DNA of 64,000 bases from the NCBI GenBank assembly GCA_937625935.1, contig OW569348.1:1-64000 (forward strand). Reading direction: 5' to 3'. The translations under genes were made by a program, and so were the position numbers. The notes beneath the pieces are model-generated. The model saw only the letters and a list, made by a program, of their open reading frames with translations. It ran no database searches and was not told the origin of the DNA. The stretch comes from Tetramitus jugosus. Taxonomy: Eukaryota; Protista; Heterolobosea. This document shows, one piece after another, positions 1-64,000 of this stretch. Each line of letters starts with the position of its first letter. Position 1 is the stretch's first letter.

Positions 1-735
1 CCAAACCCAAACCCAAAACCCAAACCCAAACCCAAACCCAAAAACCCAAACCCCATACCCCACACCCAAACCCAAACCCAAACCCAAACCCAAACCCAAA
101 CCCAAACCCAAACCCAAACCCAAACCCAAACCCAAACCCAAACCCAAACCCAAACCCAAACCCAAACCCAAACCCAAACCCAAACCCAAACCCAAACCCA
201 AACCCAAACCCAAACCCAAACCCAAACCCAAACCCAAACCCAAACCCAAACCCAAACCCAAACCCAAACCCAAACCCAAACCCAAACCCAAACCCAAACC
301 CAAACCCAAACCCAAACCCAAACCCAAACCCAAACCCAAACCCAAACCCAAACCCAAACCCAAACCCAAACCCAAACCCAAACCCAAACCCAAACCCAAA
401 CCCAAACCCAAACCCAAACCCAAACCCAAACCCAAACCCAAACCCAAACCCAAACCCAAACCCAAACCCAAACCCAAACCCAAACCCAAACCCAAACCCA
501 AACCCAAACCCAAACCCAAACCCAAACCCAAACCCAAACCCAAACCCAAACCCAAACCCAAACCCAAACCCAAACCCAAACCCAAACCCAAACCCAAACC
601 CAAACCCAAACCCAAACCCAAACCCAAACCCAAACCCAAACCCAAACCCAAACCCAAACCCAAACCCAAACCCAAACCCAAACCCAAACCCAAACCCAAA
701 CCCAAACCCAAACCCAAACCCAAACCCAAACCCAA
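1..735 (-). repeat. Telomeric repeat tract (CCCAAA)n, i.e. (TTTGGG)n on the strand running toward the chromosome end
   Basis: Near-perfect hexamer tandem array at the window start. A few variant units lie in the first ~66 nt. There is a sharp junction to unique sequence at 735/736. Confidence 0.97.
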
Positions 736-1235
736 GTCAAAATCTATTTTCTCATCAAAATCACAAAATCATCTGAAAATCAATTTTTATGCAGGAATAC
801 AATGTCCACCATTGTAATCTTGTTCTCACTTCCTTGATACTTCTTCCTAACACGTGTTACAACTTCATCTCACTCAATCTTTCGCTCCATGCATCTCTGC
901 ACTCGATGTCAAAACTCTCATTGTAATCCTAACAACACTCCTTCATCCATGTTGAACCTTCATCAAAGGAGTTTAAGTTCCTTCATCATTCTTTGTTACA
1001 AAATATTTCCTGCCGTGTCCTTAGTCTTTTCCTTTCCCACGTTTCGGTTACTGGACAATGTCATTCCCAGTCGAGAATGCATTCATCAGGCTATTGTATT
1101 CACCGACTAAGCATTACAAACAATTTATGAAGGACTTCAATCTTGCAGTTCAACCGTCTCTGTCACAATGTATCTTCCTTCAGATGTTCGAACCTTTCTG
1201 ATCTCAGTTCCAAGTTCCTCTGTAGAAATCTTTTT

Positions 1236-1533
1236 ATGCGGAACTATCTGGTTCCTCTTAGACATGTGTGCATTTAGGTGGAACCAGCTGGTTCCACTGA
1301 AAAAGTCATATTACAGGCGGAACCAGAGAGTTCCACTGACAAAGTCAAGTTTTAGGCGGAACCAGCTGGTTCCTCTGTAAAGTCGAAAATTTAGGCGGAA
1401 CCAGATAGTTCCTCTGAAAAAAAGCTCTTTTAGGCGGAACCAGCTGGTTCCGCTTGTGAGTCCAACTTTTAGGCCGAACCAGATAGTTCCTCTGTAAAAA
1501 AGCTTTTCTAGGCCGAAATGGCTGGTTCCGCCT
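1236..1533. repeat. Subtelomeric tandem array, 39-bp period, 8 units, with palindromic core GGAACCAGCTGGTTCC
   Basis: Units begin at 1236, 1276, 1315, 1354, 1393, 1432, 1471 and 1510. The core is AGGCGGAACCAG(CTG/ATA)GTTCC, separated by ~16-nt variable A/T-rich linkers. Confidence 0.92.
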
Positions 1534-1754
1534 ATTTTTTCGCGACTCATCAGTCAATAGCTCATAGAGATTTGGGTTTTCCGAGTTCAAAACCCAACTC
1601 CATATCACAGTTTGGGGGATAGTTCAGAATCTATAGTGAGTTTTTCCATACAAAGCTTAAGTTGAACATTTCAAACCACGGAGAATACAAAAACAACCTT
1701 TACAACGTACAGTTGACTGTATTCAGCCAGTCTTGGCTAGCCGATATGTGACAA

Positions 1755-1781
1755 CCCAAACCCAAACCCAAACCCAAACCC
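1755..1781 (-). repeat. Interstitial telomeric tract (CCCAAA)4CCC
   Basis: Same unit and orientation as the terminal telomere, about 1 kb internal to it. Confidence 0.93.
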
Positions 1782-3053
1782 ACATGGCGCTTGATTGCTT
1801 GTCGGATACTGTCTTTAATAATTCCATATCTTAAGATACTACTCATTAGAGCTTGGCATATGTGACCACTTCTGAGTGATCTCATCGTGTACCGACAATT
1901 CAAAGATCACGATCGGAGCTATTCTTCATCAAGTTGGACATATCCTTGGATGACATTGGTGATTCGCTCATTGATTGAGAGAACAGATACTGTTCCTGTG
2001 CGCCTTCCACATACTCAAATTTTCCATCATCAATTAAGTCACGCAAAGTCGTTGCTTTGAAGATCTTTCTGATGTGAAATAGGTACCAAAGCAGAGTATA
2101 GACAGGACATTGATTCAAATCACTACTTCCATACACTGTGTTCATCAATTCAGCACCTCCATTTCCTTTGTTTTTAAACCAATATTTTGGACAACTAAAA
2201 CAGTGTCTTCATTGAACTTAATGGACTTGAATGTCGCATGATTGAGCTTTATATATGAAATAGTGTCCCCTCTCCAGCCAAGATGTCGACCAAACATAAT
2301 CAAGACCCGAAGTTTAACCTGTGGTTCTCGATTGTCCTGCAGGATTTTTTGCCATTTAGACAAATCAGCATTGAGAAGAGGACATACTTTGAATTTGGCG
2401 TTACCATACTTGCGAATCAATGCTCGAAACAGTTTCTTAAGAAATGGACCGACATCTTGTTTCAAGTCAATTCCACGCTCTTCTTTTAACAGAACACACA
2501 ATTGATTCCAGAAACAACTCACTACCGTGTTGTGACTGTATTGATATACTACTCGCAGTTGGAAGAGGTATAAACCCAGAGCATACTTATCTGGTTTGTA
2601 AGGATCAACTTTCTCCAGTTCAGGATGTTTGGTTTGTTGTTCTTTCAACCAGCCAATCCAACTTCTCCAAGAATAGTTTTGAACCATCCTTGTACCTGGA
2701 GCTTGAGCTAGTTGAATCAACTCCATCATTTGAACAAGTTGGTCCGCTATTGAAGTATCAGGATCTAGATTGACTTGTACATCTCTGCACAAATCATCAC
2801 TCCAGGACGAAACCTTTTCCATTCTGGCAATAGGTTCAACATCTTGAACATTGTCTGTAATTTTGGTTTGTTGCCACGGTTTTCTGTTGCCAAAATACAT
2901 AGACAACTCTCGATCGACATCATCAATGGTTGATCCATCAATGGAATCATCCTCTTCTGTGTCCAATGCAATTAATCCATTTTTCACGAAAGGGTGAGCA
3001 GGGGAATTCTCTAGTTCAACAAGTAATTGATTAAGGGTTTCTCGTACGGGCAT
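1782..3053 (-). pseudogene. Tyrosine recombinase (Crypton/DIRS-like) remnant, frameshifted and 3'-truncated
   Basis: Three consecutive overlapping ORFs carry YR motifs in order. 2145-3053 has 'FGRHLGWRGDTISYIKL' (catalytic Arg box) and 'KTKE'. 1900-2148 has 'QCPVYTLLWYL'. 1700-1903 has 'YTMRSLRSG' (HxxR-like box) and 'KRHVG', then runs into the telomeric tract. Confidence 0.72.
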
Positions 3054-3939
3054 ACTCTTTGTTTTTCTCTGAATTTTTTGGGAAGCGTGTTATTATTTCT
3101 AACGGTTATTGTTTTTAATAACGGTAGCATCAACCGTCGACCGGAGCTTCCTGTTCACTATGAGTGCCTCGAACCCTCCATCCCTTCCCAACACCCTTAC
3201 CTTCTTAGCTATCGCATCAATTATATCAATGCTTTTTCTATGAGCAAGTCAGTCGACCGGTAGCGTATTCATTTGGTGGACATGGTATGATGGATAACGA
3301 CTTCTCTGAAGAAGAGTCATCAGATAGGAACAGTAGGCAGTCTGATGTTCAGAATACACCACAGTTTGATCATATGCTGATTCAGAACAAGCTATTAGAC
3401 AAGTTACTTCAACATGCAATGGTTTCAGAAACTCAGCATGGAGTACCACGTACATCAGTTGATGAAACATTATATTTAAAAAACACAAATGTATTGTCGC
3501 GATAGAAAAAGAAAAAGTTGTGGTTGCAAAAAATTTTAATGTAATATTTTTTATTGTGTTTATTATTGAACAAAACAGCGTTCTGATCCACAATTGTGGA
3601 CATTGATAACCCATCTGCTCTGATCAAGCAGTAAAATGGGAATAGGGTTGTCGCCTTAGGGTTAATGCTCCTCGCTGCTTGGATAACTTGTACTTCATGG
3701 TGAATATGATGCGGAACCAAGCAGAGCCTGGGTTTTATCATTTTTTGACTTTTGAAAGAGGTGAGGTACTCGAAGGACTTACCGGCTCAGTTCTTGAAGG
3801 TCTGGGGGGTCTTTTTCGGTTCTTTCGTGATATCAATGGTGTGACATTCATATCAACACTTGCATCGTGTTGTACTATTGCACCGATATCTTGATCTCTA
3901 GTAACGAGCCGATCATCTTCGATATCTTCGTTCAAAGCA

Positions 3940-5647
3940 TCACTTTTCTTTGCTAGCCTTTGTGACAGACTCAATGAATCTCTGAAGTCCCGAGATTTTC
4001 TCCTTGCAACGATGTATCCCCAATTCAACAGTGTCTGGTGCCCTACCATCATTGACATATCGCTTGTTTCTTCTTGCAACTGCTCTTTTCTTACGAGCAT
4101 CCACTGTGTTACTCCTGAAGGAGAGGTCGACGTTTGATAGAGCGCTTTTGAACTCCAGAAAGGCTCTTTCATCAATATCAAATAGTGTTGCCCTGTTTAC
4201 AACAACATTCTTGTTGTGTACCAGCTGCATAATGTTATGGAGTGATTCCACATTGTTTGTTGTATGCGGTATATCGCTCCAATGTTCCACTAAGCTGTAC
4301 GCCTTGGTGAGCAAACGTAAGTTACAATCTCTTGTCCACCAGACGACCCATGACCTTGCTCCTGGATATGTAATGCCTATAGCCTTGAAGATAGTAACGA
4401 TTGACTCACAATCCTTGTCAAATGGAATGGTCTTACAGAAATTCACAAATCCCTCCTCCTTATCAGCAGAACAAACCAATTTTGCCAATCTTTTGCAAGA
4501 CCGTAACCAATGTACGTGACAACCTTTGATCAACGATTCCGCCAAGTTGTTGTCATCGAAAATCTCAGCCAAAGCCAACTTGAGACCCTGGTACTGTGCT
4601 GTGGAGAAATCCACCAAAATTTCAGCAACTTCATCAAACAATACATTTATCGATCCCATCTTCCATCAAGGTGTTCAAAAATTGAACAAATGCCATCCTA
4701 TAACTATCCGCAGTTAAACTGTTAATCTGTACTCTGCACAGCATTACAGTTTTGTTCATTATCGGAACAAATCCACATATACCAAAATGATGCAGAGTAT
4801 TATCATGCTTCACATCAATCACTAGACAATTTACAAGGGGAACCAGAGAACTCTGAAAGAACGATTGTGTTTGGATCCAAGTATTTACGTCCGTTACCAA
4901 GAAGTTTCTTAAGTATGGGAAGAGCCAATTCGACACTGTCATATTTTGGAAGTCTTGGTTCTCATTGTTCTTGTTGACAATGTTTTCTACGTGGCTCATT
5001 TAATCTGTCATTATTGGCCAGATAGGGACATAGCAGCAGACTTGTTGGGAAGTAACTCGCCGAGGGAGAGTTGTAAGTCAGTGATAGTAGGTTTCTGAGT
5101 CACTGCTCTTTCGATCAATAATCTCACACCCTTTGATACTCTATGTTGTGGAGGTTCTTTATGAGTGTGCTCCCCATAGATCAATAGGTATTCGTCATTT
5201 TCATCACCAGTATGGCATATAAAGTCATAGAGTTGAATTGCAACTAAATTTATTCAGGTCAGTTTGAATATCACAAACACATCTAGATTTATTGACCGGT
5301 CTATTTAATGATGTTAGTTGGAATTTGACGAAAAAGAAAAATGTTGCTACATTCCTTACAATACTACAACCCTCAGTTGGACACTCTTTGGTCCCAATGC
5401 ATCTTGCCTGTCTCTTTGTCCAAACTTTTCCCAACCAAACAAATTTGGGATCAGTATACTTGCCTAAGCTAAACTGAATTGCATCATACAATGGACTTGA
5501 TTGTAGCTGAATCTCTTCTGGCAATCTGACTCTCTTGTAGACCTTAAAACTGATATAGATGTTGTGAATGCTTTCGACAATTACATGACTGTTGATGTTG
5601 TTGAGTAGAGGTCTAATGTTGTTGTACTTTCCCCTCGTTCGTTTCAT
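3940..5647 (-). mobile_element. Mutator/MULE-type DDE transposase pseudogene
   Basis: ORF 3940-4659 has 'ILVDFSTAQYQGL', 'GCHVHWLRS' (CxxH) and 'PHTTNNVESLHN' (TNNxxESxH), all typical of MULE. Upstream frameshifted pieces 4634-4999 and 5225-5647 include a Cys-rich putative DNA-binding region. Confidence 0.8.
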
Positions 5648-5900
5648 GTATTTTTGTTTTTCTTTTTTTTGGGTTGACTTTGCTGCGCAAAAAATTTATG
5701 TCCAAGGAATGACAGGAAAATTCTATGTTCAAGTTTTTACAGGAACCAGTTTGTTCTTTTATGTCAAACACCACGCACCCTACCAACTGTATTTATTCCA
5801 AGAAAACCTCACCCTAATGGATTGATGATTTTTAAGTTAGTGACAAGGATGAAAAGCGCTGACCTGCCCTTGATGTTGGATTTTCAACCTCACTTGAACC

Positions 5901-6570
5901 TTGAGAGTGAAATCACCGATGGCTGTAAAAAGGTTCATTGAGCATTGGTCTTATCAGACCAAGCCACACATCACTGTTGATGCTGGAGTTGCAACCGTAG
6001 AATTGTTGGAGTATTGCACCAACAAGGATGTTTTGATCACAATGGGATTCAATTCTCACTATTCAGGAGAAGTGTGGAGATTGTTGAAGCAACAGATCTC
6101 GGGCAACTCATGGACTGCCGCAATGAATCGGAAAGGATTCATGGCCTCTGTTAGGATATTCACGACAAGTCCTTTGGAAAAGCAACAAGTCTGTACCTAC
6201 CATCACCTCATGACAAATGCTTATAGGTTGCCACGGTTCAATTCAACAATTGTGAGAGCAGATACCATGTTGAAGTACTCAGAGGATGAATTGTGGAGAA
6301 AAACGGTAAAGGAGTTGAAGGATGTTCTGGAGAGACATGGACTGAAAAATCGGGTAAGAACAAGAGCGAATTATATCAAAGATCATGTTTACATGTAATA
6401 AGATACCGCAGGGAGTCGATGGTTTGAATCAACTGAAAAAGAGCATGTTCACTTCGCATCTCATCACGAATACTACAAGAAGAACTTCAATGGAGTAGAT
6501 CTCATAGATAAGAGATTTTACGAGCAACATTATCCCTATGCAATTAACAACTGGAGGACACAAAGATGCT
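5901..6570 (+). mobile_element. piggyBac-like transposase fragment with a SAP-like motif
   Basis: The ORF has 'HITVDAG' (putative second Asp) and a SAP-like 'KTVKELKDVLERHGL'. A downstream frame (~6462-6567) reads 'HEYYKKNFNGVDLIDKRFY', matching the piggyBac YNxxMxGVDxxD motif. Confidence 0.6.
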
Positions 6571-7083
6571 ACTATCGATCATGACAGACGTTGTCATCAG
6601 TAGTTTCTCGGCAGGTGGTGGGATTCGGTGCTCTTCAGAAAGGTTCTCAGTGAGTACTTATGTACGGCCCAAGAGAAAGTTTTTCTGTAAGATCCGAGGG
6701 ATATTATACATCATAAAACGAGAGATTTTTTGAATACAATGGTTGTAGTTGGTATAAAACTCGAGGTGTCCATAATTCCTAGGCGGGGTATTGGTAGTAA
6801 CTTCGATGATGATACCAGAGAGAAAATAGTTAATTGTATTCCCAGTATCAGTATATTGTTGAATGATAAGAAGAGAGATGAGGATATTGCAAAGTTTTTT
6901 GATTGTAAACCTGTAGAGGCCACATATCCCTTACGACTTCATGCCAATTTTTTGACTCAGAAACGTGCTGACAATTGGCCGAAGGACATAGGTGTCCGCA
7001 ACCAAATTCATAGTGACAGGAATTCGCGCCAATATATATTTACAGCTTGATCAATCAAAAGAGTAGCGATTAACAATTACTAA

Positions 7084-8163
7084 TCAAAATACAATCATAT
7101 ATTCATAAACACACATTTTCTCAAAGGTAATTTGTTGATTACTGTGTCTTACATCCAATAATTTATGATGAAAGCGATAGGCACATTCAGGATGCAACCA
7201 GAGTTTGCATGTTCGACAAAAATAGCGTGTATTCGATCTCACAGGTTCTCCAAACTTTATCTGCTTCCCACCTCTTGGTCGATGGATACTCCAACCTTGC
7301 ATGCACGAAACACAACGCCCCTTTATCTTATCCTTGGTGCATTTTGCAATCATATGCATCGTAGGAAGGTTTCTTAATCCCAATGATAAAGACTGGAATC
7401 CAAGATGAGTGGCCCACTGATCCAAAACCTTTTCAATAAACTCCCTCTGTGTTATCCTCGATTTTCCCTTTGCTAACTTAAATAGAAGATACGAATTGAC
7501 CATTGCCATCTTTAGAAAAGCTAAAAATACTGCTCTCTTCCACGACACATTTTTGTGAGGGCATATCTTGTAACTACTGCAGAATCGATCAAACCTGTCC
7601 ACTCCCTGCATACCAAAGTTGTAATGATGGACCATTGAGGGAATGGTCCTCTTACTACTTTCCACAGTCTCTTGACCACACACATTTGAGACGAAGTTAC
7701 AAATTCGTTTGTCAAAAAATGACAATGCAATGATTGACTTCGTGGGATCAACCAACCATTTGAATTCTTTCTTCTTGAGCCCTTTGTGGAGTCGGTTCTT
7801 GAAGATGTCCGATGGCAAGATGAAAAAGTATCTACCCTCTTTGTGCATCTCTTTTGCAAGACCAGTGCTGCCATAGTAGTTGTCTGTAACAAAAACATGC
7901 TTCTCTGCCACGTCGAACTGGTTAACAAAGTGTTTCACAACCTTCTGAGGGGTTAACTTATTTTCCATGGACTTTTTCTTCTTGTCTTTGTTGATGTTCA
8001 CCAGCAGTCGTAAAATTTCAGTGTTGGGATTTTTGTACACGGAACTCAACCAACGAGTAGTATCGCTGACTGTAGTTCCTTGCTTGATAAAAAGAGAACC
8101 ATCCTGAACAGAGATATGGTCGATGCAATTAATGCACTCAATCACACCCGACATGTCCGGCAA
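7084..8163 (-). mobile_element. piggyBac transposase, C-terminal half with Cys-rich domain; 5' part missing or chimeric
   Basis: Motifs 'VFVTDNYYGS', 'YNFGMQGVDRFD' and 'WKRAVFLAFLKMAMVNSYLLF', plus the C-terminal 'RCVSC...TRYFCRTCKLWLHPEC...FHH'. Confidence 0.9.
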
Positions 8164-8374
8164 GCAATGATCCTCACAGAATGCCTTGCAACAGAGTCAG
8201 TTGAGAATCGAACTCAGGTCTCTGTGTGATGAGAGTGAGCCTCTGCAGCGTCCAGTCCATGCCGTCTCTCGATTTTATAACGTGTTGTATGGAAAAAAAA
8301 GTTTTTCCGATATTCTAGGAGAAAAAAATTGATCAGACGGTCAGGTCAAGTCCGAAAAATAGGTCGAAAGGGAT

Positions 8375-9496
8375 ATGGTGAACTACAATATACTATCTGC
8401 CCTGCAAGGGTTGCTCACCAGATTATTTAAGAAGAAGAAGAATGTAGAATGGGTAGAGTCATCTGCGCAGCGCAGATCAGATATTGGGAAATATAATGAT
8501 ATTTGTGACGGATCAGTAGTGAGAGATTCAGAATTCTTTCAGAAGTATGATGATGCACTTCAGTTTTTATTGTATCAGGATGAGTGTTATTTGAAAGATC
8601 GAACAGAACATATGATGATGTATTGCACGATTGGCAGTTTTCCAAGTTCACCAGATGTCAACTGCACAACATTCTACCGATGTCTGCAATTCCAACCAAG
8701 TTAATGAAGAGTGCTGGGGATGGAATTTTATTACCTATATTGTCACAATTTGCTCCATTCGCTTCTGATGGAGTGGACATTAAGATATACAACAACACTT
8801 ATCATGAAAGTTTAGGGGACAAGTTGTCGTTGTATTACTTGGTCACAAAGCAGCTCACGAGCTTGGTGGATTCTCTACCTCTTTCTCGAATATGAAGCGA
8901 TTCTGCAGACACTGTTTTCTGTATCGTAAAGATATTGGCAGCACTGATCAGAACAAATTCACTCCTCGAACACCAGATGTACATGATAAGATTGTTGAAG
9001 CTCTGGAGAGTGCAGTGGATGTGGATGGACTCAAATCCATGTACGGAGTCCAGAAGTATGCTGTGTTGAATCACAACAAGTGATGGGTATGCAATGGTCG
9101 ATGGTGTATATCAATTCAACAATGATAAAGAGTCGACTGTGTGTCGTGTCAAGCTACTGCAGTGCCTGGAGCCCACACCCATAATTCATTACCCTCAAAT
9201 CTCTAAATCACACGTACTCTCCACTATTTACATGCCGGTCTCCAATGTGAGAGGTAAACTCTACACCATGACTGTTGGTAATCAAGGCACGCAAATGATT
9301 GTCCATGCATCATCAATGTTGATACTCAATGAATGAAGTGACCACGTTTTTACCGCGTTTCTGTTCCTACAATTTACAACGAACATTCAAACCTGGTAAA
9401 ATTAAACCGGTAACCGTGCAATTACCACGTTCAACTGTCAAACGTGGTAAAGTCCACTGGTATACCGCATTGCATCTACCACGTTCGCTGGTAGTG
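8375..9496 (+). mobile_element. CACTA/EnSpm-type element remnant: fragmented transposase plus right terminus
   Basis: Fragments include 'NDICDGSV...FF...ALQFLLYQDE', 'MYCTIGSFP' and 'RFCRHCFL...PRT...H...YGV'. Subterminal TACCACGTT-like repeats occur in both orientations at 9341-9486, and the element ends in TAGTG (reverse complement of CACTA) at 9492-9496. Confidence 0.7.
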
Positions 9497-9848
9497 TTGT
9501 GGAGAAATACTGATGAAAGAATGTGACTGCATCTACCCGTCTGAATATTTTTTGAAAGATACGTATCTCCTTTGTATGTTTTGTGATCCTCCCCAGGGGT
9601 GAGCATTAATTCATATGTAAGGAAGTTCCCCTGTATCATCTATCTCTGTTCTGTCGTCAAGTCAAGAACTAGTAGAAGAACGGAGGGTTGTAATTATCGT
9701 GTAACGATAATTCCAATCCTATTGGTGGTACTTTCAAGAACTTGGAGTTATTCACTGCGTAGGGAAGTTCTTTGGGAAGGTCGCAAGATCATGTGAATGA
9801 CCAATAAACCTTCACTCAGTCAGAATTTATTATTGTTGACCTTAGAGT

Positions 9849-10583
9849 TCACATCGTTCTCGACTTATCGACCATGATCTGAGCAACAGCATCAAATGGA
9901 TATTTGGACAAGTATTCTGAGAAAATAGCGAATGCTTGCTCATAATCTCTTCTATCAACACACTTGAAGCCCCTTGTATACTCAAACCAAATATCGTTTT
10001 CTGTTGTAATATCCTGCGACCATTCGTGGCTCCATTCATCTGTGCTTCTAGTTTCTCCCAGTTCATAGATGCGCAATTCATCTGTCATTTTGTCAATAGG
10101 ACGCAAGAAGAAAGAATCTTTTGCTGCTTGATAAATATTGTGAGACACCAGAATTCTTGTACCCCAAGACTCATTTAAAAGACATGCAGTGTTGGATTCG
10201 TTGGCTGCTCTTCCTATCACAATAAATATTTTGGTTGAATCAGATCCTATGTTTCCGTAGAATGATGCACCTGAACTCAATCCGATTTGAATGTTCAAAA
10301 GAGGAAAACCTCTCATTCTCCAAGCCTCCTGTAAACCTAAAACTGATTTCTGACAACCAAGAGCCGTCCGTATGGCTCTAATTCGATGATCTGACTGCGA
10401 GATCAACGTATTCCAGGGGATAACTGCATGAGAGTGTGTGTGAAAGACCAATTGAGCATTTGATTCTCTAATTTTGTCCTTAATTGCAGTTAATAGATCT
10501 TTCATGGCATCATTGACATCGTCAATCGAATATGACTCCAAGATTTGTGACATGTCGTCGAACTTTATTGTCATCACAGACAC
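9849..10583 (-). pseudogene. Class III adenylate/guanylate cyclase-like fragment, degenerate and probably a pseudogene
   Basis: Motifs 'IQIGLSSG...GNIGSD...FIVIGRAAN...LNESWGTRILVS...FFLRPID'. The ORF opens on GTG, the upstream frame is shifted and broken, and the metal-binding Asp motifs are not evident. Confidence 0.7.
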
Positions 10584-10812
10584 TGACTAAACCTGAAGTT
10601 AGTGCATTTGTCACCAAACCCTTGGAACGATAGTTTGCATGGACTGTAGAAATGAGCGTATCAGAACATGATCCTAACATGGTATTCTGCTCCACTTCCC
10701 CTTTCTTAACCGAGGACTCTTTGGATGAACTCTTCTTGATGGTAAGAGAATTGCTTATTCAGATATTCCTCAGAATCAGAATTTTCTCATTAAGTAAAGC
10801 TCAATCACATGG

Positions 10813-13222
10813 TCAAAATTCACTGCGAGATTCTGTCCCCTTACTGTCTGATAAGACAAGACGAACGAGGTTGCCAAGTCTCCAAAAGTTGTGTATTTCT
10901 CTTTCCTTATCCCTGCTCGGATTGAACATCTTTGGACAAAAGAGGTCGACCTCCATGTGCTCTTTGGGATTTCTGAATCCGTTCTGGTGTCCTTCATATG
11001 TCTTCACTATAGAATGCACAAGTATGCAATCAATGCCATCGAGTTGGAGCGAATATTTGGTCGCTGTTTCATGTCGAATGATAGGCAAGGGTATTCCTTT
11101 GCCTTGTTGATTCAAATGAATAGTATCTCCATGTTGTGAAATGAGAGGACTGACCTTAAGCAAGTTGTTCAAATCTTCGTATTCTGATGTACCATCCACA
11201 GGCACAATTCTCTTGGAGAGCAAATAGAAACGAGCATCTAATTCATTTTCAGGACCAACCAAAGAAGCACTAAACCACCTGTCGGATGCACAATTCGCTT
11301 TGATGGGCTTCAACGTGTTTGCATCGATTTTGACGACAATCTCAAGGTCCTTGTAGTGGCTGCGAGAAACAAAGCAGAAGGGAAGAGAAAAAGTAGACCT
11401 TTCCTTCACTTTCTTCCCCTTGCCCAACAGAATCAGTCTCTCCACATCTCCTTCCGAATTAATAAATGTACCAAAGGAATCTCTTATTTTCTTATGATGC
11501 TGCTTTGTGCAACTGAAAGTAGTGGTGTTTGTCTTAGTAATTGCTGATCTTCTGAACCCACCTCGCTCGGAATCAAATGGATTATTTTGTTTCTCTGTAG
11601 GGCGGACAACACTATCAAAGGATGAAGCTGGAATGGTTTTCTTCGATCGACTGACTAAATCAAGAAAAGTGTATAGAGGAATATACCTATTCAGGAGACT
11701 AGTATCCACATGGATCAGATAGTATCCTCCAAATCGAATCACCGCTTTCCATTTGTATTCTTCAGATCGACGATGCGCGACTAAACTCAGCTGTCTCTTA
11801 ATGGCATAATAGAATGAGGAGTAGTGAATGGAAAGGTCTTCAACACTGTCAAGAACACATCTATACTTTGGTTGTAAGGCATGTGTATGATGAGAATAGT
11901 TTCCAACAAAAGGTTTGAGACACACCTTCTGAACAGAGCTAGTGGCTCCACAGAATATCAACAAGGGAGATCCTTCGATAAATCGATGAAATGACTGAGA
12001 TGGATTTTGAGAATTGAAGTAACATAGATCTCTCACTAGTTTATGAACCTCAGTAAACTGTTTCGGCGTCGCCTCCACATCCAATGAAAATCTCGCTCCT
12101 TCCCTTCGAATATCTACCCGGGCACCCGTTTCCGTTCTAAAGAAATTAGAAAATGTTTCTTCGGATCCACATATCAATGCAGTTTCTCTCTTTCCTAGCA
12201 GAATAGATCTTGAGACGGGTGTGCTGTCATTTTTCATGATCAACATTAACTGAATATCTTTTGATAGAACAAGACTATAATAGGCAGATAGCATATTGGA
12301 CTCAAATTCAAACGTTTTGAAAGTATGGACGCGATTTCCAATAACAGTAGTTTCGTCTTCGCCATGGCAACTATAATACCTCAAAAAATTCAAGAAACAT
12401 TGAACTTCAACATCACAAGAGAGCTCATCAATGTTCACTTGGTGTATGAAAGTACAATATTCCTCTATTCCCGTTTCTTCACAGTTCTCAACTTCCTTGA
12501 GTACATTATGTTTTAAACAATAGCTAATGAATAACCATATGAGCTCTGATGTAGGTAACACTTGTGCATCGCATCCAACCAAACCCATATTGCGAGCCCA
12601 TGTCGTAAGTAAGAGAAGCAATGCATACATGATCGGCTTTTGCTTGATGTAAGCTCTCAGAAGATAAGTCTTATAAATCCCACTAGCTGAAGCGCATATG
12701 TCGATAGAAACATGATTACACCTTGCCTTAATTATGGGAACAGTAGCGATAACAATGCTAGAAGGTATATTCCTTGAGTCAAATATGCTTTTCTGGTGCT
12801 GTAGAGTATCGAGCGGAGTGCCTTTTTGATGCACCAAGGCTAAGTCAATGTCAGATTCATACAGGTCTTGAAGCAAGACAGCAAATGAACCATGAATGAT
12901 ATACGGTTCACAAGCTGAAAGTAAACGGTCTACTTGTTCTTTTTTTTGAAACAAACATCCAATCTGCTTTTCCCTTTCTTCAACAAAATACCGCTTCAGT
13001 TTCTGCTCCAATAGTGCACTGATTTGTATTGGTTGACTTTCTGGAAGTAATTTGGTCCAAAAATGATTTCCAATCCAAGCAAAACCAAAATATTGAGAAT
13101 TATGACTCTGATAAACAGTGTTGTACCAAGCAACAGCTTTTCGTTGCCTTTCAACTTCATTATTCACACCTCCATAAAAGTAATCTCTAAATGCAGAAAG
13201 TAGTTCATTATATCCAAGAATT
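10813..13222 (-). CDS. 3' part of the RdRP fusion gene: RdRP C-terminal (head) segment + Cid1/TUTase-type nucleotidyltransferase + KH-like domain + unknown C-terminal domain
   Basis: 'RKAVAWYNTVY...FGFAWI' matches the RdRP C-terminal KAxAWY...FxW motif. 'HGSF...ESDIDL', 'VPIIK...SIDIC' and 'LLLTTWAR' match a Pol-beta ncPAP/TUTase. 'ALICGSEETFSNFFRTETGARVDI' is KH-like. The frame stays open upstream of the GTG at 13167 as far as the inversion boundary. Confidence 0.8.
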
Positions 13223-13527
13223 GCGGGATTGGATGACTGGAAAGGATTTCCTCACTTTATGAAGAATAAGGAGGACAATGGATATCATTCAGAGAGTATT
13301 CTGGGACAATTGTTCGATAGGTGTAAATATATCGAGTCATTCCGAGTTCCTATTGTACGATCACACAATTCACTAAATGTTGAGGGTTATCAATCATACA
13401 TGAAAGAAGCTGAGGAATATTTTGTATTGTACAAACACCGAATGGAGAGTCTCTTGCAAGTTTATGAAAACACAACTGAAGAAGACCTTTGGATCAGTTC
13501 TTTTCGACCACTCGATTCTTAATTCTT
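13216..13527 (+). other. Inverted internal segment of the RdRP gene, flanked by 7-bp inverted repeats AAGAATT (13216-13222) and AATTCTT (13521-13527)
   Basis: The plus-strand ORF 13229-13522 encodes 'FPHFMKNKEDNGYHSESILGQLFD...EAEEYF..YKHRMESLLQVY..TEEDL'. This is the RdRP block that normally follows AVDxxKTG, but it lies antisense to both flanking parts of the gene. Confidence 0.88.
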
Positions 13528-16500
13528 TGACTTAGAACAATTTTCTCACCAGTTTTGATTGAATCAACTGCGCTAGAGAATAATCTTGCCAACTCAATAC
13601 AGTCAGCATCCAAAGCTCGTTGGGAACTAAAGTCCATAATGGCCGTGTGTAAATTAGCTATAGTACCCAATGTTTCATTGGATAAACCTTGTACCAAATG
13701 TTCTGCTTTGCTTTTGGAATGACCAACTTGTGTACCGACTTCGTATTCCATTGGAGGATACTCTGAAAAACAAAGTAAATCTTCGTCGTAAAACACTGAA
13801 TACTCATCTCCATCATAGTCAGATCCTGAACACATATTAGAAATGGGTCTATCTCCCTTGGTGCTAAAAACAATCACGTCCTTAACTTCATGAAGACCCG
13901 GGACATCAACCAATTCAACCTTGCGAATATCACCTGGATGGAGATGAGGACTCTTGCAAACAAATGCATGAGTGACTAAAGGATGCTGATCTGTTGAAGA
14001 AGAAAAGAAAAGTTGGTTTGGTTCCAATAATCCTAAGTGATCTGGGACACCCTTGGACATCAGACTTCTTTTGACTAAAATTCGGGCTTTGCTTCGTAAA
14101 TCTGAAACTTGAATGTTAAATATCGCAATTAGTATTTTCTGCACAAAGGGATCACACAAATTGATGTTGCGTGTTGAAATGGAATCGGGGCAAAAAGAGC
14201 TAATAGCTCGAGCTGCAGCATCAGGTTGATAGAACATCTCTTCAAAATCTAATAATTGTTCATTCAGTAAACGCAGGAATGTTGTATCAGGAATGCCCAA
14301 GGTAGATAGTAATCCGATGAGTTGTTGATTCATATGGGCAACTCTGTGACGAGAGTATCCCACAACCCTTATCTGCATGCTCGAACTCTCAAATTTTTTC
14401 ATGCTGGGTCGATACTTGTAATCAACATTGATATCAGCTTTCGTAATCATTCCTTTATGTCCAGCAAAGCGAATTTGAAACGCAGATGGTTTGGAACCGA
14501 GATGACATGCACTCGCTAATTCTGTGCATAATGAAGAAGACATGAGTCCAGCACCATCAGTAAAGTTATAGCAGTCCTTAGTAATATCACCCATCTCATG
14601 CACAGAATCTATTTTAACAGTAGCAACATGGGGAGTGAGTAACAGCCCCTGGTATGCCACTAGTTTAGAAATTGTCTTAATCGTTGAGAAGTCGCCCAAA
14701 GAGCATAAAACTTCTTCTACAGTCTTTCTACTCTGTTCGACATTCCAAAACCATGCATTTCCTTTTCTGAGCTGACTGGGAGTTCCTGCCAGGAAGTGAA
14801 AACGGCTTCCACAAATATCTAGTCCCTCTTCGAAATATTTCTGTAACACAGATTCATTTCTGGGATCATTAGTGAACTTACTCTCTTGATCTTCATCTCG
14901 GAAGTTAACGATCAAGAGATAATCAGAACCATACATTTCAGTGATAGCATTGAATCGCAAGAGTTCTGGTGGATAACATAACACTTGCTTCGGAGTAACT
15001 AACACGCGTCTAACAAACAATAACTGTTCGTAACTATCAATAGTCTCAGAAACAACCTCCCTGAGAGCTTGCGTAGGAGAAATTTCGATATCTCTTCGCA
15101 TTCTTGCTATCATTGATTGACACAACTTGGGATGAATTTCAGGTGGGAGTTGTCTCAGGAAATCAGTTGTTACTCTCATGTCAGAGTTCAAGGGACATAG
15201 AGTCAGTAAGCTCTCTACAAAATATCTCTTCTCAAACCCTAGACCATGTAGTTCCTGTGGCTCGCTATACACATCATCAATTCGCTCAACCTTAATGAAT
15301 TGAACTTTTAGAGCACTACTAGTAATGAAACTACAAAAGTCGAGCACAGACTCCAAATCTTCCTTGCAAAATTTCAGTTCAAGCACACTGCTATTTATAA
15401 TTTTAGAAGATAGAGGACGTCGTGTCATACACAAGTATAATCTAATCTCCTCTAAATTAGTGATATCTACCTTAATCCAATGAGTAATATCTTTCCAATA
15501 AATCTGGACATCTTGTCCCATATTTAAGATAAAGCTGGTTTTTTCGGCAGATATAGCGTAGAGTCCATTTTCTTGCTCTCTCCATCGAAATTTATTCGGC
15601 TCAACAAAAGCTCCCTGACATAACCGAACAAAGTTGAGGGATTTGACCGACATCGTATTGTTCGTCCATAAGATAGGTAGTACGCCTATCTTGATATCGC
15701 AACATATTCGATAAAAGAGCTCCACTGTTGTATCATACATTCCCTCTAGGATATACAATTGTTTTCCAGAAGGTAAACTGGTTTTTAGTGTTAATTTTAA
15801 ACCTTTCTCTATTGGTGATAAAACTTCACAACTATGTGATTGAATAATTTCAAGAGAAATGGCGCATCTATTGAGTATTGGCTTTGGCTGAAACTTGTCA
15901 ATAGAATCTCGAATTAATGATAACTCAGATGACTTCCTCAATCTCTCTACAATCCTATTCATTGCACCTTCATCTTCAAGATAACAAGGTGGTGCATGAG
16001 AATTCGATATGAGAATAAACTGACTGTTCACACTCCTTGCTCTTCCTCTCAATTGTATGAATGACCTCAAAGATAATCGATGATTATCGAACAAGAATAC
16101 GGCGGAACATTTGGAAACATCAAGGCCTTCTTCGATCACACTGGTTGAAATAAGTAATAGGTGATGTCCCGTTCGAAAGTCTGATAGAATTCTTTGTTGA
16201 TCATCCTCCCATGTCATTCCATCAGAGCCATTATGTCCAAACAAAATATTAGGGAACAAAAAATCGCTCAAGTCCTTCTCAGCCCTAAGCAGCTGAAGCA
16301 AAGCTCTACCTGCAATCCTTGTGGTAACAAATATTAATATTCTCTCATCGCGTATTGAATCAAAATGATTCTCTATAAACGTTCGTAGTTCTTGCATTAA
16401 CGCCTCTACTTTTGGAGACTTTTCATTTGGTACATCTTCAAGGAGCTCTTGTGTTTTCATCAATAACTCTGCATCTCCATAAACTCGCATTAGATCGAGC

Positions 16501-17870
16501 ATGACCTCTTTCGACATTTGTGTACCAGCTATTTCAATGAGCTGCAGAGTACTATGTACACATGTTAGTATATCCTCCAGCCCATTCAGTTGCTGTTGAT
16601 AGAACTTCTTTAGAAATCTTAGATATCCAATTTGACAAAAATCTTCATAGGTATGACTATAGCATGGTATTTTCTTCGTCAAAATGGATGTAAAAATAAA
16701 ACTACATTTCTCTTTCAACCTTACTTGATTACTTGTCTCAGCACATGAAATACATCTCAGCAAAGGTTGATCCTTGATAAATGTAACAAAAGAGTCTCTC
16801 TCATGATATGGATAGCGAAAAACACCTCGAAACCTTCGCATTAGATCACAACAATACGAAGCATCCATATCTCCACCAGATGATGGGGATGCTGTCAATC
16901 CCAACAGCATTGGTCTATTCAAACAGGTTTCCACATAGTCCTTAATGATTCGAGCGTATGGATGATCATTCTTTGCATGATGGGCCTCGTCGAATACAAT
17001 AATACTTGCGTGACCCAAACTAAATCGCTGATAACATAACCAATTGTCTAGTAGAAAACCCCCGGTGGTGACTATCACATTGAACTTACACTCCAATACA
17101 TCTTTTGTAATACTCTCTCTCTGTTGTGCGTTCTGACTTGTCCAAGATTGACTACACAACTCAAGCACATGTAGTCCGGTCTCGTTATAAATGTATTCAC
17201 TCTGCTGATAAACAAGAGGAATTGTTGGTACCAAAAATAATGCAATCTTTGTTGGATTCAGCTCAACCATACGCTTGATCGCCAAAATACCCACTAACGT
17301 CTTTCCTGCTCCTGTTGGTAACACTATGATAGAATTTTCTTGCATACTTTCAATAAATAACTCCATTTGATAGCGAGTAGGGATTGTGTTGTTCAATGCA
17401 GGCGGAATAAGATCCCTCTCACATCGAGGTAATTGAACGGCGACTGATTTTGCCTTCATAAGAATTGCTGGTGCTTCAACTGACTCCTGCTGAGATCTCC
17501 CGATGGGGAAAGTGTTCCATTTGAATGTCATCAAATGTTGGCAAGAATCCATCAGAGCTTTAGCGCTTTTGACCTTCAATGAATAGGATGACAGTGTTAT
17601 TCCTTTTTCCACATCGAAGCATAGCAACAGCGAAGAATCAGGACCATCCTTCGACATTGGGCCAAGTTTACGATCACACTGTGAACAATGAATCCAGAAG
17701 GGCAAAAAATTGTTCTTTCCCTCCTTCTTCGAGACCCCTCCTGACTCCAACAATTTTTCTTGACAATGTGGATGGGGAATGAGATGCACACCACCATTTC
17801 CCTTCTCGAAGAAGCAAAGGTCTTGCTCTCGACCGAGAACTGCATCACACTGTTGACATTTGAAACTCAT
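13494..17870 (-). CDS. 5' part of the RdRP fusion gene: Zn-binding RIG-I-CTD-like domain + RIG-I/Dicer-type DExD/H helicase + eukaryotic RNA-dependent RNA polymerase
   Basis: The N-terminus has CQQC...IHCSQCDRKLG. Helicase motifs are LPTGAGKT, FDEAHH, GLTASP, STSVIEEGLDV and FIQLRGRAR. RdRP motifs are FTDGAG, SAFQIRFAGHKG, RPSMKKF, KSPHLHPGDIR, SGSDYDGD (catalytic DxDGD) and AVDSIKTG. Confidence 0.95.
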   Translation of the reverse strand: MSFKCQQCDAVLGREQDLCFFEKGNGGVHLIPHPHCQEKLLESGGVSKKEGKNNFLPFWIHCSQCDRKLGPMSKDGPDSSLLLCFDVEKGITLSSYSLKVKSAKALMDSCQHLMTFKWNTFPIGRSQQESVEAPAILMKAKSVAVQLPRCERDLIPPALNNTIPTRYQMELFIESMQENSIIVLPTGAGKTLVGILAIKRMVELNPTKIALFLVPTIPLVYQQSEYIYNETGLHVLELCSQSWTSQNAQQRESITKDVLECKFNVIVTTGGFLLDNWLCYQRFSLGHASIIVFDEAHHAKNDHPYARIIKDYVETCLNRPMLLGLTASPSSGGDMDASYCCDLMRRFRGVFRYPYHERDSFVTFIKDQPLLRCISCAETSNQVRLKEKCSFIFTSILTKKIPCYSHTYEDFCQIGYLRFLKKFYQQQLNGLEDILTCVHSTLQLIEIAGTQMSKEVMLDLMRVYGDAELLMKTQELLEDVPNEKSPKVEALMQELRTFIENHFDSIRDERILIFVTTRIAGRALLQLLRAEKDLSDFLFPNILFGHNGSDGMTWEDDQQRILSDFRTGHHLLLISTSVIEEGLDVSKCSAVFLFDNHRLSLRSFIQLRGRARSVNSQFILISNSHAPPCYLEDEGAMNRIVERLRKSSELSLIRDSIDKFQPKPILNRCAISLEIIQSHSCEVLSPIEKGLKLTLKTSLPSGKQLYILEGMYDTTVELFYRICCDIKIGVLPILWTNNTMSVKSLNFVRLCQGAFVEPNKFRWREQENGLYAISAEKTSFILNMGQDVQIYWKDITHWIKVDITNLEEIRLYLCMTRRPLSSKIINSSVLELKFCKEDLESVLDFCSFITSSALKVQFIKVERIDDVYSEPQELHGLGFEKRYFVESLLTLCPLNSDMRVTTDFLRQLPPEIHPKLCQSMIARMRRDIEISPTQALREVVSETIDSYEQLLFVRRVLVTPKQVLCYPPELLRFNAITEMYGSDYLLIVNFRDEDQESKFTNDPRNESVLQKYFEEGLDICGSRFHFLAGTPSQLRKGNAWFWNVEQSRKTVEEVLCSLGDFSTIKTISKLVAYQGLLLTPHVATVKIDSVHEMGDITKDCYNFTDGAGLMSSSLCTELASACHLGSKPSAFQIRFAGHKGMITKADINVDYKYRPSMKKFESSSMQIRVVGYSRHRVAHMNQQLIGLLSTLGIPDTTFLRLLNEQLLDFEEMFYQPDAAARAISSFCPDSISTRNINLCDPFVQKILIAIFNIQVSDLRSKARILVKRSLMSKGVPDHLGLLEPNQLFFSSSTDQHPLVTHAFVCKSPHLHPGDIRKVELVDVPGLHEVKDVIVFSTKGDRPISNMCSGSDYDGDEYSVFYDEDLLCFSEYPPMEYEVGTQVGHSKSKAEHLVQGLSNETLGTIANLHTAIMDFSSQRALDADCIELARLFSSAVDSIKTGEKIVLSQRIKNRVVEKN

Positions 17871-18048
17871 CTCTGCGAACCTTTTTTTCTTGCAGAGAAA
17901 GATGGAGTTTTGACATGGAGAAACGTGAGTGTTTCAAGATGTCACCTCCTTCGAATTTTGAAGGAGGGGCAACTATTAATAACATCAGGCTGATTTGTTG
18001 TGGATTTCACAAAAAATCTGATTTGTTCGGGGAAATTAACAAAAGACA

Positions 18049-18951
18049 ATGTCACAACAGGAACGTAAAGTAAAGATTGCCCTAGTTCAGGACAGCTGGC
18101 ACGAGAACCCTGAAGTGCACAAGTCATCTCTCCGCTCCAAGATATTGGAGGCCGCCCAAAAAGGTGCTCAACTCGTCCTGTTGCAAGAATTGACTCTGCA
18201 CAGATATTTTGGAGATTGTGAGAAGGGTGATGAACAGGTGCTTGCTCTGGCTGAGGAGATGTACACTGGCCCAACAAGTGTCTTTTGTTCACAGGTTGCT
18301 CGTGAGGCCAACTGCTATCTCGTTGGAAGTATCTTTGAGAAAAAGGTTTCCGCGGCAGATGGCACCGTGTCCAACTATTATAACACTGCCATTGTGTTCA
18401 ATGGAAATGGAGATTTGCAATTTTTCACAAGAAAGCAGCATATCCCCTCGGGAACAGGGTACAATGAAACCTTTTTCTTTGAATCAGGTGATTCAGACTA
18501 CCCTGTCCATGATCTCGGATTCATCAAACTTGCCACACCAACTTGTTATGATCAATGGTTCCCAGAACTTGCCAGAATATATGCATTGAAGGGTGCTGAA
18601 CTCATCATTTACCCAACTGCTATTGGTTCTGAGCCAAACTTTAAGGACTTTGACTCCAGCACAATGTGGAAGCACATTATAAGCTCTCATGCAATTGCCA
18701 ATGGTGTGTTTGTCGCTGCTATCAACAGAGTAGGATTCGAAGGTTTGATCACCTTTTATGGTAACTCTTTTGTTTGTGACCCAACAGGAAAAGACATTGT
18801 CCATGCTTCACGTGATCAACCTGAAGTGTTAGTTGCTGAATTAGACTTTAAGGTCTTTGAGTTCTGGCGTGGATTGTTTCCTCTATTGAAGCAAAGACAA
18901 CCAGAAACCTATAAAGTTTTGTGCGAGCCAAGAAGCGAAAGCCTCGAGTAG
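18049..18951 (+). CDS. aguB: Carbon-nitrogen hydrolase, N-carbamoylputrescine amidase-like
   Basis: Nitrilase triad motifs LQEL, RKQHIP and TCYDQWFPE, plus the subfamily motif YPTAIGSEP. Confidence 0.85.
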   Translation: MSQQERKVKIALVQDSWHENPEVHKSSLRSKILEAAQKGAQLVLLQELTLHRYFGDCEKGDEQVLALAEEMYTGPTSVFCSQVAREANCYLVGSIFEKKVSAADGTVSNYYNTAIVFNGNGDLQFFTRKQHIPSGTGYNETFFFESGDSDYPVHDLGFIKLATPTCYDQWFPELARIYALKGAELIIYPTAIGSEPNFKDFDSSTMWKHIISSHAIANGVFVAAINRVGFEGLITFYGNSFVCDPTGKDIVHASRDQPEVLVAELDFKVFEFWRGLFPLLKQRQPETYKVLCEPRSESLE

Positions 18952-19034
18952 ACTCCCACGTTGATGTGCTTTCAGTCATGGAATAAAATATCCACTGCCT
19001 CTCACAACCTCACACAAAAAACAATCAAAGATCA

Positions 19035-19387
19035 ATGATTAGCGCGTTCTTTGGTAAGAGTTGGTTGTTGCTTGCTTCGTTGGGCGTGGTCAGACTCATT
19101 AAAGATCATCTCACCACTGATCCATCTGCTGTCGCAAACAAAGCAAACGAAGAAAATCTAAAGCAGAACATTGAGCATGTTTCTTCTGCCAATGAAGATC
19201 CTCACAAGTTGATCTCGACAATCAGATACACCGGTAACGAATTGTAAGTTTTAATATGTGCAACACGCTTGTTTGTTGCCCTAAGCTAACTCTCCTTTTG
19301 TGTTATTACACACTTGACAGAAAGGAACCTGTCATGCCAACCGGTGTTCGATGTTTTTCAGGTGCTCTCTATGCTTCAAAACTTTGA
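19035..19387 (+). CDS. Small two-exon protein (~91 aa) ending in SKL; intron 19244-19320
   Basis: GTAAGT donor at 19244, CTAAC branch site and CAG acceptor at 19320. The spliced frame continues LKEPVMPTGVRCFSGALYASKL*. Confidence 0.65.
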
Positions 19388-19426
19388 GCTACTTTTCAAA
19401 GTAGAATTCTCACTGGGTGATAACAG

Positions 19427-20864
19427 CTATTGTGCGCCGGTGTTGCCTCTTGAAAATCGTTGTATGGCTTGTTCTAACGTCAGTTGAGGCACAAGAGATT
19501 TGTATACAGTGAAACTTGAACTCATAATTTGATTGTATGCTTCAATATGGTATCGTGTTAGTTTGCTTCGATAACTGAACATACATCTAAAATTTGGTAG
19601 TAAAGCACTTACCTTGAATGTCTAGATCTAACAATTGATGTAATCTCTCCTCCCTTGTTATATGAACAACATCCTCTTCGTCTTCGTCTGACAACGTAAC
19701 TTTTGAATCATCCTCTTCTCCAAGTTCTATTTCTTGTTCGATAATCTCTTTGTTTTCAAGCTGGTCTTCAATTTCATCCTCTACCTTCACCATTTCATCT
19801 TGAGTCGAGAACGGAACATTTTCCTGTAAGTTAAGAGGTTGTTCAGACTGCATAGCGGCTATTGGTGCCTCACGGACACCGGATAAAATATTATCATCTG
19901 GTTGTTCTTCCACATCGGGCTGTTCGCTCTCTAGCTTAGATGACTGCTCTATGTCTCTACCCTGCCGAATGAAATCATCACAACTCTCTTCAATATTTTC
20001 CATACTAGTTGAATTTTCTTCCACTGTCCTTTCTTGGTGCTCAGTGTTCTCAACAGTAAAACCTGAAATGTTAAGCATCTGTGAGTGTTGTTCTCCCTTT
20101 TGGACTGGGCTGTTTTGGATTTCTGGTCGAAACACTCTCCGGGACAACAACGGACTTTTATCATGCATTGTCAACTTCTGTGCTTTATCTCCCTGAGGTT
20201 TGTTTCTAGTAAATTTTGGTTGTATCTTCTTAGGGCGAGCAGAGTTGTATCTTTTCATAAATGGAGTGTCATGAGCCAAAAATTCTTCATACTCCAATTT
20301 GGCATCAGCTATGCTCTTTCGTAGGATAGTCAAAAAATTATTGCTCGGTTCATTTCTCACCTTTTGATACTCAGTTAGATAATCACTTAATCGTTGCTTC
20401 AACAACTTTCCATGATCACTTGTTAACTTTCGATGCAATCGCCACCTCTCTATACAACCAACAATCAATCGTAAATGGATCTTATCCAATTCCAATTCCA
20501 GGTCTTTTGTAACAGGTTCATACATCAACAACTGTTGAGGTTTCGGCAGCGGCACATCATCAGGATCAAAGTACTTCTTTCGATCCGACCTACGGGAAGA
20601 AGCAGGAGAAGTTGCTTTAATGACAAGTTTCTTCTGATCAGATTCTCCATTATCAATATTTTTAACCCTAACTTCACTCTCATGAGATTGGATAATGTGA
20701 TTCAGCTTCTCTATCTCATTGATAGTTGACTCAGGCAAAGACAGTTGTCCTTGTTTGATTTCAGAAATGGAATCAAGTCTGTTTTTGAACCGATCATACT
20801 CTTTAGTTCTCTTGAAGAATTCAAGAGTAATATTGTTCAAACGACAACTATAGCTCATCGTCAT
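19427..20864 (-). CDS. Hypothetical acidic/coiled-coil protein with a short 3' intron (~19541-19612)
   Basis: A 425-aa ORF. GTAAGT donor, CTAAC branch and AAG acceptor on the minus strand give a final exon ending ...RGNTGAQ*. Confidence 0.6.
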
Positions 20865-20971
20865 TACTCAGAACTAAGCTCAAGAATGTTGAAGAGAATT
20901 CTCCGACTGTTTTTCACAACTGTAGTTTACAGTTGAAAGCTACTCCTCCGGTTCTTCGACAAACTAAAAAA

Positions 20972-22030
20972 ATGAGCTCAAGAACATTCGGTACTTTTGA
21001 TGACTCTGATATTGAGTCTCTCGCAAAAGGTGAAGACTTTCACTTGAACAACTTGAAATCCTTCATCGACTTTGTAGAGAAAGACTCAAAAGTAGGTGAG
21101 CACGTTTGGAAGCAAGTGTGGGAGAAACACTTTGTCGAGAAGGATGGAATGTTGAGGGATTTGTTCTACAAATATGTTCAAGATGACAGTAAGATTGAAG
21201 ATGTGGATGGAGAATATAAGGAACAAGTGGTAAACATTCTGAGAGTGATGGATAAGCATGCATCTGGATTAATTCAAAAGAGAATCGAAAAACTAAACAC
21301 AGTTGCATTGGAAAGGAATGACTTTTTCAAGTTAAAAAAGAACATGCATCATGCCTATATTGAGCCAGATGTTCTAAAGTCTGCTCCTCTTACACCTGTG
21401 TCCAAAATTACCAGTATCCTTGTTGTTGGTGATTCAAAGGTTGGAAAGACCCACTTCTTAAGTGCCTATAAGGGCAATTCATTTGAAACAGAAGTTAACC
21501 CTATTGAGTCAACTGTGAGCTTCGAACAAAAGATTAACGAAGGAGACAAGGAAGTCATGTACAAGGTTGACGTTGTCGACTCTGATTCCATTGTTGGAGA
21601 CTCTGAGGAGAGAATCAAGCTTCTGAGAAAAGCTGATGTTGTTGTTGTCATGTTCTCTGTTACTGACTATGAAACTCTCTCTCCAGGAGTCGAGAAGTCA
21701 TGGGTAAGAGAGATTATGATGATTGCTCCAAAGGCCAGATGGATCCTCTGTGGCAACAAGGTTGACCAAAGGTGCCTGAGATTAATAGCTGAAAATCTAA
21801 AAAAGAATACCTTCTTTGTCACACCTGAGGATGGAGTTGCGATGGCAAAGAGCTATCGATTCCATTCGTACTTGGAAGTTAGTTGTAAGATGAACCGAAA
21901 CATATCTGCTGTCGTTGATATTGCACTTCGATCTGTATATGGTGAATATCGATATGAAACGGTCAAAGGACAATCAGTAACCAACACGGCCACGTCCACC
22001 ACCAAGGACGGAAAGTGTTCTCTCATGTAA
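20972..22030 (+). CDS. Rho/Ras-like small GTPase with an N-terminal helical (RGS-like) extension and a CAAX box
   Basis: G1 GDSKVGKT, G4 NKVD, G5-like EVSCK and C-terminal CSLM. The G3 motif is degenerate (DSDSIV instead of DTAGQ). Confidence 0.8.
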   Translation: MSSRTFGTFDDSDIESLAKGEDFHLNNLKSFIDFVEKDSKVGEHVWKQVWEKHFVEKDGMLRDLFYKYVQDDSKIEDVDGEYKEQVVNILRVMDKHASGLIQKRIEKLNTVALERNDFFKLKKNMHHAYIEPDVLKSAPLTPVSKITSILVVGDSKVGKTHFLSAYKGNSFETEVNPIESTVSFEQKINEGDKEVMYKVDVVDSDSIVGDSEERIKLLRKADVVVVMFSVTDYETLSPGVEKSWVREIMMIAPKARWILCGNKVDQRCLRLIAENLKKNTFFVTPEDGVAMAKSYRFHSYLEVSCKMNRNISAVVDIALRSVYGEYRYETVKGQSVTNTATSTTKDGKCSLM

Positions 22031-22086
22031 ACAACAACCTGTTTTCACTTCCTCAGATTTCTCCGCTTTTGTCCGTCAACAAAATA

Positions 22087-22534
22087 CGCAACAAGAAACA
22101 ACATAATGAGCGTTAGACTACCTGTATGTCATTTCATGCTACTATCCTTCTATTTGAACATCCAAAAAATGTTGGCATGCCATTCAAACTAACCAGCCCT
22201 CATTGTATTTTTCGACTTATCATTGACAAATTGTTGTTGTTCACAAATCAATCTTGTGGTGAAATGCGATTATGTGTCGCGAACAATGATGACTGATGTA
22301 TGTGCGCACGAACCATTCTTGTAGTCGTCAATCCCAGTCAAAACTGTTGGCAATTTTCTCTTGCAGCGATCAAAGGCCAGATTCGGTTTTGAAGAAATGG
22401 CTGCAACCAATCTGTTGAAGACCGTTGTGCTAAATGCAGTGTTGCGCAAGGAATTCACAACCAAGAAGGAAGTGAGAAGACAATTGACCGAAAGAGAATT
22501 GATTCAGGATATTGTTGATAAACATTACAAGTAA
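22087..22534 (+). CDS. Small two-exon hypothetical protein (~75 aa), absent from the ORF track
   Basis: ATG AGC GTT AGA CTA CCT is followed by a GTATGT donor and a TAG acceptor at ~22324. Exon 2 is open: SSIPVKTVGNFLLQRSKARFGF...DIVDKHYK*. Confidence 0.5.
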
Positions 22535-22869
22535 ACAACGAACTTGTCAAGTGAAGATAAATAATTAGTATCATAAATGATTCTCTTTATTGTTATTGCT
22601 GTCTGTCTGATCACACACACCTACACAATGATGATCACTCTAAAAACGTGTTCTCTTTTGGAAAGATCTGATCTGACAAAGGTCGATCATTTGCCGTGTT
22701 GTTGAGTGTTCCCTCTCACACTGCTTCCTTTTACAAGCATCAAGTCCCTCCTCTCATCCGATTTAGCCGTCATCATCACTGTGATTCATCATTATCATTG
22801 CACAATCAAGTCATGTGACGTGATAGAGTGATGAAGTGATGATGGTGGCGTACTCAGAGAGGTTGATGC

Positions 22870-24777
22870 TTATTCTCTTCTTCTGGATTGCTTCTTCTTC
22901 TTGTTGTCAGTCTCTTGGACATCCTCTTGCTCTGACTCATCCAAGAAGAAATAGGTTCCATTCTCCTTTTGTTCTCTATCCTTAATAGAGTCCATCTTGT
23001 TGATTCTTGGACGGTTGTTCTCAGGATCACGTCTGAAAGTGATCTCAAGACCTCTCAAGAACTTGTTCATACCAGTCAAGAGTGATTGTGGAGTATTGGC
23101 AGTACACTTGACAGAAGCAGTACCTTCGTACACAATGACACGAGTGGCCAAGTAAGTAGCCATAATGAAATCGTGCTCAACAACGAAAGCAGTCTTCTTT
23201 GCGTGCATAACAAATCTCTTGATAACCTTGGCAGCAATCAAACGTTGTTCAGAATCCAAGTAAGCAGAAGGCTCATCGATCAAATAGACATCAGCAGGGG
23301 TACCAAGACAGAGAACCAAGGCAACTCTTTGCAACTCACCACCAGACAAGTATTGAACCTTTTGGTCCATCAAGTGAGAAATGCTCAACGGCTTCAACAC
23401 ATCAGCTTGGAATTGAGGGTGCAAAAAGGCATCTCTCACCTTTCTGGACAACAATTCACGAACAGTACCTGGGAACTTTGGTGAAATCTTTTGAGGCTTG
23501 AATGAAACGTTCAACTCAGGGACTTCAATGCTCTCATCATCAGGCTTCAACTTACCAGCCAACATCTTGATAAAGGTAGTTTTTCCAGTACCGTTTTCAC
23601 CAAGCAAGACAATAATTTCAGAGTCAGAGAAGGAGCCAGGTTCGATTTGCAAGCTAAAGGATCCCTCGTCAAAGGACTTGGTCATCACTGGGTACTTGTA
23701 TCTGATACGAACCTTGGAGTGACTTGCGTCACTGTCATCCAAATTCTCAGAAACCTTAAATGTCAGAGCATCGGTACGGAATCTCAAATTTTCAGTTGGA
23801 ATGAAACCAGCCAAGAAAATGTTGATACCTTCACGTACACCAAAAGGCATAGTGACGACACCATAACCACCAGGGGTTCCATACAAGCAGCAAATAAAGT
23901 CGCTCAAATAATCCAAAATACTCAAATCGTGCTCCACAACCAAAACATACTTTTCTGGTGCCAACAACTTTCTAATGACACGAGCAGCTTGCAATCTTTG
24001 CTTAACATCCAAGTAAGATGAAGGTTCATCAAACATATACATATCAGCATCACGAATGCAGACAATAGCAATCGCAAATCTTTGCAACTCACCACCAGAC
24101 AAGTCACCAATTTCTCTGTCCAAAAAGTTGACCATGTCCAATTCGTCAATCATCTGTTGTTGAACTTCTCTTTCGTCCTTTTGGGACAAGATTGCTTGAA
24201 CTGTACCCTTTGCAGCTCTAGGGATATGATCAACGTATTGAGGCTTCATCACAGTTCTCATCTTCTCTTCCAAAACCTTTGTAAAGTATCCTTGAAGTTC
24301 AGATCCTCTGAAATAGGTCAAAATCTCTTCCCAATCAGGTGGATTTGCATAATTTCCAAGATTTGGCTTCTGCTTACCTGCCAGAATCTTGAGTGCGGTT
24401 GACTTTCCTGTACCGTTAGAACCAACAAGACCAAGAACTTGACCAGGTCTTGGCAAAGGCAAACGATGAAGCTTAAAGGTGTTTGGACCATAACGATGAG
24501 TGGTTTCATTCTCCAAATTCTTTGGCAAATTGATGATTTGAATGGCTTCGAATGGGCACTTCTTCACACAGATACCACAACCAACGCACAATTCTTCAGA
24601 CAACCATGCAATCTTATCGGTTGGCTTGACTTCAATACAGAGCTTACCGATACGAACAACAGGGCAAGATTTTTTGCACTCTTGTCTGCACTTTTTTGGT
24701 TTGCATCGATCTTCAGCAACGATAGCAATACGGGTGAGTTTGGTTTCCTCCTTTGTTGCTTTTTCCTTCTTGACCAT
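22870..24777 (-). CDS. ABCE1: ABCE1/Rli1 ribosome recycling ATPase
   Basis: N-terminal Fe-S cysteines ([28 protein letters not shown]) and two ABC domains with LSGGELQR. Confidence 0.99.
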
Positions 24778-25415
24778 TGTGTCTCAAATGATAATTGGTG
24801 TGTGGGTGTAATGTGATATTGAGGTTTTGCTCGCGGATGAAAAAGACGAAAAAAGAGCAGATTGGTTTTTTTTCTGTGTGAGCTTTTTTTTAACTTCATG
24901 TTCATTGAACGTTCAATAAAAAATTTGAAGAACGAGTTGACTGGAAGACAATTTCGTGAGGCAAGCTGAAGTACCAGTGGATAGTGGGATGTGTCGAGTC
25001 AATTCTAATCTTGATTGCCCAAGCAGTTCCAGTTTGTTTTCGTCCACAAAAAAATTGTCTTCATCCGAATCCTTGAGTTTCTTCTTTGTAAAGATTGTCA
25101 AGGATCATGTATGCAAGGAGTCCCACTTCTCATCACTGAGCGAACAGTGATGTCGCCCTTCAGACCGAATGATTCACAGGCGGGGAGTAACAGGAAGTTT
25201 TCTCTGAAAGTTCAAGTTACAAAAATTCCGAAGCGGGTTGACTCTCATGGCGCCAAACACAAGCCACTCTCACTTCTCTCAAGCAAATCACAAGTCAAAG
25301 CGGTGTAGTGTATAACAGAGAGGATCAAAAAAATTCATTTTTCATTTATTCTACATTTTATCACCAACTTTATTTCCAAACCCCACCACACATAATCACC
25401 CAATTACATAAAAAC

Positions 25416-27232
25416 ATGTTCCCTGGAGGCAGACCACAACCACAAGTTTTCGTTCTGAACCAAAACACAAAGAGAGAGAGTGGCAGAAAAGCTCAAAAGA
25501 GCAACATGCAAGCCGGTAAGGCCGTCTCTGACATCATTAGAACCACTCTAGGTCCAAAAGCTATGCTAAAAATGATCTTGGATCAAATGGGCACTGTACA
25601 ATTGACTTCTGATGGTAACGCAATTTTGAGAGAAGTTGACGTGAGTCATCCAGCTGCTAAGCACATGATTGAATTGAGTAGAACACAAGATGAAGAAGTT
25701 GGTGATGGTACCACCTCTGTCATCATTTTGGGTATGTTATTTTTTTATTTGATCAACAACCAATTTGATAGTGGAAAGATGATTTGTTTACTGACTTGTC
25801 CTTTTTTTTCACACACATCAAATAACATGAAAATGTAATGAATTGATGCTTCTTGATTTCACAAACCTTGTATCTAGCTGGTGAGATGCTCGCTGTTGCT
25901 GAGCCATTCTTGGACAGAAATGTTCACCCAACTCGTATTGTAAAGGGATACTTTATGGCTTTGGAGGATGCTATTCAAGTTATGAGTGAAAAGCTCACCG
26001 TTAAGGTCGATTTGAATGATATCGTCCAAGTTACAAGCATTGTCAAGAGTTGTATTGGTACAAAATTCACTCACAGACACAGTGAACTCATGTGTAAATT
26101 GGCTATTGATGCAGTCAAGACTATTTCAGCATCTACTGAAGAAGGAATGACCAGCAAGGACATTGATATCAAGAGATTTGCTAGAATTGAAAAGATTCCT
26201 GGTGGAAGCTTTGATGAGTCTCGTGTCTTGAGCGGTGTTGTCCTGAATAAGGATATCTTGCATCCAAAGATGAGAAGAAGAATTGAGAATCCACGTATTT
26301 TGTTGTTGGATTGTCCACTGGAGTACAAGAAGGGTGAATCCATGACTGGTGTCAATTTGGAAAAGGAAGAAGACTTTGAACTCTTGTTGAAGTTGGAAGA
26401 TGAATACGTGAAGCAATTGTGTGATGATATTGCAAAGTTCAAGCCTGATCTTGTTATTACTGAGAAGGGTATCAGCGATTTGGCACAATACTACTTTGTC
26501 AAGAATGGCATAACTGCTTTGAGACGTTTGAGAAAGACTGATAATGATAGAATTGCTCGTGCTGTTGGTGCTACCATCTGTCACAGAACCAGTGAGATCA
26601 AGGAGAGCGACATTGGTACTGGTGCTGGATTGTTTGATGTTCGTAAGATTGGTGACGAATACTTTGCATTCATTGAAGAATGCAAGTCACCAAAGGCATG
26701 CTCTGTTATTCTCCGTGGTCCATCCAAGGACATTTTGAACGAAATTGAAAGAAACTTGCAAGATGCTTTGCATGTTGTTAAGAACATTTATATCGACCCT
26801 AGAATTGTCCCTGGTGGTGGTGCCGTTGAAATGGCATTGAGCCACGAGTTGGTTGAGAAGTCCAAGAGCGTTAAGGGTATTGAACAACTACCTTATGAGT
26901 CTGTTGCACGTGCTCTTGAGGTTATTCCAAGAACTTTGGCACAAAACTGTGGTGCAAAGGTTATTAGAGTGATAACTGAATTGAGAGCAAAGCACGCCGC
27001 TCAAGGAGATGCTGACAAGATCTTCTTTGGTATTGATGGTGAAAAGGGTACCATCACGGATATGAGAACCCTTCAAATCTGGGAACCTTTTGCTGTGAAG
27101 GCACAAACATTGAAGACTGCTATTGAAGCTTCATGTCTGCTAATTAGAATTGATGACGTGCTGAGTGGAATCAGCAAGGGTAAGCAAGGTGCTGGAGGCG
27201 CAGGTGGAAATCCAGATGAAGCTAATGAGTAA
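25416..27232 (+). CDS. CCT3: T-complex protein 1 subunit gamma; intron 25732-25877
   Basis: Motifs RTTLGPKAMLKM, GDGTTSV, RIEKIPGG and VITEKGISDLAQ. A GTATGT...TAG intron joins the two ORFs in frame. Confidence 0.97.
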
Positions 27233-27297
27233 ATTTATTGACTCAAGAATAAGTTCTCCCAATTGTTCACTATATATGTAAATCAATTACTTTCTCT

Positions 27298-28543
27298 TTA
27301 TAATTTTGTAATTATGGTTATGTCATAGGTGTTCGTGACACCCCTTCTTGCTTGGTCCAGTTTCTTGAAGTGTGACTCTGGTTTGTATTCTGCCAAGATA
27401 AGGCCTGATAAGTCTACATGAGTGGAAATGGAGATGATATTGTAGTTCTTGAGAGAGTACACACTGCTCTTCTGACCTTCATCCTGATGGAACACAATCA
27501 GTTCATTTGAAGGATTTACAAGAATGGAGAATTGATTGCTGGGCATGAATAAGCCATTGTAATTGAGCCCCAAGGATCGAAATCCCCAACCAGGACTCAA
27601 AACTCCCACACTATTCTGCTCACTGACTTTATCCTCAGATGAGGCAGGAATAAGAGCTATTCTTTCACTTGAGTAATGTGTTCCAATACCTGCTATCGGG
27701 TGGTTGACCTCCAACTGGAGTATGTGTTGTCCAATCTGTACGCCTGCATTATCTGTCTATCAATATGAATTCGATTATTAGAACAAGGAACAGTTAAATC
27801 AATGAGTACATACCTGAAGCTATAAAGTTATCCAAATCTCCCATGATTAAGATATCTACACTAGAGAGTTGAATGATAGTTTGATTGAGTGTACACCGGA
27901 CTGACTTGATTCTCGTATTCTCGAACGGATACGGTAACGACACTCTCCGAAACAGAAGAATATTATCAATCGAGTCTGGGCAACACTGGTGATACTTGTT
28001 CCATCCAGATGTATACAAATGTGTGGAGTCTGTAAGGGCAGAGTGCATACTTCCACAGTCAATATTTTGGATCCTCAAACAATCAGTAGGATCTTCCACA
28101 ATACAAGGTTGAAATTGTTGGGATAAGGGCACAACATGAGGTTCAATGTTTCTTGCAAGCTGACCCTGGGAGTTACTACCCAAGGACAACACTACCTGTT
28201 CATCATTCGCCTCATTAATCATAAGTAACATGGAGAAGTTGTATCCAGATTTCAAGTTCAGGACTCTTCCTTTCACTGGTAGATCTAACATGGTGAATGG
28301 ATTTTCTAATGTCCAGTTGTCAGAGGCTACAATTTCACTCTCATCGTACTTTCTCTGCACAAACACTTCATCGTCCTCTGTCACAATAATCGTAATGAAA
28401 GCACCACAAGTGACCAACTTTACTTGGAAGTTGTGCTCCATTGGACAGACAGCTGGATCTCTTCCAGCGTGAACCTCTAACAAACTCTTCATTCTATGAT
28501 TTCTTTGACTTTCTATCTCAATGTTCTTCAATCTGTCAACCAA
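27298..28543 (-). CDS. RCC1-like repeat protein, with a probable intron at ~27755-27812; 5' end uncertain
   Basis: RCC1-type motifs 'SGYNFSMLL...SLGSNSQGQL' and 'IDCGSMHSAL...YTSGWNKYHQC'. A GTATGT donor lies near 27812. Confidence 0.7.
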
Positions 28544-28833
28544 ACGATTTCAATTCCTGCCTGTCAGATCCAGTCCATTTAAAAGTGTACACGTCAGCCA
28601 AGTTGACTTGTGGTGAGAGGCTCGATAGTAATGAAAAAAATGAAAACAATTTATTCTTTGATATCTGCTGTGTGATCACAATGGAACAGTCATTCCTAAT
28701 TACTGTTCTTGTTTGGTACATATCAAAAACCTAGATGTAGCTTGCAATACTTGCGAGCTACAAGGAGAGGTATTTTTCTCTCCTTGAGACAGCTTATCCA
28801 ACTCTATAGAGTGAGTATGGATTCAATTCTGCT

Positions 28834-29628
28834 TTAGCTGCCCATGTTCTGAGTGTACTTGGAGAAGAAGAACAGACAAGCTAAGCTCAAGATACACAAC
28901 AGTATCGATATCAAGTTATTGTAAAAGAGCTTTTCTTCACTACCACTAGTCACACAGTGTCTATTTTCGTTAATGTAGCAAACAGTTTCCAAATCTTTTG
29001 CAAATGTGACTCTCTTTCTGGGTGAGAGGCAGTCAGTGGTCTCTGTTGGAGAAGGCACATCAGTAGAGCTATCATTTTCTGTTGGTGTCGTGCAGTCATA
29101 GCAGCTGTTGAAGCACTCATTGACTCTCGCAATTCGACTGCTGAGTCCTGTGAATGGCAGTGGCTGTGATTTCATGACCTCTGTACAGTTTTTGACCGGT
29201 TCAGGATTTACGACTAGGGGTGTCGCGCATTGTACATTCTCCGAAGCGATTCCAAAAGAAGAATTTTCAGTGTGGAAAAAGGAAGCATTCATTCTTTTGT
29301 GCAAGTGGACTGTTGTCGTCATCATTTGAGGCGATGACGAAGAGCAGCTTGGAACCATGAGGTCATTACTTGTCATGTGATAAATCTTTGGTGGAGATTG
29401 AGCGACTATCGTTGTTGTAGTAGTAGTGGTCGTAGTAGTTGTAGCAGTAGAAAAGACGGACAACTCTTGACTGCTCTTGTCCATGGTGGTGTTGAATAGA
29501 GAAGAAGCAGCAGCAGTTGCATTGTGGCACATGATGGGTGGTGATGTGGGTGAAGCCATGAGTTGTAGTCGACGGGTCAAGTCATCAGAGTCACAAGAGA
29601 AATGATGAGTGGTGTGAATAAAGGACAT
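28834..29628 (-). CDS. Low-complexity Ser/Thr-rich protein with an RVxF motif and a C-terminal transmembrane helix
   Basis: Poly-Thr tract, 'RKRVTFA', and hydrophobic tail 'LISILLCILSLACLFFF'. Confidence 0.55.
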   Translation of the reverse strand: MSFIHTTHHFSCDSDDLTRRLQLMASPTSPPIMCHNATAAASSLFNTTMDKSSQELSVFSTATTTTTTTTTTTIVAQSPPKIYHMTSNDLMVPSCSSSSPQMMTTTVHLHKRMNASFFHTENSSFGIASENVQCATPLVVNPEPVKNCTEVMKSQPLPFTGLSSRIARVNECFNSCYDCTTPTENDSSTDVPSPTETTDCLSPRKRVTFAKDLETVCYINENRHCVTSGSEEKLFYNNLISILLCILSLACLFFFSKYTQNMGS

Positions 29629-30109
29629 GTTGTTTGCAGTTTTGGTGTTGTTGTTCAAGTTGTGGGTGGTGTTCAGATCTGCGACTACTAGGTAGGATAA
29701 CTGGAAAAGCTAGCTATCGAAAAGAGTATCGAATAAGATGATGGGGTTGGTTGCTTTTGTTGCTCGTGTCGTATCGAACAATGACGATTTGCTGAATCGA
29801 GGAGCTTGTTTGTCCAAAACCTATTATTAAGCACATTCAAGATTCAGGTTGGGGCTCCTGATTGGTGCATTGGCTTTCTGGATAACACCCTTCAAGCCCA
29901 TGGTTGTGAGAAATTCGTAATTTCTCACAACGTAAAAATAAAAATGTGAAGAAATTCTACTTGTCCCGCGGAGGAAGTGAATCCCGCGTTCCCAAATTGA
30001 ACATGATGTTTGCCCATTTGGGATCATTATCGTTTGGCGCCAAAAACTTCACAATTTGAACCCCAAAACAATTCATCAACAATTTCATCAAGGACGCCAC
30101 CAAGACACG

Positions 30110-32263
30110 ATGCAAAATGCACAACAACCAAACCGAGGCAACAACAACAATATTCACTTGAGTGACTCCTCTGCCAAGCAATTAGATGATCGACTCTACA
30201 ATAAACACAAGGACCAATACAATGTATCACTCAATCCATTCCTACAAGCACGTGCACAGGAGATTGCATCTCTGGAGCACTCACTCGTGATGCAAGAATC
30301 ATCCAAACACAAGAGAACTTTTCAAAGGTTACCAAGATATGAACGAAGACGTCAAATGAGTGCCAATCCTCATTTGCTGCCCAGAAATTTGAGAAAAGCT
30401 GCGATTAATGAAGTTCAGTTGCCTCAACGTGTTCAACAACGAAGGAGACGAAAGATTAAGAAGAGACACAATCAGAGAAATCAAAGTTGGGAGAATTTTA
30501 AACCGGATTCGACCATTGTGAGTCCATTGATTGAATTGCCCGTGCCATGTGGTTCTTTTTTGAGTCATCCACTCGCAGAGAATGAAAAAAATAATGATCA
30601 TGGGAATGGTGATTATCATGACGGTGATGATGCGTCAATGGGACAAGTTGTTGATCAAGTTGTCTCTTGTTCAGTAAACAAGTGCAAGCGATTGGCCACT
30701 CACATGTTTCATGTGAAGAGAATGCACATGGAGGATCTTTGGGGTTTTCGATTGGCTTACAAGAGCACACAGAAAATTTTTAGAATTGGTTATCGATTCC
30801 AGAGACAACACTGTACGATTCATGATGCGAGCTATCATTTGTGTGTTCAGGCGAGTGGTGATTTGAGCAAATTGATTGATTTTTTGAGTGATTTGAGTGC
30901 GAGACGAATTCAAGCAAAGAGTGTGATTCAAGGAAAGGTGGAATCTCAGTTTATCATGTATAATCGCAATTTGTCGCAAAGAGTCAATGAAGAAACATCT
31001 TCTCCTTTTGATTTTCTGAGTTGTTATGGACCAGTGAACTATATGTTTAAGCAGCAAAGTGAACTAGATGATGATTCGAAATCGCAAGTAATGCTGTGGT
31101 TGCACTCGGCTGCACTGCCCGATAGTTATCAGTATCTAGAGTCAGTTGCCGCACGACATGATGTATCGCTTGTCTATCGAAATGATTTAGCTCGATTTGA
31201 ATTGAGAGGATTGCACGCTATTACAGTGATAGAGAAGGCTCTGAGATTGAATGCATTAACATCGAAAAAAGCAAGAGATGTTTGGAACACTATTTGCGAG
31301 CATGACCGAAATGCAGCCTCACTGCCAAAAGATATGATTTTGTGTATGGAGTCGGATCATCCGCTCTCTAGCTCTATTCAAAAGTTGGATCAATTCCCAA
31401 AGAAAAAGCAAGTGACTACCTCAAATCAAAAATCAAGAGATCAACTCTTGACTGTTCCAGATCATGTTGCCCAATCTGCTCAACTTTGGAGCAAATTTGT
31501 CATGGAGGAAGAACCAAAATCAAAGCTGATCACTGAAAACAATGACTTTAGTGATATGACTGCTTCAGTTATGCTTATTCAAAAAGATGGTTGCAGTACT
31601 AAAGATGGACGAAATGGTTTTGGCTCAGGTTTTGACTTTATTTGCTCAACACAACATGCTGCTCATTTCTTTGCGAAGATGGCAAAGTTTAATGGTGTCT
31701 TGCTGTTGGGAATTAGTGAACGAAATCAATTGAGGTTGGAACAAGGTTTAATGACATTCCCAGTTGATTATGTTGACTCGAAAGCATTTTATCAAGAATA
31801 TGAATCTAGTCATAATAGGAATGACTCTGCTCCCGAAGATCTTCTCGACCTATTGTCTGAAGTTGTGCAAACAAAGTGTTTGTTAACATCATGCAAGCCT
31901 GACGCGTCTGTTATCACTTCAGATTATTTCCAGCGAATTCATCTCGCGTTTCCTTGGGGAGGCAGTCCTGATGAATATTCTTTGATCTACTCTTGTGTCA
32001 GTACAGAAGAGAGTGATCAGATCAAGAGAGACAAAAAGGCTGTTCCACATATAGATGAATCACGTGATGTGATAGGATGCGTCACTTCGACAACCTACTC
32101 ACTCCTTAGATCTCATGCTTATGCCCTTGGCTTTGTTTCCCAGAGCGATCTTAAGATATTAACTCAGGATCAGAGTAATCAGAAAACCTTAATTGTTTTG
32201 GTAGGTAACGAAAATAGCAAACACTTGCATCCTGCAATAGTACGCTATGGCACCGAAGAATAA
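30110..32263 (+). CDS. POP1: RNase P/MRP subunit POP1
   Basis: Motifs 'FLQARAQEI', 'FQRLPRYERRRQMS', 'LATHMFHVKRMHM..LWGFRL' and 'HDASY', plus a POPLD-like 'GSGFDFI...FPVDYVD'. Start placed at the first ATG. Confidence 0.92.
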   Translation: MQNAQQPNRGNNNNIHLSDSSAKQLDDRLYNKHKDQYNVSLNPFLQARAQEIASLEHSLVMQESSKHKRTFQRLPRYERRRQMSANPHLLPRNLRKAAINEVQLPQRVQQRRRRKIKKRHNQRNQSWENFKPDSTIVSPLIELPVPCGSFLSHPLAENEKNNDHGNGDYHDGDDASMGQVVDQVVSCSVNKCKRLATHMFHVKRMHMEDLWGFRLAYKSTQKIFRIGYRFQRQHCTIHDASYHLCVQASGDLSKLIDFLSDLSARRIQAKSVIQGKVESQFIMYNRNLSQRVNEETSSPFDFLSCYGPVNYMFKQQSELDDDSKSQVMLWLHSAALPDSYQYLESVAARHDVSLVYRNDLARFELRGLHAITVIEKALRLNALTSKKARDVWNTICEHDRNAASLPKDMILCMESDHPLSSSIQKLDQFPKKKQVTTSNQKSRDQLLTVPDHVAQSAQLWSKFVMEEEPKSKLITENNDFSDMTASVMLIQKDGCSTKDGRNGFGSGFDFICSTQHAAHFFAKMAKFNGVLLLGISERNQLRLEQGLMTFPVDYVDSKAFYQEYESSHNRNDSAPEDLLDLLSEVVQTKCLLTSCKPDASVITSDYFQRIHLAFPWGGSPDEYSLIYSCVSTEESDQIKRDKKAVPHIDESRDVIGCVTSTTYSLLRSHAYALGFVSQSDLKILTQDQSNQKTLIVLVGNENSKHLHPAIVRYGTEE

Positions 32264-32304
32264 ATTAATAAATAATTTGGTAGAACACTGACTGTTCTCG
32301 TTAA

Positions 32305-33639
32305 TCATGTTCGCTCTAGATAATTGACATAGTGTGCGATTGGTGTGGGCATCATTGGCACCTCATCACCAGAGTAGTTATCGTCATTGTTTGAACCTAC
32401 AGCATAAACGTCCTGTCTGAGCATGTCCCAATCATAGATCCAGTCAAGAACAAAACCCAATCTATTGAAGAGATCGATAAACAAACTCCTCATCCACACA
32501 TAATCAGGGTTTTGATCAAAATCTAACTTTTTCACATATTCCATAAATGTGACAAACTCTCGAGGCAAGCCAGAGCATAATTTCTCTAGTTTTGTCGATG
32601 ATTTCTTCTTGTGAATCTGTTGATACTTTTTCTCTCGGTTTGGTGCTGTCACACCCTGCCAGGGCAGAGATCCCTTCAGAAAATATACTAATAAATATCC
32701 TACGCTTTCCAGGTCATCTCTTCTCGATTGTTCGATTCCATTATGACTGTTCAGTGAGGTGTACCGAACTGTACCCGTCAGCGATTTTCCTTTCCGGATC
32801 TTAATGTGACTGTTTTTGTCTAACATATATTTCTTTGCCAATCCAAAATCAATCAAGTACAAGTGATGAGCTGTTCTACCTCTACCCATCACAAAGTTCT
32901 CCGGTTTTAAATCTCTGTGAATGTAGTGTCGCGAGTGGAGATACTGAAGTCTGCATATCATTTGATCAGCAATCATCAGCGTCGTCTTTAGTGAAAACTG
33001 TCGACCACAGAAATGATGTAAATCCTCCAGCGTCGGACCTAACTTTTCCATTACTAAAATATTGTATGACTCCTCGACACCGAACCAATAAATTTTTGGC
33101 ACACCGACCACATCTCCATTATAAAGGAGCGTGTTTTCATCTGCGAGCACTGAAATCGGTCTCTTAGACTCTACAGTGGATATCGCCGTCTGTTGTACCA
33201 GAGGAGGAAGTGATGACGACGAATTGGACTCAAAATTGTTCTCACATTCTCTTCGATAATTTGTTTCTGTTGTACACTTCTCGTTTCCTCTATTAAATGA
33301 AGATCCTCTCTTGGGCTTGTATTGTGAGGTATTGTGTAAAATTTTGTAAAGTCTACTTTCGTACAGCAATTGAGGAAACTTTGTTCGCAAAGGCTCAAAC
33401 TTGATCGCTACGTGTGTATGAGAATGGCAATCATATGCCACTCGTATCACACCAAAACTACCACTGCCCAGTCTCTTTTGAACAACAAATTGCCTGTTCA
33501 CAATCTTGGGATAATCATCCGAACCTCTGTTCAAAATAGCAATCAAATTTCCATCTCTCCTTCTCTCATTGTTGGGCTTACAAAAACCATAGTGTGGTTT
33601 AGAGGTACCATTTGGTGGGAGAAAGCTATGAGCATTCAT
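32305..33639 (-). CDS. Casein kinase 1 family kinase with a ~75-aa N-lobe insertion
   Basis: Motifs GSGSFG, PQLLYES, HRDLKPENF, IDFGLAK, LTGTVRY, EQSRRDDLES and LPWQG. Confidence 0.96.
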   Translation of the reverse strand: MNAHSFLPPNGTSKPHYGFCKPNNERRRDGNLIAILNRGSDDYPKIVNRQFVVQKRLGSGSFGVIRVAYDCHSHTHVAIKFEPLRTKFPQLLYESRLYKILHNTSQYKPKRGSSFNRGNEKCTTETNYRRECENNFESNSSSSLPPLVQQTAISTVESKRPISVLADENTLLYNGDVVGVPKIYWFGVEESYNILVMEKLGPTLEDLHHFCGRQFSLKTTLMIADQMICRLQYLHSRHYIHRDLKPENFVMGRGRTAHHLYLIDFGLAKKYMLDKNSHIKIRKGKSLTGTVRYTSLNSHNGIEQSRRDDLESVGYLLVYFLKGSLPWQGVTAPNREKKYQQIHKKKSSTKLEKLCSGLPREFVTFMEYVKKLDFDQNPDYVWMRSLFIDLFNRLGFVLDWIYDWDMLRQDVYAVGSNNDDNYSGDEVPMMPTPIAHYVNYLERT

Positions 33640-34191
33640 TTGTGGACTGGATCACTGATCGTTCAAGGGAAGAGCTTCAGTCTGACACCAACCAATCAAA
33701 AGAAGGATAAAAGCTTTTACTAGAATGCTTTTTCACAAGAGTAGCAACGAACAATTTGCAGAGGGACAAATTGCTCCTTTGCGAAGTTCCAGACATTCTC
33801 CGTTCGAAAATCACTACTGTAGTGGAGGGGTCAAAAACAACGGTGAAACCGTTAGTTCAAAAGAGGGTTATGACCTAGAAGCTCATGTGCACAAAATATC
33901 ATGAGTAAGACCAAAAATGAGATTCATTCAATGACTTGTTAAGGTGACCTTGGATCCAGGAGGATCTGCCACAATGCATAATGCATGTGATCACACTTCT
34001 TTTTCAGGAGGAGAAATGTGTTCAACTGTTTCGCTGAAGTCAACCATCCTAAATTTATTCTCCAACTTTCACACATTGTTCCCCGCCTTCAATTTGTAAC
34101 TTGTCGATTCTTCTCCGACATGAGAGTTTTTTTGTGGCCATCATCACCAATCGAATTCTTCACACAAATCAATCACACACGAAAAAAAACC

Positions 34192-35892
34192 ATGTCTTCA
34201 TTCGAGTTACCATCAATCAACACAAACACCAGTGGCTGGGGACCACAACCAAAATCAAACATTGACAAGAGCTTGCACATTCTCTTACCACCTGCACTCA
34301 ATCACAATGTAACATCATCAAACATTGTAACCTCATTGAAAACATTGATCAGTGATTGGACAGCACCTGCTTCAACAACAACAACATCACATCACAGAAG
34401 CTCTGATGCTCATGCTGAAAAGGCTGATTCTTTCACTGTTGTTGCTCACCAAACATCAAGTGGTGCTGCCTCTACTTCTGCCTCTGCTGCTCTTGGCAAG
34501 AGGAAAAATGCATGGGCCGTACAAAGAGAACATGCTCAATCCCAACAAAAGACATACACAATGGAACAACAGAAACAAATTCACAGAACGCTGAAGAAGA
34601 GCGGAGGTGGTGGTGCTGGTGCTGGCGCTGGAGCCAAGAACCGATTCTCCTATGGAACTCGTCAACAAAAAGAAGCTCATCAAGCTCAACTCTACAGAAC
34701 AATTACCACATCGATTGCTGTTAAGCCAGATTGGGAAAAGGTTGCCGCTTTTGCATTCAAGGACTTGAATTCTATGATTTTGTCAGAGGACGCACTTCCA
34801 CAAGTTGAAGATGTCAAAATGTGTGGTGAGTTGGAAGCTTATGACAAGAAGTTTGATAGAGTCAACACTAAGACTCCTGTTGCATTGAAGTCTACCAGCA
34901 GAGTGTTTATTGACAGCACAACCACCGAGGATCCTGTTTTGAATAATATGTCTGTCGGTGGTTCATCCAATGCAATTACAATGTTTGCCACTGATCAATT
35001 GTTGGCACTGTTGATTGCTGCTTCTAGAACAGTGTATCCATGGGATCTCGTCTTTAGAAAGGTTGGAAACAATATTTATTTGGACAAGAGACCAGGTATT
35101 CCAATGATTGAGTTGTTGACTGTGAATGAAAATTCTGTCAGAGACGCTCCTAGTATCGAAGACCGTGAGAAGAAGAACTTTAACAGCGCAAATATCGTGA
35201 CCCAAGAATCTTCCAATGCGAATCAAAACTTTTCACAATTTGTGCTCAACCAAAAATCGCGCACCAACCTCTCAGAGCCTAGTCCATTCCATGATGAAAG
35301 TATCACTGATGTTGCACCTGTTGGTTATCGTTATAGAAAGTGGAAGTTTAATGATAATTTGTACTTGGTTGCAAGGTGTGAGATTGATGCTGTTGTCGAT
35401 CCTCAGTTACCAGAAAGGAAGTATGTCTCTGTTAAGACATTGACTGAATATCACGGTGCTGCTACTCCAACAAACTGGAGAACCAGATTGGACACACAGA
35501 GATCTGCCGTCCTGTTGACCGAATACAAGAACAATGCTGCCAAGATGACTCGTTTCACTGCTCAGGCCATTTTGTCCGGTGTGGATCAAATGAAGGTTGG
35601 TTTCCTCTCTCGTGCTGGTCCAACCACCATCAAGCAACACCACATTTTGGGTGTTGAGACCTATATTCCATCTGCTTTGGCAAGAACTGTCAAGTTGTCC
35701 ACTCATAACATGTGGGGTGTAATCCAAGGTGTTGTCGGTGTTGTTGCCAAGCAAGAAGGTGACGGTGTGTTCGTTCTGCTCCATCCTCCAAACAAGCAAC
35801 AACTCGATCTGTACAAGATTAACAACGAAGACGATTTGGTCGAACCTAGCGACAATGCTGTCGATGAGGAAGACATCAATGACGAAGAATAA
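34192..35892 (+). CDS. EIF3D: Translation initiation factor eIF3 subunit d
   Basis: Motifs 'NTSGWGP', 'TTTEDPV', 'FATDQLL...SRTVYPWD', 'LLTVNEN', 'YRYRKW' and 'WRTRLDTQRSAVLLTEYKNN'. Confidence 0.95.
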   Translation: MSSFELPSINTNTSGWGPQPKSNIDKSLHILLPPALNHNVTSSNIVTSLKTLISDWTAPASTTTTSHHRSSDAHAEKADSFTVVAHQTSSGAASTSASAALGKRKNAWAVQREHAQSQQKTYTMEQQKQIHRTLKKSGGGGAGAGAGAKNRFSYGTRQQKEAHQAQLYRTITTSIAVKPDWEKVAAFAFKDLNSMILSEDALPQVEDVKMCGELEAYDKKFDRVNTKTPVALKSTSRVFIDSTTTEDPVLNNMSVGGSSNAITMFATDQLLALLIAASRTVYPWDLVFRKVGNNIYLDKRPGIPMIELLTVNENSVRDAPSIEDREKKNFNSANIVTQESSNANQNFSQFVLNQKSRTNLSEPSPFHDESITDVAPVGYRYRKWKFNDNLYLVARCEIDAVVDPQLPERKYVSVKTLTEYHGAATPTNWRTRLDTQRSAVLLTEYKNNAAKMTRFTAQAILSGVDQMKVGFLSRAGPTTIKQHHILGVETYIPSALARTVKLSTHNMWGVIQGVVGVVAKQEGDGVFVLLHPPNKQQLDLYKINNEDDLVEPSDNAVDEEDINDEE

Positions 35893-35950
35893 ATAATCAA
35901 AATTTCAATTGCACAAGAAAAGAAGAAGAAAACAGCAATCCTTGCATACT

Positions 35951-36487
35951 ATGAAACAACGTTTGCTTACCTGGTTCAGGCAAAATTCTTGGTGGCTGAC
36001 TGGATCTGATCCGTTGATGATGGACATGAGTGAGGACAGTATTGATGACAGCACCGATCCATCGAGTGGTCGTCCTTCGTTCTTCAAGGGACAGCCATTC
36101 CGAACAGCCACTACCTCTCTTCTCAAGTTTCTCTACTTTTATGTGTTTGTCAAGTTGTTTCTCTCGTTCATGTTTGACTGGGGCAGACACACCAACGATG
36201 GTGATCCAATCTCGAAAACAAGCACAACTATGCCAGTCATTAGCATGATCTCTCAGAGTCCCTATCACTCGGAGCTACCACCTGACCACTCGTTGAACAG
36301 ACGAGCTGCCTATGATAGCTTCATGGAGCTATACAATCACAATATCCACATATCCAACGGATTTCCTTCCGTGCCTGAATATACACTCCAGTATGAGAGG
36401 CAATTGGACAATGTGCGCTACCACTCGGATATTCAACCAGCTGTTGGTCGAAGAAGAACCGTCGGTTTGTCTAGCAGGCGGAGATAG
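35951..36487 (+). CDS. Hypothetical protein with one predicted transmembrane segment
   Basis: An ORF filling the gap between eIF3d and DUS2 on the same strand, with hydrophobic 'LLKFLYFYVFVKLFLSFMF'. Confidence 0.5.
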   Translation: MKQRLLTWFRQNSWWLTGSDPLMMDMSEDSIDDSTDPSSGRPSFFKGQPFRTATTSLLKFLYFYVFVKLFLSFMFDWGRHTNDGDPISKTSTTMPVISMISQSPYHSELPPDHSLNRRAAYDSFMELYNHNIHISNGFPSVPEYTLQYERQLDNVRYHSDIQPAVGRRRTVGLSSRRR

Positions 36488-36553
36488 AGAAAAAAAAGAA
36501 TCCACACACAGATTGCTACACAGAGAGATAGAGACGATAAGCCACATGTCAAT

Positions 36554-37621
36554 ATGAGCTTACTTGGTAGATTGGAGCGCCCCATTCGGACAATCAACTA
36601 TTCCAATGCAAAGATATTGGCCCCCATGGTCCGCATCTGTTCACTTCCCTTCCGCTATGCAGCAAAGCAATGCGGTGCTGATATAGTGTACAGTGAAGAG
36701 CTGATTGATAAGAAGTTGTTGCAATGTGAGAGAACTGTCAATGAAGAGACACAAATGGTTGAATATCGGCAATTGAATCGCTTGACGTCTCATCCTGTCT
36801 ATCGAACGAGTCCAGTGATCGAAGATAGGCCACTTGTGTTGCAAATTGGTACGGCAAATGTGGATTTGGCTGTGCAAGTCGCAGAGAAAATGTTTCCGGA
36901 TTATGATGCCATTGATGTAAACTGTGGATGTCCCAAGCACTTTTCTGTTCATAGTGGTATGGGTGCAAAGTTGTTGAGTGATAATCAGGAGAATATGATT
37001 CGTATATTGAATGGTTTGGTCAAGTCTGTGGGAGGATCTCAAGGAAAATCAGTCACATGCAAGATTCGCCTGTTGTCCACTGTGGAAGCAACAAAAGATT
37101 TGTTGCGTCGTGTGGAGCAAACAGGTGTGAATGCAATTGCTATTCATGCACGATACATTCCACAGAGACCTAGAGAAAGAGCTCACTTGCCTTTGTTGAG
37201 TGAATTGCGAGAGGCAGTACGGATCCCATTGATTGCCAATGGGGATTGCTTTAGGCATGAAGATATTGCTTTGATCAGAGAACAGACAGCATGTGACGCA
37301 GTAATGATTGCAAGAGGAGCCATTTGGAATCCAGCCATCTTTTCAAGTGATGAACGTATGAGACAAGAGTGGAGCAATCCACATGTTAGAGCACTTAAGC
37401 TCCTTCAAATATTCGAAGATTTGAAAGCTTCAATGAACCAAACGAGGTACGTTATACAACGAACGTACTGTGACGAGTCTGGAGATGGACCGTTTCTGGT
37501 CAATCTCAACAGGTCTACAACTTTTGAGCAAATGAGGTCACGTATCCAAGCTCAAATGCTTCTCAAACCATTCCGCAAAGGTGGTGCCACTGTTTTGTCG
37601 GACAATCATCAATCCGCATAA
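36554..37621 (+). CDS. DUS2: tRNA-dihydrouridine synthase (DUS2-like)
   Basis: Motifs LAPMVR, YSEELIDKK, LQIGT, IDVNCGCPKHFS, TCKIR, IANGD and VMIARGA. Confidence 0.92.
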   Translation: MSLLGRLERPIRTINYSNAKILAPMVRICSLPFRYAAKQCGADIVYSEELIDKKLLQCERTVNEETQMVEYRQLNRLTSHPVYRTSPVIEDRPLVLQIGTANVDLAVQVAEKMFPDYDAIDVNCGCPKHFSVHSGMGAKLLSDNQENMIRILNGLVKSVGGSQGKSVTCKIRLLSTVEATKDLLRRVEQTGVNAIAIHARYIPQRPRERAHLPLLSELREAVRIPLIANGDCFRHEDIALIREQTACDAVMIARGAIWNPAIFSSDERMRQEWSNPHVRALKLLQIFEDLKASMNQTRYVIQRTYCDESGDGPFLVNLNRSTTFEQMRSRIQAQMLLKPFRKGGATVLSDNHQSA

Positions 37622-37659
37622 AAAAATTCTCCCGCCGACCACCAAAACAAACAACAAAA

Positions 37660-38561
37660 ATGATCAGAAGAATCTTGACTGTCAGTGCAAAGTTTGCACC
37701 ACAACAACCATCAGCACAAGTGCGATTTATCCACGTACGTGTTTTTTATGTTTGATAGCTATCGTGTTTTTTCCACTACATTGATTTTCAAAAGCTAACA
37801 TGGAAAAACATGACAAAATTTTTTTTTAGGCTACACCAGTGTTCTATCAACAACAACAAGGCAATAACAACAAGAGAGCTGCAGTCATTCTGTCTGGTTG
37901 TGGATTCCTCGATGGTAACGATGTCATTGAAACCGCTGCTCTGAACATTCAATTGTCAAGACTGGGATTCGACACCAAGTTTTTTGCCCCTACACAAGAA
38001 ATTGAAACTTGTTTCAATTATGTGACCAGAAACCCCGATGCTTCTGAAGAGAGATTCCCCGACAAGGAAGCCGCTAGAATTGTGAGACAAAAGGTGAATG
38101 ATGTAGAGCAGTTGGCCTCTCAAGTGGAACAGTTTGATGCGTTGTTTGTGCCAGGTGGTGCCGGTGCATTGCGTAACTTGTCCAATTTTGAGTTGGAAAA
38201 GTACAATTTGGAGTACAGTGCTGTGCACAAGGGTGTCGAGAGATCCATCAAGGCATTTTACAATGTGAAGAAGCCTATTGGAGCGAGCTCTCAAGGTGGA
38301 TTCGTTGTGGCTGTTGTTCTCGGTACAAAGAATGGTGGTCCTGGTGTTCATCTCACATTGGGCAGAGCAGACAAGGAACAGTTTGATACTGTGACCAAAT
38401 TGGGCAGCAAGGCTACTGAATCACTGAATACTGTTGTGGATGATGATGCCAAGGTTGTCAGTTCTGGTGCAAGTGCCAATTCACCAGCTGTTGATCCATA
38501 TGAACTTTATAAGAATATGACTGAAGTCGTGAATGAAACTGTAAAGCTCATTCAGAAGTAA
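37660..38561 (+). CDS. ES1/ElbB (GATD3, DJ-1/PfpI superfamily)-like protein, probably mitochondrial; intron 37735-37829
   Basis: Motifs 'AAVILSGCGFLDG', 'EAARIVR' and 'PGGAGALRNLS'. Exon 1 (MIRRILTVSAKF...) resembles a presequence and splices in frame via GTACGT...TAG. Confidence 0.88.
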
Positions 38562-38677
38562 AGTAGGTACTCGAGGGGAAGTGTAGTAGTATTATTGTCT
38601 GTGAGTGGTTGTTATCACCCTATTCTCAGAGTTTGACAATAAAATATGATAGATTTATTTACAATACTATTTACCTT

Positions 38678-38760
38678 ATCAGTCAAATTACAATTGGATC
38701 CCCAACTTTCCAGCACAGTAAGTGGCATCAATTGCATTTAATCTACTCCTTGATGGTAGG
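38678..38760 (-). pseudogene. Degenerate copy of the 3' end of the neighbouring 39631-41256 gene
   Basis: Shares GATCCCCAACTTTCCAGCAC with 39649-39668. It translates as RSRLNAIDA..AGKLGIQL*FD*, versus RCRLDEIDKA...AGKLGIKLPID* in the intact gene. Confidence 0.6.
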
Positions 38761-39630
38761 CTGGCTTTGGCTAAAACAAGTTGTCGGGTAAGGAGGGTTC
38801 AGACTACTGCTACCCGTCCCACATCCAGAGTAGAACAAAGTTAAAACCCACCAGTTTTTTCGGAGCAATCAGAGTTAACATCCTTCGTTAAACAACTCAT
38901 CTTTTGTCCGAGGGCTTGACTCGGAAAGTGTGCTGCAGCAGAATTGAATAATTTTTCCAACCTCGCGTAAGCATGTTGTTCTAGAGGAAATATCCGTTCC
39001 TTTGGTTGTTGAGTTACGTGAGGGACAAACTCCAGTAGATTGGTTCGTAGTACCTTGACTCTTGATTATCAAGTTTATCTGAGAATCTATGTTCCAAGTG
39101 TTTAACACTGGTGGAAACTGGAACTACAGAAGTGTTAGGTTTCTTGCTCTCTGCATCAAAATAATTTGTTAAGTTCTTTTGTTCTAGTGAGTGGTGAAAG
39201 TGAACAAGCTTGTTTGAGCAACCTCTTCACGAGTTGACAACCCTGAATGATCCTCTCATGTATTGGTAGGAGTTAGGATCACCTCTTTTGCGATATTGAG
39301 GAGCCCTCATCTGGAACAAATTCTTCAACAGTTCCTTGGATGTGCTTTTACTGCTCGGAACCAGCTTTGGTAAAGTAGTTATTAGACTGTGGGTTTCCGT
39401 TTGGGAATAGAAGAGAAAAGAATGGCGAAACAATCCCGAGTCAATACCCTCTGGTTCGGATCCTTCCGTTCTCTTCTATCTTATAGTACCCTCAACAACT
39501 ACGCTGATTCACATGGCCCATCGGATCCTTTACAAAAAACTTGTTCTTGTCACAAATCGATGAAGAATATGATAAATTTATTTCCAATATTTACATTGTT
39601 GCTCAGGGAGTCTTCATAAATTCTGACGTT

Positions 39631-41238
39631 CTAGTCAATTGGTAATTTGATCCCCAACTTTCCAGCACGTTTGTTGGCTTGATCTTTCAACTTTGTGTAT
39701 TGCTGGTTAAAATCTTGGACGGCCTTATCAATCTCATCTAGCCGACACCTCAATTCCTCAACCAATTTGCTCTGACATTCTCTAACTTCACACTGAACTG
39801 CTTGAGACCAAGCTTTGAGTTCAACAGTTTGTCGATCAATCAAAGGAAGGATATCTCTGATGAGAAATCCAGCAATCTCTGGATCATCAGCAATAGTTTC
39901 TCTGAGTTCTCTGGATTTCAAAACAGCAACAAGTTTCTTTCCTTGTTGTTCTGGGATTTCAGTTTTGAGCATTGGAATTTCTTTATCCAGAGCAAACTCG
40001 CTTTCGAGGTCCGAGGGCGTCATCAAGTCAACTTTGTGCTTCAACCTGGATAATTCTTCTTCCACCGAATAAGAGAAATCCTTCTCAAATTCATCAAGTT
40101 GTTGATTCAGTAGCTGGTTGGTGGACTGCGATAAAACATCCATCAAACTCAGGACTTCATGTAATTTCCTCACCTTGATTTTCTTGAAAACTTTGTCTCC
40201 AATGACCACGCCAACAGCAGCACCAACGAGCGTTCCCACTCCTGGAGCAAACGCAGTACCAATGGCACCTCCCACGACACCTCCATATCCAACTGCTACC
40301 GCATGTCCCGCAACATGTCCAGAAGCACTGAAAATGTTGGTTTTTCCCTTGGCCAGCAATCTTCCTTCTTTGAAGAGATCGACTCCAATTGTGACAAATG
40401 GAATTGGAATCGCCATGTTCCAAAAAGTTAGAGCGTTAACTGCCGACATTGTACTTGGAATCATTCCTGCATGAGTAGCAGTAATTGGGTTGATACTACC
40501 TGTGAAACTACCTGAAGGCATACCCTTGAACGACTGATTGGAATTAAAAAGAGAATTGTCTTCTAAATTAGAAGTCCATGCCCCACCCGACATGGTATCT
40601 TGAAATGATTTCAATGTATAAGGCATGTAACCCATGGCTGCAAGATTTTCTTGATAGTTGCCTGGCATAGTGGGAAACATGAGAGAGTTTGGATTATGAT
40701 CAGGAGACGAGAAACCACCTTGATAGTTCATGCCACCGCTCGTGGCGGAACCTGGACTAAAAGGAGGAGTTCCTGGTGTAGCACCACTGATTCCAGCAAC
40801 TTTATCAAGTTGTATTCTATCCATAAGATAATTCAGAGGACTATTTGGATTATTGATATCCCCCATGGTGCCTTCCATGTACTTTGTGGCACAGTCAGAG
40901 AATATATTTTGGGCCACATCTTTCGTGAAGCAGTCCATCCTTTTCCCAAAGGTTTGACTTGGAAAGTACTTGGTTGCCATTGAGGCGACACATTCAAACT
41001 CTGCAGCAGAATTGAAGAAATCCATTTCACACATCTCTCTCAAGCATGAAACTCTGGCGGCCACATCCCGACCTCTTGTTTGGGGAACCTCCGGGAAGAA
41101 ATCTAAGACCTTTCGGCGAAGTACTTTCTGAAGGGAGTTTTGATCCTCAATGACCGAATCGATTTGAGAGATTACGTGATCCCACAGTTGATCAGTAGTT
41201 TTGGAGACTGGTTTTTCAGATGGATATGGTACTCTTGC
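39631..41238 (-). CDS. Glycine-zipper / coiled-coil protein of unknown function
   Basis: 'GYGGVVGGAIGTAFAPGVGTLVGAAVGVVIG' followed by a long heptad-rich helical C-terminus. Confidence 0.75.
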   Translation of the reverse strand, partial: ARVPYPSEKPVSKTTDQLWDHVISQIDSVIEDQNSLQKVLRRKVLDFFPEVPQTRGRDVAARVSCLREMCEMDFFNSAAEFECVASMATKYFPSQTFGKRMDCFTKDVAQNIFSDCATKYMEGTMGDINNPNSPLNYLMDRIQLDKVAGISGATPGTPPFSPGSATSGGMNYQGGFSSPDHNPNSLMFPTMPGNYQENLAAMGYMPYTLKSFQDTMSGGAWTSNLEDNSLFNSNQSFKGMPSGSFTGSINPITATHAGMIPSTMSAVNALTFWNMAIPIPFVTIGVDLFKEGRLLAKGKTNIFSASGHVAGHAVAVGYGGVVGGAIGTAFAPGVGTLVGAAVGVVIGDKVFKKIKVRKLHEVLSLMDVLSQSTNQLLNQQLDEFEKDFSYSVEEELSRLKHKVDLMTPSDLESEFALDKEIPMLKTEIPEQQGKKLVAVLKSRELRETIADDPEIAGFLIRDILPLIDRQTVELKAWSQAVQCEVRECQSKLVEELRCRLDEIDKAVQDFNQQYTKLKDQANKRAGKLGIKLPID

Positions 41239-41603
41239 GCCATTCATTATCATCAAGAGTACGTGTGGAAGTTTTTTGTCTGGGTTAGTGTTTACGCATG
41301 AAAACCTCTGGGCATCACTGCCTCCGATACATCATCTCTTCACACATCTAAAAATGATCGGCACATCTCCTTTGATGCACCTTAACTTTGTTCAGACACC
41401 AGCTTTGGAAATTGTTATGTGATCGTGCTTTTCTGTTTTTGGAAGGGATTTGAAATGAATGGAAACACAACCCCGCATGCATACCTTCTGACAAAACAAT
41501 CGTTCTCTGCTGTCCCAAAGTTTCTTTACAAGCACCTCAACCGGCTCAAACCTTGTGATCTGTTTTTCCTTTCTCCTTTCTATCGGAACAAACAAGAATA
41601 AAA

Positions 41604-42533
41604 ATGAGACCACCCCTCCAGAGGACAAAACTACTTGGTAGGGTTGGACAACACTGCACGTTTCCGGCCAGTGCTCGTCTTTACTCTTCAAAGGTGGTGT
41701 TAGTCACAAACAGAGAAGATTCTTCTGCTAGTGACAATGACACTCACAGAGTGAACAATCTGCGGGATGCTCTCTCCTATGTCCAGGTCAAGAGTAAAGA
41801 CACAAAGAACTTTGATATTAAATTGGATAGTGACACTGTTCACTACATCAATGATTCAATGAAGATGCAGTCCACCGTAAACATTACGATCTCATCTGCA
41901 TCGGATGACGCTCGAGCCCGGTTAATCTTGGATCAGACGAAAGAGAACTCATGGAATCTGTGGGGCAATGTAACGTTGAATGGAATTGACTGTTGCGGCA
42001 CTGACGTGAATGAAGCCTCTTTTTTTGTCATGCATGGGAGTGGTGACGTCAAGCATTGTTCTTTTGATAATGTCGTCCTGTATGTAACTAGCTCTGTAGG
42101 TTGCAAGGTACTGATATCGGACAACGAGTTTAAGAACATTCAAGCTCCTGCTGCTATCATTTGTATCACAACAAAGACCGCAATTGTTAATAACAAGATT
42201 CACAATTGCAGGAATCATGGGATCTATGTCTTTCACTATGGATATCATACAGATGAGACTGTGCATGCTATTGGTATTCGATGTGATTCATTTTCACGTG
42301 TAGTTGGGAATACAATTGCTCAATGTGGCGGTGCTGGTCTATTCATTGAGCATGGATACGCACAGAGTGAGTACAGTCACAATTTGATTGAAAATTGTCA
42401 AGTGGGAATACGTCACGTCATAGATGAGGGTTCCTCCTTGTCTAATGTGGACTCAAAAATGATAGACAACCGTATAATCAATTGCAAAGACGAGTTTGAG
42501 ATACTTTTTCAGGAAAACGAAATTAACTATTAG
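41604..42533 (+). CDS. Right-handed parallel beta-helix (pectin-lyase-like) repeat protein
   Basis: Repeats 'IVNNKIHNCRNHGIYV', 'VVGNTIAQCGGAGLFI' and 'SHNLIENCQVGI'. The Arg-rich N-terminus may be a presequence. Confidence 0.75.
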   Translation: MRPPLQRTKLLGRVGQHCTFPASARLYSSKVVLVTNREDSSASDNDTHRVNNLRDALSYVQVKSKDTKNFDIKLDSDTVHYINDSMKMQSTVNITISSASDDARARLILDQTKENSWNLWGNVTLNGIDCCGTDVNEASFFVMHGSGDVKHCSFDNVVLYVTSSVGCKVLISDNEFKNIQAPAAIICITTKTAIVNNKIHNCRNHGIYVFHYGYHTDETVHAIGIRCDSFSRVVGNTIAQCGGAGLFIEHGYAQSEYSHNLIENCQVGIRHVIDEGSSLSNVDSKMIDNRIINCKDEFEILFQENEINY

Positions 42534-42734
42534 TACTGAGTCATGTACTTCACAAACAATCATGTATCATTGTAAAGTTGTATCCAAACGTTTCTTGCGG
42601 AATTGGTCAATCCAATTGAGGACAAAGTGCACAAATTTGCTTTTTTTCCGTGTTCAGTTCACACAAAACAACCAAAACAAACAAAGTAAGATCTGCTGCA
42701 GAACAACGTTGACCACACAACAAAATCATCATTG

Positions 42735-44375
42735 ATGTCTGACAGTCGTAATTTCATTTTTTCCATTCTCTGGTTTATTGCCCGAGTGTTCATGCACGTG
42801 CTGCACGTGACCTCCCAAGCCATTGCCCGCTACAGGTCTCCAAAAAACTCTGCTCCTTCAGAGTTTACAACACACATCCGTAAGAACAAGGTGAAGAGAG
42901 TTGCCATTATTGGTGCTGGACCCAGTGGACTAACCACACTGAAAACTTGCCTTGAACATGGAAATTTTAGACAAGTGGTTTGCTTTGAAGCATCGGATCA
43001 CATTGGAGGCATTTGGAACTATCAGAATGAGAAGACACCCATGTACGACAGTCTGAATACCAATACTTCAAAGTACATGATGCATTTTAGTGATTTTACC
43101 ATGCCAGATTCCTATCCTGATTATCCAACGCACTATCAAGTGCAGTCCTACTTGGAAAACTATGCCAACAAGTTCGATTTGATGTCTTATATCAAATTGA
43201 ATCACTCTGTGGTTAAATTGGAAGAAAAATCAAATGGTGATTCTAGTGTCTGGACTGTGTCCTATCAAGCTACTGTTGGTGATCATGCAGGTCAGATTAT
43301 CAAGGAAGAATTTGATGCCGTTGCAATCTGCAATGGACATTACTCTGTGCCATTGATTCCTGATTCGTTGAAAGATCTATCAAAGGTTTACAAGAAGGCC
43401 ACTCGTATTATTCACTCATTAGACTTTAGATCGATTGATCTATCCACTTTGGCTGACAAGGTTTGTCTCGTTGTTGGTATTAGCAGTTCGGGTGCCGATA
43501 TTGCAAGTAAGTTGACAACAGTTGCAAAGAAGACCTATGTCTCCTGTGCTGACTATTCTGTGGTTTTCCCAAAGTATAGCTGTGGAAGACCACTGGATCA
43601 TAATTCCTATCGTAGAATCATCACCAAATTGCCTCAGTTTCTGTCAAAGCTCTATTTCAACCTGACTCTTTGGGCTCATTTACCTACAACTGCAAAGAAC
43701 CAACACCTTAACATGACTTCTCCAGTGAAGGTTGGTGGTAATGTGAATCCCGGCTTCAATACTGAGATTCTTCAATACATTGCCCATGGTAAAACAAAGA
43801 TCCGTTTGCCTGTTGTGGAGTTCAATGAAACCAAGATTACCTTTGCGGATGGCAAGTCATGTTCGCCAGACTATATCATATTTGCGACCGGATACGAGCA
43901 TCACTATCCATTCTTGGACAAGACGAATCCAATTATCACACTGGAGAACAATATTGTCAAGCCATTGTACAAGCATCTGTTGCACATTGAGAAGCCTTCT
44001 TTGGCCTTTATTGGTCTCCTAACAAAGGTTCATCCATTCCCTGTGGTTGAAGCACAGGCCCGATTGGTTGAAATGGCTTGGAGTGGAGAGGTAGAGCTGC
44101 CATCGACAAAGGAAATGCATCAGCATACAAAGGCACGTGAGGACATTTACAACAAATTCGGTATTAATCTTAGATATTGGAACAGAGAGGAACACTGCGA
44201 ATACTTGTACGACTTGGCCAAACAATGCGGATACTATCCTCATAGCATGCACTGGTCCAACTCCAAGTACTTTAAGCATCTGTTGTTTTATCCGGTTAGT
44301 CCACTGCAGTTCCGCATCTGTGGCAAGGGTGCTAAAAAGGGAGCAGCTGAGAAACTGTCACAAGTGTGGAAATGA
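42735..44375 (+). CDS. Flavin-containing monooxygenase (FMO)
   Basis: FAD motif GAGPSG, IGGIWNY, TNTSK, FSDF, 'IIHSLDFR', NADP motif GISSSGAD and FATGY. Confidence 0.95.
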   Translation: MSDSRNFIFSILWFIARVFMHVLHVTSQAIARYRSPKNSAPSEFTTHIRKNKVKRVAIIGAGPSGLTTLKTCLEHGNFRQVVCFEASDHIGGIWNYQNEKTPMYDSLNTNTSKYMMHFSDFTMPDSYPDYPTHYQVQSYLENYANKFDLMSYIKLNHSVVKLEEKSNGDSSVWTVSYQATVGDHAGQIIKEEFDAVAICNGHYSVPLIPDSLKDLSKVYKKATRIIHSLDFRSIDLSTLADKVCLVVGISSSGADIASKLTTVAKKTYVSCADYSVVFPKYSCGRPLDHNSYRRIITKLPQFLSKLYFNLTLWAHLPTTAKNQHLNMTSPVKVGGNVNPGFNTEILQYIAHGKTKIRLPVVEFNETKITFADGKSCSPDYIIFATGYEHHYPFLDKTNPIITLENNIVKPLYKHLLHIEKPSLAFIGLLTKVHPFPVVEAQARLVEMAWSGEVELPSTKEMHQHTKAREDIYNKFGINLRYWNREEHCEYLYDLAKQCGYYPHSMHWSNSKYFKHLLFYPVSPLQFRICGKGAKKGAAEKLSQVWK

Positions 44376-44645
44376 AGAGACAACAAACTGCTCACCCCTC
44401 AGCATTATTGAGTGTGGTTTAAAACATTTAACACGATTACTCAATGTCACCTCAATGATGTCCAGTCAAGTTTCATCTCCTGAAAAGTCCCAATAAAGAC
44501 GAATCCTCCCGTACTCGTACACAGTTCTCCCGCCAAAAAAAAAGCTTTCAGCAAGAAGACATACCCCAACAACACCAACCATCATCATCAAAAGAAAGCA
44601 CCAAACAAACAAACAATCATTTTTTTTTGAATCATCATCATCATC

Positions 44646-45427
44646 ATGTTCTCAGGACTACTCGACAGAAACAAGACATTCCGTCCCAAGCACAAATTCA
44701 CCAAGGGCTCCACACAACATGATTTGCACCAATTGGCCAAAGAAACACTTGGATCAGGTGACTTATCAGAAGCAGTGAAGCTTCCACCAGGAGAGAATCT
44801 AAATGAGTGGCTCGCCATTCATACTGTCGATTTTTATAATACCTCTAATTTGCTCTATGGAAGTCTCAACGAATTTTGTACAAAGGATACTTGTCCAACG
44901 ATGAGTGCGGGCAGTAAATATGAATATTTTTGGATGGATAAGCAAAAGTATAAGCGACCTACAAAATTACCTGCACCAGAGTACGTGGCCAATTTGATGG
45001 ATTGGATTGCTGTGCAGATTAACAATGAAGAAGTGTTTCCCACTGATCCAAGTATGTGTGTTTGTTTGATATGTTTTTGATTGCATTTGTTGTCTTTTCA
45101 ATGTGCAGTAGTTTTTTTTTGTCCAGTTATTGTTGTTGTTGAGATGTTGATCTAACTAACATGTGTGTGTTTGTGCTGCGTCGTACAGGTCGATTCAAGG
45201 AAGACTTCAAGGAAGAGATTAAAAACATTTTTAAGCGCATGTTCCGAGTGTACGCACACATTTATTACTCTCATTACAAGGATGCTCAAAAGTTGCAAGT
45301 GGATCGTCATTTGAACACTGCATTTAAGCATTTTGTTCTCTTTGTTTTAGAGTTTGATTTGGTGGACAAGAAAGAACTGCAACCATTGAAGTCCACCATT
45401 TTTGAGTTGGTAGGCAGGACTGTATAA
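44646..45427 (+). CDS. MOB1: MOB kinase activator (Mob1 family); intron 45052-45188
   Basis: Motifs 'TLGSGDLSEAVKLPPGENLNEWLA', 'CPTMSAG..YEYFW' and 'FKRMFRVYAHIYYSH'. The GTATGT...CTAAC...CAG intron is in frame. Confidence 0.96.
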
Positions 45428-45523
45428 TTAAAGTTTTATATTTTCGAGTTGTAGTTTCCCTTTTAACTTCTATCATAAAATGAGCTTCGATCGAACCTTA
45501 TAAATAAAAACAAAAAGTTCTGA

Positions 45524-45597
45524 TGCGGGTTGTGAGGATCGAACTCACGACCTTAGGATTATGAGACCTACGCGACTACCAGCTGCGCCAAACCCGC
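45524..45597 (-). tRNA. tRNA-Met(CAT), probably elongator
   Basis: Reverse complement: GCGGGTTTGGCGCAGCTGGTAGTCGCGTAGGTCTCATAATCCTAAGGTCGTGAGTTCGATCCTCACAACCCGCA. The acceptor stem is GCGGGTT/AACCCGC, the anticodon loop CTCATAA and the T-loop TTCGATC. Confidence 0.95.
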
Positions 45598-46078
45598 CAC
45601 ATGTTCTAAGAAATATTCTGATACGAGCGAATTTTTTGGGCCTCCCCAACTTTATGTTGGTTATACCAAGGAATAGTTGAAAATGTACAATCTGTTGTTT
45701 ACTTGTTGTTGTTGCTCTGTTGTTTTTGTGGTGGTGTGATCTGAAAGAAATCCGTCAACGTCCTGCTTTTCCAATCATGTGTTTGTCCCCTTTCAGGATT
45801 CAAGAAGAGCAAAATAGCAGAACATTCAATCTTCCTGAGCGATCGCGACCTCAAGAAATCCCGAAAACGCGGATAACACTTCCGAAACGCAGGAAAATAA
45901 GAATCCTAGAGGATTACAATGAAGGTTCTATCGCTCAACCACAGGCAGCAAGGGGTACGGATTGTTCACCAGAGACCCTTGGAACTGTTAACTGATCAAC
46001 TATTGAATTCTTCCTGGATTGATTTCAAAAACCAAAAACCAAAACAACAAAACCTCTAAGATATCATAACTCTCAATC

Positions 46079-46957
46079 ATGAACAGATCATCCATTCTGT
46101 TGCTGATTGTCGCCCTATTGGCTTTCTGTACCTTTAGCTCCACTGCTGCTACCGCTGCTGTCCCAAAGAAGTCTGCTCATCCATTCAGAAGCTACAGCAA
46201 GCTCAAGATCACTCCAAAGACCTTGCAAGAGATTGTTACTGAAGCTGTTGCTCAAAAGCTTTCTGTTGTTGCTGCAAAGGACAAGGCCCAATTGGACCTC
46301 TGCCCAACCTGTGTTCAAGTCACTGATCAAATCATCTCCAACTTGTTGAACGTCATCTTGAGTGGCCCAGTTATTGGAAGCTGCAACAAGTTGTGCTCAT
46401 TAGCTGTTAATGAATTGGTTGGAAAGCTACCAGACTCTGCCTTGCAAATCCTAGATGTCGGTTGCCAATTGGTCTGTGACTATGTCGGTGTCAACGAGTT
46501 CTCCAAGCTTGTCGAAATGGCTGATTTGGACCCAATTTGGCTCTGTCAAGAAGCAAGACTCTGCACCATTCATGACTGCACTGCAAAGACTTGTGCTCAA
46601 TTTGTTCAATTCCGTGCTATTCCAGCCTCTGCTCCAATGGGAAGCACATTCCAATTGGTCGGTGTCCTCCAAGTGTTCAACCAGACTGGAACTGGTGAAC
46701 AAATTATTGAGATTGACCCTTCAGGTGGTATGCCATTGGGTGATGGTGAGTTGATGCCTGCTGGATGGGCACCTGGTGTTTACAACTTGAACTGGCAAGT
46801 TCAAATCAGCAATGAGGGTCAAGACCCAGATGATCCACCATTCGAACCTGGTGTCTACCAAGTCGGTATCGCTGCTTGTGAAGGTCAATGTGGTTCAAAG
46901 CACAGTCACACTAGAACTCTTGCTGAAGTCTTTGGTCAATTCACTGTTACTGATTAA
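46079..46957 (+). CDS. Secreted countin-like saposin-B domain protein
   Basis: Signal peptide, saposin cysteine pattern 'CPTC...CNKLC...CQLVC...DLDPIWLCQEARLC', and C-terminal 'CEGQCGSKHSH'. Confidence 0.85.
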   Translation: MNRSSILLLIVALLAFCTFSSTAATAAVPKKSAHPFRSYSKLKITPKTLQEIVTEAVAQKLSVVAAKDKAQLDLCPTCVQVTDQIISNLLNVILSGPVIGSCNKLCSLAVNELVGKLPDSALQILDVGCQLVCDYVGVNEFSKLVEMADLDPIWLCQEARLCTIHDCTAKTCAQFVQFRAIPASAPMGSTFQLVGVLQVFNQTGTGEQIIEIDPSGGMPLGDGELMPAGWAPGVYNLNWQVQISNEGQDPDDPPFEPGVYQVGIAACEGQCGSKHSHTRTLAEVFGQFTVTD

Positions 46958-47093
46958 ACTTTCAAAGTCATTCATTTCCTCCATTGTGCATTGAGTTTCA
47001 CCATAACATGCATGTTTACAACTTTTGGCAATCAAAGCGCGAAAAAATCAAGTGATCTCCGACTTTACACAACAATCAAATAACAGGACGAAC

Positions 47094-47669
47094 ATGGATC
47101 AAAACAACAAATCAACAACAATCGAGACAACATTCGAAAATGCAAAGACAATGAATAATGATCGAAAGATATTAAAGATCCAAACACTGCATCAACTCAT
47201 TCAACACTACACCAACCAATTTCTCTCTTGGCATCACTTTACAACCATCTCACGAGCTCTTCCGTTCGTCAATCACACCAATTTCAAGATTATCGTGTTC
47301 CTATCGATTGCTTTTTATGCCTATCTCAAAATGACACGAGTCAACCCGAGTAATCTTCGTCTTTGGCGCATGGGTGATGACATTTGGTTCATTTTCATTG
47401 GATTTGTGAAACTTTACTATTTGAGTGATTATCATCGTAAGAGTAGAGGTAGTGGAGGTGTTGGAAGTCAAGAATATGAGAGTGATAATGCCAAGGTCAA
47501 CAATGTGACGGCCAGTAGTGGTGTCAAGAGTGATTTTTGGTTGATTGTACGATTATTGTCCATGATGATGTTTAATCGATCTTGTGGTGGTAATAGTGAC
47601 CGCACACTGCAGGAAGACTTTTTCTTTTCGAGCAGTGGAAATTTGTTTCTGGGTTATTTCTTTGTGTGA
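47094..47669 (+). CDS. Hypothetical membrane protein
   Basis: An ORF with two to three hydrophobic segments; no family recognised. Confidence 0.45.
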   Translation: MDQNNKSTTIETTFENAKTMNNDRKILKIQTLHQLIQHYTNQFLSWHHFTTISRALPFVNHTNFKIIVFLSIAFYAYLKMTRVNPSNLRLWRMGDDIWFIFIGFVKLYYLSDYHRKSRGSGGVGSQEYESDNAKVNNVTASSGVKSDFWLIVRLLSMMMFNRSCGGNSDRTLQEDFFFSSSGNLFLGYFFV

Positions 47670-47764
47670 TCGATTGAAGAATGCAAAATGGTGGGTACTA
47701 GTGGTGAGACATGGAGGAAGAATCAATGTTGTGCTAAAAGTGAAAGTACTTGGTTAATATTTGT

Positions 47765-49630
47765 TTAATCGATAATCAGAGTAGCAATGTGCTTTGCTTT
47801 GGTGATTAGAGTGGACTGTCCTTTTTTGAACCTGTTTCTCTTAATGTACAGACTGCACAGGTTACTGGTGGATGTGGACAGAGAGATGATATCTTGTACA
47901 CAATCATCGTTCAACATGTTACTTGTCAAGTCAAGTGTGCGCAAATGAACCAATGGAAGTATCAATCGAAGGCCCTTGGATGTAATTCCATTGGACATCA
48001 TCTCCAGTTTGATCAATTTGTTGAGTGCATAGTCGAATGAAGTGTGATCGCTATCGACCATGAGTGAACCATCTGTAATGTTGCACTTCATGAGACTCAG
48101 GTGAGTGAGTCGATTGGATTGAAACAGTGCTCGGGCACCATTGTCGCCAATGATGTTATTATCGAGGCGCAGTGATTGAATGGTTGGATGTTGACTGAGT
48201 ACGATGGCTCCTTGCTCGGTAATCTTTGTTTTGGATGCATCCAACGAGATGAGACGTGGCATACGAGATGCACTTTGTACCAATTGTTGAGCAAATTCAT
48301 TGGACAACTGTTCGTTGAGACTGACGTCGATATGATTCAACTGAGACAGGAATGATTCTACTGAGAACAGTGGCTCGCAAGCAGACAGACTCAGACTACA
48401 ATAACGAAGCTCTAATTGTTCAAGTGAGTCTCTATGGTTGCGAACAATGTGACTGATGAGAGGTGCCTGGATAGTGGTGTTGAAATTGAAGTTGAGAGAC
48501 TTGAATCGATTTCGTCTCTCTTTGGGCAGTTTCTGGGACAGGCTGTGGTTGTCGGATATGGCAATCATTTGACCAGTATCTGCACCGAGAACCGTCAAGT
48601 ATTCAACTTTGCTTTTTGGAGAAAATAATAAATCATCAATGTTTTGAATGGTTGCATCGACAGTCAAACGCTTCAAATGGGTATTATTCGTCAAGTACTG
48701 GATACACGCCCCATCCAAGAACTTACAACCACTCACATTCAACTCAGTGATCGATTTGTTCTTTGTTAGTGGTTGCAAGGCATCTGGAGTGATAGGCGCC
48801 TTTGTCAAGTGCAACACTCTCAAGTGTTCATTCGCAAGCAGCTGTTGCACAACGCTAGTAAAAACACTCGGTTGTCCCTCGAGCTCCAAATGCCTCAACA
48901 GAGGTCTCTTTTTGATCGATCCAGGTAAAAGGACGGCATTATCATCCGCGATCAACGGTTCGTTCACTTTTAGAGTTTTCAATTCAGGAAGAAACTCTTG
49001 GGTGAGTAAAAATTGAGCAATAGTCTCCAGTGTCACACTTGTGCCAAACAGATTCAAATATTCCAGCTTTGTGGAGTACTTTTGCAACAACAGTAATATC
49101 TCATGATTGATTTCTTTTTGGTACACAAACTCCAGTTTTCTCAAACCAGTCAATCGACTCAACAAGTATTCACATTGATGTGTGTTGAGCGATTGATCTT
49201 GGAAGAACAAGTTTGACAAAACAGAGAAACCAAAGATGCTTGGGCTCACGGGAATAAGCTCTAAAATTCTCGTATCGTTATCAGATATCGTCTTCATGAT
49301 TTGACCTCGATGATTCATGCACTGGTTGGCATACAGAGTGAAATTTCGAAAAATGAGATGAATTTTTCGATGTCCCAGAGAGCTATAGGGAAAGTAGCCG
49401 TAGAGTACACGGATCATTCGATTGAATTTGACTTGCCTATTGTCCATTGTTGACAAATGAGCGTATCTGTGCAGTGGAAAATTGGTCATGTCGAATATTT
49501 GAAGCACAGTGTCTTCGGGGAGCATTCGAAGCAAGTGAGCCACCTTTTCCAAGTCATCATCATTGTTGGCATCTTGTGTTTGAGCTTCTTGAATGGCAGT
49601 CGTTGGCACCTGGGAGGAGATGGATGTCAT
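47765..49630 (-). CDS. Leucine-rich repeat protein (RNI/F-box-like LRRs)
   Basis: Repeated LxxLxLxxNxI/CxI units such as 'IQSLRLDNNIIGDNGARAL' and 'LTHLSLMKCNITD'. Confidence 0.88.
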   Translation of the reverse strand: MTSISSQVPTTAIQEAQTQDANNDDDLEKVAHLLRMLPEDTVLQIFDMTNFPLHRYAHLSTMDNRQVKFNRMIRVLYGYFPYSSLGHRKIHLIFRNFTLYANQCMNHRGQIMKTISDNDTRILELIPVSPSIFGFSVLSNLFFQDQSLNTHQCEYLLSRLTGLRKLEFVYQKEINHEILLLLQKYSTKLEYLNLFGTSVTLETIAQFLLTQEFLPELKTLKVNEPLIADDNAVLLPGSIKKRPLLRHLELEGQPSVFTSVVQQLLANEHLRVLHLTKAPITPDALQPLTKNKSITELNVSGCKFLDGACIQYLTNNTHLKRLTVDATIQNIDDLLFSPKSKVEYLTVLGADTGQMIAISDNHSLSQKLPKERRNRFKSLNFNFNTTIQAPLISHIVRNHRDSLEQLELRYCSLSLSACEPLFSVESFLSQLNHIDVSLNEQLSNEFAQQLVQSASRMPRLISLDASKTKITEQGAIVLSQHPTIQSLRLDNNIIGDNGARALFQSNRLTHLSLMKCNITDGSLMVDSDHTSFDYALNKLIKLEMMSNGITSKGLRLILPLVHLRTLDLTSNMLNDDCVQDIISLSTSTSNLCSLYIKRNRFKKGQSTLITKAKHIATLIID

Positions 49631-49819
49631 GTTACTCCAATGTAAGTTTGTTTTTTCCGTCTGTGAATTTGTTATCAAATTTCAAGTTCTCGAGTTTCAC
49701 TCCGCGGATCTGAAACTTCAACAAGCACCTAAAAAAAGTGTGGCCATTCTCCGATCAGAACAATAATCAAGCAAAATATTTTTTTCTCTCCACTTGTCGA
49801 CAACAAAGCAAGAGAGACT

Positions 49820-52800
49820 ATGACTAAGGATCCATCATCTCAACAACAACAACAACAACAAGAAAAACTAAAGAGAGAATGGCTTCATGGTCAAGTCACT
49901 CCCAAACGAATTCAAAATATTCTCTCAAAGATCAATGATGAGTCATGGGTCATTGATCAGTGCATTCACAGGACTGCCATCGACTCTCAATCCATGAGAG
50001 ATTTAATACAACATGGTATCTTTCTGATTGACGATCGTCATTCAACCATTATTCAAGACTTGAAAACAAGGCTCAAAAACAACAATAATAAAAAGAAGCA
50101 AAAAGAAGAAACAATTGTTGATGTGAGTGAGAAGCAATGGCAACTCATGAACAAGAGACAACAATTGTACATATTGAAGAGTCGATTGGACACGTACATG
50201 GAGATGAGAGAGGACAATGCGTTCATTGAACCAGAGTTTGTCCAGTTGAGAGACGCGCATTTGGTTCAGTATGCAAAGGAAAAGGCGTTGAATAGGGAGT
50301 TTCATGCGTTGACTGCCATTCTCATGAATCATTTGAGTGATCAATTCAAACAACCATTTATGATTTCTCAGAGTGAAGCACTGGATATTTTGAGTTGTGT
50401 TCCTGGGACGACAAGCCCTGATTTGTACAGTCATTTATTGCCATTGATTGTCAGTGGAGAAGATGGCAATGATGATGAAGGAAGAGTAGTGTTTTTTGAT
50501 GAAGAGTTTTCAGATGATTGTGGTGGTGGTAGTGGGAATTGGGGCCGAACGAGTGATGATTCGATCGTGTATGACTATGATTGGAGTGATAGCTCCGAGA
50601 TCAACAATCAAGGTGAAAATAAGGTGACAATGTTTGCAAAGTGTGTACGATTAACAGAGCAACAAGTGCGCGATTGGTACAAGACGAGAGCGATTCAAAT
50701 TGAAGAACAATGCGGTTTCGCAGACAACTCGCTACGGTTGATTGATATTGCGATGCGAGACAAGGGAGTGTCTGGATTGGAAGACTTTAGAACAACCATG
50801 TACTTTTTTAATGTGATTGTGTACGAATGTGAAAATGATTGCATTACCTTGGACAGCTATTTGAATCAGTTGAGTGATTATGAAAAGTTTGTGATGTTGA
50901 TGCAAGTTGTTGAATATGTGCCGGACGATGAAACTTCTGCTGACCTGTTTGTGGATCATTTGAAGAGAGTTGGTTTGTTATTTATTGAGCAGAATGAGAC
51001 TGCTCGTAGACCGCTTCTCTATCAATTTATGCGTGAAAAATTGGCAAAGAACAATATGCAAATTATTGAAAAGATTGTCAAGCAGAGCAAGCAACATCAT
51101 GGAACCAAGAATCGAATCATCAAATCGGATCAGGATTTAATGAATGTGGCATTGGACTGTATTTATGCATCAAATCAAGCAGACGCATGGGACAGCTTGA
51201 TCAACGTGTTGGAAGAAGCAACAGAAGGTGTTGAATCGAACAGCAAACTACTAGCTTTACGACAATGTTTATTTGTTGGTGAAATCTTATGCAAATATGG
51301 TGAATATTTAAATGTGCGAGATGTGGAGTCCTTGCGATCGAATGCTTCGCAACTTGAAACTATTGTGAAGAAGCTGATTCAGAAAACAAAGAAAAATAAC
51401 TTTGAAAATGCTGATTTTGATGAATTGCTGGAAGATATACTCTTTTTGATCAAATTTTCGCCATCTATGTCAGTAGTTGACATCCTATCCATGTATCTCA
51501 TTTATAGATGTAATGCTGGATATTCCATACCGTTTGATGAGCTAACTGCATGTGATATGTTAAGTTACGAACAAATTGATGCCACACTTTATACGTTATT
51601 GGAAGCATTAATAAGCTGTTCAAAATCCCCTCGTGATAAATCGCTCAATCAAGCGAAGCAGTGTGTATCTTTGCATAAAAGGTTGATCAAATCTTTCAAA
51701 ACAAATGTTACGAGAGAGCGTCGATGGGAAATTGACGCAAATATATTGGAAGCCTACAATATTTTATTATCTCATTTCCCTAAAACTACGGAATTAGCGA
51801 AACTGAGAGAAATGCTTGATAAGGGACAAGAAGAGGAATTTGTTCAAACCATTTTGATGGAGAATCATAGTGAAAGAGCGTATACAAAGTTGAATAACTT
51901 GCTTCAAATTTCTAACCTAGTAGGTTTCAACTCGAAACATCATCAACTTGAAGTGAAGCGATTGGTAGCAGAGGTTGCTTTGAGAGAATCTGATTTTCCA
52001 TTTGCTCTCAATGTGGCTCAGTCATTGATGCAAAGCAATCACGCCTCATCATATAATTTAGCGCACCAACTCGCCACAAACAATGAAATTGAGATTACGA
52101 ACAGAGAAAGAAATAACCTTCTTCTGTTTGTTCTTGATCATTGCCCATGCGAGCTAATCACTGAAGTGATCGAAGTTCAGAGACAATTTGATGTTTCCAT
52201 CGATTTGGAACAAGAGGATATGGACACTCTTTCCATTGAAAACTCTTCCGAGTCTTCCATTTCGGTCACACATATGAGAGATGCTCTGTTACAAAGAAAT
52301 ACTCCCCTGTTTCTACTCTACGGCACTCACTTGGCTAGTCTCAGTCATATCGAGCACATTGACTCTTGCCTCCAATCAGTAGTGCAAGAGAACGAAGGAA
52401 GCATGGATCTGTTGGACATTGTGCGCGATATTAGCTGCCTGTTTAGTTTGCTCGTGCTACGCGAAGGTGCATCTTCTACCGATGAAATGCTGCTCGTAAA
52501 GAATTTAGTACAAATGACTGCGGATCAAATTATCGAACAAGTTATGCTCATGCAGGCAACGAATCAACCAATCGATGAAAGTCTAATGTCCAGACTAAAG
52601 TATTACAGCAATGTAATGCAGTCTCAAGCAAGTCGAGGCAATAAGCAAAAGATTAGAGAGCTACTTGAGAGTGGTGAGTCTGATGCCGCGTCCTTACTGT
52701 TAATCAATTTGCCTACGGACGAATTGCCATATTTTGCCGAACTAGCTATTTGTGATTCAGACTCGATCAGCTCTGACATGAGGTTGTTCCTGATCGATGA

Positions 52801-54349
52801 AGTATTGCGACTGCTTGCTCTCCATAATATTGACTATGAAACGAGCAAAATGCGGTATGAGAAATATCGATTGCACACAACGAAGCTTTTCCACCAAAGA
52901 CACGACACAGATCGCGATATTTGGATATCGTACATCAATGGATCGATTGATTTGATATCAGCGATCGCCCAGTCCATATTGTTGAACAATAGTGTTGATA
53001 CAATCAACAAAAGACTAAGCACTCTGAGAGAAGAATACACAAGAGCTTTCCAGGGTTCAGTCAGCAAAGATGCGCCTGTTGCCCTTCTAGAATTGAATCT
53101 AGCGAACGCAATATCTACAATTACACAAGAAGTCCTAAATGGACTTGACAATGTATCGGAGTCAATAGATATTGTTGAAGATGCCTTCCCGAGCGCACAT
53201 ATCGAAGATCATCATGTATCATGGCCTCCATCGAGCTGGATACAAGCAAAAAAGTGCTTGTGTATGATCCTATCTGCATCTGATGTCTCGGATGACAAAG
53301 AGTTGTTCGAGGTGCCTCTCGAGCTATGTGACAAATTTGGCTTGGATGAAGAAAAAGGACTTAATGCTCGAATTGTAGTGTTGAGAATCATCGAGAAGTT
53401 CAAGCCACTTACAACAATGGTGCGTTCACTTCTCCAACGATATGAAACATCGCAACATCTCCAAGAAGCATTTACCTCTCTGTCGCACTCATACTTGGTT
53501 GTCAATAGTACTTTGGATGAGCAGTGGAAATCTGATTTCGAGGAACTTTTAGCAAAAGCAGAAACAGAGAAGCAATTCGAGTGTTTATCTGCTATCATTA
53601 GAATTTGGAAGAAAGATGCTGATGAGGAAGCTCTAGCTCCTTTGCAATACTGCTTGAAGCTGCTCCTGCACGCAATTGTCAACAACAATCCAAATCTGCT
53701 TCTAGACATTTCAATCGAACATTTCAGCATTCTGACACTGGAGATTGATGAGTACATTTATAAGGAGTTACAAGAGGCCAAGTTGTCACTGCTTGCCTGT
53801 CGGTATGCCATTCAGTCATCTCACAAACCTGTTCAGGAGCAAGGATTACAATACGCAAAAACAAATCAAAGTCAGGTTGCTGAATGGTTAACAAGTGAAC
53901 ATAGGAACTATAATGACTTTGTTAACAATTGTATCATGAATGGCTATGCGATCTCTATTTCGGAGTCTCCTACCATCATTAGGCATATCCTTGACGGAAA
54001 AGTGCATTTCACTTCGGACGAGTGCGAGTGCCAATTCGTTGCGGAACTGTGCTTGCACTTCGCCAAAGAGAACATTGCTCCCTCCAAGCGATATTGTCTT
54101 CTCTATGCTGGTGAATATGTTGCCAGGAGAGTTTATGGAATACCACACACTCTCACAACTCTCTCCAATTGTATCATACTCATCAAGGACTACCTGAACT
54201 TGCAAGTTGTATGCATGAAAAGAAAGGAGAGTGATTTCAACACTCACAAATCACGCACATTTGCATACCACATTGACGAAGTGAAATTCTGCAGACAACT
54301 ATCACTAGCTGCTCTAAAGACATTGACTGCATCCATGAATCACCAATAA
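49820..54349 (+). CDS. Sec39/NBAS-like ER tethering protein
   Basis: A 1509-aa helical protein with 'LDILSCVPGTTSPDLYSHLLP', 'DWYKTRAIQIEEQCGFADNSLRLIDIA' and 'LLLFVLDHCP', resembling NBAS/Sec39 motifs. Confidence 0.8.
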   Translation: MTKDPSSQQQQQQQEKLKREWLHGQVTPKRIQNILSKINDESWVIDQCIHRTAIDSQSMRDLIQHGIFLIDDRHSTIIQDLKTRLKNNNNKKKQKEETIVDVSEKQWQLMNKRQQLYILKSRLDTYMEMREDNAFIEPEFVQLRDAHLVQYAKEKALNREFHALTAILMNHLSDQFKQPFMISQSEALDILSCVPGTTSPDLYSHLLPLIVSGEDGNDDEGRVVFFDEEFSDDCGGGSGNWGRTSDDSIVYDYDWSDSSEINNQGENKVTMFAKCVRLTEQQVRDWYKTRAIQIEEQCGFADNSLRLIDIAMRDKGVSGLEDFRTTMYFFNVIVYECENDCITLDSYLNQLSDYEKFVMLMQVVEYVPDDETSADLFVDHLKRVGLLFIEQNETARRPLLYQFMREKLAKNNMQIIEKIVKQSKQHHGTKNRIIKSDQDLMNVALDCIYASNQADAWDSLINVLEEATEGVESNSKLLALRQCLFVGEILCKYGEYLNVRDVESLRSNASQLETIVKKLIQKTKKNNFENADFDELLEDILFLIKFSPSMSVVDILSMYLIYRCNAGYSIPFDELTACDMLSYEQIDATLYTLLEALISCSKSPRDKSLNQAKQCVSLHKRLIKSFKTNVTRERRWEIDANILEAYNILLSHFPKTTELAKLREMLDKGQEEEFVQTILMENHSERAYTKLNNLLQISNLVGFNSKHHQLEVKRLVAEVALRESDFPFALNVAQSLMQSNHASSYNLAHQLATNNEIEITNRERNNLLLFVLDHCPCELITEVIEVQRQFDVSIDLEQEDMDTLSIENSSESSISVTHMRDALLQRNTPLFLLYGTHLASLSHIEHIDSCLQSVVQENEGSMDLLDIVRDISCLFSLLVLREGASSTDEMLLVKNLVQMTADQIIEQVMLMQATNQPIDESLMSRLKYYSNVMQSQASRGNKQKIRELLESGESDAASLLLINLPTDELPYFAELAICDSDSISSDMRLFLIDEVLRLLALHNIDYETSKMRYEKYRLHTTKLFHQRHDTDRDIWISYINGSIDLISAIAQSILLNNSVDTINKRLSTLREEYTRAFQGSVSKDAPVALLELNLANAISTITQEVLNGLDNVSESIDIVEDAFPSAHIEDHHVSWPPSSWIQAKKCLCMILSASDVSDDKELFEVPLELCDKFGLDEEKGLNARIVVLRIIEKFKPLTTMVRSLLQRYETSQHLQEAFTSLSHSYLVVNSTLDEQWKSDFEELLAKAETEKQFECLSAIIRIWKKDADEEALAPLQYCLKLLLHAIVNNNPNLLLDISIEHFSILTLEIDEYIYKELQEAKLSLLACRYAIQSSHKPVQEQGLQYAKTNQSQVAEWLTSEHRNYNDFVNNCIMNGYAISISESPTIIRHILDGKVHFTSDECECQFVAELCLHFAKENIAPSKRYCLLYAGEYVARRVYGIPHTLTTLSNCIILIKDYLNLQVVCMKRKESDFNTHKSRTFAYHIDEVKFCRQLSLAALKTLTASMNHQ

Positions 54350-55149
54350 AAACAAGTGTTTGTCTAAAAGAAATCATACCCAGTCAACATTCTGCTAAGA
54401 GAAGACCAAATTCTTGACTTGAACCAGAACTTGCCATCCAGATTAAAATTTTCCTGCTGGCTGACGAATGTCAATGTCAGAAAATCTTCGGAATAACCCC
54501 AAAAAATAGCTCAGACCCGCAAACCATATCCCCCTGCGCGTAAAGCCCAACGAACAATCCTCGCTTTCGCTGTCCGTGAAAAAAACAGCCAAAGCTCTTT
54601 TTTCAATCATCACCTCCAACATCTATCATCTTCAATCCCAAATTTCATATCACCCCACTTCACCACAACAACCTTCTTCTCTCCACAATCAAACTGTGTG
54701 TCATCGAGTCGTCATTCATTCTTCATTCAACCGAAAAAGCTCTCCCTCATTAGATACACCACAAAACAAGTTTTTTTTTTGAACTTTTTCGCGTCGCAAG
54801 CAAACAGCAAAAAACAAAGCAAAACTAAATTATTTCTTTCAGAAACCAGAAATTGTGTGAGAGAGCATCCAACCAGACAAACCCAACATCATCATCATCA
54901 ACAGAATTACTCTCACAAACAGAGTCACACTCAACACACAACAACAAAAAAAAACACGTGTGCGTTCACCTAGAGAGAGAAATACACGCACATCCAATCA
55001 CCAACAACAACAACAACAATATTTCCCATTTTATAAATAACTTATGGCACCTGTTTGAACAACACGACCAACAACAAACGACATACAACAACAAATAATA
55101 ACAAATAATAATAACAAATAATAATAACACAATTTCAAACAAACAAAGA

Positions 55150-55809
55150 ATGAATAATAACCACTCAACAACAACAACAACAACAACAACAAATAATAAT
55201 AACAATGTCTCAACAACAAATAACAACTCTTCAAATATTGTACATGGAAAAGAACGTAGAATTCTAGTCATTGGTTCTCGTTCAGTCGGAAAAACTGCAC
55301 TCACCATTCAATTCACCGAAGAACGGTACATTGACGATTATCATCCAACAATTGAGAGCACACACAAGAGATCATTCAAGCACAGAAACAAGGCATTTAC
55401 AGCAACCATTGTAGATACAGCAGGACAAGATGATTTAACCATTTTTCAACCCAGACACTCTATTGGTATTGATGGTTATGTTCTCGTGTACAGTATAACG
55501 AATCGAACCAGTTTCAAGAGAATTCGAGTGTTGAATGACAAGATTTTGAATGCGACGGCCAATGAAAAAATTCCGAGAATTATTGTCGGAGCAAAATGTG
55601 ATTTGGAGTCGCAACGAAAGGTCAAACTGGAGGAGGGTCAAGAGTTGGCACAAGAGTTGGGATGTCGGTATGTCGAGTGCAGTGCAAAGACCAATGTTCA
55701 TGTCTCGGATGTGTTTCATGTGTTGTTGGATCAGATTGAAGGCACGGAAGGATTGCCCATGGATGGACAGGGCAATCCTTCTAAGCCGGGTAGTTGTATC
55801 GTTCAATAA
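55150..55809 (+). CDS. RHEB: Rheb-family small GTPase
   Basis: G1 GSRSVGKT carries the Rheb-diagnostic Arg. Also YHPTIE, DTAGQD, ECSAK and CAAX CIVQ. Confidence 0.92.
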   Translation: MNNNHSTTTTTTTTNNNNNVSTTNNNSSNIVHGKERRILVIGSRSVGKTALTIQFTEERYIDDYHPTIESTHKRSFKHRNKAFTATIVDTAGQDDLTIFQPRHSIGIDGYVLVYSITNRTSFKRIRVLNDKILNATANEKIPRIIVGAKCDLESQRKVKLEEGQELAQELGCRYVECSAKTNVHVSDVFHVLLDQIEGTEGLPMDGQGNPSKPGSCIVQ

Positions 55810-56141
55810 TAACGTGCTACTGCTGCTGCTGCTGATTGATAGTTGTGCAGAATCAGACAACCCCCTACCTACCTTGATCCACATCATCACCATTACTTTT
55901 CCTTCGTACAGCAACCTTTTAACTCATCAGAATCATAAGAATACTAATACTAATAATAATAATATATGACGACTATAATGCAAAGATTGCATTCTTGTCA
56001 AAAAGTAAAACCCAACCCAGACGCATCTCAAACGATGCAAATTATGTGTATAAATGTGAATGACAATCTCATCCACCCAATCCCCCTATAGATAAAACAA
56101 CAACAATAACCTATTGTTTGAAACAGCTTCTCTATTTACTT

Positions 56142-57809
56142 TTAATTTTTCATCTTTTTTGGTTTTGGTTCGTTGGATTGATCCTTGCCCTTGGTCTTCC
56201 TCTTCTTCTTCTCTGACTTTCTCTTCTGACCCAGTGCTCGAATGGCAGTGTTGACAGCCACGTCTTCTTCATGATCGTCCACTGCAGAGTTCTCCAGTCC
56301 CTTCTCCACATCACTGACTCTCTTCTTTGCCATCTCGAGTGCCTGTGACACCGTATTTGTCAGAATCATCACGTCATCCTTGACTGTTGGGCACAACTCC
56401 ATCTTCTTCTCAACCAACTCTTCAATCTTCTGCAAGTACTCCACATCGTACTGTGTGCAGAATGTAATGGCACCACCAGACTTTCCAATACGTGCTGTTC
56501 TTCCCACACGATGCACATACTCCTTTGGACTGACTGGAATATCAAAATTAATGACCAGCTCGACCATTGGAATATCGAGACCTCTGCTCGCCACATCTGT
56601 AGCAATCAGAATAGGTCGATCACCACTGACAAACCTTCTCAAACAATGTGTTCGATCAGTGTCTTGCATGTGACCAGAGAGTGGAATCACGGGGAACTTG
56701 AGAGCTCTGAGCATGACACTCAGAACGAGGCACGTGACGTTTTGCGCGCAAAAGACGAGCACTCGTTTTCCCGCATTTTCATTCAGTAGATACGCAAGAT
56801 ACATTTCCTTGAATTTCTCCGGTATGAACAAATACTGTTGATTGAGTGTGGCAACAGTGGCATACTTGTTGCTTGAGATTTGAACCTTGACAGGGTCCTT
56901 GAGCTGAGCCTTCTCCAGTTTCTCCACCTTTTTGGTCATGGTGGCACTGAAGAGATAGGTGCGTCGAGTCTTGCTGCTACAAGCGGCAAAAATGAGCTGC
57001 AAATCAGTCTCAAACTCAGCACCAAGCATCTTATCAGCTTCATCCAACACAAGGAATTGTGTATTGTGGAGCTTGAAGCCCTTTGTGTTTCTCAAGTGCT
57101 CAGACACTCTTCCTGGTGTTCCCACCACTACATCCGCCTTTTTTGAAAGCTGTAGTTGCTGAACCGCCAATTTTGTTGTTTCACCTCCGCCTCCGACAAG
57201 TAACACCGACGATACTCCGATCTCTGAACCAATGGCCTTGACGTGTTGATGAATTTGAGTGGCGAGTTCTCTGGTGGGTGCCAAAATAAGTGCATTGAAA
57301 GGTGCGTTGCCCTGTCCAGTCTTTGCACGAACAATCAAATGATGCAAAACAGGTATCACAAAAGCAGCTGTTTTACCGGAGCCTGTCTCAGCAATACCAA
57401 TGATATCATTGCCCTGAATAGCAATAGGAATTGCTTCGGATTGGATCTTGGTTGGATTGGTGTAACCGAGCTTTGTGCATGTCTCGCACAACAATGGATC
57501 AAGTCCCAATGACTCAAATGTGGCACTCGTGTCAATCACATTGTTTGTTGGTTGTTGTTGTTCTTTTTGTTCGTTGTTGGCTTTTGAGTCATTGACCGTG
57601 GATTCCTTTTGTTGTTCTTGTTGTTGCTGTTGTTGTTGTTTTTGTTGTTCAAATTTGAATGACTTTTTGACGGTTTGTTGAGCAGGTTCACTGCTGCTCT
57701 TTGCTTTAGTTATTGTTTTAGTTGTTGTTGTTGGTGGTGGTGGTGCATTTTTGGTGTTGTTCCTCTTATCAGTTGAAACAGCACTCTTCTTATTGCCACT
57801 CTTCTTCAT
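56142..57809 (-). CDS. RRP3: DEAD-box RNA helicase RRP3/DDX47
   Basis: Motifs AETGSGKT, PTRELA, LDEAD, FSATMTKKVEKL, 'KYATVATLNQQYLFIP', TDVASRGLDIP and HRVGRTAR. Confidence 0.92.
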   Translation of the reverse strand: MKKSGNKKSAVSTDKRNNTKNAPPPPTTTTKTITKAKSSSEPAQQTVKKSFKFEQQKQQQQQQQEQQKESTVNDSKANNEQKEQQQPTNNVIDTSATFESLGLDPLLCETCTKLGYTNPTKIQSEAIPIAIQGNDIIGIAETGSGKTAAFVIPVLHHLIVRAKTGQGNAPFNALILAPTRELATQIHQHVKAIGSEIGVSSVLLVGGGGETTKLAVQQLQLSKKADVVVGTPGRVSEHLRNTKGFKLHNTQFLVLDEADKMLGAEFETDLQLIFAACSSKTRRTYLFSATMTKKVEKLEKAQLKDPVKVQISSNKYATVATLNQQYLFIPEKFKEMYLAYLLNENAGKRVLVFCAQNVTCLVLSVMLRALKFPVIPLSGHMQDTDRTHCLRRFVSGDRPILIATDVASRGLDIPMVELVINFDIPVSPKEYVHRVGRTARIGKSGGAITFCTQYDVEYLQKIEELVEKKMELCPTVKDDVMILTNTVSQALEMAKKRVSDVEKGLENSAVDDHEEDVAVNTAIRALGQKRKSEKKKRKTKGKDQSNEPKPKKMKN

Positions 57810-58159
57810 TTCCTTGATGTTTGTTTGTGTGAATGTTGTTGAAGCTCAACATGAAGAATTCATTTCCCCTCCACTGCTCAATGATTTCAGTGAAGGTCAG
57901 TCGGACCCTATATGTCGGGTAATCGGTTTATTCGTTGCAAAATCCTGTTTTTGACAAAATCCAGAAATTTTTTCTATGATTGAACTTTCATCCAAAATTC
58001 TGTTACAGAGCAAACACCGTTGCACTCCATGAGCCAATTTTTGATTTAAAAATTCTTGGAGCAATGGCCAAGCTCTGATCCACCACAACAACAAAACAAC
58101 TCAAGTTATCAAACCAAAAACTTACTACCCCAAGTAAATCAACAACAACTACATTAACA

Positions 58160-58615
58160 ATGGCCACCGACAAGAAGACTACTGAAAAGAAGAGCAAGGC
58201 AGCTGAGACCAAATCCAAGGAAGCAGGTGAGAAGAAGACTGCAAAGAGAGCAACCAAGAAGGACGCTGGTGAAGGTGAAGAAGGTGAGGGTGAGAAGAAG
58301 AGCAAGAAAAAGAAGAGACACGAATCCTACTCTACTTACATCTACAAGGTCTTGAGACAAGTTCACCAAGACATTGGTATCTCCAACAAGGCTATGGCTA
58401 TCATGAACTCTTTCATCAATGATATCTTTGAGAGAATTGCAGCTGAAGCAGCCAACTTGTGCAGAGTCAACAACGTCAAGACTTTGACTTCCCGAGAAAT
58501 CCAAACTGCTGTTAGATTGATCTTGCCTGGTGAGTTGGCCAAGCACGCTGTTTCTGAGGGAACCAAGGCTGTGACCAAGTACAACCAATCTGCCGGTAAG
58601 CCAGAGAAGAAGTAA
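58160..58615 (+). CDS. H2B: Histone H2B
   Basis: '[25 protein letters not shown]' and '[30 protein letters not shown]'. Confidence 0.99.
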
Positions 58616-58944
58616 ATCTACTCTTGCTCTCAATTGCCCCCCAAACTAAGCCCATCTAGTGTGGCAGTGTGGTGCTAATTGGACACTTGCTGATCACACA
58701 AGGTGCTGTTCCACCATTCAACATTCCCCCCCTTTCAATAAGCGTATTTGGTGTTGCTTGTTCCTATATTCCATTGGGTCAATGTAACCTTTACACCTGT
58801 ACAAAAGCACAAACTTCCAACAATTTGCGAAATCCTAAACTGTAATAAAGAGAGTTTTGAAAATTATTTAACATCGATCACTTCTAATACTTTTTGATCA
58901 CCCACCACCTGTTTGCGCTTACTTCTTCTCCGACATCAAAAACA

Positions 58945-61212
58945 ATGAAAAGGAATCAACAACAAGATAAAGATGTCATATTCGATGAAGAGTTTGGTGA
59001 TGATGTGACGTCAATAACTGAGAATGATGCTGACAACATGTTGTCTGTTGTGCCCCATGACATGTCTGTTCATCTCCAACTTAAAGAACAATCCTTTATG
59101 CTTGATATTACACTACAGCTCACAAAGGGAGAATTCATTGATGATGTAGTGGAGAAACAGTTGATCAAAAAGCACCACATTGCATTGCACTACCGCCATA
59201 GCATTACACACGTTCTCAACAAGATGATTCAAGAGCAAGTGTGGCATATGGAGGCACAGAGATTCAGTGAACTGACTTCATTTTCTCATTTTTCAATGAA
59301 AGTATCGGATTACAAGTATTCAATCATCGAGCAAGAATCAAACAGCACGAATAGTGATGAAAAATCAACTGATGCCACTGTGAGCAGTGCTGTCACTTCT
59401 GTTGAGAGTGAGCCATTGGTTGATTCAAGAGAAATGATGATCATGACAAGTGAAGATTATTGGTCAGTAGATCCTTGGGACAATATAGTGATGATTCATT
59501 CACAGCAACAACATGGTAAGGATCATAATATGGCCTATCAATTCCATGAAATGTATCATCACTTGTTTCAGCATGGATCAATCGAGAATCATCTTCAATT
59601 AATTAAGATTGAACAACAGATGAATCTGATGTACCAGAGAAGAATGGTTGAGAAGGAGACTGATATTGCTCGATTGAGATACAAGCAATCAATGGATATG
59701 GAGCAATTATGTAATGAAGAGGAGGAAGAGCAAAGAGCGGAACATATTGTAAATAGTAGCAACGGAGACCCAAATGCTGAACAAGAAGATCAGCCAGAGA
59801 CACACAGAGATGTTTCCGAAATGGTTCAGAGTCAGATGCAAGACATGGAAAGCCTGGAGACGAAATGGAACAATCAACTGAGGGACTTGAAACGAGAATT
59901 GTCGAGACAATACGCGAAATTTGTAGCTGATTTGTTCTCTGATCAGTTTGAGAGTGAGGGTAGTGCGAGCAGTTTGCATAATGATGTTCTTATCACAAAA
60001 CCAAACGATTTTTCAACTGAGAGTATACTGAATGGTGAAATCACAGATAAGATGATTGTTAGTGAGCTAGAATCAATTCGAAATGCCTCATGTGTCACTC
60101 CAAATGACAGTGAGCTTACTCCAAGGACTGCAGCGAAAAGAAGCCGACAGCCATCGATTATTCGCAGTAATTCACCATCTTCCATCGATTTCTCAAAGTA
60201 CAGTGTATCATCCATATTTAATTATTTTCGGGAGGACAAAAAGATGAGTGTCAATTCAACATCGAATATCAATCAAAACGAGGATAAGAGGTCGACCAGA
60301 CTTGCAATGGCAGATATGGATACACCTACGTTCTTAATTGACAATAATATAATGTATTTTAGAGTGGACGAGCTTGATTTCAGAATTTATTTTGCTCATG
60401 TGGACCAAATGGCAGAATGCATGTGTCAAATTCATATCCCAACCGGCGATGAGAATCGAGCTGATGAGTGTAATTTAATTCAGAGATCTAGAACGAAGAG
60501 GAAACTTTACAATAATAGGATGAATGCTCTCGTGTTGACATGTCATCCTGTTGTCGATGAGCGCGAAGAACAAAGTGTAATTGATTCATTTGTTTGGAAT
60601 TCACAAGAGTTCTATCAGATACTTTTTGAAGCGACAGACAACTGTGCTCCAGAGTTGCATTTTGATGAACTCTCGACTCAACTAGATTACATATTGGAGG
60701 ATTACAATGAACTTGATACATCACGACTGGCAAACGACGATAGCGATGAAGACATTGGACGATTTTTCATTACGAAACACTCCAATCTCAGCAATATGCA
60801 ACTAATTTACCACATTGTGACAAACAACACTGAAGCTTCGTTGTTGAACAGCGAGGATGATTCCAACTTTTCGAGTCATGTCAAAAAAGTAATAGCTCAT
60901 TGTCTGGCCAATGGTGTTGTAACAATTGGTCTGCCCCTTCCATTGACCTTCTCCAATCATACATTGTCCACTTCCAGAAACGTAGCAACATCCTTGTACC
61001 AAATTGAGCAAATGATTCGAATGTGTTTTGCCAATAGTGAGAATCTATCATTACCAAAGTTGAGGCAGCTACGGAACATAATCTTTTTCTTGCCAAGGAA
61101 TGGTTCGTTCATGTCGGACAACAGTGCTTATGATCACAAGTTTAGATTGGATTGCAAGCAACTGATTGAGAAAATATTCAAGGGATATCAAGTATCTTCG
61201 AAGATAGATTGA
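58945..61212 (+). CDS. C12orf4/FERRY3 (DUF2362)-like protein
   Basis: Coiled coil with 'QSMDME', plus 'ELHFDELSTQL' and 'FFITKHSNLSNMQLIYHIV', resembling the conserved YITRHSNL motif. Confidence 0.75.
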   Translation: MKRNQQQDKDVIFDEEFGDDVTSITENDADNMLSVVPHDMSVHLQLKEQSFMLDITLQLTKGEFIDDVVEKQLIKKHHIALHYRHSITHVLNKMIQEQVWHMEAQRFSELTSFSHFSMKVSDYKYSIIEQESNSTNSDEKSTDATVSSAVTSVESEPLVDSREMMIMTSEDYWSVDPWDNIVMIHSQQQHGKDHNMAYQFHEMYHHLFQHGSIENHLQLIKIEQQMNLMYQRRMVEKETDIARLRYKQSMDMEQLCNEEEEEQRAEHIVNSSNGDPNAEQEDQPETHRDVSEMVQSQMQDMESLETKWNNQLRDLKRELSRQYAKFVADLFSDQFESEGSASSLHNDVLITKPNDFSTESILNGEITDKMIVSELESIRNASCVTPNDSELTPRTAAKRSRQPSIIRSNSPSSIDFSKYSVSSIFNYFREDKKMSVNSTSNINQNEDKRSTRLAMADMDTPTFLIDNNIMYFRVDELDFRIYFAHVDQMAECMCQIHIPTGDENRADECNLIQRSRTKRKLYNNRMNALVLTCHPVVDEREEQSVIDSFVWNSQEFYQILFEATDNCAPELHFDELSTQLDYILEDYNELDTSRLANDDSDEDIGRFFITKHSNLSNMQLIYHIVTNNTEASLLNSEDDSNFSSHVKKVIAHCLANGVVTIGLPLPLTFSNHTLSTSRNVATSLYQIEQMIRMCFANSENLSLPKLRQLRNIIFFLPRNGSFMSDNSAYDHKFRLDCKQLIEKIFKGYQVSSKID

Positions 61213-61423
61213 GTAATGACCGCAACCTTAACCACCCAATGGCCATTAGACCTAGCCACCGAACGTGTTGGGCGTGTGTGAAACATCCTCCGACTAAAAT
61301 AGCGTGCGCTTGTCTCAACAGATCGAAAAAAGCTTGCCATGTCTTTGCAGACACCCAGCAACAACAAACCATCAAAAAAACAAAATCAACAGCAACAGCA
61401 CGCTATCATTCTCGCCAGCCATC

Positions 61424-62278
61424 ATGTTGTCCAAATCATCTCGTTCCCTACTACGATCCTTCTCTCACTACCATCCTCAACAGCACTCGATCACCACCAC
61501 TGCCACTACCACTCTTCGTTTCTACTGCAGTGCTGCATCCAATGCATCTCGTAGTGCAGCTCTTTGTCGATCATCAGTGTTGATCAACAGCAATCAAGTG
61601 TTTGCATACGCAGCATCATCATCCTCGTCGTTACAACTCAGAAGCTACGCCAAGAATGACAAGAACAATAAAAAAGGCGGGAAATCTTCTGGTGGTGACG
61701 ATGAGGAAGGCGAAACGGTGCCAATCAAGTTTGATAGAAAGGACTTTGAGTCAAAGATGACAAAACACATTGAATTGTTCAAGAATGAGTTGACTACTGT
61801 GAGAACAGGCAGAGCCAATCCTCAACTCCTGGAAAACATAAAAATCAAGTTGGACGACGGAAGTTCTCCACCCCTCAAATCACTTGGCGCCATCGTAGTG
61901 AAAAATGCGCGCCTTTTGTCCATCAACGTCTTTGACCAGAAGAATGTCATGTTGATTATGAAGTCTGTGAGAGAGGAAGAGTTGGGTTTCAATCCACAAG
62001 CAAAGGCCAATGTAATTGATGTGCCAGTTCCAAAGATGACCATGGAAATTCGTGAAAGTGTGGTGAAGATGATGAAACGTAATGCAGAGAATGCAAAGGA
62101 GAGAATCAGAGGTGTGAGAAGAGATGGCATGAATGCCATCAAAAAGATTAAGAATGCACCAAAGGACGATGTGTTCAAGCTAGAGAAGGAGATGCAAATT
62201 GTGACAGACGAGTACATTAAGAAGATTGATGACTTGTTGGCCGCAAAGGAAAAGGAAATTTTGCAAAACTCTCAATAA
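61424..62278 (+). CDS. MRRF: Mitochondrial ribosome recycling factor
   Basis: Motifs 'VRTGRANPQLLE', 'LGFNPQ', 'IRGVRRD' and 'KEKEIL', with a Ser/Arg-rich presequence. Confidence 0.93.
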   Translation: MLSKSSRSLLRSFSHYHPQQHSITTTATTTLRFYCSAASNASRSAALCRSSVLINSNQVFAYAASSSSSLQLRSYAKNDKNNKKGGKSSGGDDEEGETVPIKFDRKDFESKMTKHIELFKNELTTVRTGRANPQLLENIKIKLDDGSSPPLKSLGAIVVKNARLLSINVFDQKNVMLIMKSVREEELGFNPQAKANVIDVPVPKMTMEIRESVVKMMKRNAENAKERIRGVRRDGMNAIKKIKNAPKDDVFKLEKEMQIVTDEYIKKIDDLLAAKEKEILQNSQ

Positions 62279-62493
62279 AACAAACTCTTACCACATGTGA
62301 TGCCAGTCAAAAACAGTAGTTTCCGGCGATTCATGAACCGTCGCAATAATACCATTCAACGAATCAATGCATTTTTCCGCATTTTAATTTCAAATGTCAT
62401 CTGGCCATTCGTCTTGTGTTGTTGATTGAGCTCAACAGTCATAAAAACAAACGACGACGAACGACATCAACAACATCAACAATATCCACCAAC

Positions 62494-63187
62494 AATGTAC
62501 GACAACGAAGGTGCTCTCGTTCTATCGACCAAACAAAAACGAATCCGATTGGCCATCTGTTGCTCTCTGTTCCTCGCGTTTGCATTCGTCATCTGTGTCA
62601 TCATTGTCATCTTGGTGTTGTTTATTCCACGTGCTCCAACCTTGAACATCGCAGCTGGTAATGTTCAAGTCGACTCGTTCAATATACAGTACTGTCCCAG
62701 TGCCGATGGAAACGACTGTTGTGCCGATATTAACACTTGTCAATTCGACGTGCTCAATGCGACAAATAGTTTGTCGTTTCATCAAGTGTTTTATGTCAAG
62801 GTCCAGAATCCAAATCTTCTCTACCTGAAAGTCAATAATATTCAAGTGACAGTGACATTGGATGGTGGTGAAGTTGCGAGTGGTACGATACCTGATCAGA
62901 GAGTGAAACAGAGGACGACTCAAGATTTAAAAGTGCCTGTTGACTGGGGAGCTGCCGTATTGAGTGAAAATTGGAAGAGTCTCATGTGCAAGTTGAGCGA
63001 TTCGGCGAATGCTGACAAGTCAGTGGAAGTAGGTGTGAAATTGTCCGCCAAGGTCAAGTACTTTGCTGTTCCGTTGAGAACGAGCTTCTCTACGGAGATG
63101 AGAATTATGGATTTGAAGACTCTTTGTGAAAAGATGCCCAACGGTTGTGCTATCACACCTACCTATAGGCCAACGATCTGTACATAA
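62494..63187 (+). CDS. Type II membrane protein with an LEA_2/WHy-like domain
   Basis: An N-terminal TM helix followed by 'PRAP' and 'VKVQNPN'. Confidence 0.7.
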
Positions 63188-63427
63188 TAAAAATGGAAAG
63201 CATGTGTTTTTTGAAGGTTTTCGTGTGACAGCGTTATGGCTGTATCTTGATAAATGGAAGGGATCTGTTATTCTATGCACAAAGCCAATCATTTTCCATT
63301 CCAAGCTCTGAAATCACACGTTGAAGAACCTCAATGTGCCAATACATCTGATCTGTCGTAGAACTAGAAACTTTTTTCTCCGCGTTCACTGAAATAATTG
63401 AACACACAAAACAAACAATTGAAAAAA

Positions 63428-64000
63428 ATGAAACGAAACCTTGATGGTAGGAATTGGGAGAAACAAGTTCTCGCAGAAAAGTTAAAATCACTCACTGATA
63501 AATCCAAGAACAACAAGCTTCTGTTCTCTCAGTTTGATGAAGCTTCATCTTTTCGCCCATTCGACAATAAGCGCCAAAAAAATTTCCGAAACGATGATCC
63601 CGCCAAAAATCTTTACGAAAAGTATGGTCACATGTGGAAGCGAAGTGCGCGCGACACTGAAGACAAGATTTTTGGATGGAATGGTGGCGGTCAAGACAAT
63701 CAACAACATGGTGAACAACAAGAGGAAGACGAAGAGGATGCCTTCTTCTTGGATCCCACAAAGGAAACACACAAAAAAGTGTTAGCTCAAAACCAAAAGC
63801 TTGTCAAGCAAGATTTCAAGTCTTTCCATTCCTATAGGTCATCCAACAGGCAACAAACACAAGAGCTACAGCAACAAGAACAAAAGCCAAATCAACAGCA
63901 TAAGCGCTTTGACAAACCAGGAACGAGTGATGCATCCACTCCATCGTCATCAGTGTCTTCATCTGCTGCGACAACCGTGACGAATACCTTCATGCCCTAC
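63428..64000 (+). CDS. Hypothetical protein, 5' portion (runs off the window)
   Basis: An open frame from ATG 63428 (MKRNLDGRNWEKQ...) to the window end with no stop codon. Confidence 0.6.
   Translation, partial: MKRNLDGRNWEKQVLAEKLKSLTDKSKNNKLLFSQFDEASSFRPFDNKRQKNFRNDDPAKNLYEKYGHMWKRSARDTEDKIFGWNGGGQDNQQHGEQQEEDEEDAFFLDPTKETHKKVLAQNQKLVKQDFKSFHSYRSSNRQQTQELQQQEQKPNQQHKRFDKPGTSDASTPSSSVSSSAATTVTNTFMPY

Follow-up and report, generated by a model that had tools for sequence, protein, structure and literature searches.

Cellular RNA-dependent RNA polymerases and small inversions

RrpA, RrpB and RrpC of the amoeba Dictyostelium discoideum are RNA-dependent RNA polymerases (RdRPs) with an N-terminal helicase domain (PMC3661229). 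The Tetramitus jugosus protein described here likewise has a helicase ahead of a eukaryotic cellular RdRP domain on a single polypeptide chain, and differs in the addition of approximately 870 residues after the RdRP, which have weak nucleotidyltransferase similarity. Arabidopsis RDR2 (PDB 7eu0, 7roz) and other plant RDRs (PDB 7w82, 7w84) also align with it (E ~1e-61), although RDR2 has neither the helicase fusion nor the long C-terminal extension.

In the reference assembly, the gene for this protein is interrupted by an inverted block, for which two groups of described inversions offer a comparison. Programmed inversion switches, such as bacterial invertons, shufflons and the yeast 2-micron FLP system, resemble the locus in that a segment between inverted sequences occurs in both orientations in one DNA preparation. 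Unlike these switches, the locus has no significant inverted repeat, one of its forms is a base shorter than the other, one orientation is broken, and no recombinase was found in the neighbouring open reading frames (ORFs) checked. Small inversions can also arise through replicative template switching (FoSTeS/MMBIR) or through alternative end joining of two breaks. The locus shares with this second group a microhomology of 2-4 bases at both breakpoints, the loss of 1 nt at a junction, the lack of a long inverted repeat, a non-reciprocal outcome and a truncating allele. It differs in that its mechanism is read from junction anatomy, which replicative and break-repair origins fit alike.

The helicase-RdRP gene and its genomic setting

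The window, the whole stretch of 64,000 nucleotides that was analysed (positions 1 to 64,000 of contig OW569348.1, assembly GCA_937625935.1), carries a single-copy, subtelomeric RNA-silencing gene located 11-18 kb from the telomere (Table 1). The telomere repeat is TTTGGG. The assembly comprises 26.35 Mb in 56 contigs with a telomere-capped end, and no second copy of the gene was found in it, leaving no paralogue for the comparison that an earlier note on this DNA had proposed.

Table 1. Coordinates of the features at the locus, in window positions
Feature	Position	Strand	Remarks
Whole helicase-RdRP-(NTase-like) fusion gene	10813..17870	-	Collinear form is one 2352-aa ORF
Truncated ORF, assembled (inverted) allele	13494..17870	-	1458 aa, ends ...RVVEKN-stop
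C-terminal coding part (QSSNPAILGYNELL... to stop)	10813..13240	-	Severed from upstream ORF in inverted allele
Inverted block, maximal extent	13241..13503	+	263 bases; unique core 13245-13499
Left breakpoint microhomology AAAG	13241..13244		Joint 13240/13241; 2-4 letters fit both sides
Right breakpoint microhomology CTTT	13500..13503		Joint at 13503
T run	13501..13504		T4 in assembly; T5 in intact allele (A5 in gene sense)
Left repeat arm of the earlier note, TCCAAGAATT	13213..13222		Off breakpoint, chance-level match
Right repeat arm of the earlier note, AATTCTTTGA	13521..13530		Off breakpoint, chance-level match

As the earlier note had recognised, the assembly splits this minus-strand gene: below the upstream ORF of 1458 aa, the downstream frame is open from 13221 to 10813, and the segment between the two flanks codes on the plus strand. 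When the block is flipped and one extra T is added to the T run, the collinear form is recovered as 7059 nt with a single ORF. This reconstruction and the environmental contig L003 (positions 6-7064) both translate into 2352 aa without a stop. The collinear protein matches the Pfam families DEAD/ResIII/Helicase_C, RdRP and, weakly, PF22600. Its match to the eukaryotic cellular RdRP family PF05183 covers profile positions 1-581 of 582 (E 6e-125), whereas the assembled form matches positions 1-539 of 582 only (E 7e-118). The catalytic DxDGD loop is present as GSDYDGDEY, aligning with GGDLDGDQF of RDR2, and lies upstream of the inversion, so that both alleles retain it. The RDR2 alignment continues unbroken from the catalytic region through ...AVDxxKTG...FPxFM...ESxxGxLF..., spanning the first junction and the inverted block.

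The C-terminal part matches PF22600 weakly and below threshold (E 2.8e-4, 21.4 bits against a cutoff of 27), and its matches to TUTase4 (E 0.23) and GLD2 (E 0.58) are also weak; by sequence, this tail appears weakly nucleotidyltransferase-like. A word search with residues 1350-1750 against proteins of 1294-4116 aa returned one protein of the same species and no relative beyond it, a blank that is no evidence of the absence of distant relatives with the same architecture.

Breakpoints and product of the inverted allele

Contigs assembled from the public reads of four runs place the breakpoints at 13240/13241 and 13503, about 18 bases inward on each side of 13222/13223 and 13520/13521, where the earlier note had put them. 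The inverted block is therefore the one given in Table 1 and not 13223-13520. Its plus strand encodes KGFPHFM...EEDLWISS(F), which corresponds to residues 1457-1544 of the intact protein. The peptides across the true junctions are ...SQRIKNRVVE/KGFPHFM... and ...DLWISSF/QSSNPAILGYNELL...; those proposed before, ...SQRI/AGLDDWKGF... and ...SFSTTRFL/ILGYNE..., result from taking the wrong strand over the 18-base margins.

The inverted repeat AAGAATT (13216-13222)/AATTCTT (13521-13527), with its 9/10 form TCCAAGAATT/AATTCTTTGA, does exist near the block, though it does not bracket the breakpoints. The pair ranks 24th of 69 among the inverted pairs in a 951-base region, and 12% of random window pairs at equal spacing align as well as the flanks do (p ~0.12). 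With a match at chance level, this repeat was excluded as the cause of the inversion. What the breakpoints share is a short microhomology on both sides (AAAG/CTTT), accompanied by the loss of one T.

The missing base had been foreseen from the sequence, as had the stop that the wider flip leaves at the second junction (codon 1549). If the block is flipped exactly but no base is added, the frame runs into a stop at codon 1462. Both T4 and T5 are seen in one sequencing run, X1, in which record 6 carries T4 with a depth of 28x, and T5 is found in record 5; the environmental contig L004 reads GAAAAAGG at this position. No run shows any indel difference over 4.2 kb, which excludes a homopolymer error as the source of T4.

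Since the block is inverted and one base is lost, translation stops after residue 1458. The truncated ORF still includes the helicase and the catalytic DYDGD motif of the RdRP, while the end of the RdRP domain (the last 43 profile positions) and the entire 870-aa C-terminal part are lost, and the premature stop precedes 2.7 kb that are now untranslated. No record of the 1458-aa product was found in other public assemblies, in a search from which the genome of the window itself was possibly excluded.

Both orientations in sequencing runs

Counting orientations in read-derived contigs, as the earlier note had suggested for reads, revealed both orientations in each of two runs, X1 and X13, which carry one sample label. 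In X1, the junction unitigs have depths of 27.7 and 28 for the assembled form and 10 and 10 for the collinear form (~28:10), while in X13 the depths are 29.2 and 29.3 for the assembled form and 43.4 and 42 for the collinear form (~29:43). The collinear joint is also present in X6, a run from a different sample. Thus, the inverted allele is not fixed, and the intact collinear allele is present in the same culture material.

The major form is opposite in X1 and X13 (2.8:1 and 0.68:1, assembled to intact), which a simple 1:1 heterozygote cannot account for. The Logan contigs used here collapse SNP bubbles, while their graphs still keep both sides of an inversion, and only one SNP haplotype is seen per run; the contigs of X1 have zero SNPs relative to the assembly and retain the major allele only. 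SNPs are located at 13160, 13321, 13470 and 13538, and the nearest, 13470 and 13538, lie just beyond the 31-mer junction unitigs. For X13, a model of two mixed haplotypes predicts contig depths of 63.0, 64.2 and 67.7, in comparison to observed depths of 61.7, 63.0 and 67.9 and a pure-clone expectation of 72 throughout. The fit is poor on the right flank in X1, where the depth is 31.8 against a predicted 36.5. Contig depths, rather than spanning reads, suggest that the inversion is carried by the assembled SNP haplotype and that the second haplotype has the intact form.

The two forms could instead be paralogous copies, for example from a collapsed subtelomeric duplication, as the position of the locus near a telomere and the presence of both forms in the culture runs X1 and X13 would allow. 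This explanation is improbable given the single copy in the assembly, the summed junction depths, which approximate the flank depth in both runs (a comparison within the locus), and the shift in ratio between runs, which would not be expected of fixed paralogues.

That the inversion arose during assembly, amplification or library preparation, in an organism with only the intact gene, is very unlikely; an artefact of the first two kinds was among the three options raised at first. Whole-genome amplification does produce inverted chimeras at short microhomologies, the intact form occurs in every run examined, and an early amplification chimera in one DNA preparation could be shared by X1 and X13, as both come from one sample. 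However, the k-mers of the inverted junction reach 28-29x in two separate runs and are the majority in X1. They match, base for base, an assembly that is probably long-read based, judging by the contig count of 56 and the telomere cap at its end. In addition to the lack of indel discrepancies across 4.2 kb, the proportion of the inverted form follows that of the assembled SNP haplotype, as a random chimera would not.

Intact form in environmental sequences

All four environmental contigs (X2, L003, L004 and L005) show the intact form only. X2, a soil metatranscriptome contig of 6840 nt, aligns to the window in plus, minus and plus orientation, with 13241-13503 as the middle piece. It is one base longer than the matching part of the window and uses position 13503 twice, giving a collinear form of 4202 letters versus 4201. 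The same layout is found in L003 and L004. Furthermore, L003, L004 and L005 (P0001) are 98-99.5% identical and all collinear, with intact ORFs.

Origin of the inverted allele

The best explanation, to which we assign a probability of roughly 0.78, is a one-off, microhomology-mediated inversion that gave rise to a truncating, loss-of-function structural allele, captured by the assembly while the other haplotype would be intact. The block is inverted between AAAG and CTTT with the loss of one base from the adjacent homopolymer, probably through a single non-conservative error of repair or replication. One possible route is template switching (MMBIR/FoSTeS), and another may be microhomology-mediated end joining of two breaks. 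The material would then be either a clone that is heterozygous or polyploid or a mixed culture of two strains, and the assembler would have followed whichever haplotype predominated in its source run. Of the options first put forward, an inactivating inversion at microhomology is thus supported with corrected breakpoints, while its fixation is contradicted by the coexisting intact allele. Relaxed selection on the assembled haplotype was considered and set aside, as its private changes (14 non-synonymous to 6 synonymous, versus 51:33 overall, in counts where L004 is misaligned past a one-codon indel) are too few.

A reversible or programmed inversion, by which the gene in a clonal population alternates between the 2352-aa enzyme and a helicase-RdRP isoform of 1458 aa, would agree with both orientations appearing in each of two runs, with ratios that differ despite one sample label, and with the single SNP haplotype in the contigs of each run. 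Nevertheless, such a switch is unlikely. The T4 and T5 forms differ by one base, so the exchange between them was not conservative and reciprocal, and the breakpoints share only 4 bases, the longer flanking repeat being at chance level. Among the neighbouring ORFs checked, in a non-exhaustive scan, there is no serine or tyrosine recombinase; only a fragment of a piggyBac-like DDE transposase and a CN-hydrolase were found. The depths fit a mixture of two haplotypes in which the minor share equals the share of the minor orientation, and the single haplotype per run can be attributed to the collapse of SNP bubbles. The inverted form also has a premature stop and an incomplete RdRP domain, and none but the intact form is seen in the four environmental contigs.

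A related proposal, which is likewise given very little credence, is that small inversions are made repeatedly by a locally templated process, with this inversion among its products, and that cells thereby interconvert or regenerate the full-length and truncated polymerases. If true, this would represent control of RNA interference in a eukaryote, either on/off or by isoform, at the level of DNA. The argument that the same inversion occurs on two SNP backgrounds, and hence recurs, was dropped, given the collapse of SNP bubbles in Logan and depths that fit a mixture of haplotypes.

Implications for annotation and RNA silencing

In the reference assembly, an unusual helicase-RdRP fusion gene appears in broken form. 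Genes annotated from this reference would come out as two or three pieces, and the 2352-aa protein would be overlooked. Moreover, short-read graphs, which keep both sides of an inversion and collapse SNPs, may mimic a switch in a pure clone. Beyond annotation and the choice of allele, the inversion is an ordinary structural variant of the knock-out type and is unlikely to be a genetic switch. As wild material and some of the culture carry an intact gene, studies of RNA silencing in this organism should be based on the collinear allele and should verify the allele or strain being used.

Layout of the gene and position of the breakpoints

As assembled, the helicase-RdRP gene is divided between two minus-strand frames, and the plus strand is open between them, which bears out the opposite-strand coding block first noticed in this gene. 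Pfam matches comprise DEAD/ResIII/Helicase_C domains and a eukaryotic cellular RdRP domain, and the match to the RdRP profile in the truncated ORF ends at position 539 of 582, which is the end of the upstream ORF. Like the Tetramitus jugosus protein, Dictyostelium RrpA/B/C are known helicase-RdRP fusions (PMC3661229). The C-terminal tail has weak nucleotidyltransferase similarity (PF22600 at 21 bits, below the cutoff; TUTase4 at E 0.23), and about 400 residues of the 850-aa C-terminal part (10813-12300, minus strand; L003:4506-7061) are without any match. The sequence spans the first 64 kb of contig 5 in a 26.35-Mb assembly of 56 contigs. A long CCCAAA (TTTGGG) telomere array, in which a few units close to the tip are variant, opens the contig (1-360), and the RdRP gene lies merely 11-18 kb from the chromosome end.

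Features of the locus in the assembled orientation
Feature	Position	Strand	Remarks
Helicase-RdRP gene	17870 down to 10813	-	
Upstream ORF	13494-17870	-	1458 aa; C-terminal end ...SQRIKNRVVEKN*
Second open frame	13221 to 10813	-	open throughout
Left block boundary	13241-13244		AAAG; joint in X2 contig
Right block boundary	13500-13503		CTTT; joint in X2 contig
piggyBac-like DDE transposase fragment	7087-8163	-	PF13843, profile positions 169-349 only; between telomere and RdRP gene

Twenty public sequencing runs contain the locus, and four of these were compared with positions 11300-15500. A 6840-nt contig from the soil metatranscriptome X2 aligns in plus orientation to 11300-13240, in minus orientation to 13241-13503 and again in plus orientation to 13503-15500, so the inverted block is 13241-13503. 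Position 13503 is used twice in this contig; therefore, the collinear form exceeds the assembly by one base, with T5 in place of T4 at 13501-13504, as the earlier note had guessed. Reconstructed by script, the collinear form is 7059 nt long with a single 2352-aa ORF, and its junction peptides read ...SQRIKNRVVE/KGFPHFM... and ...DLWISSF/QSSNPAILGYNELL... (slash at the joint). An exact flip lacking the extra base runs into a stop at codon 1462, and the flip proposed in the earlier note does not restore the ORF either, with a stop at 1549; both of its edges fall 18 bases outside the true ones, in stretches that by chance are open on either strand. Although TCCAAGAATT/AATTCTTTGA does occur in the sequence, its role as a bracketing repeat is rejected: it ranks 24th among the 69 inverted pairs of a 951-base region, and 12% of random pairs taken from the window with equal spacing align as well as the flanks do here.

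The collinear form as the ancestral gene

Three environmental contigs, namely the JGI contigs L003 and L004, retrieved with a 32-mer that lies within the block, and the Logan contig L005, which encodes the protein P0001, are all collinear and 98-99.5% identical to the window. The 2352-aa ORF is intact in L003 and L005, and that of L004, a contig cut at its 5' end, is 2324 aa long. The L003 protein covers positions 1-581 of the 582 in the RdRP profile and scores 418.6 bits, versus 395.2 for the truncated ORF. In addition, the alignment with Arabidopsis RDR2 (7eu0; E 1e-61) has no break between the catalytic GDLDGD loop and the end of the block, a stretch that includes AVDxxKTG, FPxFM and the first joint of the block in gene sense (junction 1, near 13503). 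These sequence comparisons mark the collinear form as the functional and ancestral one. As no indels were found between the assembly and the four runs over 4.2 kb, and coding length is equal in L003 and L005, the assembly is good at the base level and its T4 does not stem from a homopolymer error. At junction 1, L003 (4372-4379) carries GAAATAGG in place of GAAAAAGG, changing residue 1457 from K to I; this difference, in one environmental haplotype, indicates that the breakpoint homopolymer is polymorphic in nature. L003 extends from 5 nt upstream of the ATG to about 880 nt past the stop (window 9936-17875) and is collinear with genomic DNA, so the 7-kb gene is without introns.

Coexistence of the two orientations and their haplotypes

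The inversion is genuine and has not gone to fixation. In run X1, k-mer depth at the junction unitigs is 27.7 and 28 for the assembled form and 10 and 10 for the collinear form; in X13, labelled as the same sample, the values are 29.2/29.3 and 43.4/42, respectively. The collinear joint is also present in X6. An assembly or library artefact, one of the options first raised, is very unlikely because junction unitigs of both orientations occur in X1 and X13, with those of the assembled form at depths of 27.7-29.3; the caveat is that these two runs carry one sample label and that the reading of X6 covers the collinear joint. X1, whose contigs contain no SNPs relative to the assembly, is probably its source, and the assembler took up the form that is in the majority there. 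The major orientations of X1 and X13 are opposite, 2.8:1 versus 0.68:1 (28:10 versus 29:43), as are their major SNP haplotypes over 11300-15500; the opposite majors would be consistent with a mixed culture or with a polyploid that has its haplotypes in unequal dosage.

X1 contigs carry the assembled SNP haplotype and X13 contigs a second one (33 differences); each run contains both orientations. Logan contigs are simplified graphs in which SNP bubbles are collapsed to the major allele and rare variants dropped, while the inversion survives this simplification because it is not a simple bubble. The reading that the same inversion lies on two SNP backgrounds was dropped, as Logan contigs hide SNP bubbles and the depths fit a haplotype mixture. 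Under a mixture model in which the minor orientation sits on a minor SNP haplotype, the mean depth of a contig is expected to be lower than the junction depths added together, with a shortfall proportional to the share of k-mers covering a SNP.

Contig depth, predicted by the mixture model/observed
Run	Left flank	Inner block	Right flank	Pure clone (throughout)
X13	63.0/61.7	64.2/63.0	67.7/67.9	72
X1	34.9/34.4	35.3/35.2	36.5/31.8	38

The X1 right flank fits poorly. The contigs of X6 are short and have not been collapsed, and many sites there show both SNP alleles, each at about half depth, so material from this organism does contain mixed haplotypes. Given this and the fit of the depths, we infer, from depths rather than read-level phasing, that the assembled haplotype carries the inverted form and the other haplotype the intact one.

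Origin and consequences of the inversion

The breakpoints share a 4-base microhomology and no significant longer repeat; one junction is an exact microhomology join, and the other lacks one base of an A/T run. This points to a single non-conservative event, which may have been template switching during replication or the rejoining of two breaks by microhomology. The product of the inverted allele retains the helicase and the catalytic loop and lacks the last 43 RdRP profile positions and about 870 C-terminal residues, its premature stop preceding 2.7 kb of formerly coding sequence. Judged from its sequence, this allele is most likely null or severely impaired. As no further stops or frameshifts were found on the assembled haplotype, the lesion is recent compared with the divergence of the haplotypes.

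A reversible switch between isoforms had also been proposed. Unlike programmed inversion systems, which are defined by conservative exchange and real inverted repeats, the T. jugosus inversion has neither. A limited check of neighbouring ORFs found only the piggyBac-like transposase fragment and a CN-hydrolase, and no serine or tyrosine recombinase. The switch is thus not upheld, and the lesion is a fresh instance of a well-known type of structural mutation.
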